Shown piece after piece: positions 1-64,000 of a stretch of DNA of 64,000 bases. The stretch lies in assembly GCF_009914755.1 (NCBI RefSeq), contig NC_060925.1, one strand, 5' to 3'. Positions within the stretch are counted from its first letter, which is position 1; every line of letters starts with the position of its first letter. Made by a program: the position numbers and the translations under genes. The notes under the pieces were generated by a model. That model worked only from the letters and a program-made list of their open reading frames with translations. It made no database searches and was not told the origin of the DNA. The stretch is from the human T2T-CHM13v2.0 reference genome, Homo sapiens.

Positions 1-204
1 TGTTTTAAGTGTATTTTCTGCCTGTCTTTTAAAAAAGTATGTATTCTGAAATAGTCTGAAATGTGTATGAGAGTGCAGGGTATTTTCTTTCAGTGTCTAT
101 TACAGCACTTACCACACTATATTATAATCAGTATCAGCTCCTCTGGAGTAGAGATCATGTCCTAGTTTTAGTGATTTGTGTCTCTCACAGTACCTGGCTT
201 GTAA

Positions 205-683
205 AGTACCCAGTTTAGGGGAGGCAAAACTTTACCTCTTCCTCTTTAGGTTTTTTTTTTCCCAGCTGAGCCTGAGAATTAAGTTGATATAAAACAGATT
301 AACAGGAGAAAAGCATACACATTTATTTAAATTGGAAATAAATGGAGATGAAGACCCAAAGAAGCACTTAGAATCAATCTCTCATATACTGAATTGGACA
401 GACAATAGTAAGCTGTGAAATGCAACTAAATATATGGAAAGGCTGAAAAGATAAGAGTTACTTTAACAAGGTCTGTAAAGAATTCTCTTGGCCTCAACTT
501 CCCATCCTTAATCAGAAGAGTGTTGTTTTCCTTCTAGCAAAGGGAGGGCATCTTTGAACATGGGAATTTCATCTCCTGCTTTTAAGAAATGGAAGATCAG
601 AATGATCTTGCACCTGCTGTTTTTCAAGTGTGTTTAACTCAAAATAGTCAATATACCAGAGTAGTGTATTTTTAACTCCTTCA
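205..683 (-). mobile_element. ERV1 LTR fragment (MER34/MER4-group-like)
   Basis: The minus strand begins TGAAGGAGTTAAAAATACAC, resembling MER34-type LTR starts. Family assigned from recall. Confidence 0.4.
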
Positions 684-798
684 CTAGCATATTAAGGACT
701 TAGAAAATATTAAGTACTTCAAAGCTGCAAAGGAAAATACAGATAGAACCCTTTTAGAATATTCTATATTTGTGTAGGTACACACTTAGGTGCTATTA

Positions 799-1066
<268 letters not shown>

Positions 1067-1502
1067 GATAAAAAAATTAGGTGCTGTTATTATACTTATT
1101 ATTATATATGGTCAGTGATTATATTTACCACACATTTATTATTTTCTGTACTCAGCATTTTTCCTTGCATCTCAGATATTCCATTCGGGATCATTTTCCT
1201 TTTTTCCTTTTAGAAATTTCTTTTACAAGAGTTCGTTGATGGAAGTTTTTTTTTTTGTTTTTTTTTTTTGCCTAGGTGTAGAGAAAATTGAGTTAATTAT
1301 AGGACATATTACTGTACTGTACCCTCATTTTTTCCTTTCTTGCTTTCTACTGGGTAGACTGAATTTTCTTCTCATGATTTAAAGTTAATATTCTATTTTT
1401 GTTTGTATAATGGTTGCATTTTAAGAGTTTTCTTTAATTCTGGCTTTTTTTTTTCCCCCCTCTACAAAGCTTCTGGAAAATTTCTTCCGGCATTTCTGGT
1501 AA

Positions 1503-1870
<368 letters not shown>

Positions 1871-2825
1871 ACGTGTTTTTGCAATATAAATTAGCTCATG
1901 ATGATTGATAAATAGGAGAATGATGTCATTATAATGCAAAAGTTCATATACAGTTTTCCCTAGCATGTTAATGATTTGGACTGCCAGTAAGCCTCAGTTT
2001 GTAAATCAATCCTATGCATCCCACATTCTTCAAATTAGACTTGATCTGGACTTGCAATAAATCTGTAAACTGTGAAGGAAAGAGATAAGCCAGTGGTTGT
2101 AGTTCAGTGTGGATAGTCCTATGCTAAGGGAAGGCACAGAATACTAGGAAAATTCAGGGGAGGTGATGAGAAAGACAGGATGGGTAGGGTGACCAGAAAA
2201 GGCTTCCAAAGGAGATTGCATTGAGTTGTGTTTTGAAAGGTGCTAGCTAGATTAAGAAGCTGGGAAAGGCATTCCTGGCAAAGGGAACAGAGTTGATAAT
2301 ACATAGTGGTTCACGTGAGTGAATGCTAAGAAGAAATGTGGCTGGAGATATTTTCAGGAACCACGTCATGGTGAAACCGTATGCTAAACTAAGGCATTTG
2401 GATTTGACACCTGGACTATGCTTGATGTTCCTGGACTATGCTAAAAGCATACAAATATTTTTGAACATATGAATTATTGACTTTGTTATAAAATATCTGG
2501 AGAATCACTAAATAATTTTAAGAGGGCAGCTAACATGATCTGATTCATGTTTTAGAAAAATTACTCTAGCAACAGTAGAGGGATGGATTACATAGGGACC
2601 AGATTGGAAGTGGGAAACTTAGGGGTAGTTTTGCAGTAATAATCAAAGAATGAGAACGAAAACAAGGCTCAGAGTGTAAATGGTGAGGGAAGATGAACTG
2701 ATTTATTAATGAAAAGGAATCTATCAAACAAATTGAGAATGGTGGGTGAAATCTTGGATGACTCTAATACCAACTACTCAATCACTTTTGGATCATAGTT
2801 TTCCAATAATGGCCAGAAAGAATTA

Positions 2826-3176
<351 letters not shown>

Positions 3177-3257
3177 TTATGATAAAATATAGCCTGTAAC
3201 ATTTGTGTTGCATTCCTAATTTGGTTAAAGCTAATATTTTGTTTTAGCTAATGTTGT

Positions 3258-3950
3258 AAAGAGCCTGAGCATAAAATAATCAGCAAAGTCACTTTTTTTA
3301 TTTGTAGAAACTGACAAACTGATTCTAAAGTTGATGTGGACATGCAAGGTCCTAGACTAGTAAAAAAACTGAAAAAGAACAAAGTTGGAGCACTAACACT
3401 TCCTGATTTCAAGACTTAACCATAAAGCTGTAGCAATCAAGAAAATATATTCTTGGGCTGGACGCGATGTTTCGCACCTGTAATCTCAGCACTTTGGGAG
3501 GCCGAGTTGGGCGGATCACCGGAGGTCAAGAGTTCAAGACTAGCCTGGCCAACATGGTGAAACCCCATCTCTACTAAAAGTACAAAAATTAGCCGGGCGT
3601 GGTTGTGGGTGCCTGTAATCCTAGCTATTCAGGAGGCTGAGTCAGGAGAATCGCTTGAACATGGGAGGTGGAGGTTGCAGTGAGCCAAGGTTGCACCATT
3701 GCATTCCAGCCTGGGCGAAAGAGTGAGACTCCATCTCAAAAAAAGAAAATGCATTCTTGGCATTCAGATAGATCTATAGATCAATGGAACTCTCAATAGA
3801 GAGTCCAGAAATAAGCCCACAAGTACACCATCAACAGATTTTCAACAAAGGTGACAAGGTAATTCAATGAGAAAAGGATAACCTTTTCAACAAATGATGC
3901 TGGAACAATTAGATATAGACATATGCTTAAAAAAAAAAAAAAAAGCCTCC
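3258..3950 (+). mobile_element. Old L1 (L1M) ORF2 fragment interrupted by an Alu at ~3455-3750
   Basis: aaagaacaaagttggag...cctgatttcaagac and ttttcaacaaatgatgctgg L1 ORF2 motifs. Confidence 0.7.
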
Positions 3951-4799
3951 CAAATCCTGATCGAAGTTCTGTTCCCCACTGGTGAGGAATGCCTGCTCTA
4001 AATACCACAAGATGGCCAAATACATGACACCTGACACTGGAGAGAGATGAGATTGATAGCAGCTTATTAGTCAGATACACTCAGCCCATGGGAAGAGGAT
4101 AGATATGCTATGCTATGCAGGGCCACAAGGGGTTACTCTCAAGAATAGAATGAACTCATAGGGAGTATGGGAGGCAGGCTTTGTAGTAACAAGAAGATGA
4201 GGTGCCTCCTGGTTCCCATGGGAAGATGTGATTGGCTTGTCTGGAAAATTCCGTGGGCTGGCAGGGAAGTGAAACTCATTAGTTTAAGGACTGTGTGGAG
4301 TACAGCTGCTCCGGCTGATAGAGGAACTGGCCAGATGGGGACTCTTTCTCTCTGGATGGGGGACATCTCTGGTGCGAGCCGAGTAACTGATGGCTAGGCT
4401 TTTTTGGGGCTTCTGTGAGACTGAAAGATGTCAAGGCAATATATGAAATTTTAGACCTTGCAATAAATTTATCTCACACCATATATAAAAATTAACTCAA
4501 ATTGTTTGATAGATATGATCTGTAATTATGAAATATCTATTCATTTTCTAATGTATATAGGTAAATTTTTATAATTTTCCCCACAAAGATCTTGCACATT
4601 TTTGTTAGATTTATTCCTAGGTGCTTCATATTTTTAGATGCTATTAATAATAAATGCTATCTTTTTAAAAAAATTAATTTTCTACTAATTTGTTACTGGT
4701 ATTTTAAATTATAATTATTTTTATATATTGACCTTATATCTAGCAATCTTGCTAAAATTTATCATTCATTTTTATACTTTAGTTGAAGATTTAAACATT

Positions 4800-4948
4800 T
4801 TCTCTTTCTTTTTCTTGTCCAGGTTGGAGTGCTGGAGTGCAGTAGCATGATCTCCGTTCACTGCAGCCTCAACCTCCTGGGCTCAAGTAATCCTCCTGTC
4901 TTGTCCTCCCAAAATGCTGGAATTACAGGTGAGCCACCACACCCAGGC
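4800..4948 (-). mobile_element. Antisense Alu monomer (FLAM/AluJ-like)
   Basis: T-rich tail then gctggagtgcagtagcatgatc...gctcaagtaatcctcctg...attacaggtgagccaccacacccaggc. Confidence 0.85.
4914..4928 (+). CDS. CCDC30: Candidate Alu-derived start exon of a long CCDC30 isoform (exon 4823-4928; coding MLELQ)
   Basis: Acceptor tttttcttgtccag|g at 4822/4823. ATG at 4914 has A at -3. atg ctg gaa tta cag ends in phase 0 at donor CAG|GTGAGC, in frame with exon 7025. Confidence 0.55.
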
Positions 4949-5015
4949 AAAATGACATTTTTGTTCATGAAGACTGATTTATGTACGTTTCATTTATATA
5001 TTGAATTTTGTTAAG

Positions 5016-5094
5016 AAGAAATTGGAACAAATCCACCAGTCTCTACAAAGAGAACATCAAGAACCTGTGTAACAGTCTAAAAAAACTGAGTGAG
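5016..5094 (+). other. Probable decayed ancestral coiled-coil exon of CCDC30
   Basis: Unique sequence bounded by ttttgttaag| and gag|gtaaaa. Reads KKLEQIHQSLQREHQEPV*QSKK then, after a 1-nt shift in the A7 run, LSE in phase 0. Confidence 0.4.
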
Positions 5095-5198
5095 GTAAAA
5101 AAGAAATTATAATCCTTTACTTAATAATTGTGGCTAATTACAAATCAGCTTTCACCTTAGAAGTATTTTGTTTGAATGTATGATAATGTATAGATTCA

Positions 5199-5488
<290 letters not shown>

Positions 5489-5627
5489 AGTCATGCTGTA
5501 AGAATTATCAAATTATGCATAAAAGTATTTTGAACACATCACAAAAATTTGAGGAGGAAAAAATCACTCATTTGACATGATAGCTGATTTTTTATTGAAT
5601 GTATCAAAATTTAAACAATCTATGTTA

Positions 5628-5988
<361 letters not shown>

Positions 5989-6297
5989 TTACAAATATGT
6001 TTGTAGTTCCCCTTTTAAGGAGTTCTTTAGAATATATAGCACATTATTTTAAATATATTCAGTTCTGCTCATGGAATTTAATGTTTTTGATCTAGGGAAA
6101 TGTTATTAAAAGGTAAGTCTGGTGAATAAAGTGTACACTGTGAATTTAAGTATGGGAGGTAACCCAAGATTAAACTGTACATCACAGTATTATTTTCAAT
6201 AGCAAAAATCAGAAGCTATCCAAATTTTTAAGTGAGTACAGAAATAATGTTATAGCCATGCTGGAACACAGTACAGCCTTTAAAAATTATCATTACA

Positions 6298-6600
6298 AGC
6301 TGGGTGCGGTGGCTTATGCCTGTAATCCCAGCACTTTGGAAGGCCCAGGTGGGTGGATCACGAGGTCAGGAGTTCGAGACCAGCTTGGCCAACATGGTGA
6401 CATCCCATCTCTACTAAAGATACAAAAAATGAGCCAGTCGTGGTGGTGCGTGCCTAAAATCCCAGCTACTTGGGAGTCTGAGGCAGGAGAATCGCTTGAA
6501 CCTGGGAGGCGGAGGTTGCAGTTGTGCCATTAGAGACTGTGCCATTGCCCTCTAGCCTGGGGGACCAGGTGAGACTCCATCTCAAAAAAAAAAAAAAAAA
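6298..6600 (+). mobile_element. Alu (S-type)
   Basis: Full dimer; TSD atcattaca. Confidence 0.92.
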
Positions 6601-6774
6601 TCATTACATTAGAAAATCTGTACAGCAATTTACAGAGAAGTGTTCCTGTATAATGTTAAATTTAAAAAGCCAGACAGAAACTTGTACATGTGTTGGTATT
6701 ATGACTATGTAAAAATGTATATAAATAAAAAATACTGCAAAGAAATAGAACAATACACTCATATCTCTTGGATG

Positions 6775-6852
6775 TTAGGTTGAACCACATGAAACCAAAT
6801 ATTTATAAGTAAAAGCAATCAAATATCACCAGTTTTATTTGGTTCAACCTAA
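6775..6852 (+). mobile_element. MADE2-like mariner MITE
   Basis: About 80 bp with terminal inverted repeats ttaggttgaacca / tggttcaacctaa. Confidence 0.75.
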
Positions 6853-6863
6853 GAAAGGAAATA

Positions 6864-6903
6864 CACAGACACACACACATACACACACACACTCACACAC
6901 ACA
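6864..6903. repeat. Interrupted (CA)n microsatellite
   Basis: Seen directly in the sequence. Confidence 0.9.
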
Positions 6904-7024
6904 AAGAAATACACATAGATATTGTTTGCTAATTTATTGGCTTTTAAACATTAATAGAAAATAGCAAAATGTCATGAGAGTACATTTGCTCTTTGTTTTA
7001 TTACTAATAGAAGTTTTATTTCAG

Positions 7025-7178
7025 TATCATAATGAAGACCTGGAAAAAGACAAAACATCACAAAACTGCCTAGGAAGAGGAATGGAACAAGTAGCAAAGA
7101 AGTTAGGGGTGGCTCATGAAGAGATTCAAAGGCTCACTGATGAACTACAAGTGAAGGAGAAGGAACAATGTAAATTAG
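7025..7178 (+). CDS. CCDC30: CCDC30 upstream coding exon A (YHNEDLEKDKTSQNCLGRGMEQVAKKLGVAHEEIQRLTDELQVKEKEQCKL)
   Basis: ttttatttcag| acceptor and |gtaagc donor; 154 nt, phase 0 to 1; heptad-like E/K/L/Q-rich peptide; internal ggaATGg at 7082. Confidence 0.8.
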
Positions 7179-9169
7179 GTAAGCTGTGGTTTCAGATGAC
7201 CATTTCCGATCATGCTTTAACTGTACTGATCTCATCTCAGGGTGGAACATGAGAAAAAAAAAAAACACTGAGAAACAAGTCTTTAAGATAAACACATAAA
7301 AGTGATGAACAGCCTCATTTTCTACCATGCTAGGAATTTTTGTCAAAGCCCAAGCATATCTACCAAAAGTGCACAACTTGTAAGTGTATACCACTCACCA
7401 CAAGAAATTCCCAGCCTCTCAGAAGTCCCCTGTGTTCCTTCTTTCTATCTCTACATCCTTCCTCCTCCTTCAGAGTAACTACTGTCCTGACTGAATGCAG
7501 TTTCTGCGTTTGACTATATGCAGTATGCCTTCTATGGTTTGCTTCTCCTGCTCAGTCTTATAAGATTCATTCATTTTGTTACACGTAGCAGTTGTTTGTT
7601 CACTCTGCTGTTTATAGTATTTCATTAATAAACATACTGCAATTTATCCATTCTACTGATGGACGATTGTGTTGTCAGTTTTTGTCTATTATGAATATTG
7701 CTGCTATAAACATTTTGGTATATGTCTCAGTGTGCTTATTACACATTTCTGATTGTGGTAAGAGCAGAATTACTGAATCAAAGGGCAGGTTCTACTTTGG
7801 TCTTCCAAGGTAATTATACTAATTTAAGCTTTCCTCAGTTGTATGTGAGATTTTAGTTCCTCCACCTTGGTTTTCAATACTTGGTACTGTCAGTCTTACC
7901 AACTTCACCTTTTATGTTGAGTGTATAGTGGTATTTAAGTGTGGCTTTAACTGGTATTCCCTGACTGCTAATTAAGTTGAAGATCTTTTCATATGTTTGT
8001 TGTTGTTGTTACTCGTTTGGATATACAACTTTGTGAAGTTCCTGCTCGAGTCTGTTGTATATTTTTCTATTTTATTTATTTGTGGGAGTTCTTTATATAT
8101 TGTGGATATGAGCCTTTTGTTGGTTATAAATGTTATGTTGTTGTTATTGTTTTTTTACCATAAATGCTAATATTCATCAAGTTGGGTTTAAGTGAATTAT
8201 TCTTTATGCTTTCTGAGTTTTCATGTTTAAAGCCTTTTCTTCACTACAAGGTTATTGAAAATATTTACCCCTGGTTTTGGGGGGGTACTTTTATTGTTTA
8301 TATTTACATCTTTGCTTTATCTAGAATTTAGTATAAAAATTTTAAATTATAATTATCTCCTTTCTATATTTTTAATCCGTGACTGATTCTTTTACAAATG
8401 CAATGTATAGGTTACTTTAGAATCATAAACATTAAAAATGTTAAATGTATAAAACAATAATGATTATGCCTGTGTGATTAAAAACAAATAATAATAAAAA
8501 AAAGAATATCAGGATGTAAATTTTTTATAAGTACATTTTAAACAGTGGACACAAATAACTTTTCAGAATGATGGAAATGTTGCATATCCCATGTGGGTTG
8601 GTGGGTATACAATTGTACATATTTGTCAGAATTCTTCAAACTATACACTTAAAAGGGTGAATTTCACTGCATGCAATTTATTCCTCAGTAAACACTATCT
8701 AAAAAGAAAATAAATTTGGTCACATGAACACGATGAGAAGCAATATTTGCTGCTTGCCATACAAGAAGAAAAAAGGAAAGCAGGATATTCAGTACCCTTA
8801 GTAGTTACATTTGGACACAACAGAACACAATCACATAGCAACCTGTTCTATCAGCAGTTGCTCTGTAGGGTAAATCCCAGACGTATCAACTGAAAGCCGT
8901 CTCCACAGTGAGTCTATTAGGACTGCTGGGAAGCTGAATTAGCAAGTCCTTTTGGAATGTTGTGTGCAGTATCAGTGTGTGCGCCATCTGTAACTTCCTG
9001 AGTCATCCACTTATAGCAGAATTTGTAGCTAGGCATGTGTTATATGACAGTGTTTCCCAAGTATTAGCTTGTTTCTTTCAACAAACTCTTTAAAATAAAT
9101 CCCTTTAGTTCTCTTTAGTTTATTCTTTAGCTCTCTATCACATCATAAAATTTGGATGAAAATGAAAAA

Positions 9170-11700
9170 TTTTTTCAGTGATAATTTTTTCAAGAATAAA
9201 AAAGAATTTATATAAAATATTTGTTCCTCAACAAATGAATATCAAGAAAAAAGATGAATTTTTAAAGATTTAAGAGACTTATTAACCAATTATGATGTGT
9301 GGCCTTTATTGAATCCTGATTCAAATTTTTAACATTAATAAAACAATTTGAAATTTGAACACTTGCTAGACATATGAGTTAAAGAATTATTGTTAAATTT
9401 TTGTTAAATTAATTTTTTGTTTAAAAAGAGTTCTTATTTTTTAGAGCTGTATAGTGAAATATTCATAAGTGAATGAAATGATGTCTAGGATTTGCTTCAA
9501 AATAATACAGGTCTCTACCTTACACCTACACAAAAATTAATTCAAAATGGATCATAGAGCTAAATGTAAGTTAAAACTGTAAAACTGTTAGAAGAAAACA
9601 AGGAAAACATCTTCATGATCTTGGGTTAAGCAGTGATACATTAAATATGACACCAAAAGCAAAAATGATGAGAAAAACTAATACATTGGACTAAATCAAA
9701 ATTTAAAACCTTTACAGTTCAAAACATACCATCAGAAAGTGAAAAGACAACTCATAGACTAGAAGAAAATATTTGCAAATCATGTGTTTGATATGGATCT
9801 TACATCCAGAATATGTAACAAATTCTTACAATTTAATAATTAAAAGACAGCCCAATTTAAAAATGGGCAAAAGGGCTGGGCGTGGTGACATGCACCTGTA
9901 GTCCTAGCTACTTGGAAGGCTGAGGTGGAAGGATAGCTTGAGCCCAGAAGTTTGAGGCTGTAGTAGGCGATGATTGTTCCAGCCTGGGTGACAGAGCAAG
10001 ACCCTGTCTCAAAGAAAAAAGATGGGCAAAGGATTTGAAAAGACATTTCCAGGAAGAAGATATGTGAATGACCAACAAGCACATGAAAAGATGCTCAGCA
10101 CCTCCCATCATAAAAATTGATAAGTATGTGAGGTGATAGATGTGTTAATTAACTTGATTTAATCACCCCACAATATAAATATATAGCAAAACATTACATT
10201 GTACCCCATAAACATATACAATTATTATTTGTCGATTAAGAAGACGATGTTCGATACCATTAGTTATTAGGGAAGTGCAAAGCAAAACCACAATGAGCGT
10301 CTACTTCATACCCACTAGAATGGCCATGCTAAAAAAGACAGACAGTGACAACTGTTGGTAAGGATGTGGAAACATTGAAACCCTTATACATTGCTAGTAA
10401 GAAGGTAAAATAGTGAAGATACTTTGGAAAACATTTAACAGTTTCTCAAAATATTAAAGGCGACCCAGAAATTCTACTCCTAGCTACCTACCCAGGAGAA
10501 ATGAAAACATGTATCAACACAGACTTGTATGTAAATGTTCATAACAATATTAGTTACAGTAGCCAAGAGTTAGAAACAACCCAACTGTCTGTCAGTTGGT
10601 GAACAGATAAACAAAATGCAGTATATCCATACTGTGCAGAAAGTAGCTAACAGCACACCCGACACTGCTATTCTTAAGAAAGGACTGCTTATAACAGTCA
10701 CAAGCATCTGGCTGACATCTGGGAACCTGGATTTTGGGAGGGTTTCCACCATTCCTTAACCAATAGTGGCTCACTGTGCCTAAGCTGTTTATACAATGTG
10801 GTCCATGCAGAACACCTGCTTTCCTTTAAGAGTCTTGGTATATGCTAGGCAGAAAGTGTGTGTGTGACCAGCCCTCAACAAAACCTTAGGTGGTGAGTCT
10901 TTCATGAACTTCCCAGGTAGACATTTTACATGTATTGTCACAGTTCACTGCTGGAGACATATCCTTTGTGACTCCACTGGGAGCGGACTCTTGGAAGCTT
11001 GTTCCTGGTTTCTTCTGGCCTTTGCCCTATGCATCCTTTCCCTTTGCTGATTTTGCTTTATCCTTTTGCTGTAGGAAATCTTAGCTTTGAATATGAACAT
11101 ATGTTGAGACTTGTGAGTCCTCTTAGCACATCACCAAACCTGGGGGTGACCTTGGGAACTCCTGACACTCATATGATAGAATACTATCTGCCAGTAAAAA
11201 GGAAGGAAGTACTTACACCTGCTACATGGATGAATCTCAAAAACAAGCTAAGTAAAAGAAGTCAGATGCAAAAGATCATATATTGTGTGATTCCATTTAG
11301 ATGAAATGTACATAAAAGGCAATCCTATAGAGATAGGAAGTAGATTGGCATAGCTGGGCACAGTAGCACATGCTTATGTCCCAACTACTTGCCACTTGGA
11401 AGGCTGAGGCAGAAGAATCACCTAGCCTATGAGTTTGAGTCCAACCTGAGCAACATAGTGATGCCCTGTCTCAAAAAAAAAAAAAAAAAAAAAAAGGAAA
11501 GTAGATTAGTGGTTGTCTAGGGCTAGGTATGAAAATTGGGATTGACTAAGTGCATATGATTTTCTTAATAGGGTGATGGAAATGTTCTAAAATTAGATTG
11601 CGATGGTTGCATACCTGTAGGTATACTAAAAACCATTGAATTGTCCACTTGAAATATGTAATTTTTAAGGTATGTAAACTGTACCTCAAAGCTGTTAAAA
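9170..11700 (+). mobile_element. Old L1 (L1MB/MC-like) 3' region with nested Alu monomers (9872-10020, 11353-11495), an L1MA 3' scrap (10110-10240) and an ERVL-type LTR (10633-11167)
   Basis: L1 ORF2-end and 3'UTR motifs resume on both sides of each insertion. Confidence 0.65.
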
Positions 11701-11728
11701 ATATAAGAACTGGGGGAAATAAGTGTAT

Positions 11729-12377
11729 TAGGTGAAAATCTAAGGTGGCCTCCAAGAGCCCCACCCCCTGGTATACACACATATTTTCCCAGTTATTCAA
11801 CCAAATACAATCTAGATGCTGCTGTGAAGAGATTTTGTAAGCGTAGTTACGGTCCCAAACCAACTGACTTTAAAGAAGGGAGATTATCTTACTTGAGCCT
11901 GATCTAATCAGGTGAGCTCTTAAAAGAGTCAAGGCATTTCCTGGCAAAAGAGATTTGAAGTGCAAGAGGGATTTAACATGAGGGAGATTCTACATTAATG
12001 ACTTTGAAGAACAAATAAATAATGACTTTGAAGATGGAGGAGACCAGGTAACAAAGAATGTGGGCAGCCTCCAAGAGCCAAGAGAGACCTCCAACTGACA
12101 GTCAGTGAGGAGATGGGGACCTCAGTCTTACACCCTCAAGGACTGATTTCAGCTAACAAGCTGAATCAGATTGGAAATGGATTCTTCTCCAGAGCCTTCA
12201 GAGAGAAACACAGCCTGGCCAACACCCTGATTTCACCCTTGTAAGACTTTGATCACAGAACCCCGGCACACCATGCCCGGACTCCTGACCTAGAGAAACG
12301 TGAACTAGTAGATGGATGCTGTTGTAAGCCACTAAGTTTGTGGCAATTTGTTATACGACATTAGAAAATTAATATAA
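11729..12377 (+). mobile_element. MaLR LTR (MLT1-like)
   Basis: gggagattatc...gctgttgtaagccactaagtttgtggcaatttgttata MLT1 motifs. Confidence 0.7.
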
Positions 12378-12671
12378 TATGTAAGGGTATAAGTGAAACA
12401 AGATTGACCATAAGTTGGTAATTGTTAAAAGCTGGGTGATGGATGTAGGTATTACCATAACTCTGCCCTAGCTACTTTTGTATATATTTGAAATCTTCCA
12501 TAAGTAAAAAAGTTTTTTTTTTTAAATCGATGCTAACCAGACTTAGAAAGAGACTTAGAAATAGACTAAGAAAGTAAAACTCTTAATCTGGTAGAGAGAT
12601 CTCAAGAAAAGTTACAACCAATACAGTTTTAGAAATATTACTGGTTTAGGAGGACTGTTGGAAAGCTAAAA

Positions 12672-12968
12672 TTTTCTTTTTTTTCTTTCTTTTTTTAGAG
12701 ACAGGGTTTCACTCTGTTGCCCAGATTGGAGTACAGTGGCACGATCATCACTTACTCACTGAGTTCCTGGGTTCAAGTGACCCTCCTGCCTCAGTCTCAT
12801 GAGTAGCTAGGACTACAGGCGTGTAGTGCCACAGTTGGCTAAGTTTTAAATCTTTTGTAGAGAAGGTGGTTTTACTTGCCCAGGCTGATCTCAAACTCCT
12901 GGCCTCAAGCAATCCTCATGCCTCAGCCTCCCAAGTGTTGTATAGGTGTGAGCCACTGTGCCCAACCC
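12672..12968 (-). mobile_element. Alu (J-like)
   Basis: Antisense Alu; TSD gaaagcta. Confidence 0.88.
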
Positions 12969-14518
12969 CAGAAAGCTACAGTTTTCAAGTATCTTCACAA
13001 ACATGGCAGAAACTAACCTGACCATAGAAGTTAATAAATTTGGTAGTCTGATATTATCTAAATTTGGAGCAATATATTTCACTATGTGTGCTATTCCAGA
13101 AATAGTTATTTTTTTCAAATGGCAATTAAGTCAAATGTTTTCAGAACACCTGAAGTCTTCAGAACTTAGAGGTTCATAGAATACAGTTTGGAAGCCCCTG
13201 GTTCACATAATAAATTCTGAGCTCTCTTATGTAGCAAATAAGGTCTTTCTGGTTTGGCCTCTGCCTATGTATCCAGGTCATATCCCACACTGTCCTAATT
13301 CTCTGCACTACAGACCAGGCAGTATTAGACTATATGTAGTTCCAGAACTACTCAGTGTTCCCTCCTATGTCGTCTCCTTTGTTCTGTCCTACTCCTATAT
13401 TACTCGTCTTATTCCCTCTTTCCAGAATATCCTTTCCACCTGCCCTCACTTTACTTTCTCTCCTTCTTCCATAGAGGAATACATTTAGAAAACTGTTCTT
13501 TTAGTAAAAACAAAAGCTATTTTTACATCTTTGGCTCAGTGTAAACAGACTTAGGTTCACATCCCAGCCATACAGTTTACTAGTTGTGTAATGTTGAGCA
13601 ACTTGCTTAACTTTTCTGAGTCTTGTTTATCTCATCTATAAAATGGAAACATGAATATCTACTTTGCAGATTTGTTATGATGGTACATATATCTGGCACT
13701 GGTAGTTACTGCTATGGTAACAGCAGTAGTAATAGTATTGCTATAGTTAGGAATGCAGTTTTAGGTGAATCTGGTGGGTTATCCTGGGATTTACTCTAAA
13801 GAACTGAGTGTTACGGATGTAATAATAAAACCTTCACAATTGTGCTGATGTGCTCACTCTGTGGTTAGAAGTGACCTGTTATAAAATTCATGTTAGTCTC
13901 TTACTTCTGGGAGGTTCTTCATTCTGATAATATAGGCGATCCACTAGCAATATCGCTGGTGATGAGGAGACCGTAGGAGACAAAGGGATAAAACCTGAAG
14001 TAGAGAGCCCAAATCCAATAGTCTTCCTAAATATCACTGTGCCATCCTTATACAATTCTTGCATAGCACCAAAAGCTATTTCCTGAAATTTTGTTATTTT
14101 GATATTTCTAGCAGCTATTGGCAAAATTCTAAATATGATTGATTGCAGGAATTATTTTTACTTATTTCTGGGTGTAATTTCTTTTTACTAAACTGGTAGT
14201 ACCATACCTAAAAACTTTCAGCTTTTCCTGTTGTTTACAGTGGTTTAAATTCCTCTTCATCATGAAATCTGATGGAGGAAACTATTAAGGAAAGACAATT
14301 ACAAGATCAGATAATCAGGGATAGGGCTAAATATAGGGTGCAGTAGGAACTCTAAGAGAGAAGTCTGGGAAAATTCCCTGAGGAGCTGACATTTAAGCAG
14401 AAACTCCTAGGACAGTAGCCAGGTGAAAGAAAGTGTTCCAGAGAGAGAGAGTCATTTGAAATTTGATTATTATACTAATCATTTGTTCCTTATACAAATA
14501 TTTTATTTCTTTTTTTAG

Positions 14519-14590
14519 ATTCTGCACTTAAGAAGGCTCAACTAGAAATTGACAAATTGAAGGAAAATTTGGTAAAGCTGAAAGAAAATG
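14519..14590 (+). CDS. CCDC30: CCDC30 upstream coding exon B (DSALKKAQLEIDKLKENLVKLKEN)
   Basis: tttctttttttag| acceptor and |gtaagt donor; 72 nt, phase 1 to 1; open; coiled-coil pattern. Confidence 0.85.
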
Positions 14591-14868
14591 GTAAGTCATT
14601 CTAGAAGATATGATGATTATTATTTAGTAGCCAAGAATGGTGGTACACGCCTGCAGTCCCAAAGACTTGGGAGGCTTGGGCCCAGGAGTTGGAGGTTGCA
14701 GTGAGCCATGTCTGTGCCACTGCACTCCAGCCTGGGTGATAATGCAAGACCGCATCTCAAAAGAATAAATTTTTTAAAAAATTATTATTTAATAATAATA
14801 CATTAAGAAATAATATAATATACATTAATAATATGCTTTAAAATAATATTTAGGAATTAAAATAATAA

Positions 14869-14936
14869 GTACTACTACTATTATTGCTGTTGCTACTACT
14901 GTTATTATTACTACTACTACTACCACTACTACTACC
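14869..14936. repeat. Interrupted (TAC)n/(TAT)n trinucleotide repeat
   Basis: Seen directly in the sequence. Confidence 0.8.
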
Positions 14937-15006
14937 ATTTATTGCTTACTAAGTGACAGGTACTCTGCCAGGCACTTCACATGCGTTATCTCTAATCCTC
15001 ACAACA

Positions 15007-15049
15007 GTCTATGGCCATACCACCCTGAACACACATATCTCATCTAATC
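15007..15049 (+). pseudogene. 5S rRNA 5' fragment (tailless retropseudogene) inside a MIR
   Basis: gtctatggccataccaccctgaac...atctcatctaatc matches the 5S 5' end GTCTACGGCCATACCACCCTGAAC...ATCTCGTCTGATC; ~16-bp direct repeats at 14991-15006 and 15043-15058. Confidence 0.8.
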
Positions 15050-15670
15050 CTCATAGCAGTTCCAAGTAGTGAGTAGTAGTATCCCTATTTCTTAGATAAG
15101 CAAACTGAGTCATGGCAGAGTTAAGAGTTATCCAGTAGCTACATTAAGTATCAGAGCTGGTATTTGAATCTTTATATGTCTGACTCCCAAACCTGTGATC
15201 AATACAAATCATGCATATTTTACTGGGACCACTGACACCAATATACTTTATAATGCATTTAACAATACTTTATACATATTTGTTCACTGGAAAGCCAGTA
15301 GGCTTGAATCAGTGGTGAATTAATCTGACCCTAGCTTGCCTATATAAAAATGCTACCAGTTATCAATAATATAATGAAATTTGACTATTTTAACGGTAAC
15401 AGCTAAAAAATTTTTAAATACGTTTACCAATTTTTAAATTCTAAAACTACACATACCCTCCTTTTAAAAATGTATGAATAGAATTATAAAATGAACACTG
15501 CTTTCTTAGTAATTAATAGTACAAGTAAACAGAAAAAAATCAGTAAGGATATAAAAGTCCTAAAAATACTAGCAGTCAACATGACCTAATTGATATTTAT
15601 AGAAAATTTTACCAGAATACACATTCTTTTCATATACCCATGAAACATTCACCAAGAGGGACCATCCTGG

Positions 15671-16075
15671 TGGAACTGGAAGTCATTATGCTAACAGAAA
15701 TAAGCCAGGCACAGAAAGACAAACATTGCATGTTCTCACTTATTTGTGGAATCTAAAAATCAAAACAGTTGAACTCATGGACATAGAGAGCAGAAAGATT
15801 GTTACCAGAGGATGGGAAGGAGAATAAAGGGGCAGTTTCAGTGGGAGGTGGGGAATGGTTAATGGGTAAAAAAAAAAAAAAGAAAGAATAAGACCTAGTA
15901 TTTGATAGCACAACAGGGTGACTATAGTCAATAATAATTTAATTGTACCTTTTAAAATAACTTAAAGAGTATAATTGGATTGTTTGTAACACAAAGGATA
16001 AATACTTGAGGAGATGGATAACCTATTTTCCATGACATGATTATTACGCATTGCATGCCTGTATCAAAACATGTA
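15671..16075 (+). mobile_element. L1MA-type 3' UTR fragment lacking its terminal ~50 nt
   Basis: tggaactggaagtcattatg...gcacagaaagacaaacattgcatgttctcac...gcattgcatgcctgtatcaaaacat. Confidence 0.75.
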
Positions 16076-16076
16076 G

Positions 16077-16866
16077 CCTTTTGGCTCTGTGAGCAGCACC
16101 ATGGCTGTTGGCAAGAACAAGCACCTTATGAAAGGTGGCAAAAAGGGAGCCGAAAATAGAGTGGTTGATCCATTTTCTAAGAAAGATTGGTGTGATGTAA
16201 AAGCACTTGCTATGTTCAATATAAGAAATATTGGAGAGACGCTAGTCACCAGGACTCGAGGAACCAAAATTGCATCTGATAGCCTCAAGCGTCGTGTGTT
16301 TGAAGTGAGTCTTGCTGATCTGCAGAATGATGAAGTTGCATTTAGAAAATTCAAGCTGATTGCTGAAGATGTTCAGGAAAAAAACTAACTTCCAGGGCAT
16401 GGATTTACCCCTGACGAAATGTGTTCCGTGGTCAAAAAATGGCAGACCATGATTGAACCTCACATTGATGTCAAGACTACCGATGGTTATTTGTTTCATC
16501 TACTCTGTTGATTTTACTAAAAAACACAATCTGATACAGAAGGCCTCTTATGCTCAGCACCAACAGGTCTGCGAAATCCAGAAGAAAATGATGGAAATTA
16601 TGACCTGAAAGGTGCAAATGACTTGAAAGAAGTGGTCAATAAATTGATTCCAGGCAGCACTGGAAAAGAGAAAAGCTTTGCCTATCTATTTATCTTCTCC
16701 ATGATGTCTTTGTTAGAAAAGTAAAAATGCTGAAGATGCCCAAGTTTGATTTGGGAAAATTCATGAAGGTAATTGTTCTGGAAAAGCCACTGGGGATGAG
16801 ACAGGTGCTAAAGTCGAATTAGCTGATGGATATGAAGCACTGGTCCAAGAATCTGTTTAAAGTTCA
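16077..16866 (+). pseudogene. RPS3A: RPS3A (40S ribosomal protein S3a/eS1) processed pseudogene
   Basis: 5' pyrimidine tract ccttttgg; ATG at 16101 ([17 protein letters not shown]...); intronless; frame breaks after EDVQEKN; C-terminal ...VQESV* ends at 16860. Probably the copy named RPS3AP11 (recall, unverified). Confidence 0.95.
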
Positions 16867-17016
16867 AAATTTAAAAAAAAGGCCATCCTGGGCCATAAAG
16901 CAAATCTCTGTGAAAAAAATGAAATCATACAAATTATTTTCTCTGATCATAATGGAATTAAACTAAAAATTGGTAACAGAAGTAGATTCGTTGGAAATAT
17001 TTGGAAATTAAAAAGA

Positions 17017-17306
17017 TTTTTTTTTTTGAGACGGATTCTCACGTTGTCGCCCAGGCTGGAGTGTAGTGGCATGACCTCAGCTCACTGCAACCTCTACCTC
17101 CTAGGTTCAAGCAATTCTCTGCCTCAGCCTCCCGAGTAGCTGGAATTACAGGAAACTGCCACCATGCCCAGCTAATTTTTGTATTTTTAGTAGAGATGGG
17201 GTTTCACCATGTTGGCCAGGCTGGTCTTGAACTCCTGACCTTGTGATCCACCCGCCTCAGCCTCCCAAAGTGCTGGGATTACAGGCGTGAGCCACCGCAC
17301 CCGGCC
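17017..17306 (-). mobile_element. Alu (S-type)
   Basis: Antisense dimer; TSD taaaaagat. Confidence 0.92.
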
Positions 17307-17669
17307 TAAAAAGATATTTATAAAAAGACCATGCCTTCAGAGAAAAAAATTAAGAGAGATATTAGAAAATATTTTGAATTTAAGAAAATGAAAATGCAAC
17401 AATATCATCATTTCTGTGACATAGCTAAATCAGTACTTAGAGGGAATTTTATAGTATTTAATGTTTATACTAGAAATCAAGAAAGGACTCAAAATAATCT
17501 AAGTCTATACCTCAGAAACCCAGAATAAGGTGAGCAGAATAAGAACAATAAGAATATAATTAAATATAATAAGAATAAGAAGAATAAGAACAGAATAAGA
17601 AGAGAAAATTAAATCCAAGGCATGCAGAAGGAAGGAGATATTAAAATAAGAGTTAGAATCAACAAAAGT

Positions 17670-17962
17670 GGCTGAGCGCAGTGGCTCACGCCTGTAATCC
17701 CAGCACTTTGGGAGGCTGAAGCAGGTGGATCACGAGGTCAAGAGATCAAGACTATCCTGGCCAACATGGTGAAACCCCGTGTCTACTAAAAATACAAAAA
17801 TTAGCTGGGTGTGGTGGCGCATGCCTGTAATCCCAGCTAACTCGGGAGGCTGAGGCAGTAGAATCTCGAACCTGGGAGGCAGAGGTTGCAGTGACCGGAG
17901 ATTGTGCCACTGCACTCCAGCCTGGCCACAGATGGAGACTCCATCTCAAAAAAGAAAAAAAA
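17670..17962 (+). mobile_element. Alu (S-type)
   Basis: Full dimer; TSD aatcaacaaaa. Confidence 0.92.
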
Positions 17963-18293
17963 ATCAACAAAACTAAAGACAGAACCGCAATAGAGTAAAT
18001 CAGTGGAACCAAGAGCTGCTTCTTCAGAAAGAACAACATTGATAAACTTTTAGCTAGATTGGTCATGAAAAAAGAGAGAAGTCACAAATTACCAATATAA
18101 AAAATAACAGAATAATTCTACACAATAAAAAGATAATACAGGAATATTATGAATAACTTTATGCCAGTAAATTGATGACCTGGATGACGTGGACACATTC
18201 CTTAAAAGACACAAACTACCAAACCTCAGCTAAGAAGAAATAGCTCTAAATCTATGTAAAGAGGCGGAATTTTTAGTTAAAAACCTTCCCATG

Positions 18294-20090
<1,797 letters not shown>

Positions 20091-20482
20091 ATCTTCCCAT
20101 GAGGAAAACTCCAGGCTCAGATTGCTTCATTAGTGAATTCTAATAAGAGGAATTATTTAAGGAATAAATAATACTAAATTTACATAATTTCTTCCAGAAA
20201 ATTGAAGAAGAGAATACTTCCCACCTTTTTAAGTGGCCAGTTAACAAATAAGTACAGAGAGTAAGAAATAACTTGTTGGATAGTAAAATTAAATGCAGTA
20301 TGTTTACCAACAATAGATTGTTAAATAAGTGACTATACGAGGCATACTTTGCAGCTGTTAAAGACGACATGGAGCCAAGTGTGCACTGACATGAATAGAT
20401 TTCTGTGATATATTATCAAGTGAATAAGGCAAGTTGTAGAGTAAGATGTGTGGTATAATGTCATTTGGGTTTTTTATTTGTG

Positions 20483-20484
<2 letters not shown>

Positions 20485-20518
<34 letters not shown>
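20485..20518. repeat. (TG)n microsatellite
   Basis: About 17 perfect units. Confidence 0.95.
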
Positions 20519-20521
<3 letters not shown>

Positions 20522-21455
20522 CACAGGACCTCTGTGAGCTGGTATATACTAGTATGGCAGTAATGTTGTGAAGATACTGGAATAATTCTGTGTTGAGTTG
20601 TAAGTAGCTGTTGTCCTGAGTCTTCCAAGCATTTCTACCTGCCCTAATTGTCTTAGCTCCTTCTAGCCCCATGTCTTCCCAGCTACTAAAGAGATAATAT
20701 TTAGCACAGCAAAATGTTCTCTAGAACTCTACTTCAGAGCTACATTCTTATAGATGAGGGTACATGCTTAACCAGTTGTTAAATATTTTTAACACAACTT
20801 TGTCTGTTTGTATATTACTATAAATATATATATATAAATGTCTGAAAATATTTACTATGTGTTAAAAATATTATTTTGGGACATGGTACTAGGTGAAGGT
20901 GGGATAAAAATATTCACTTTGAACAAAACTATGTAGTTTGATTAACAAAAAGCCTATGTTCCATTTGTGATCAATAAAATTTGAGGTATTAACACTTTAC
21001 AATTCAAGACTTACAATAAAGCTACAGCATGGAATTGTTCTAAGAACAGATATATAAACTAATGGACTAGGAGGTATGTAAAAGAGACAGGACTGAAAGG
21101 CATTTTTTTTGGTCATTTAACTTTTAAAAGGTAGGCTAGGCTAAATTGTTTTAAAATTCTAGGTCCTAGAAGAACCTCTATTGCTGCAAACCCTACACTC
21201 AAAAAGTCCAATTCATTGGTCTGGTGTGAGTAATATAAAACTTTCTCTGTTATTTCTTTGGGTTGGTAGAATATTCTAGGACTAGACTTGAGAGCCTAGT
21301 GGCTCTCCTGCACAGAGAGCCAGCCACATATGCAGAGACATGGTAGGACTGACAAGAAGGGCAGGCTAAATAGCACTTCCTTCGTTTTTAGAGTTAGTGC
21401 CCCTGAAACTAAAACTTTGATCCAGTTGAGTAAACTGTGTTCTTCTCTGTTTTAG

Positions 21456-21571
21456 ATGCAGCTGACCTACAGAAAGCAAAGGAACAAAATCAGAGACTGG
21501 ATGAGGAAATTCTGGCTTTAAGAAATAGGGTTCGATCACTTGACTCAGAAAAAAAGGTGCTTGGTGAAATG
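21456..21571 (+). CDS. CCDC30: CCDC30 upstream coding exon C (DAADLQKAKEQNQRLDEEILALRNRVRSLDSEKKVLGEM)
   Basis: ttctctgttttag| acceptor and |gtaagt donor; 116 nt, phase 1 to 0; open; coiled-coil pattern. Confidence 0.85.
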
Positions 21572-22099
21572 GTAAGTTTAATTTACTTCTTAGAACGTAT
21601 TTAAATGTGTCTACCATAACAATCAACAGCATAAGCAACACAGGTATACAACATGTAAGTTGGTCTTTAGCAGGGACCAATACTGGTGGCTGTAATATCT
21701 CAGGGGGATGCCATGCTTTGACCTAGATGCATTCTATCTGTACTTATATTTTATACATTTTAACTACCTATGCTAAACAGCAACATTGTTGCTATCATGT
21801 AAATCTAGGATCTTTTAAATAAGGAATTAGATAATAGTTTATAGTTAACACGTTCACCACATAGAAAATATTACTCTATTATATTGGATAAGTTTAAGAT
21901 TATTAATACTAAATCTTTAACTGTTTATATTTTTAACCATTTCTTCTTAGCAATTTACTGATTTTTAAAAATATGTACTTCCAAATTTTAAATACATCTC
22001 TTCAATTTTAGTTTATATTCATTAAATAATCATATATCTAATATCTAAGAAAATACCTGGCATAATACTAGGTGCTTTAGAAATTTTTTTGCAAGAGTG

Positions 22100-22860
22100 A
22101 CTAAAGACCCATCAGGATGGCTAATATCAAAACAACAGAGAATAACAAATGTTGATGTGGAAAAATTGGAACCCTTTTGCATTGCTGGTGAGAATCTAAA
22201 GTAGTGCAGCCACCATGGAAAACAGTTACTCTAAAAGTTAAATATAGAATCACCATGTGGTCTGACAATTCCACTTCTGGATATATGCCCCAGAGAATTG
22301 AAAACAGAGACTCATACATAGATTTGTACATCCATATTCATAGTAGCATTATTCACAATAGCCAGAAGTTGGAAGCAGCTCAGATGCTCGTTGATAGAGG
22401 AACAGATAAGCAAAATGTGGTATAGCCATACAATGGAATATTATTCAGCATTAAAAAGGAAAGAAATTCATACACATGCTGCAACATGAATGAACATTGA
22501 AGACATTATTCTAAATGAAATAATACAGTCACAAAAGGACAAATAATATGTGATTACACTTATATGGCATGCTTAGAGTAGTGAAAGTCATAGAGACAGA
22601 AAGTATTAATAGAATGGTCATTGCCAGTGGCTGGGGAGAGGGAGTAACGGGAGTTATTGTTTAATGAGTATAGAGTTTCAGTGCAAGATGAAGAGTTCTG
22701 GAGATGGATGGTGGTGATGGTTGCACAACAGTGTGCCTGACAATGTACTTAATAATATGCTTAATGATGCTTAATGCCACTGAACTGTACACTTAAAAAT
22801 GGCTAACATGGTAAATTTTGTTATGTGTATTTTACCACAATAAAAATGCAATCATAAAAA
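22100..22860 (+). mobile_element. L1MB-like 3' end
   Basis: atacaatggaatattattcagcattaaaaagg...cacttaaaaatggctaacatgg. Confidence 0.75.
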
Positions 22861-23175
22861 GAATGAATAAAAAGTGAAGATTGGTAAGTTGTCTAAGTCT
22901 TCATAAATTTATGTATCTAATACATTTATATATTTAATACATGTGTGTATACGTGAAAAAGTTCAGGTAGGGTACATTCCAAGCAGTGTTATTTCTGGAA
23001 AGGGAGGACCAGTTGTGATATGAAGGAAAATACCATTTTTTATTCTGTATACCTATGTGTTGAAGATTTACAAGGAGAATGTATTTATATATTACTTGTA
23101 TAATTAAAAAACAAAACAATAATTTATCCAAACAAAAATTGAGAAGTCTACAAGGTGTTTACTTTTGTATTTAAG

Positions 23176-23274
23176 GTTGAAAGACTTAAAGGAGAGGTGT
23201 GTGAATCTCAAGAGAATAAGCAACTTGGAAACCACTCCCCTGGAAAAACTGTGGGTGGTGAACAGAGAGAACAG
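23176..23274 (+). CDS. CCDC30: CCDC30 upstream coding exon D (VERLKGEVCESQENKQLGNHSPGKTVGGEQREQ)
   Basis: ttttgtatttaag| acceptor and cag|gtattg donor; 99 nt, phase 0 to 0; open. Confidence 0.75.
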
Positions 23275-23842
23275 GTATTGTATTTTAAAGTTCTGTTCTT
23301 TCTGATCTCTAATTTTTGAGTTGCATTTTTACAGAGTATACTAGAGTGATTGGTGCTAATCATTTGCTACTCTTTCTTATTGGGCTGTCTTTTTCTAATG
23401 CTCAGCTAATTAGAGTGGAAGAGGAAAGAGGGCTACAGAGGATGTGTTTCTGTTTACTTCTTCCTCATAGAGAACAATTAATTTGGAGAATATAGTAGAT
23501 TGTTTCTCTGAAGAGAAAAGAATCTTATAAAGATACAATTTGAGCATATCATGGAGAACTAATAAGATGTAGGCTCCAGTGTGTACAGTGTCTACTATAT
23601 TCAGCATGATCAGCCTCTGAAGTGGTGAGCAAAGCAATCAAACCCAAGACAGACTGATACAAGTGCCAGGGTATATCTAGTAAATAGTGGTTTTAATTTG
23701 CCTTTTGAGGGTGTCTAATGGCCATGAATATGTTTTGGCCATTTATATATGTTCTTTTGTGAAGCATCTGTTCAAATCTTTTATACATTTTTAATGGAGT
23801 GGTCTGCATTCTTAAAAAATTTATTTTATTTTTATTATTATA

Positions 23843-24130
23843 TTTTTTTTAGAGATAGGTTTTCACTCTGTTGCCCAGGCTGGAGTACAGGGGTGCAGTC
23901 CTGGCTCGCTGCAGCCTCAACCTTCCAGGCCCAAGCCATCCTCCTGCTCCAGCCTCTCAAGTAGCTGGGACTATAGGCATGCAGCACCACACTCAACTAA
24001 TTTTAAAAAATCTTTTTTGTAGAGATGAGGTCTCACTATGTTGTCCAGGCCAGTCTCAAACTCCTGGCCTCAGGTAATCTTCTTGCCTCCCAAAGTGCTG
24101 GGATTACAGGCATGTGCCACTGTTTCTGGC
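23843..24130 (-). mobile_element. Alu (J-like)
   Basis: Antisense Alu; its head forms part of the target site of the TMSB4X insertion. Confidence 0.85.
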
Positions 24131-24138
24131 TTGTATTC

Positions 24139-25070
<932 letters not shown>

Positions 25071-25796
25071 TCTGGCTTGTATTCTTTCTTTATATTGAGT
25101 TGTAGAAGTAGTTTTGTTTTGTTTTTTTACATATTAGAGATGATGTCTCACCATGTTGCCCAAGCTCTCAAACACCTGGCCTGAAGTGATTCTCCATCTT
25201 TGGCTTCTTAAAGTGCTGGGATTACATGCATAAGCCGCTACACCTGGCCAAGAGTTCTTTATATATTTTCAATACCAGTCCTTTGTTTTAGATATATGTA
25301 TTATAAATCTTTTCTTATTCTATGACATGTCTTTCATTTTCTTAATAGTGTTTTATAAAGAGTAGAAGTTTTAAAATTTTGATGGAGGTGAATTCATCAA
25401 TGTTTTCTTTTATAATTTTGTGATAGGACACAAAAAGCCTATTTAAGAAATCTTTATCTACTCTAAGGTCACAAAATATGTTTCTTATACTTTCTTCTAA
25501 ATTTTTTATAGTTTTAGTTGCTACATTTAGGTTTATTATCTACTGCAGGTAATTTTTGTATATACTGTGAGGTAAAATTGAGAGGTTCATTCATTTTTAG
25601 TGTATATCCAGTTATTCCAGAAAGATTTGGTAAAAAGAGTTATTTCCTTATGGATTAAGGTTGGTGCCTTTATTAAAAACATTTATAAAGATCCACTTCT
25701 GGTCTCTGTATTCCATTCTGTTAACCCATGTGTTTATTCTTAGAACAATTCCATTCTGTAACTTTATTGTAAGTCTTGAAATTATAAGGTGTAACA

Positions 25797-26970
25797 CCTT
25801 CTTCTCTCAACTCATCAAAGTCATTCTGTGTCCATCTTTGTTCCATTGCTGGTGAGGAGCTGTGTTCCTTTGGAGGAGAAGAGGTGCTCTGATTTTTAGA
25901 ATTTTCAGCTTTTCTGCTCTGGTTTCTCCCCATCTTTGTGGTTTTATCTACCTTTGGTCTTTGATGATGGTGATGTACAGATGGGGTTTTGGTGTGGATG
26001 TCCTTTCTGTTTGTTAGTTTTCCTTCTAACAGTCAGGACCCTCAGCTGCAGGTCTGTTGGAGTTTGCTGGAGGTCCACTCCAGACCCTGTTTGTCTGGGT
26101 ATCACCAGCAGAGGCTGCAGAACAGCAAATATTGCAGAACAGCAAATGTTGCTGCCTGATCCTTCCTCTGGAAGCTTTGTCTCAGAGGGGCACCCGGCCA
26201 TATGAGGTGTCAGTCTGCCCCTACTGAGAGGTGCCTCCCAGTTAGGCTACTCAGGTGTCAGGGACCCAATTGAGGAGGCAGTCTGTCTGTTCTCAGATCT
26301 CAAACTCCGTGCTGGGAGAACCACTACTCTCTTCAAAGCTGTCAGACAGGGACGTTTAAGTCTGCAGAAGTTTCTGCTGCCTTTTTTGTTCAGCTATGCC
26401 CTGCCCCCAGAGGTGGAGTCTACAGAGGCAGGCAGGCCTCCTTGAGCTGCGGTGGGCTTCACCCAGTTTGAGCTTCCCGGCTTCTTTGTTTACCTACTCA
26501 AGCCTCAGCAATGGTGGGCACCCCTCCCCAAGCCTCACTGCTGCCTTGCAGTTCGATCTCAGACTGCTGTGCTAGCAGTGAGCAAGGCTCCATGGGCGTG
26601 GGACCCTCCGAGCCGGGCGTGGGACCCTCCGAGCCATGCGTGGGATATAATCTCCTGGTGTGCCATTTGCTAAGACCATTGGAAAAGCACAGTATTAGGG
26701 TGGGAGTGTCCCAATTTTCCAGGTACCGTCTGTCATGGCTTCCCTTGGCTAGGAAAGGGAATTCCCTGACCCCTTGCTCTTCCCGGGTGAGAAGATGCCC
26801 CGCCCTGCTTCGGCTCGTGCTCCGTGGGCTGCACCCACTGTCTGAGAAGCCCCAGTAAGATGAACCCAGTACCTCAGTTGGAAATGCAGAAATCACCCAT
26901 CTTCTGCGTCGCTCATGCTGGGAGCTGTAGACTGGAGCTGTTCCTATTCGGCCATCTTGGAACCTCCCTC
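25797..26970 (-). mobile_element. 3'-truncated primate L1PA: complete 5'UTR and first ~46 codons of ORF1
   Basis: The minus strand starts gagggaggttccaagatggccgaatagg (YY1 site). ORF1 start MGRNQSRKAENSKNQ...FDELREEG at 25933, then an abrupt junction. Confidence 0.9.
26511..26858 (+). CDS. L1 ORF0 homologue (115 aa, with an in-frame tandem duplication)
   Basis: MVGTPPQASLLPCSSISDCCASSEQGSMGVGPSEPG...IRVGVSQFSR aligns with primate ORF0 (MAGAPPPASLPPCSLISDCCASNQRDSVGVGPSEPG...). Translation is not shown. Confidence 0.6.
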   Translation: MVGTPPQASLLPCSSISDCCASSEQGSMGVGPSEPGVGPSEPCVGYNLLVCHLLRPLEKHSIRVGVSQFSRYRLSWLPLARKGNSLTPCSSRVRRCPALLRLVLRGLHPLSEKPQ

Positions 26971-27260
26971 GTGAATTCTTGTCAGGAAATTTTTATCCCC
27001 CAAGAGAGAAACTCTATCCATTATCCATTAGTATCCATTTCTTATTTTTCTACCTGCCCCCTCTCCCCAGCCTCTGGCAACCACTAAAGTACTTTCTGCC
27101 TTTGAATTTGGCTATCTTGTACATTTTACATAAGTGGAACCATACAATATGTGGACATTTGTGTCTGCCTTCTTTCACTTAGCATAATGTTTTCAAAGTT
27201 CATATTGTAGTATGAATTAGTACTTTATCCCTTTCTGTGGCTGACTATTTTATTGTATGG

Positions 27261-27542
27261 ATTTTCTTTTTGAGACAGGGTCTCACTCTGTCACCCAGGC
27301 TGGAGTGCATGCTCACTGCAGCCTTGACCTTCCAGGCTCAAGCAATTTTCCCACCTCAGCCTCCTGAGTAGCTAGGACTATAAATGCGCACCACCACACT
27401 CAACTAATTTTTGTGATTTTTTAGTAAAGACAAGGTCTGGCTATGTCACCCAGGCTAGTTTCAAACTCCTGAGCTCAAGCAATCATTCCACTTGGCCTCC
27501 CAAAATGCTGGGATTATAGACATGAGCCAGTACACCCCACCC
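27261..27542 (-). mobile_element. Alu (J-like)
   Basis: Antisense Alu next to the ERV LTR. Confidence 0.85.
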
Positions 27543-28217
27543 TTAGTGAAGTGGCATTGTTGTCAGGGGTAAATACCTGGGGTTCGTCATCTTACACTAA
27601 GAAGATTAAAGACAGAGACACACGTGGGTGGGCTAAGGAGTGGAAAGTTTAATAGGCAGAGGAAAAGAGAGAGGAGAGCAGCTTTCTCTTTTGTGAGAGA
27701 GAGGGGCATCCAAAAGATAAAAGCTGGCCTGCAGCAGACTGCATCAGATTTTATAGGCAAGCTTGAGGAGGCAGTGTCTGATTTATGTAGGGCCTACAGA
27801 TTGGTTCAACTAGGTGTGACGTTTACATAGCATGTGGGGAAGGCTTGTCACCCCACCCTAATCTTAATATGCAAATGGGCTTTCTACTTGGCCAGCGCCA
27901 TCTTGTCTGCTCCATACTGTACACGTGGCTGGCAAAGAGAAGAGAAGATGGAGCTGCCATTTTGATCATGCCTAGTCCCAGGTAGCCTTTTCCTATTGGC
28001 ACAACTGCTGGCATTCACCTTTGCAAGCTTCCAGCTTATTTGTCTATGTCTGCAGCTCAATTTTACAGGCTGCTCTTTGTTAGAGAAGAAAATGATTTGG
28101 GGGCTGCTTTTCATTAAAATTAAAACCTTAATGAGGACTTCCTTACCCTCACTATCTGCCTAAATAATTTCTTTTTAACTCCTATCTTATTCCCCCCTCA
28201 GGAGTGGTAACCCTAAC

Positions 28218-28730
28218 TGTGGAGACCAGCTCAGTCAGGGAGACCCTCACCCAGTGGCGCTAGAGGAATTAAAGACACACACACAGAAATATAGAGGTGT
28301 GAAGTGGGAAAGCAGGGGTCTCACAGCCTTCAGAGCTGAGAGCCCCGAACAGAGATTTACCCACATATTTATTAACAGCAAGCCAGTCATTAGCATTGTT
28401 TCTACAGATATTAAATTAACTAAAAGTATCCCTTATGGGAAACGAAGGGATGGGCTAAATTAAAGGAATAGGTTGGGCTAGTTAACTGCAGCAGGAGCAT
28501 GTCCTTAAGGCACAGATCGCTCATGCTATTGTTTGTGGCTTAAGAATGCCTTTAAGCGGTTTTCCGCCCTGGGTGGGCCAAAACATGAGGGCATGTTCCT
28601 TGCCCTCATTCCGGTAAGCCCACCACCTTCCAGCGTGGGCGTTATGGCCATGATGAACATGTCACAGTGCAGCAGAGATTTTGTTTATGGTCAGTTTTGG
28701 GGCCAGATTTCAGGGGGCTTGTTCCCAACA
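28218..28730 (-). mobile_element. MER9 (HERV-K HML-3) solo LTR, copy 1
   Basis: Minus strand tgttgggaacaagccccc...gagctggtctccaca; ~510 bp. Confidence 0.8.
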
Positions 28731-31198
28731 CCTGTTATCAAGGGGTTTTAGGTGATGACTCTTTCTCACTACTTTCTGCAGAAAAGGGGTGCCCTGTGGA
28801 GAACACCAGCTGGGGCTTCTCTTAGGGTCCTCAGAAGAAAGGCATGTCGATGCATGGTTCTGTCTGCAGCACCATTTGGAGTTTGATTGCTATCTGCCAT
28901 TCCAATGGGTTGTAATACTCATTTGCCTCCACCAGATGCTGCTGAAATGTTAATAGTGTTAATATAAAAGTAACATTAACAAATGTTAATAATGTTAGTA
29001 TAAAAGGATAAGTGGCATTGGATTTGGGTGGCTAGAGTAACTAGTGTTAACCTTGGCTAAATCTTTCCTGCAATTATTAATTCTTTTGTGACTTCCACAG
29101 ACCGTTTATGACATGTTTAAACTTTCTGACTTTTCCTAAACATCCCTCTTTTTAAACAAGCAGTTATTCTCTTCAGGATAAAATTTTACCATACAAGATC
29201 CTTTCTTATATAAAATCTATTTTCTTTATAAACTTCTTTGCATAGCTAGGGTGTGACATATTACCAAACCCAATAAAAAGTCCTGGTGGACTCAGCAATA
29301 GTGAAACCTTCATGTTTACCTCTTGTCAGTAGCTATTATTCCTGCTATAAGGATAATAATTAAGCAAAATACTACAGCAGTGGAAACTCTCTGTCCAATA
29401 TTTCAGTTAGAAGGTGCTACCATGTATAACTCTACCACAAATAGTAGAGTGTGTGTAGCGATTCCCACAAGGGTGGTGTAGTAGATCATTTCCATCTAAA
29501 ATTTTAGTTGCCAAGATATAGAATTTCCCTTTTGGAAGGTCTATGAAGTTCCTTGGTTTTATTTTCCTAAAGAAATTTCTGCGTTATGAGCAACCTACTC
29601 ACTTTTATTACATGGCAGGATTTGCAGGATAATTGGCCAGAACTATCTGGCCAATTATTTGCAGGATAATTGATCCAGATTTTTACATTACCCATACATT
29701 TTTCTTTTTCCCAAGCTGCAGGAAATCATTACTTGATTCACAAGAATAAGCAGGGCTAGCCTAAAATGTAGGGAAAAAAAACTTAAAAATAACCAATGAA
29801 ACTAGAATTTAATGACAAATGTATAAGTTTTGGAGCATAATTTTTTTCTCTCTAGTCCTCATTTTCAGTAAAAACAAATTATGATAGGACCATGTTGTTT
29901 GTAGAATAAAGTTTAGTCATATACTTGGCCTGATTATTTGCATAAAGTGCAACAAGAATAATTATTTCTACATAGGCCTTTCGGATTGGATTTGATGAAA
30001 CTCTGTTCCAGGAGGAATCTCAAATAATACCTTTTAAAGCCAAGTCCAGCCATGGGTTTTTATCCTTAAATACCTGTGAGTTGGGTGATCCTTTCCTCTT
30101 AAGTTCCTAAGATAAGCTTGGAGCACCTGGACCTGTTAGAAAGTGACATTTTTTACTGACCATAGGTCAGGAATCTGCCTGGGGGACTGTGTAGGCAACA
30201 ATATGAGGCTAGTCTTCCCCAAAGGGCTTTTATTGGCTCTTCAAGTCAAGCTTGATTCCTTTAGAAGAAATACAGCCTTCCAGTCAAAGTCTTGATAAAG
30301 ACAACCAGTTTCTCCAATTGTATTCTGTTGAAAAAGAAAATGGATTCTTATTGTACTGATGCAAATAACTATATTGCCATAAGTTAAGAATACGTTTCCA
30401 AATTTTAGAGGAACCAGGCAATGAGAAAGAAGTATGCCTTAAATTTTATTCACAAGAGTATACCTTACTTAATTGTTAAAAGCTGTAGATAGCTTAAAAT
30501 AAAAGTTTCCTTGACACTGAAGGACAAAATAAGGATGAGCAATGTTTCAAGCAAAAAGTTAAAAAAGATTATGTCAGACTTCTTTTAGTGTAGTTCATGC
30601 AGTTATCTCCTGTTTGATATTCATGAACATTTCAGCTCCTCATGAATCCTGTGTGTTTTTTCTCTATTCCAATGTTAGAAACCTGCATTTGAGAACACCT
30701 GTAAAAGTCCTATAGCTTGATTATAAACTATCTTTTGAAAAGGAACAAAGCAATACAACAATTGCCTGCAGATGACAAAATTTCCAGCATAGTTACAGTT
30801 AAAAACACGACTGACAAAGAGATTTGGTTATCTTTGTGGTTTACAATAACTTCAATCTTAATTATGATTAATAGCATATACATAGACATTAGAATTTTAG
30901 AAATCCCATACAATTTTGGAACATGTATTAGTATTGTTCAACAAAATATAACCTAAAGAAGATTGGACATCATTTTAGCAATTCCATGTAATTAAATATG
31001 TCAAATAATCCTGTTTACCTCTTCTTTGGATGGTTTAGAGACCCTCTGAACCATCCAGAAAGCCAGGCATCAGGAGAGACAATTTTGAAACTTGAAGTTT
31101 GATTTTTGGAAGCCTGATAAATATGTTAGAGGTTTAAAACACTTGATATTATGAAATGGAAGTCTAGATTACCATAAATTATTTTGCCAAAATGATAA

Positions 31199-31584
<386 letters not shown>

Positions 31585-34500
31585 TCAATTTTTTAATGAA
31601 ACCTCATAGACAATACCATCTAATCTTAACCAATTTGACCATGAGGTGAAATCTTTGCAAACCTTTTGTAACCCTTTTGCTGAAATGCGAATTAGTGTCT
31701 TAAGACAACTTTGCTGTGCTTTTATTTCAATGCTCAATTTATGAAAAAATGATATAATACCCTTTTGAATTTAGTTAAGGTTTACACATGGGATTTTTGC
31801 CAGATTAATTTTTATAATCTTTCCATAACTTGCTTAAACCTTCAGCTTTATCTTATCTAATTTAAGACAATTCTTTATGACTAGGTAAAATTTACATTTC
31901 CATACTTTCTTATAATCTCTTACTAAAAAACATATTTTACTGTTTTTACACACCTTGCATGTAAATCTATTTTTAGTAGTCAAAATTACATATTATGATA
32001 GTAACTCATAGCAATTTTTAACTTTAATGTGAAACCTGGTAAGTTGTTTTGATTATGTACTAGGCACAGAGAAAATCACTTACTTTTTCCAGCATAGTTA
32101 GGGGGTTGTTAATTTTGTATGTCCCCAGCCCTTACCAAATTGTGAAGCAGGTGGTTTACAACCTTGAAACCTTTAGCAAACCTAGTATTTGACTTACATG
32201 ATTTAGATCACCTGTTTATATTGATAACACTTGTATTTTACCAATAATCTTGAAGACTTTTTTATTTCTTAAAAATTAAAGTCACATTAACTAAGAAGCA
32301 TTACAGCTTTTATCTTTCCTTTAAAATATTTAAGCATTTATTTTTCTCTAAGACAATTAATTAGAGCTCTTTTTATAGATATTACACACAACACATATAT
32401 AGCTACCCAGACAGAAGATTTAGCACTTGTAAAATTTTTCATTTGCTAGTTTCTTAATTGGATTACTGGCTTCAGGGTGGAGACCTTGGAGGAACACGAC
32501 TAGGAAAGCATGCATTTTTATGGCTGAATAAGCTGGCACAGCTGAAGGCAAAGACAGATCCTCAAAATAAAGGGTGCCATTTTATAGTGGATCCTGGATT
32601 CCCAAAAGGAGGGAAATACTATGGGGAGAAGACAGTGTAGTGCTTCTACCACGCATCTCATTGCAAGGCAACCCAAAGGCAATCAGCCCATTTTGTAATC
32701 AGCCCACTCCCCATGGGAGCCTTATCCCTTAATTTGGGGTGGGGATGTTTCCAAATCTTCCGGGTAGCCAACAGCATGCTTCTCTGATCCAGATGTGCAA
32801 AGAAGTAAGTATCCCTCCATAACTTCTATTAGCCATCCCTTAAGGTATATTTTTTACCTAGTTATTACACAAAGCCCTCTCATAATGCAAAGTAATTTGA
32901 TAGCCCCAAAACTTAAAACCATCAGATAACACAATGCGAAACAGAACAGCACCTTTGATTTTGAGAGAGATGTAGCTGCTTTTAATTCCTGGGGTTTCAT
33001 GAGGGAAACAGAGGGTGTGTACGTGTGTGTGTGTATGTGTTTTCCCAAAACAGGGTCTGTGGCACCTCCTCTGTTTTTCCCAAGAAGTCCCAGACTACCA
33101 GAAGTTATCTTAGGGCCTCTTATGTGTGCATTAAGAGTGGCAAGACAAAAAAAATGGAGAAAAATAGTTCAGTTGACTGAAGAAAAAAGCCCTTTTTCAA
33201 AAAAACAGGCTCCAAGAAGAGAAAAGCATAAAGGTTTTTAAAATATACCCTTGCTTGGATATCCGCTTTTAATCAAACTGAGCACTCTTTAAGAAAATCC
33301 TTTTAAGTCCCTTGTTACTTGACTTTAGCCACACCTAGCAGTTAAGTTTTTCAGCTTTTGAACTTTACAAAAAGTAACCTCACAGGTGAAACCAACCAGC
33401 CTAAATTAGGTTATGACTTAGCTGCGAGTGTATGAGGTATTTTCAAAGGGGTGGTAAGCAGCTTTTGAAACCTTCATTGCAAAACTGTGACTGAGACAGT
33501 GAAAGAGTTTTGACCCAACCAACTCCATCTTGCTTCCAGCCCCAAAGCTGCCCTTCCCCATCCCTAGACATAGGCTGAACCAACTCTGGAAGGAGTGTGA
33601 TTTACAGTTTATAGTCTAAAACAAAGATGATAACCATCCCTCTTTCCTGGGGAGCAGACCAAGAAACTAGTCACAAGATTAGAAACCATTGCTTGGGAGC
33701 CATGCAGCTGGAGGCTACAAGATTTTGACTCTCTCTAAACTGCTCTCAAGGTCAGTGCTTAAGATATTTTGCAAACCCCGCCCTTGATAGATCAACTAGC
33801 ACCACCCAGATCGATAAAATGGCTTATCTGAGTTTGAGACCCCCACCCAGGAACTGACTTAGCACAGAAGACAGTCACCATTTTACAATGGTGGGGACTA
33901 AAACAAAGTATTGCCATGTGGTTACAGGTCATGTTCCGAAGGACATAAAACAAGAAGAGGCCTGTAGCAAAGTTTGTTACTGAACACTTTGTTGAGCTGG
34001 CTTGATCAACAGGCTTATGAGGTCCTGGGCCTGTATCCTAACCTAAGGTACCCTTTCTTTTAACAGAATCATGCAGAAAGACACACAATGCACACTAGAC
34101 TGGCTGCAACTTAAGACCAACCTCACAAATCCTCTTTCATTAATTAAAACTTAACAGAGAATATAAACAGTGATTCTTATTATTCATTTTACCAGTTTGC
34201 ACAGAGAGAGAGAAGCCAAAAGCCCACTGGTTAAAAAAAAAACCGTAAAACTTTTACCCTTTTGCCAGTATGTCAAGCTTCTGGGTTCCCTTCCTCCAAG
34301 CTCAACTCTAAGCAAAGCATTTTAAGGTTTGGGGAAATTAACTTTTCCCAGTTTGGAGGAACATTATAAACCATGAAAAAAGGAAGGAAAAATACCATAG
34401 AAAAGTCTCGGGGTTTGTGTTGTAGAATTGGAGGAGCTGACAATGTAGATGGTGGGCAGGAAGAACCAGGGCATCTGGAAGTTGCATTTGAGGGTTTCAA

Positions 34501-34734
34501 TTAGGGTTGTCAATAAGTACTGCCTCTCTTCCAATTGGGAATGATGATTCCCCTGTTTCTTTACTCTCTCTATTTTCTCTTTTCCTTTTGACCTACCATA
34601 GGAGACAGATTGCTCATCTCCAAATTTCTCTGCTGTCTGCGGAGCTGCCTGGTTTTCAACCTTGGTTAGGGTTTGGCTTAGGAATAGCATAATATCCCTT
34701 TGTGAGAGGTTAAACACTTGAGTTAAATTTTGGA

Positions 34735-35049
<315 letters not shown>

Positions 35050-36191
35050 TTATCAGCATCGTCAGAAAATTGGCCTAAGTCTCCCTTTATTTGCCTAAGG
35101 TCCTGCAATGAGAAGGGAACTTGAGGGGGGCCCCAAATAAGGGGGATCCTCAGATGGTTTCCCTGGAAGTTGCTTCTCTAATTTGGGGGAATCATTCTCT
35201 GTAGGTCGCCTGATATGACTGCTATAAGGGCTGGGTTGATTGTGCAACTCTTGTGAAGATCTAGTAAAAAGGCCATGCTCTTGTGTAAAAGAAAATGAGC
35301 CACTTTTTCTTCAAAGTCTCAGGGTCAAAGGAGTCCTTGTGCTTCAGAAAGCACTACAGAGAGGTGCAAGCTGAAGATGGTCTGTTACCCATTTAGAAAG
35401 AGAAGCGAGAAAAAGGCGTCCCTTTAATCCTATTCCTTTCAGTGTGACCCAGGGTGGAGGGGAAGACAGTGAGGGCATCCCCCTTACTGTTTTCCCTCCT
35501 TGGTTCCTGGGTCCCAGCACCTTGTTAAATGTGCCACTCATGGTTGCGGGCATGACCCCCAGTTGTGGAACCAGAGGAACTAAGCAACTGGGATTAGTCA
35601 CGATTACCCATGTGACTCTAGTCCTCCACTTGTGATTTCCCTTTGACTTCCTAGACTTATGTGATCTGCATCCTCCCTCAAAGATGGATCTCAGGAAATA
35701 CTATGTAATAGTTGCATTTGGACAAGGCCCCTTTAATGGAGAAAGGGTACTAGATTGAACTCTATATCCTACTATCATGGCCCATGCTAAAGCGTTTCCC
35801 CTTAGAGAATGGTTCCAGTTAACTTCTGGACCTAAAATTCCCTTACTATTTAAGTACTGTTCTAATTGGAGGTAGAATAGGTGCCTTAAAAGAACGTAGG
35901 GACCAAATGGCATTTTTCCTGCCGATGGGACAGTGTCAAGACTAAAATTTGGTGCCAGAGGCCATTTGTGGCCAATTAGGACTCCTAATTGTCAAAAGCA
36001 GAGTTTTCCCATTTACAGAAGGGGCATAGAGCCTGATTTTTAGTATATTGGTGCAAAAAGGGAGGAGAATTGGGAGGAGAATTTGGCAAAGGGACGACAT
36101 TGTGCCTCATGGAGAGGATTTTTATTCCTCTAGGTGGCGCTATTGACCTTGAAATGCCATGTGCTCTCCAGACTAAGGGCAGAGAGTGACC

Positions 36192-36704
36192 TGTCTGAGA
36201 CCAGCTTGGTCGTGGAGACCCTAACCCAGCAGTGCTAGAGGAATTAAAGACACACACAGAAATATAGAGTGTGAAGTGGGAAATCAGGTGTCTCACAGCC
36301 TTCAGAGCTGACAGCCTTGAACAGAGATTTACCCACATATTTATTGACAGTAAGCCAGTGATAAACACTGTTTCTATAGATTGTAGATTAACTAAAAGTA
36401 TTCCTTACGGGAAACAAAGGGATGGGCCGAAATAAAGGGATGGGCTCTGGCTAGTTATCTGCAGCATGAACATGTCCTCAAGGCACAGATCGCTCATGCT
36501 ATTGTTTGTGGTTTAAGAACACCTTAAGTGGTTTTCCACCCTGGGTGGGCCAGGTGTTCCTTGCCCTCATTCTGGTAAACCGACAACCTTCCAGTGTGGG
36601 CGTCAAGGGCATCATGAGCATGTCACAGTGCTGCTCAAAGAGATTTTGTTTATGGCCAGTTTTGGGGCCAGTTTATGGCCAGATTTGGGGGCCCATTCCC
36701 AACA
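36192..36704 (-). mobile_element. MER9 (HERV-K HML-3) solo LTR, copy 2
   Basis: Homologous to 28218-28730; gacc(tg) flanking repeats; sits inside a ~43-bp tandem repeat (36145-36187, 36705-36790). Confidence 0.8.
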
Positions 36705-38094
36705 GACCTGGAAATGCCATATGCTTTCCTGACCAAGGGCAGAGAGTGACCTGGAAATGCCATGTGCTCTCCAGACTAAGGGCAGGGAGTGACCTCACTG
36801 TGGCGGGTGGGGGGAGACCCTCTGATCCTAGAAAATCACAACAGCATTCCCCTGAGTTATATCCTTTGTTACTATAGAATTTCCTGATCTTGCCTAACAG
36901 GATCACTTCCCTGAGCTGTAAAACTTCCCGCATATTGCACATAGAGAGAGGATAGGAGACATGGCAACCATGGATAGAAAAGAAGGAAATTTTGCAACAG
37001 GATAGCTGGAGATCCTTTTTGCCAACACCCAGTCAAGCAGTCAGAGGCTGGGATTAGTCCAGAAGCCTTTGGATAATAGCAGGTTGTTGCCCTGACCAGA
37101 AATCCTCAGTTGTTTCAGGACCTCACTCAGCCCCATGCGGTGGCTAGGCCCAACATGAAAAGTAACTCATTCAAACATGGCCAACATGCCCAGCAACCCG
37201 TGGTTTCTGGGGGATTCTCCATGTTCTCCTCAGTACACCTCACCCCTGTGTCTTGTAAGGCTGGCAGCCACGCTAACCGTGTTTTTAAATGGTTGATGGG
37301 AGCCCAGTATTTTTTATTTAGTTTGATTTGATTCTAAAATGGAGGCCAAGAACCTCAAAATTAAAGGACAGATTTGAGATTTGCTCCCATTCTTACCACT
37401 CTGATGGTTATACCTTCTGTTCCTGTTCTGATCCTGGACAAGCCACCAAGGGAAGTAGCATCATTGTCTGGGGAAATATCCAGGGTTCATTGTCTCATGC
37501 CAAGAAGATTAAGGACATGGACATACATGGGTGGGTTAAGGAGGGGAAAGTTTAATAGGCAGAAGAAAGGAGAGAGGAGAGCAGCTCTCTCTTGTGAGAG
37601 AGAGGGGCATCTGAAAGGGAAAAGCTGGCCTGCAGCAGACTGCAGCAGATTTTATAGGCAGGATTGAGGAGGCAGTGTCTGATTTATGTAGGGCCAACAG
37701 ATTGTCCTGACCAGGTATAATATTTACATAGTGTGTGGGGAAGGTTTGTCACCCCACCCTGATCTTAATATGCAAATGGGTTTTCTACTTGGCCAGCGCC
37801 ATCTTGTCTGCTCCTTACTGTATATGTGGCTGGCAAAGAGAAGGGAAGATGGAGCCGCCATTTTGATCATGCCTAGTCCCAGGTAGCCTTTTCCTATTGG
37901 CACAACTGCCGGCATTCACCTGTGCAAGTTTTCAGTTTGCTTGTCTATGTCTGCAGCTCAATTTTACAGACTGCTCTTTGTTAGAAAAGAAAATGATTTT
38001 GGGGGTGCTTTTCATGAAAAGTAAAACCTTAATGAGGACTTCCTTACCCTCAAAATCTTCCTAAATAATTTCTTTTTAACTCCTATATCATTAG

Positions 38095-38472
38095 TGTATT
38101 TTATGTCGCTATAAAGGAGTACCCGAGGCTGGTTAATTTATAAAGACGAGGTTTATTTTGGCTTACAGTTCTGCAAGCTGTACAAGAAGCATAATGATGG
38201 CATCTGCTTCTGGTGAGGGCCTTAGGAAGCTTACAGTCATGGCTGAAGGCAAAGAAGTAGTAGGTCTGTCTCATGGTGAGAGAGGGGGAAGGGCTTAGCC
38301 TCTTTTTAACAACCATATCTCATGTGAACTTATTACTGTGGGGAGGGTACTAAGCCATTCATGAAGGATTCCCCCTCATGATCAAAATGCCTCCCACTAA
38401 TGCCCCACCTCCAACATTGGAGATCACATTTCAACATGAGATTTGGTGAGGACAAATATCCAAACTATATCA
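38095..38472. mobile_element. MaLR LTR (MST-like)
   Basis: gctataaagg...ggaagcttacagtcatggctgaaggc...catttcaacatgagatttgg...caaactatatca. Confidence 0.75.
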
Positions 38473-38937
38473 GATATACATCACATTTTGTTTATTTATT
38501 CATCAATTGGACATTTGATAGTTTCTACTTTGTGATTATTATGAATAATTCTGTTATGAATGTTCATTTATAAGTTTTTGTATGGACATATGTTTTCATG
38601 TCTCTTGGGGATATTCCTAGAAGTGGAATTATTGGGTCATATGCTAACTCTACATTTAACCTTCTGAGGAACTACCAGACTGTTTTCCAATGAAGATGTA
38701 CTATTTTACATCTCATCAGCAGTGTATGAGGGTTGCAGTTTCTCCATATCTTCTCCAACACTTATCCTTCTTTTTTATTATAACCATCCTAGCTGGTGTG
38801 AAGTAGTGTCTCAATGTGGTTTTGATTTATATTTCCTGAATGACTAATGATACTGAGTATCTGCCTTTTCAAGTGCTTGTTAGCCATTTGCATATCTTCT
38901 TTGGTGAAAATTTTTTCAAATCCTTTACCAATTTTAA

Positions 38938-39320
<383 letters not shown>

Positions 39321-40792
39321 TGAATTGTGTCCTGTACCCTGAAATATATTGAAGTCCTAACCCCCAGGACCTGTAAATGTGACATTATTTGGAAATAGTA
39401 CTTTTGAAGAAGTAATCAAATTAAGATGAGTTAATTAGGGTGGGCCTTAATCCAATATGACTGGTACAATTATAACAAGAAGAAATGCCATGTGAAGACA
39501 GTCATACACAGAGAGAATGCCATGTGATTACAGAGGCAGAGACTGGAATGATGCAGCTGCAAGCCAAAAAAAAAAAAAACAAGAATAAGCAGCCATCATC
39601 AGAAGCTAGGAAGAGTCAAGAAATGATGCTACCCAGAGTCTCAAAAGGAATATGGCCCTACTAATACCTTGATTTCAGATTTCTAGCCTTCAAAACTGTG
39701 AGATAATACATTTCTATTGTTTTAAGACCCCAGTTTGTGGGATTTTGTTATGGTAACTAGAATGCAACAGTATTAAGAGATGTGGCCTTTGGGAGATGAT
39801 TTGGCAGAGCCCTCATGAATGGCATTAGCATTTTTGTAAAAGGCCTTGAGGTTAAAATGAGACTGTGTGTGGACACTGTGTTCATTTCTTCTGGAAAATG
39901 CAGCAACAAGGTGCCAACTTGGAAGCAGAAAGGTGCCTCACCAGACACCAAACCTACTAGTACCTTAATCTTAAACTTCTCGCCTCTAGAACTCTGATAA
40001 ATAAACTTCTATTGTTTGTAAATTACCTAGTCTATGGTATTTTGTTATAATAGTCCAAAGGGACTAAGATACTCCCTGCATCCAGCCTCTGGAAACCACC
40101 ATTTTACTATCTGTCTCTATGATTTTGACTACTCTAGATATTTCATATAAGGGGAATCATGTACTATTTATCTTTTTGTGATTGGCTTATTTAATTTAGA
40201 ATGATGTCTTCAAGGTTCATCCATGTTATAGCATGTGTCAGAATTTCCTTCTTTTTTAAGGCTGAATCATATTGCATTGAATGTATATACCACATTTTGC
40301 TGATCTATTTGTCTGTCAGTGGATACTTGGGTGGCTTCCACATTTTAGCTAGTGTAAATAATGGGTGTACAAATACATATTTGCATCCCTGCTTTAAATT
40401 CTTTGGGGTATATAACCAGAAGTGAAATTGTCAGATGATATGGAAATTCTGTGTCTACTTTTTCTTGAGGAACTGTCATACTATTCTCCACAGGAACTAT
40501 ATCACTTTACATTTCCACCAACCGTGTAGAATCATACTAATTTCTCCACATCATTGCCAACATTTGTTGTTGTCTGTTTTTTTCATGGTAGCCATCCTAA
40601 GTGTGTGAAGTGGTACTATGGTTTGGATATGGCTTGTCCCTGCCAAAACTCCTTTTCATGTTGAAATTTGATTCCCAGTGTGGTGGTATTGGGAGGTGGT
40701 ACCGAGTGACAGGTGTTTGGGTCATGGGGAAGATCCCTCATGAATAGATTAAGGCCTTCCTGTGGAGGTGAGTCTTGCTCTTGCAAGATTTA

Positions 40793-41059
<267 letters not shown>

Positions 41060-42774
41060 TTACCACATGCAGCTGCTCAGTCTTGAACTTGCTAGCCACC
41101 AGAAGCATGAACCAAATAACCCCCTTTTCTTTATAAATTATCCAGCTCAGGTATTGTTATAGCAATACAAAATGGACTAAGGTAGTATCTCATAGTGGTT
41201 TTGATTTGCATTTCCCTAGTGATTATTAATGTTAGCATCTTTTGAGGTGTTTATTAGTCATTTGTTTATCTTCTTTGGAGAAATATCTATTAAATTATTT
41301 CCTCATTATTGAATTAGGTTTGGTTTTTCTTATAAGTTTTAAAGTTCTCTGTATATTCTAGATGTTAATATTCCTTATCAGATACATGATTTGCAAATAT
41401 TTTCTCCTACTTTGTAGGTTGCCTTTCTACTTTGTTGACAGTGTTATTTTATTTATTTATGACACAGGGTCTTGCTCTGTCACTCAGGCAGGAGTGCAAT
41501 GGTAAGATCATAGCTCACCGTAACCTCCAACTCCTGTGCTCAAGGAATCCTCCTGCCATAGCCTCCTGAGTAGCTAGGACCAAAGACAAATGCCACCATG
41601 CCTAGCTAATTAAAAAGAAATTGTAGAGATGGGATCTTGTTGTGTTGCCCAGGCTGGTCTCAAATTCCTGGCCTCAAGCAATCCTCCCACCTTGGCCTCC
41701 CAAAGTGGTAGGATTACAGGTGTGAGCCACCACACTTGGCCAGTAGTGTTATTTCCATATTCAAAAGTTTTTAGTTTTTATGCAATACAGTTTTTAAATT
41801 TTTCTTTTGTTGCCTGTGTCTTTGATGTCATATCCAAGAAATCATTGCCAAATCCATAGTCATGGAGAGTTCCCCCTAAGTTTTCTGCAAAAGAATTTTA
41901 CAGTTTTAGCTCTTGTGTTTAGGTCTTTTTATCCTTTTTGAATTAATTTTTGTGAATAGTGTAAGGTAAGTGTCTAACTTAGTTTTTTTCATGTGGATGT
42001 TGTTTTATCACCATTTACTAGAAAACTTTCTTTCCTCCATCGTCTTTGCACTCTTGTTGAAAATCATTCAACAAAGAAAAGCCCTAGACTTGATGGCTTC
42101 GTTCTACCAAACATTTAAATATCAAATATGCAAGATCAAATATGCGAGAGTTTGTTTCTGGGATGTCTATTGTATTCCCTTGGTCTATATATTTGTCTTT
42201 ATTCAATTATGACACTGTTTTGAACACTGCAGCTTTGTAGTAAGTTTTGAAATCAGAAAGTGTGAGTCCTCCAACTTTTGTTTTTCTTTTTCAAGATTGT
42301 TGTGGCTGTTTGGGGTCCCTTTAGGCTCTGTACAAATTTTAGGATGGATTGTTTTATTTCTGCAAAAAATATTGTTGGAATTTTGATAGGGATTATATTG
42401 AATCTGTAGATAGCTTTGGATAGTATTTACATTGTAACAATAGTTTTCCAATCATGAACATGAATGTCTTTCCATTTATTTTCATCTTCCTAATTTTTTC
42501 ACCAATGTTTTCTATCTTTTATTGTACAAGTCTTTCACCTCTCTTCATTAAGCTAATTCCTAAGTATTTCATTCTTTTTGATGCTATTATAAATAGAATT
42601 GTTTTCTTAATTTCCTTTCCAGATTGTTCATTGTTAGAGTATAGAAATGCAACTAATTTATGTGTGTTGACTTCATGTCCTACTACTTTTTGAATTTATT
42701 AGCTCTAAGAAGTTTTTTTGGTGAAATATTTAGGTTTCTATTTATGAGATCATATAATCTGCAAACAGAGATAT

Positions 42775-43096
42775 CGTTATGCAGCATAATGGACTACATT
42801 TGTGACAGTAGTCCCATATGGTTATAATACTGTGTTTTCATTGTACCTTTTCTGATTAGATATGTTTAGATATACAAATACCATTTTGTTTAATTGCCTA
42901 TAGTATTTAATACAGTAACATGCTGTACAGATTTGTAGCCTGGGAGCACTAGGCTAAACCATATAGCCTAGGTGTGTAATAGGATATACCATCTAGGTTT
43001 GTGTAAGTACATTCTATGATGTTTGCACACTGACAAAATCACCTACCGACACATTTCTTAGGATGTATTCCTGTCATTAAACAATACATGACTGTA
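42775..43096. mobile_element. Tigger3/MER7-like DNA transposon
   Basis: gtcccatatggttataatac...tagcctaggtgtgtaatagg...acatgactgta. Confidence 0.7.
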
Positions 43097-43929
43097 ATTT
43101 TACTTCTTCCTTTTCAATTTGGATACCTTTTATTTTTGTTGTTGTTGTTGTCTAATAGCTCTGGCTAAGACTTCCAGTACTTTGTTGGATAGAAATAACA
43201 AGTGCAGGCATCCTTGTCTGATCTTGGAGCAAAAGCTTTCAGTCTTTCCACCATTGAGTATAATGTTCACTGTGGATTTTTCATATGGATTTTTATATTG
43301 AAGCAGATTCTTTCTGTTCCATGTTTGTTAAGTGTTTTTATCATGAAAGGATGTTGGATTTTGTTAAATGCTTTTTCTGTATCAACTGAGATTATTATAT
43401 GGGTGTTTTTCTGTTCATTCTGTTAACCTGATGTATTACATTGATTTAGTTTCAATATGTTGAACCATCCTTGCATTCCAGGACTGAATTCTACTTGGTC
43501 ATGGTTTATAATCCTTTTAATATGCTACTGAATTCAATTTGCTAGTATATTGTTGAGGATTTTTTCATCAACGTTCTTAAGGGGCATTGGCCTGTAGTTT
43601 ACTTTTCCTGTGGTATCTTTATCTGGCTTTGCTGTTAGAGTAATTATGTCCTCTTCAAATGTGTTAAGAAGTATTTCTTCCCCTTCATTTTCTTAAAGGA
43701 ACATTGGGAAAAAGGATATTAGTTCTTTTTTAAATGTTTGGTAGAATTCACTAATGAAGCCATCAGATCTAGGGTTTTTCTTTGTTGGGAGATTTTACTT
43801 ACTGATTCATTCTTCTTACTAGTTAGTCTATTCAGATTTTCTGTTTCTTTGTGATTTAGTCTTGGTAGGCTTTGTGTTTTTAGAATTTCTTTTTTGTTGT
43901 TTGTTTGTTTGTTTGTTTTGTTTTATTGA

Positions 43930-44148
<219 letters not shown>

Positions 44149-44591
44149 TGATTCGCCCACCTCAGCCTCCCAAAGTGCTGTGATTACAGGCGTGAGCCAC
44201 CATGCCTGGCCATGTTTTTAGAAATTTCTGCATTTCATTTAGGTCATCCAGTTTCTAGATATGCAATTATTCATAGTACACTCTTAAAATCACTTTTATT
44301 TCTCTAGTATCTGTTGTAATGCCCTCACTTCCTAATTTAATAATTTGAGTCTTCTCTCTTTTTTCTTAGTAAATATAATTAAAGATTTGTCAATTTTGTT
44401 GATCTTTTCAAAGAACAAAGCTTTTTGTATATTTTCTTGATTGTTTTTCATTTCTGTCTTTCATTTATCTCTTTTCTAATCTTTATTTCCTTCCTTTTGC
44501 TACCTTCAGGTTTGTTTTGTTTTCCTTTTCTAGTTCTTTAAGTTGTGAAGTTAGCTTGTTGATTTGAGATCTTTCTTATTTTTTACTGTAA

Positions 44592-45637
<1,046 letters not shown>

Positions 45638-46321
45638 AAGTATTTTCTAATTTCTTTGTGACTTATTTTTTGATCCATTGGTTTTTTAAAAGTGTGTTGT
45701 TTAGTTTCTACAAATTGTGAATTTTTCTGTTTTCCTCCTGTTAATTTCTAACTTTATCCTGTTTCAGTTGGAGAAGATACTTTGTATGATATCTGTTTTT
45801 TAAAATCTATTGAGACTTAATTTGTGGTTTAACATATGATCTATCTTGTAGATTGTCCTGTGTGCAGTTGAGAAGAATGTGTAAGCTATTGCTGTTGGTT
45901 ATAGCATCTTGTATATGTCTGTTAGCTCTAGTTGGCTTATTGTGTTGTTCAAGTCCTCTATTTCCTTACCTACTTTTGGTCTGGTTATTTAATACATCAT
46001 TGAGAGTAGGGTATTGACTCCATTTATTCTTGAACAGTCTGTTTCTCCCTTCAATTCTGTAAATTTTTTCTTTTGTTTTTTGATGGTCTTATTATTTGCC
46101 AAAATATGTGTAATTATGATATATTTTTACTATATTGAGCCTTTTATTAATATATAATATATTTTACAATATTTTGTAACCTTTTTGAAATTGAATGTTT
46201 ATTTTGTCTGATATTAGTATAGTGTAGTAATTTCCCTGTTCTAATTTGGTTACTATTTGCATGAAATGTCTTTTTTTATTCTTTCACATTCAGTCTACTT
46301 TTATCTTTTAGACTGTATATA

Positions 46322-46631
46322 CAGTCATCCTGCAGTATCATAAGGGGATTTATTCCAGGACCCCTCACAGATACAAAATTTTCAAGGCCTTTATATAAAA
46401 TGGTGTAGGTATTTGCATAGAACTTATGCACATTCTCCCATATATTTTAAATTATCTCTAGATTACTTACAATACTTAATACAATGTAAGTGTTGTATAA
46501 ATAGTTGTTATGCTGTATCATTTTTATTTGCATTTTATTGTCATATTGTTATTTTTATTTTTTTTAATATTTTCAATCCAGGGTTGGTTGAAATGGCAGA
46601 TATGGAACCCACAGATGCAGAGAGCCAACTG
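46322..46631. mobile_element. MER2 (Tigger) DNA transposon
   Basis: ta|cagtcatcc...ggatttattccaggaccc...agagccaactg|ta. Confidence 0.75.
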
Positions 46632-49600
46632 TAGTTGGACTTTTTTAATCCAATTTGCCAATCTCTGTCTTTTTATTGTAGAGTTTAATCCATTTACATT
46701 TAAAATAATTACAGAAAAGGGGGGTCTTACTTCTGTCATTTTGCTATTTGTCTTCTATATGCTTTGTTAGCTTCCCCCACTTATTTCCTGCATTACCCTT
46801 TTATGTTTAGTTGACTTTGGATAGTAAAACACTTTTCTTTTCTTCTCATTTCCATTTGTGTATATTCTGTAACTATTTTACTTAAGGTTAATGTGAAAGT
46901 TACATTTAACATCTTAAAGTTATGATACTCTAAATTGAATTTCTTTAGGTTAACTTCAGTATCATACAAAAACTCTGCTCATTTACAGCCATCACTATCC
47001 CTTTCAGTTTTGATGTCCCAAAATTACATCTTTGTACAAATGTGTTTCCAAAAACATAAACTAACAACTAAAAAATAAATGAATCTTTTCAATTATGTGG
47101 AAGCCAAAATGTGGAGTTATAAACCAAAGTTACAATAATACTAGCTTTTAGACCAATAATTTTCTTAAATATATTCTTTCTTAAATCATGTAGACAACAA
47201 AAAGTGGAGTTACAAACCATTGTTACAATATTACTTTTTTTTCTTTTTTTTTGAGATGGAGTCTCACTCTGTTGCCCAGGCTGGAGTGTGTGATTTTCCC
47301 ACCTCAGCCTCCCGAGTAGCTGGGATTACAGGTGCACACCACTACACCTGGCTAATTTTTGTATTTTTAGTAGAGACAGGCTTTCACCATGTTGGCTAGG
47401 CTGGTCACAAACTCCTGACCTCAGGTAATCTGCCCACCTCAGCCTCCCAAAGTGCTGGGATTACAGGCATGAGCCACTGCACCCAGCTAGTACTGGTTTT
47501 TATAATAGCCGGTGTATTTACTTTTACTGAGATCTTTATTAATTTCATATGGCTTTGGGTTGTTGTCTACTGTCCTTTCATTTCAACCTGTAGGTCTCCT
47601 TTTAGCATTTCTTGAATAGCAGGTATAACGTAAACAACTTTACAGCTTTTCTCCCCCAGACATACCTAGGAATGTCTTAAATTCTGTCTCATTTCTGAAG
47701 GACCAGTTTTGCCAGATATAGGATTCTTGACTGACAATTTTTTCCTGTTAGAATTTAGAATATTTCAGCCCACTGCCTTCTGGTTGCCAAAGTTTCTGAG
47801 GAGAATTTTGCTGTTAATCTCATTGAGGATTCCTTGTGTGTGATAAGTTGCTTCTCTCTTGCTGCTTTCAACATTTTCTTTTGGTTTTGTCTTTCAACGG
47901 TTTGATTATAATGTGTCTTGGTGTGGTCGTCTCTGAGCCCATCTTATTTCAAGTTGGTTGAGCCTCTTGGTTGTTTGTATTCATGCCTTTCATCAAATTT
48001 AGGAAGTTTTCACCCATTATTTCTTCAAATAATCTCTCTGCCCTCTCTTTCTTCTGGGACTCCCCAGTGTGTATGTTGGCCCACCTGATGATGTCCCACA
48101 GCTGCCTTAGCCTCTGTTCACTTTTCTTCAATTTTGTTTTGTTGTTATTGTTCCTCAAACTCAGTAATTTCAATTGTCATATCTTCAGGTTCACTGATTA
48201 TTTCTTCTGCCTGCTCAAATTTGCCTTTGAATCCCTATAGTGAATTTTTTATTTCAGTTGTTGTACTTTTCAGTTCTAGACATTCTTTTTGTTTCTTTTT
48301 AGGTTTTCTATCTCTTTACTGATATTTCTGTTTTGTTCATACATTATTTTCTTGACTTTCTCCATGTGTCCATAAGCTTCCTTAATATAGTTTTTTAAAA
48401 GTCTTTGTGTAGTAGATCTGCCATATGGTCTTTTTCAGGGACAGTTTCTGTTGGTTTTGTTTTCTTTTTTTTTTTAAGTTTTAAATGGGCCACACCTTCA
48501 TGTTTCTTTGTATTTTTTTTTCTTAAAAATTGAACATCTGAATCTAATGTGGTAACTCTCGAAATCAGATTCGCCACCCTCCCAGGGATTGCTGTTTTTG
48601 CTTTATTTTGTTTTGTTTTTTATTGTTGTGGCATTAGCCTGATGTATAAGCTTAAGGTCTTCTGGAGTCTTTTCTGAGTGTGTGCCTTTCCCTTATCATA
48701 TGCAGTGGATTTTCCAGTTTCCTCTCTATACGCAGTTGCTTTCAAATGTTCTGCTCTTTAATGACTGGCTTCCAAAAAGGGAAAAAGAGAAAAATTAAGG
48801 AGAGAAGAAAAAGGATGCTAGCCCTTTGAATCTCCTGAATGTCACCTCTGCCAGAGGGGGAGGGGCTTGCAACAATGGGTGGAGGTGCAAAAACAATGGC
48901 CACCTGACTCTGTCTGTACCTACATGAGCGAAAGCAGCAATCACCCATCAGAACACAAATCCCCAATACTTAAAGGAAAGCATCCTTGTTGTCCATTTTG
49001 ACTCCCACACGTTGCATGCAAGCTGTTCCAGGAACTCATGCACACTGCCTGCCACAGGGGTGGAGGAGAGGAGATGGCTGCTGCAGGGCTAAGAGCTTAA
49101 ACTGATAGAAATTAACAGCAATTTACCATCCAACCCTTTCTCTAGAAGTTTCAAGCCTTTAATAGACTCCAGAGTTCAAAAATATTCGTATCAGACAGAT
49201 GCCACCAGCAGGATTATTGTTTAGGTGGAGAGACAGATTTCTGGTGTTTCCCAATCTGTCATCTCTCCTGGCCTTCATTTTTGAAGAATGTTTTCACTGG
49301 ATATAGAATTTTAAGTTGACTTTCTTTTAACAATACTTTATAGATATCATTCCTTTGTCTTCTTGCTTTCATAGTTTTTGACAAGCTCATAGTCATTCTT
49401 ATCTTTGTTTTTCTATATTTACTATTTCTTTTTTCTCTGGCATTTATGAAATTTTTTTAGCAGTTTGATTACAGTTTCTCTTGGTTTTCTTAGTACTTAT
49501 CTTGCTTGGGAGTATTTGAGCTTCTAGATTCTGTGAGTTTATAGTTTTCCTCAAATATGGAAAAAGTTTAGCCATTATTTCTTCACTTCTTCAAAATTTT

Positions 49601-52169
49601 TTGTATTGCTCCACTTCTGTGAATCCAACTACATGTGTTTACATCCTTTGGTATTTTCACAAAGGCTCTGTTCATTTTTTCCCCAGTTTTTCTCTCTTTG
49701 TTCTAGTTTGATAATTTCTATTGTTGTTTTCAAGTTCACTCATTTTTTTTCTGTAGTGTTTATTGTGTTTTTAATCCCATCCCATGAATCACTCATTTAA
49801 AGTGTTGAAAATTTTATCTCTAGAAATTTCATTAGTTCTTTTTTGAATATCTTTTATCTTTTATTCATTAGGTCTCTTAAAAAATACATTGTCACTTCTA
49901 GGTCTGTTTCTATTCACTGATTTTTTTCCTAGTTGTGTTGCACTTGTTTCTTTGAAGGTTTAATAATATTTTACTGGATATTGGACATTATGAATTTTAT
50001 ATTGTCGAGGACTGAATTTTATTGTCTTGCTTAAATAATATTAAACTTTGTTTTCACAGTAGGTTAAGTTACTTGCTGAATAGCTTAATTCTTTCTGGAT
50101 TGTTTTTAAGCTTCCTTAGGGCAGATTTATAGGAACTTTTATTCTAGGGCTAGAATAGTCCTACTCTTATGGTGTGACCCTGGGTGTTCAATAAGGACTC
50201 TCTGATCTAGCTGGTCAGAACTCAAACATCTCCCAACCCTGCTGACCTCTGAGAATTGTTCTTACAGCTCTCTCATTGTTCTTTGCTTATCTTTGTGGAG
50301 TTTTGCCCTACTCATGTGTGGCTCAGTATTCAGGAAAGACTTGAAAAACTGCAGATTTCTGCAGTTCTTTTCTCTGTGTGGCTCCCTTTTCTGTGGTACT
50401 CTATCCCACGTATTTCTGCCATTTCATCTTTCTGAACTCCTTTCTCTGTCTCCTCAATTCCACAAGATTGCTATGCTCTATACAGGATTTCCCTCATATC
50501 ACCACACTCTAGAAAGTATTTCAAGGCAGAAATCCCTGGCAGTTGTAGTGTCACCTAATTTCCACCCATCTCTAGTGGAGTAAAGTCCCCCAATGTCTCT
50601 TGTCAAGTGTCTGAGAAGAGTTGTTTTATAAGTATTTTTCCACTCTTCCATGTGTAAGGGTGAGGAAAATCTCATCCTCATTATTCCGTCATGGCCCTTT
50701 TTTTCTTTTTCCATGACCTGTTTTTCATGTCTATTTTTTTGTTGGAGGGTTGGGTTTTGAGGTCGTTTTCTTCTCGCTGAGTAATTTCTAAGTTCTGGCT
50801 CATTTTGTCAAATCATACAAATGATATCATCCCAGAACTATCTCTGCTTGACTACCTGAATAATTCATATCCTTTTCCCAGGCCTTGTTTTTATTTGGAT
50901 CTCTTTTCCAGGTGCTAAAGAAATTGATCTTTTAAATATGGATCTCCAAGGTTTTTGTCCTCTGTATCAGAGGGAATGACTCTCTAGACTTAATGTTCTG
51001 TGGTTTAAAATCAATTTTTTTTATTTTTTATGTGAATACACCAAAATTTATCTACCCTAATATTGTATCTCCTTCAGTACAGTTTTCCTGGGGTGCTTTA
51101 GTCATGTTTGCCACATGCATTGGATAAAAACTATTTTTAAATTTTTCTTTACAAATTGACTGCATAGTTACATAAGATAGTTTGTCTTATAGAATGAAAC
51201 TTCCCCCAAACTGTTACACAAGTAAATTTTCAAATTTGTCTCTGAATATCTGAACATATTAACTGTTCCCCCTAAAAATCAACCTTTCCCAGAAAGATGA
51301 TTACTTATTATCTGGGTTTGTTTTTGTTTTTGTTTTTTTGCGTGTGTTCACCATTTCAGAGGTGATTTTAAACATGGATTTCCAACATACTTTGTGTTCA
51401 TCATTTTTCAAAATAACTGCTCTGAAGGGTGTAAAGCTGACCAGGAAGGTAACCTGAAAATAAATACATGTGTTTCTAGTAAAACTTCTTTCAAGTATAA
51501 GGATTTGGGTCAATACATAATGTCCTCTGACTGCCTCAGTACTTGTTGTACACCCCTACTACAGAGCTGATAACTTTACAGGGTAACTTATCTGCTTGCA
51601 TATCTGTGCTTTCCCACTGTGACAATCTACTAGGATAGGACCACAGGGGTATTTGTAACACAGAAAGATGTGATCAAGCAACTTTAGTTTAGATGTTGGG
51701 AGCACACTTTGGAAACAGTCTGCCTGGGTTCACATCCTAGCTCTTATCAACTACATTGTGACCTTGAACACATTACTTAGCTCTCTGTCCTTAACTTCCT
51801 TACCTGTAAAATGAGAATAATAATGTCCCTAGGACTCAGCAAAGAATGAAGGCATATTTTGTACTCAGTAATCATTGAGTGAATTAATGAGTAAACATAC
51901 AAACAAATCAATAAGAAGAAAGGTGATTTTATTTAACAGGATAACATTTTCTTTAGAATTACTGAAGGAAACTATTGTACACATGTAACACTACAGTTTT
52001 TAAAAGGTCAAATTTTTCAAACAAAACATAAAGAAAAGCAGACTGAATCTCTTATGCAAATCTCACTAACCTCCCATTCTTCCTTCCCACATTCTAGGAA
52101 AAAGATTAATGATGTTGAGTATTGCTCCTTCCTGTGGTGTCTGGGAAGGAGGGTAGTTGTGTTTTCTAA

Positions 52170-52524
<355 letters not shown>

Positions 52525-53550
52525 TCCTCTACCTTTTCTAGTGGCAATGAAGTCTAGAACAAACCAGTTGGAACATAGAATAGGTGTGCTAGCTCTGATA
52601 AGTTGTCTTCCAAAAGAGAAATATTTTTCCAAAGACTACCTATGTGAGAATGGCTTAAACTCTGACTTCTTTTTTCTTTCATGGTGACCACAATTGTGGC
52701 CCACACCTTGCTCTGTCATTCATATATCCGTGTGAAGGAGGCTTGATATGGGAAGCAGGCCCCACGATGAACATAGAATTTCAAGAGTTATTGAGGGGGC
52801 ATCTATGAAGTATAAAGGTAAGGAGCAGACATGGCCAGGGAAAGCCTTCAGATCACAATGCAGGTCTGACATCTGTTAAATGAGAGGGAGAAAGAAGGAA
52901 GATTGATTGGGTAGGAAGAGCCTCAAACTGTAGTGTAGCTCTGAGAAAGTCTCTGCCAGCCCAACAGACGATTTTGGAACATTGATAACCTGTAGAGGAA
53001 TTACACATTGGGCAGAATTGGGTGGGCCTTAATATTCCCACCATGCTCAGTCATTCACTGGAGGCTACCTGGGAAGAGAAGCAAGTACTTTTTTGAAGGG
53101 AGGTATCAGTGGTGTACCTCCACATGGCTGTCTGTATCGTAGAACTTATGCTTGGAGAAGATCATTGGAGAATACCTGGTTAATCTACCTCCCTCTTTGA
53201 CAAATGTTATCTGTGACATTCTGGATAAATGAGCATCTGTTTTATTTCAAAAGATGTTCAGAAAAGATCACATGGTTTTCCCTAACGTTTAACATTAAGT
53301 ACCAGAATAGTGTATGTGTGTCTAACCTCAATCCTCTAAGCTGTGATGTAAACCAGTTTTCTTTTCCTTGTCATCTAGACTGAAGTTTGTGTGGATTTCT
53401 AAAATTAGAAAATAAAGCTTTATATTGACTCTAATAATCCTTTCACTTACATCATCCCACATAAAGCAAGCTGGATTGGACTAATGAACACTGTAAATAT
53501 TTCTTCTTTTTAAAGATGTTAGCAAGTAGAAATCTTTAAAACCGGAAAAT

Positions 53551-53859
<309 letters not shown>

Positions 53860-54187
53860 TCAGTTAGTAATAATCAATTAGAGTTAAATGACCTTCTAAA
53901 ATCATTTCCTAAAGAAAGATTTTGCCTTCCAAGTTCTCTCTTAATCTTTCATGAAGGAAAAGCCTCAAGATTTCTTGATGGTGTTTGGCAGCCAGGTGAT
54001 GGTGATAGCAACAAGTATTAACTGAAGGATCATTTTCAGCATAGGAATTAAGTGAACTGAGTGCTGTAGTCAGCAGGTAAGGAGTAACAGCCCATTCCCA
54101 TTAACTTGTTTCCAGACCTTGACCTAGTAATATGCTATTCCTGGCATGGGTTGTTTCCTTCAGTCATTCCTTCCTTATCGCTGACTA

Positions 54188-55304
54188 CAGTAGTTCCCTC
54201 TTATTTTCAGTTTCGCTTTCCACAGTTTCAGCTACCTGCAGTCAACTGCAGACTGAAAATATTAAATGCAAAATTCCATAAATAAGCAACTCATAAGTTT
54301 TAAGTTGTGAACCATTCTGAGTACCATGATGAAATCTTACACTGTCCTGCTGGGATGGGAATCATCCCTTCGACCAGTGCACCTACAACATACACACTGT
54401 ATACCCATTAGTCATGGGCATTAGTCAGCCTGCTCCTGACATGCAACCATGGACATCATCATGGCTCAGTGATCCAAGATCACTCAAAGCAGATGACTCT
54501 ACTTTTCAAGTATCATCAGAAGGTCAGTAGTAGTCTAATGCCATGTCATAATGCCTAAGTCATTCACCTTCACCTCATTATTTAGGCATTGTGCCATCTC
54601 ACATCATCTCAAGAAGGATAAGTACAGTACAATAAGATATTTAGAGAGAGACCACATTCACATAACTTTTATTACAGTATATTTTTATTATTATTGTTGC
54701 TAATCTCTTACTATGCCTAATTTACAAATAAAACTTTATCTTAGTTATGTATACATGGAAAAAACAGTACAGTTGGCTCTTCATATCTGTAGGTTCCACA
54801 TCTCCCAATTCAACCAATCATGAGTTGAAAATATTAAAATAAAAAATAACAATACAACAATAAAATAATATAAAATTTAAAGTATAGAACAGGCTGGCCA
54901 TGGTAGCTCACTCCCAGCACTTTGGGAGGCTGAGGTAGGAGGATTGCTTGAGCCCAGGAGTTTGAGACTAGCCTGGGAAATATAATGAGACTCATCTCTC
55001 AATTTAACATTTTAAAAATAGTGTAACAACAATTTACATAGCTTTTACATTATATTAGGCATTGTAAGTAATCTAGAGATGATTTAAAATATATGAGAGG
55101 ATGTGTATAGGTTATATGTAAAATACTATACCATCTTATATGAGGGACTTGAGCATCCATGGATTTTGGTATCTTCAGTGATCTTGGAACCAATCTCCCT
55201 CAGATATCAAGGGAGGACTGTATAGAGGGTTTGGTACCATTGGGAGTTTCAGGTGTCCACTGGAGGTTTTGGAACATATCTTCCAAAGATTAGGGGGACT
55301 GCTG
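54188..55304. mobile_element. MER44-like Tigger containing a nested MER2 (54770-55220), which contains an Alu monomer (54895-55000)
   Basis: TIRs cagtagttccctctta / tagggggactgctg with TA flanks; the MER2 is bounded by ta|cagttggc and ggactg|ta. Confidence 0.7.
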
Positions 55305-55351
55305 TACTTTATTTTCTGTTTCTTACAAAAAGGAAGTAAAAAGATGGTGGT

Positions 55352-56168
<817 letters not shown>

Positions 56169-56345
56169 GATAGAAACTAATATATGAGTCTCTTCAGTGT
56201 TGTAATGACTCTCCTGGGGGTTTGACATAACTTATTTTAACAGAAATTCAGAGAGGGTAGGTATTGTTCACCCTGATTTACACATGAGAAAACCAAGATC
56301 ACAGATTTGTAAAATGTGAAAGTCAAGATTTCAAATCTCAACCTA

Positions 56346-56480
<135 letters not shown>

Positions 56481-56968
56481 TTAAAAAACAAACAAAAAAA
56501 GACTTAATGTTTTTGCCATCGTAGTTTCCAAACTGTGTTCCAGGGATCTTTGATGTTTCATAAATAGAAAGCTGTGGGTCTTCTACCTCCACATCAGTCA
56601 GAGAAATCTCCACTTCTGGGAACTCTGTAAAGGGCTTTTCCATAAGAATTATTATGAAAATAAAGGGGAGAGGGGAGTCCTGTGACTTAAAAAGGAAAAA
56701 TAATTTAGGAAATCATTCCCTTATATCAAGCACTCTTCTCAAGATGTAACTGTGTTCCTTACCCATTTCTCTATGGAGACAGACTTATCACTAAATAGAC
56801 CATCTTAGTGCTGTTATTACACGTGTTCTCAGAGAACATGCTTAAAATAGAAGAAATGCTAGGTATCTGGTAGGAAAATAATAGCCACAATATATTGAGC
56901 ATCTATCATGTGTCATGATCTGTTCTAGGTGTCTAACAAACATAATCTCATTTAATCCCAATAACAGC

Positions 56969-57777
56969 GTTAGAAATAGACCTTGGAGTTGTAAGGAAAA
57001 TGAGCACTTAGATAAAGGATTTTTCAGCAAAGCAAATTTACTTTTGTGCAGGGGGGTGCCGCCCATATGGCTGGTCGTTATGAGAGCGTATACAATAAAG
57101 GAGGGTGAAAGTTTTTATTTATTTATTTATTTATTTTTTGAGACGGAGTCTCCCTCTGTCGCCCAGGCTGGAGTGTAGTGGCACCGTCTGGCTTATTGCA
57201 AGCTCCGCCTCCCGGGTTCACGCCATTCTCCTGCCTCAGCCTCCCAAGTAGCTGGGACTACAGGCGCCCGCCACCGCGCCCGGCTAATTTTGTTTTTGTA
57301 TTTTTAGTAGAGACGGCGTTTCACTGTGGTATCGATCTCCTGACCTCGTGATCCACCCGCCTCGGCCTCCCAAAGTGCTGGGATTACAGGCGTGAGCCAC
57401 CTTGCCCGGCCAAAAGCTTTTAGTTTTGACGTAAATCTTGTCCCTGTGCCCTTTCCCCACTGGGTGGGGTTGGACTGTATAATTTAAACTAGACTTGATT
57501 GGATAAACATTTAAACTTTTTTTTAGATAAGGTGGGCACGTAAGGGAGAGAGGAGAGAGAGGGAAGGGGTTGTCTGTGGCAAGTTAGAGAGTCAGTTTTT
57601 TAAAAAATAAGGAAAGGAATGTGAGCTGGTGTTGATAACGTCACTGGTGTTGTGGCATGCCTGGGCATGTAGTAAAAGCAGAAAGAAAGAAGAAGAAAGA
57701 GAGGTGGAGGGGTATTGAGAATTAAAGAATAAAGGATTAATTAGGTTGGTTGAAGAGAAACCTTGTCATATTTTACA
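56969..57777 (-). mobile_element. LTR10-like (ERV1) solo LTR in a MIR, with a nested AluY (57113-57412)
   Basis: The minus strand begins tgtaaaatatgacaaggtttctcttcaa; cagc direct repeats; the MIR resumes on both sides. Family from recall. Confidence 0.6.
57653..57672. promoter_or_regulatory. p53-response-element-like sequence
   Basis: TGGCATGCCT GGGCATGTAG: two CATG-core half sites with no spacer; 17/20 match to (RRRCWWGYYY)2. Confidence 0.45.
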
Positions 57778-59243
57778 CAGCCCTCCCCAGAGTAAGCAGG
57801 AGTATTCCCATTACATATTTGTGAGAACTTAAGGGAACTTGACCAAAGTAATAGTTGCAGCCAGGAGCTGATCCAGGTTTATCTGGCCCCAGGGCTCATT
57901 TTCTACACCATAACAACTCTTGGGGCAACTTACAGAGGAGATTTATATAGGGGACTTATTATAACTCATGAGGGCTACAGCATACCCAGCACTGAGCACA
58001 TAAACCGCTTCCACCTACAGGTGATGACCAGGCAGTATTTTATTTTCTACAGTGCCTGCATTCATCTTTTCATTTGACTGTGCCTGTGAGAGGGCGCAGC
58101 ACAACGCAAGCACACAGTGGGACGACAATAAAACTTGTCATACTATGCAGGGAGGCACAGTTTAGTTCAGAGCATTAGGTGATCCCCACCTTTCAGAGAG
58201 TAGAACATTGAAAGTGGAAAATTCTGAGCTGTTACACCATCTCCAGAGTCGTTGGTGGCTACCCATGCTAAGTCATTAGTCCTCTTTGCTTACTGCTGGC
58301 TGGCAGGTGAGGTAGGCTCCCTCAAGCTACTCAGAGATCTCTGTATCCTATTGCTCATCTCTCACATTATTTATTGCCCCTTTCTTGTGTTTTTCTGCTT
58401 TAAACTTTGGTTACTGGGCTCATTAAGTATATAAATTGCCTAAAGGCATAACTATATTCAATGTGCCACGTATTATGGTAAATTTTAAATATATATTCTT
58501 TGGGAAAGCTATCTTTTAAAAATTATAGCATTGAAATACATGACATTCTTACTCTAGGAAAAGACAAAGAAAATGAGGGGGGGGGTTCATATTTAAGAGT
58601 TGAGATGTTTCTTCTACTTTGTACTGAAGCATCTCAGGTGCCATAAGGGTGGGGCTAAAGGAATTCTTGCCTTGAGTGTTGAATGCATCAGCATGTCATG
58701 TGTGAATCTGAAAAAATATTCACCAGTGCAGATGGTGGCTGATGGGAGAAGGTACTCTGGGAAAAAAACATTTATTCTTCTCCATTTCCTTGTGCAGTGC
58801 TGCTAAGCTGACATGATTCTTGACTACATCTTTTGTCCATACCACTGGACAGGAGGAATTATAAAAGTTACACTAGGATTTTAGTATCCATTTTTCTAAT
58901 AGCATTCCCCATTCTTTCTAACTCATCAGCTTTGGATTGTTATTTCTGTTTTATTGACATTAAACATAAGAAAGGTAAATTAGTAGTTTGATTAATTCAG
59001 AACAATCAGGATTCTGTAGTGTATTTTTCTAATACTTGTTCCCTTTGGCTCAGCTACCAAACAACAGCAAAGTCTCAAATCCATAATAAAGCAAATCTCT
59101 TAAGGATCCAAGACCAGATAGGAGGTGAAACTTGTTGCTAGGAAGCGATTTCAGGGCTACTACCTCAGAAGAAGATGCTTAAGAAATGTCGCTTTTTTTC
59201 AGTATTTTTTAAAATGACATTTTGTAACTGGTGATTTATTTAG

Positions 59244-59344
59244 ATTGAGGCTTCCATGTTAGAGCCTGAATTATCAGTAACATAGGAAGATAGAAGAGAA
59301 ACCAGTACAAAAGATCAAGAGACAAAGTACAAGATTTGAATGAG
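59244..59344 (+). other. CCDC30: CCDC30 exon E: non-coding/disrupted exon (likely 5'UTR exon of the short isoform)
   Basis: tttatttag| acceptor and gag|gtaaga donor; 101 nt; entry frame IEASMLEPELSVT* (TAG at 59283); exit frame *KRNQYKRSRDKVQDLNE joins ILKMSQEK. Confidence 0.65.
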
Positions 59345-59932
59345 GTAAGAAAAAAGGGATAATTTTCAGTTACGTTTTCTAATAGAGGTAAGGCAGACAC
59401 CATAAGGATGCTCAAGAATCACTGAAAATAGGCAAAAGGAGAAAGCACACTTCTAGGAATGTACATCCTATGATTGTGACCAGTGGTTACAGAAAACCTT
59501 GCCAGGAGTACTCAATCAGTAAGGAGCCCATTTACTAATGTATTTAGGATAAACTGGTATGTTGAAATTATAAGGATGGTTTAAAGGTATTGCCTTACTA
59601 ACGAATGAATGTAAAAATTTGGAACAATCCAATAATAATATAAACTGCCACTTACAGAGCATTTTCTATAAGTGAGGAGCCCATATATGTCCAGGCATCA
59701 TTATCTGTATTTTTAATATGAGGAACTAAGGCTAAGAAAAGTGAGGTAACTAGCTCGGGATGCCATTGTTGGAAACCAGTAGAACAGGACTGGGAGGGCT
59801 GTTCCTACATACCACTCTGCATTTCCCAAGTTACAAAATATAGATGTGCCAATTTCAGCTGCTTCCTGACTGGCCAAACCAAATGTGCAATTAGTTCATT
59901 TGACAGGTTGGCTTTTACAATGGAGAGGGGTC

Positions 59933-60230
59933 GGCCGGGCACGGTGGCTCACACCTGTAATCCCAGCACTTTGGGAGGCCGAGGTGAGTGGATCGCTTGA
60001 GCCCAGGAGTTTGAGAACAGGCTGGGCAACATGGTGAAATCCCATCACTACTATATATATATATTATATATATATAATATATATATTATATATATATAAT
60101 ATATATATAATATATATATAATATATATATAATATATATATAATATATATATTATATATATATAAAATATATATTATATATATATAATATATATATTATA
60201 TATATAAATTTTAAAAAATTAAAAAAATAA
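59933..60230 (+). mobile_element. Alu left monomer followed by an AT-only repeat (60052-60208)
   Basis: Perfect 16-bp TSD acaatggagaggggtc at 59917-59932 and 60231-60246. Confidence 0.88.
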
Positions 60231-60881
60231 ACAATGGAGAGGGGTCTGCTGCTTGGTGATAGTGTGCTCATCAAAGAAATTGGCTCAGTTTTTGTTGTGT
60301 TCCTAAGTTGTATTTTGATCTCAATTTTATCTCCTAATAGGTTTTTTTACATAACAGAAAATTCACTTTGGCAAGGCTGAATAGAGTAGATATTAAAAGT
60401 AAGAGATTTAAGTTAGACTTGACTTAGAATTCCAGTACTGACTGTGTGAACTTGGACAAATTATGTAACATATCTGAGCCTCACCTGTCTCCTCTGTAAA
60501 AATAATGTAATAATAATTCCAATCTCATAGGGGTCCTAGGAAAACAAAATGAAATAATGCATCTAACATACTTACCATAGTCTCTGACATGTGGTAAGTC
60601 CTCAATATAAAGTAGCTGTTATCATTATGAGTCCAATTTTTATTATTTTCAAATAATTTGGAAAGATTTCAATACTGCCTTATATTTGATAAGTGATTAA
60701 ATTTTATAAAATACTTTCAAAATCACATTTTATTCCTACTGTGATGGCTATAATGTAGGTAGAACAAGTGTTACTACATTTTACCATTGTGTAAATTAAG
60801 GCTTAGAGAGAAAAATGTATCTTATGAGCTATAAACTAGTTTTCCTAGGTTCATAAATCCCCTGGATGATTTCATTATTGA

Positions 60882-61157
<276 letters not shown>

Positions 61158-61173
61158 TAAATAAAGTATAACT

Positions 61174-61555
61174 ATGTGTCTCAGCTTGGGCTGCCATAAC
61201 CAAACACCACAGACTAGGTGGCTCAAAGAACAGAATTTTATTTTCTCACAGTTATGGAGGAGGGGAAGTCCAAGATCAAGGTGCCAGCCAAGTCAGTTCC
61301 TGGTGAGGGTTCTCTTCCTGGCTTGCAGATGGCCACCTTCTTGCTGTGTCCTCACATGACAGAGTGAGCAAGCTCTGGTGTCTCTTCCTCTTCCTATAAA
61401 GGCACTAACCCTATTGGATTAAGGCCCCACCCTTATATCCTCATTTGACCTTTATCACCTCCTTATCAACCCTATCTATCTCCAAATACAGTCCATATTG
61501 GGAATTAGGGTTTCAACAATATGAATAGGGAGGGAGAGCACAATTCAGTCCATAG
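61174..61555. mobile_element. MaLR LTR (MLT1A/B-like)
   Basis: gggctgccataaccaaacaccacagactaggtggct...gggtttcaacaatatgaat...cacaattcagtccatagca. Confidence 0.8.
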
Positions 61556-62098
61556 CACTGTAGAATACGTGTTTCTATAATAATAATGGGGTAGCTCTGT
61601 TGTTTCTCCAAGCTGAGTTCTAGCACTAAGCAAAGAGTCCTTTATTTAGCAGACGTTTGATTGTTGTAGTGTTCATAGAGTCATGGGCTTATCGCTCGTT
61701 TTAACTTCTTGTCCTGCCATCTTGGAAAGATCTATCAGGAGACATAATCAGCCTATATTATGAAAAGAGACCTGGAAGTGAGTTCATGGAAGTCTAAATC
61801 AGTAATTTAGAGGATAGTGACACTCAATCAGTTTGTAGTTTGCAGTGCCCCTAATCTCATCCTAATGACCTACAGGAATTTTCAGTGAAATAAGATAGGA
61901 AATCAATTATCATTTACCCTCTTCCTGTGGTTTTGGGAGGCCACCCTCTACCTTCTTGCCTTTTTGTCTAAGCCTTTCTAATCAGCATTTACCTCCCACT
62001 TTGACTTCAAGGCTTTGGGAAAATACCAAGTAGCTCCTCTCCTGAAGTAAATTTTATGTAACCTATTCCCTTCATTGAGCACCACAGACTGACTCTCA

Positions 62099-63105
<1,007 letters not shown>

Positions 63106-63638
63106 ATTTTTTTTAAAAAACCACAGAGTTTAAAGTCAGACAGATTTATGGATTTGGAATCTCAGCTTTATACTTCCTGGCTATGTGAATTTAGGCAGGT
63201 CACTTAAGATCTCTGAGCCTTACTTTCAGCAATTCCCTTATAAAGTTGTCAGAACATTAAAGGTAAACCACATAGCACTTTGTTCTATAAATGGTACTTC
63301 TAAAAAGATACATCTTAGAAACAGATAATATAACTATTGATAGTCATTGCAAGCATTGCCAAAGAATTTACCTGTATATAAGCCTTGCTTAATGTAGGAA
63401 GGACTCTAGAAACTAAATCTTTCAACCTGTGAATGATAGAAACTAAGAATGCTCAGTTTATTTAATTGATTTAATTGATTTAGGTAAACTTTGTTTTAAC
63501 TACTAAGAAAGGCATCGGTCTGCCAGAAGGATAGGTTGGAATATTTAAAACAAAAAATTTGTCAGGACCATTTCAAGATTCATTCTTAAAAATATTATAT
63601 CTTTTATGGGGGAAAATAGTCTTATTTTATTCTACTAA

Positions 63639-63809
<171 letters not shown>

Positions 63810-64000
63810 TAGGTATTTAAATGTTCAATATTTAATGTAGCTTTTATGAGGATAGGTTAAAAGGAAATTAATTTTAAGCAACAGATGATTTGGGAATTGG
63901 AGTTTCTTCTATTATTATAGCATAAATTGCCATATACTGCCATATACTGTGGATTATGAGTCAAGCTATATGTCAAGATAAATATTCAGACTTCAACCAG

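What the first reader, a model, noticed from the sequence alone, without database searches (positions are those of the whole stretch)
4823..4928. Antisense Alu supplies an exon and an in-frame start codon for a long CCDC30 protein
Seen: the Alu poly-T forms a strong acceptor (tttttcttgtccag|). The usual ttacagg(c/t)gtgagcc has lost 2 nt, giving the near-consensus donor CAG|GTGAGC. An ATG at 4914 (A at -3) lies exactly 15 nt before it, so MLELQ splices in phase 0 onto exon 7025 and the frame stays open to exon G. An out-of-frame ATG at 4847 would form an overlapping uORF that stops early in exon A. Known: antisense Alu exonization is common, but Alu-derived initiation codons are rarer. Inference: a primate-specific start rescued the long isoform after the ancestral upstream exon decayed.
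Basis: partly seen in the sequence, partly recalled or inferred. Interest (0 to 1): 0.85.

Follow-up and report, generated by a model that had tools for sequence, protein, structure and literature searches.

The report
Alu-derived leader exon of CCDC30
An old Alu repeat inserted backwards in the human CCDC30 gene is used as an exon and carries the annotated start codon, but this is already in the reference annotation and adds only a short, probably dispensable, tail to the protein.

Summary
Exon 4823-4928 is an antisense Alu monomer with a strong acceptor. Its donor, CAG|GTGAGC, was made by a 2-nt deletion. An ATG sits at 4914, 15 nt before the donor, and an out-of-frame upstream ATG sits at 4847. 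The frame stays open through all seven annotated coding parts.

The exon and the coding start coincide exactly with the RefSeq selected transcript NM_001395517.1, so the feature is already annotated.

- In favour: non-anthropoid mammals and strepsirrhines encode about 110 or more extra N-terminal residues. In human, one of those exons cannot be found, one lacks its donor, and one is a broken pseudo-exon at 5016-5094, just 87 nt past the Alu donor.
- Against "rescue": the Alu ATG adds only 24 residues, five of them Alu-coded, ahead of an in-frame ATG at 7082. That ATG has a strong context and is Met in 85 of 85 anthropoid models. The ancestral start exon is also still intact upstream.

The 4914 ATG is catarrhine-specific. 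New World monkey models have Val there and use another ATG in the same Alu exon. Which start is used in vivo is unproven. This is an ordinary, well-understood kind of event, and I rate its interest as low to moderate.

The parts
4792..4947 (-). Alu monomer (7SL-derived SINE unit). Its sense strand is the minus strand, so it is antisense to CCDC30.
   Evidence: Rfam Metazoa_SRP hit covering model positions 1-299 with the central 170 positions replaced by 26 nt. 49 dispersed matches in the window. Alignment to eight window Alus.
4800..4822 (+). Polypyrimidine tract plus AG acceptor of the Alu exon.
   Evidence: 17 of 18 pyrimidines at -20..-3. The longest T run in the 60 nt upstream is 5.
4823..4928 (+). 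Alu exon: 106 nt, of which 91 nt are leader and 15 nt coding.
   Evidence: Matches the RefSeq selected transcript in the hub table. Splice sites read.
4847..4850 (+). Out-of-frame upstream ATG (4847-4849) overlapping the in-frame stop TGA (4848-4850). Orangutan and macaque models read Arg at this codon.
   Evidence: Human reads LECWSAVA*SP where Pongo and Macaca read ..SAVARSP..
4914..4916 (+). Annotated start codon, ATG, at a site where left-arm-type Alu copies read GTG.
   Evidence: In one search, 17 of 19 left/short copies read AAAGTG. M in all 42 catarrhine models that contain the exon and V in 8 of 8 New World monkey models.
4929..4934 (+). Donor GTGAGC, created by a 2-nt deletion in the Alu 5' end.
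5016..5094 (+). Decayed ancestral cassette exon ('exon X'), 79 nt. It has an in-frame TAA at 5070, a 9-nt deletion and a 2-nt deletion. The acceptor ttaag| and donor GAG|gtaaaa are still present.
   Evidence: tblastn against seal P0105 gives 70% identity over 27 aa, E 1.4e-7, and against otter P0107 E 3e-4. HMM hit with iE 2.9e-5. Frames shown. The exon is present in carnivore and deer proteins.
7025..7178 (+). Ancestral coding exon that the Alu exon splices to. It holds the upstream-ORF stop TAA 7030-7032, a second small ORF at 7032-7073, and the in-frame ATG 7082-7084.
   Evidence: Orthologues found.

Best explanation
Positions 4823-4928 are an established, anthropoid-age antisense Alu exon. 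It serves as a 5' leader exon that links upstream CCDC30 promoters to the ancestral exon at 7025.

Origin of its signals:
- The acceptor is the decayed 3' end and T-rich tail of the Alu. It is pyrimidine-rich, but its T runs are too short for strong hnRNPC repression.
- The donor arose from a 2-nt deletion that turned CAGGCGTGAGCC into CAG|GTGAGCC.
- A G-to-A change of the left-arm-type GTG made an ATG in catarrhines.
- A CpG C-to-T change (CGA to TGA at 4848), which arose no earlier than the split from orangutans, closed the frame upstream. The same change created an out-of-frame upstream ATG.

Because of these changes, 4914 is the first in-frame ATG of the longest ORF and is annotated as the start.

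The Alu adds five residues (MLELQ) and opens the ORF 24 codons before ATG 7082. ATG 7082 is conserved across anthropoids and has a strong context. I infer that 7082 is the evolutionarily constrained start.

I also infer that ribosomes on Alu-exon mRNAs divide among three fates:
- the 4847 upstream ORF, which ends at 7032 and abuts a second small ORF ending 8 nt before 7082;
- initiation at 4914;
- initiation at 7082.

On this reading the exon mainly shapes the leader and translation efficiency, and it does not rescue the protein. It was recruited while the ancestral N-terminal exons were being lost in anthropoids.

Shown here: the sequence anatomy, the Alu origin, the annotation match, the distribution across clades, and the lost or decayed ancestral exons. 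Inferred: the usage of each start codon, the role of hnRNPC, and the order of events.
For: - Anatomy and frames.
- Alu origin and the 2-nt deletion.
- The annotation matches exactly (hub table).
- ATG contexts: 4847 is agtagcATGat, 4914 is cccaaaATGct, and 7082 is agaggaATGga. Only 7082 has both a purine at -3 and G at +4.
- The 7082 site is Met in 85 of 85 anthropoid models and in 0 of 32 lemur and non-primate models, which read V 15, A 15, G 2.
- The 4914 site is M in catarrhines and V in 8 of 8 New World monkey models. Those models instead start at another ATG nine codons upstream in the same exon.
- Between the orangutan and baboon 938-aa models, 4 of 45 differences fall in the first 24 residues (Fisher one-sided p 0.024). 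This hints at relaxed constraint upstream of 7082.
- Ancestral exons: the start exon is intact at about -2352..-2335. Exon b has an open frame but no GT donor. Exon c was not detected in -25 kb..7300. Exon X is broken. Exon b is absent from every anthropoid protein found (8 hits).
- The longest T run before the acceptor is 5. Attig et al. 2016 (PMC5115870, passages read) state that about 9-10 uridines are needed for cooperative hnRNPC binding, and that old Alu exons have shorter U-tracts and less repression.
- Lin et al. 2016 (PMC4731929, passages) state that highly included Alu exons lie mostly in 5' UTRs.
Against: - No transcript or translation data were available, so inclusion level and start-site use are untested.
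- RefSeq curators chose 4914.
- A purine at -3 makes 4914 an adequate start, and some leaky scanning past 4847 is plausible, so the MLELQ form may be abundant.
- The 19 residues between 7025 and 7082 are well conserved across mammals as coding sequence. This fits continued translation from upstream of 7082.
- The substitution-enrichment test rests on only four changes.
- All cross-species evidence comes from automatic gene models, which pick the longest ORF.
- The upstream exon or exons of the selected transcript lie outside the window and were not given, so further upstream ATGs are unknown.
Confidence: 0.6

Rival explanations
1. The Alu ATG at 4914 is the principal, selected initiation codon, and it replaced the lost ancestral N-terminus, so the long CCDC30 protein in catarrhines depends on it.
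For: - It is the annotated coding start of the selected RefSeq transcript (hub table).
- It has A at -3, and the ATG is present in all 42 catarrhine models that contain the exon.
- Ancestral exons c and X are lost or broken.
- New World monkey models use a different in-frame ATG in the same Alu exon. This could reflect repeated selection for a start there.
Against: - ATG 7082 is in frame, has a stronger context, is conserved across anthropoids, and lies only 24 codons downstream.
- The ancestral start exon is intact, and its homologue is spliced in frame to 7025 in 18 anthropoid models.
- An upstream ATG with equal context precedes 4914 and overlaps it.
- Gene models choose the longest ORF by rule, so the New World monkey and catarrhine ATGs are not independent evidence of use.
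- The peptide string was found in no paper.
Confidence: 0.25
2. The Alu exon is a minor or decay-prone leader. In the tissues where CCDC30 matters (multiciliated cells, testis), most mRNA starts at the ancestral start exon (MGETKE) spliced directly to 7025, or skips the Alu exon. The selected transcript over-represents the Alu exon.
For: - The ancestral start exon and its donor are intact in human.
- MxxTKE|exon-7025 models are common: 16 of 62 Old World monkey models and 2 of 15 ape models.
- Translation of the 4847 upstream ORF would end far upstream of many exon junctions, which is a feature of decay targets (established knowledge of nonsense-mediated decay).
- Martinez-Gomez et al. (PMC6924539, passages) found that only 9.2% of exon-overlapping Alu elements lie in principal exons.
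Against: - RefSeq selected this transcript out of 11 (hub table).
- The splice sites are as good as any in the window: the donor matches 8 of 9 consensus positions and the acceptor has 17 of 18 pyrimidines.
- Alu-exon forms are the commonest class among ape models, at 10 of 15.
Confidence: 0.12
3. The resemblance to Alu and the splice and start signals are chance features of unique sequence.
For: The Rfam SRP score is below the family's gathering score.
Against: - 49 dispersed matches in the window.
- Column-by-column alignment with eight Alus.
- An SRP match with exactly the S-domain deletion that defines Alu.
- Exact agreement with a curated exon (hub table).
Confidence: 0.01

Closest known systems
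Antisense Alu exonization. Lev-Maor et al. 2003 is cited in the passages of PMC5115870 read. The typical right-arm exon of about 120 nt and Sorek et al. 2004 on donor formation are recalled, not read here.
   Same: The Alu is antisense to the gene. The acceptor comes from the T-rich tail and terminal body, and the donor lies at the ..TTACAG|G.. site near the Alu 5' end. The exon is 106 nt. It is an old exon with short U runs.
   Different: The donor arose through a 2-nt deletion rather than the usual C-to-T change; other window copies show the usual route (CAGGTGTGAGCC, CAGGTATGAGCC). The unit is one monomer long, with a right-arm-type body and a left-arm-type head. As a result the frame reads AAA ATG where right arms read a TAG stop (15 of 17 copies).
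Alu exons in 5' UTRs that tune translation. This is stated in the background of Lin et al. 2016, PMC4731929 (passages). The original Shen et al. 2011 paper is recalled, not read.
   Same: It is a leader exon with an upstream ATG and a short overlapping ORF, placed ahead of the conserved coding exon.
   Different: Here the Alu also holds an in-frame ATG that the reference annotation treats as the coding start.
[quoted passage not shown] 2020, PMC6924539, passages).
   Same: A few Alu-coded residues are added at the N-terminus of an old gene's main annotated isoform.
   Different: CCDC30 is not named in that paper's main text or in its one supplement held as text. Here the addition sits beside a decayed ancestral exon and replaces a longer ancestral N-terminus.

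Membership tests
Exonized antisense Alu | The sequence is a 7SL-derived Alu unit oriented antisense to the host gene. | tested here: met
   Rfam Metazoa_SRP on the minus strand at 4792-4947 with the S domain missing. 49 dispersed matches. Alignment A1.
Exonized antisense Alu | Both splice sites lie within the Alu or its tail. | tested here: met
   The acceptor AG at 4821-4822 and the donor GT at 4929-4930 both lie inside 4792-4947.
Exonized antisense Alu | The exon is included in mature mRNA. | not testable with these tools
   No RNA data were available. Indirect support comes from the curated NM_001395517.1 in the hub table, and from 50 of 85 anthropoid gene models that carry the exon's residues.
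Exonized antisense Alu | The exon is restricted to primates. | tested here: met
   The exon's residues occur in ape, Old World monkey and New World monkey models. They occur in none of 32 lemur and non-primate models, nor in the loris, galago and deer models. Presence of the insertion itself in strepsirrhine DNA was not testable.
Alu-derived translation start | The ATG lies inside Alu sequence and is the first in-frame ATG after an in-frame stop. | tested here: met
   ATG 4914 lies within 4792-4947. The in-frame TGA is at 4848-4850, with no in-frame ATG between them.
Alu-derived translation start | Ribosomes actually initiate there (initiation profiling or an N-terminal peptide). | not testable with these tools
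   The peptide string LELQYHNEDLEK was found in 0 papers. No Ribo-seq or proteomics tool was available.
Upstream-ORF translational control | An upstream ATG in usable context opens a short ORF that overlaps or precedes the main start. | tested here: met
   ATG 4847 has A at -3 and opens 29 codons ending at 7030-7032. A second ORF spans 7032-7073.
Upstream-ORF translational control | A measured effect on main-ORF translation. | not testable with these tools
   This needs reporters or ribosome profiling.

The most novel reading that the evidence does not exclude
In anthropoid primates the ancestral N-terminal module of a basal-body protein, about 110 residues long, was discarded. An Alu monomer that landed 68 nt upstream of a now-broken ancestral exon took over as the splice-in exon. 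In-frame start codons then arose independently within that same Alu exon in catarrhines (4914) and in platyrrhines (nine codons upstream). Later, somewhere after the split from orangutans, a CGA-to-TGA change converted a read-through coding exon into a leader with an overlapping upstream ORF. Under this reading the Alu ATG is a real, used start and the locus records stepwise N-terminus replacement.
Probability: 0.3. Interest if true: 0.5.

Novelty: already known. Interest (0 to 1): 0.27.

Why it matters
CCDC30 was called completely uncharacterized until a Xenopus study placed it in a ring around basal bodies and found it necessary for centriole amplification in multiciliated cells (bioRxiv 10.1101/2025.05.20.655211, passages). 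Anyone cloning, tagging or interpreting variants in human CCDC30 needs to know three things about the annotated N-terminus:
- Its first five residues are Alu-coded and specific to catarrhines.
- It is preceded by an overlapping upstream ORF.
- It is followed 24 codons later by a better-conserved ATG.

N-terminal tags, start-loss variant calls and comparisons with mouse or frog should take this into account. As an evolutionary case it is a tidy but unsurprising example of Alu exonization in a gene's 5' end.

Tried and rejected
- Exon 1470-1498, which belongs to other transcripts, was tested as a possible ancestral start exon. It has no ATG and is non-coding.
- I looked for ancestral exon c (..SSPSEQIAYLLVERST..) in window -24999..7300. 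tblastn with word size 2 at E<=0.05 and an 8-sequence HMM against all six frames found nothing. The whole-genome search also found nothing, but it used a stricter first look that can miss weak matches.
- I tried to decide whether the element is a fossil monomer or a dimeric Alu with an inter-arm deletion. The window's own copies show a mixed arm signature. Without a repeat library this stays open. Alignment A1 also leaves two possible registers at the acceptor: an 8-nt tandem duplication of TGGAGTGC, or an 18-nt deletion.
- I tried to date the human TGA at 4848. Models that read through the Alu exon exist for Pongo abelii (1), Macaca (17) and Aotus (2), and for no Homo, Pan or Gorilla entry among 26 hits. 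Absence of a model does not show the stop is present, so the change is dated only as arising no earlier than the split from orangutans.
- Literature searches (all returned nothing relevant to this exon):
  - CCDC30 + Alu returned 5 papers.
  - CCDC30 alone returned 83 papers, of which 15 were listed.
  - CCDC30 was absent from the held supplements of PMC6924539, PMC4731929 and PMC5115870.
  - Only text-held supplement files were searched, and bioRxiv supplements are closed, so a table listing may exist that I could not see.

Full report
**What is in the sequence**

The window reads ...ttctctttctttttcttgtccag|GTTGGAGTGCTGGAGTGCAGTAGCATGATC...CCCAAAATGCTGGAATTACAG|gtgagccaccac....
- The exon spans 4823-4928 (106 nt). 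Its acceptor has 17 of 18 pyrimidines at -20..-3, and its donor CAG|GTGAGC matches 8 of 9 consensus positions.
- ATG 4914 (cccaaaATGct) lies 15 nt before the donor.
- MLELQ joins exon 7025 in phase 0, and the frame stays open through all seven annotated coding parts, 240 codons in total.
- ATG 4847 (agtagcATGat) is out of frame. It opens a 29-codon ORF that ends at TAA 7030-7032.
- That stop overlaps a further ATG at 7032, whose 13-codon ORF ends at 7071-7073, 8 nt before the in-frame ATG at 7082 (agaggaATGga).
It overlaps the upstream ATG and makes 4914 the first in-frame ATG after a stop.

**It is an Alu**

Positions 4831-4946 match 49 other places in the window at 69-92% identity. Rfam's Metazoa_SRP model matches the minus strand at 4792-4947 end to end. 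The central 170 model positions are replaced by 26 nt, which is the S-domain deletion that defines Alu. The score is 25.9 bits, E 8.7e-5, below the gathering score of 70.

Of 36 other Alu-arm copies in the window that cover 4905-4935, 34 carry two extra bases between CAGG and TGAGCC. CAGGTGAGCC occurs once in 64 kb. The 2-nt deletion is therefore real.

The element is one monomer long and mixed in type.
- It carries the right-arm-specific segment.
- At the start-codon site it reads like left arms. 17 of 19 left/short copies read AAAGTG, and one other copy, at 27499, also reads AAAATG.
- The 17 right-arm copies read GTAG (15 copies, giving a TAG stop in this frame), TAC (1) or TTAG (1).

Whether this is a fossil monomer or a dimer with an inter-arm deletion could not be settled. 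The acceptor AG and the nearby pyrimidines align with the end of the Alu body as well as with its T-tail.

**It is already annotated**

The hub's RefSeq table gives exon 4823-4928 and coding 4914-4928 for NM_001395517.1, the selected transcript.

**Distribution across species**

I searched the protein database with exon 7025-7177. It returned 130 proteins at E<=0.001 among 136 candidates, of which 120 were listed. All named entries are CCDC30 or readthrough models. I sorted their N-termini.

| Group | Models | N-terminal classes |
|---|---|---|
| Apes | 15 | 9 start MLELQ; 1 reads through the Alu exon from upstream; 2 start MDETKE|YH..; 2 use a sense-Alu exon; 1 uses a 5'-extended exon 7025 |
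| Old World monkeys | 62 | 15 start MLGLQ; 17 read through the Alu exon; 16 start MNKTKE|SH..; 9 use another upstream exon; 4 start at MEQVAKK; 1 uses a 5'-extended exon |
| New World monkeys | 8 | All contain the Alu exon but read V at the 4914 site; 6 start at another ATG nine codons upstream ([14 protein letters not shown]) and 2 read through |

- The Alu exon therefore predates the split between catarrhines and platyrrhines, and the 4914 ATG is catarrhine-specific.
- Orangutan and macaque read-through models have Arg (..SAVARSP..) where human has TGA. The human stop and the overlapping upstream ATG thus come from one CGA-to-TGA change.
- No read-through model was found for Homo, Pan or Gorilla among 26 hits. 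This is weak evidence.

**The ancestral N-terminus**

Strepsirrhine models (lemur, loris, galago) and carnivore, deer, bat and elephant models carry 110 or more residues upstream of the exon-7025 homologue. I mapped these onto human DNA, using the window plus 25 kb fetched upstream.

| Ancestral exon | Human position (window coordinates) | State in human | Calls |
|---|---|---|---|
| Start exon | about -2352..-2335 | Intact: ATGGGTGAAACAAAAGAA|gtgaga, encoding MGETKE | 20, 41 |
| Exon b | -276..-154 | Open frame, 85% identical to lemur; CAAACAG is followed by agttgt, so there is no GT where the lemur exon ends; in no anthropoid protein (8 hits, all strepsirrhine or deer) | 18, 20, 41, 42 |
| Exon c (..SSPSEQIAYLLVERST..) | none found | Not detected by tblastn or by an 8-sequence HMM in -24999..7300 | 20, 24 |
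| Exon X | 5016-5094 | Remnant, present as an exon in carnivores and deer: KKLEQIHQSLQREH---QEPV*QSKK..LSE|gtaaaa | see below |

The exon X remnant scores E 1.4e-7 against seal (tblastn) and iE 2.9e-5 against the HMM. It carries an in-frame TAA, a 9-nt deletion and a 2-nt deletion. It starts 87 nt after the Alu exon's donor.

**Why "rescue" is not supported**

- ATG 7082 is in frame, 24 codons downstream, and is the only one of the ATGs with both a purine at -3 and G at +4.
- The residue at that site is Met in 85 of 85 anthropoid models. It is V, A or G in all 32 lemur and non-primate models, and V in the loris and galago models as printed. This ATG therefore also arose on the anthropoid stem and is conserved there. 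The Alu ATG is catarrhine-only.
- The ancestral start exon is still intact, and its homologue is joined in frame to exon 7025 in 18 anthropoid models.
- Between the orangutan and baboon 938-aa models, 4 of 45 differences fall in the first 24 residues (p 0.024). This is a weak hint of relaxed constraint upstream of 7082.
- Under the scanning model (established knowledge, not tested here), the 4847 ATG has a context equal to that of 4914, so it should capture many ribosomes and carry them past 4914. Its short ORF, together with the abutting second small ORF, ends just before 7082, where reinitiation is plausible.

**How it most likely works**

The Alu exon is a leader exon for transcripts that start at upstream promoters. 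Gene models show it joined to an exon at about -11.8 kb in macaque and to PPCS exons 1-2 in orangutan.

The 938-aa orangutan model maps to 17 detectable coding exons in the locus. Adding the 5-residue Alu part, the 72-nt exon at 14519 and one further small undetected exon gives about 20 coding exons. If the human selected transcript has the same coding structure, one of its 21 exons is a non-coding exon upstream. That is an assumption.

The short T runs (maximum 5) fit the picture of old Alu exons that have escaped hnRNPC repression (PMC5115870, passages).

I put 0.6 on the reading [quoted passage not shown].

**Comparison with what is known, and novelty**

This is a textbook antisense Alu exonization in a 5' end. 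Precedents exist for Alu-coded N-terminal residues in main isoforms (HSD17B7 and BEND2, PMC6924539), and for leader Alu exons more generally (PMC4731929).

I found no paper on this particular exon and no listing in the supplements held as text. Other supplement files and bioRxiv supplements could not be seen.

The exon and its start codon are in the curated annotation, so I file the feature as already known. The clade-by-clade history and the pseudo-exon beside it are modest additions.

Noticed in passing
window 5016-5094: Broken ancestral coding exon, present in carnivore and deer CCDC30. It has a TAA, a 9-nt deletion and a 2-nt deletion, but both splice sites are intact. It lies 87 nt downstream of the Alu exon's donor.
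   Followed up: yes
window 3467-3556: A sense-orientation Alu with an ATG, an open 30-codon frame ([30 protein letters not shown]) and a gtgaaa donor. It is 90% identical to the alternative N-terminus of two Pongo abelii CCDC30 models, making it a second Alu-derived candidate start exon.
   Followed up: partly
window 4816-4883 (+): Rfam mir-3135 (an Alu-like hairpin family) matches at 44.9 bits, below its gathering score of 80. This is probably just the Alu fold.
   Followed up: no
L007 / about -276..-154 and L010-L011 / about -2421..-2335 (upstream of the window): Ancestral CCDC30 exon b has an open frame but no GT donor. The ancestral start exon (MGETKE|gtgaga) is intact and lies close to the annotated 3' end of PPCS.
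   Followed up: partly
L009 / about -19072..-18288 (PPCS exons 1-2): PPCS-CCDC30 readthrough models exist: P0067, elephant P0109-P0111, and orangutan P0011, which uses an alternative frame of PPCS exon 2. A PPCS-CCDC30 chimeric RNA is listed in PMC4824105 (passage).
   Followed up: partly
G000:C1:42516627-42516818 (downstream of the window): The CCDC30 exon encoding residues of about 785-848 of the 938-aa model matches about 30 dispersed genomic loci at 39-62% identity, with stops. That coding exon is probably also repeat-derived.
   Followed up: no
window 5380-5445 and 5661-5911: Alu copies in the opposite orientation lie 450-1000 nt downstream of the Alu exon. They could pair with it in pre-mRNA. 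Any effect on splicing or on editing of the start codon is untested.
   Followed up: no
G000:C10:28734202-28734542 (-): Two adjacent matches to lemur CCDC30 residues 566-683 at 56-59% identity, with stops. This is a fragment of a related or pseudogenic sequence on another chromosome.
   Followed up: no
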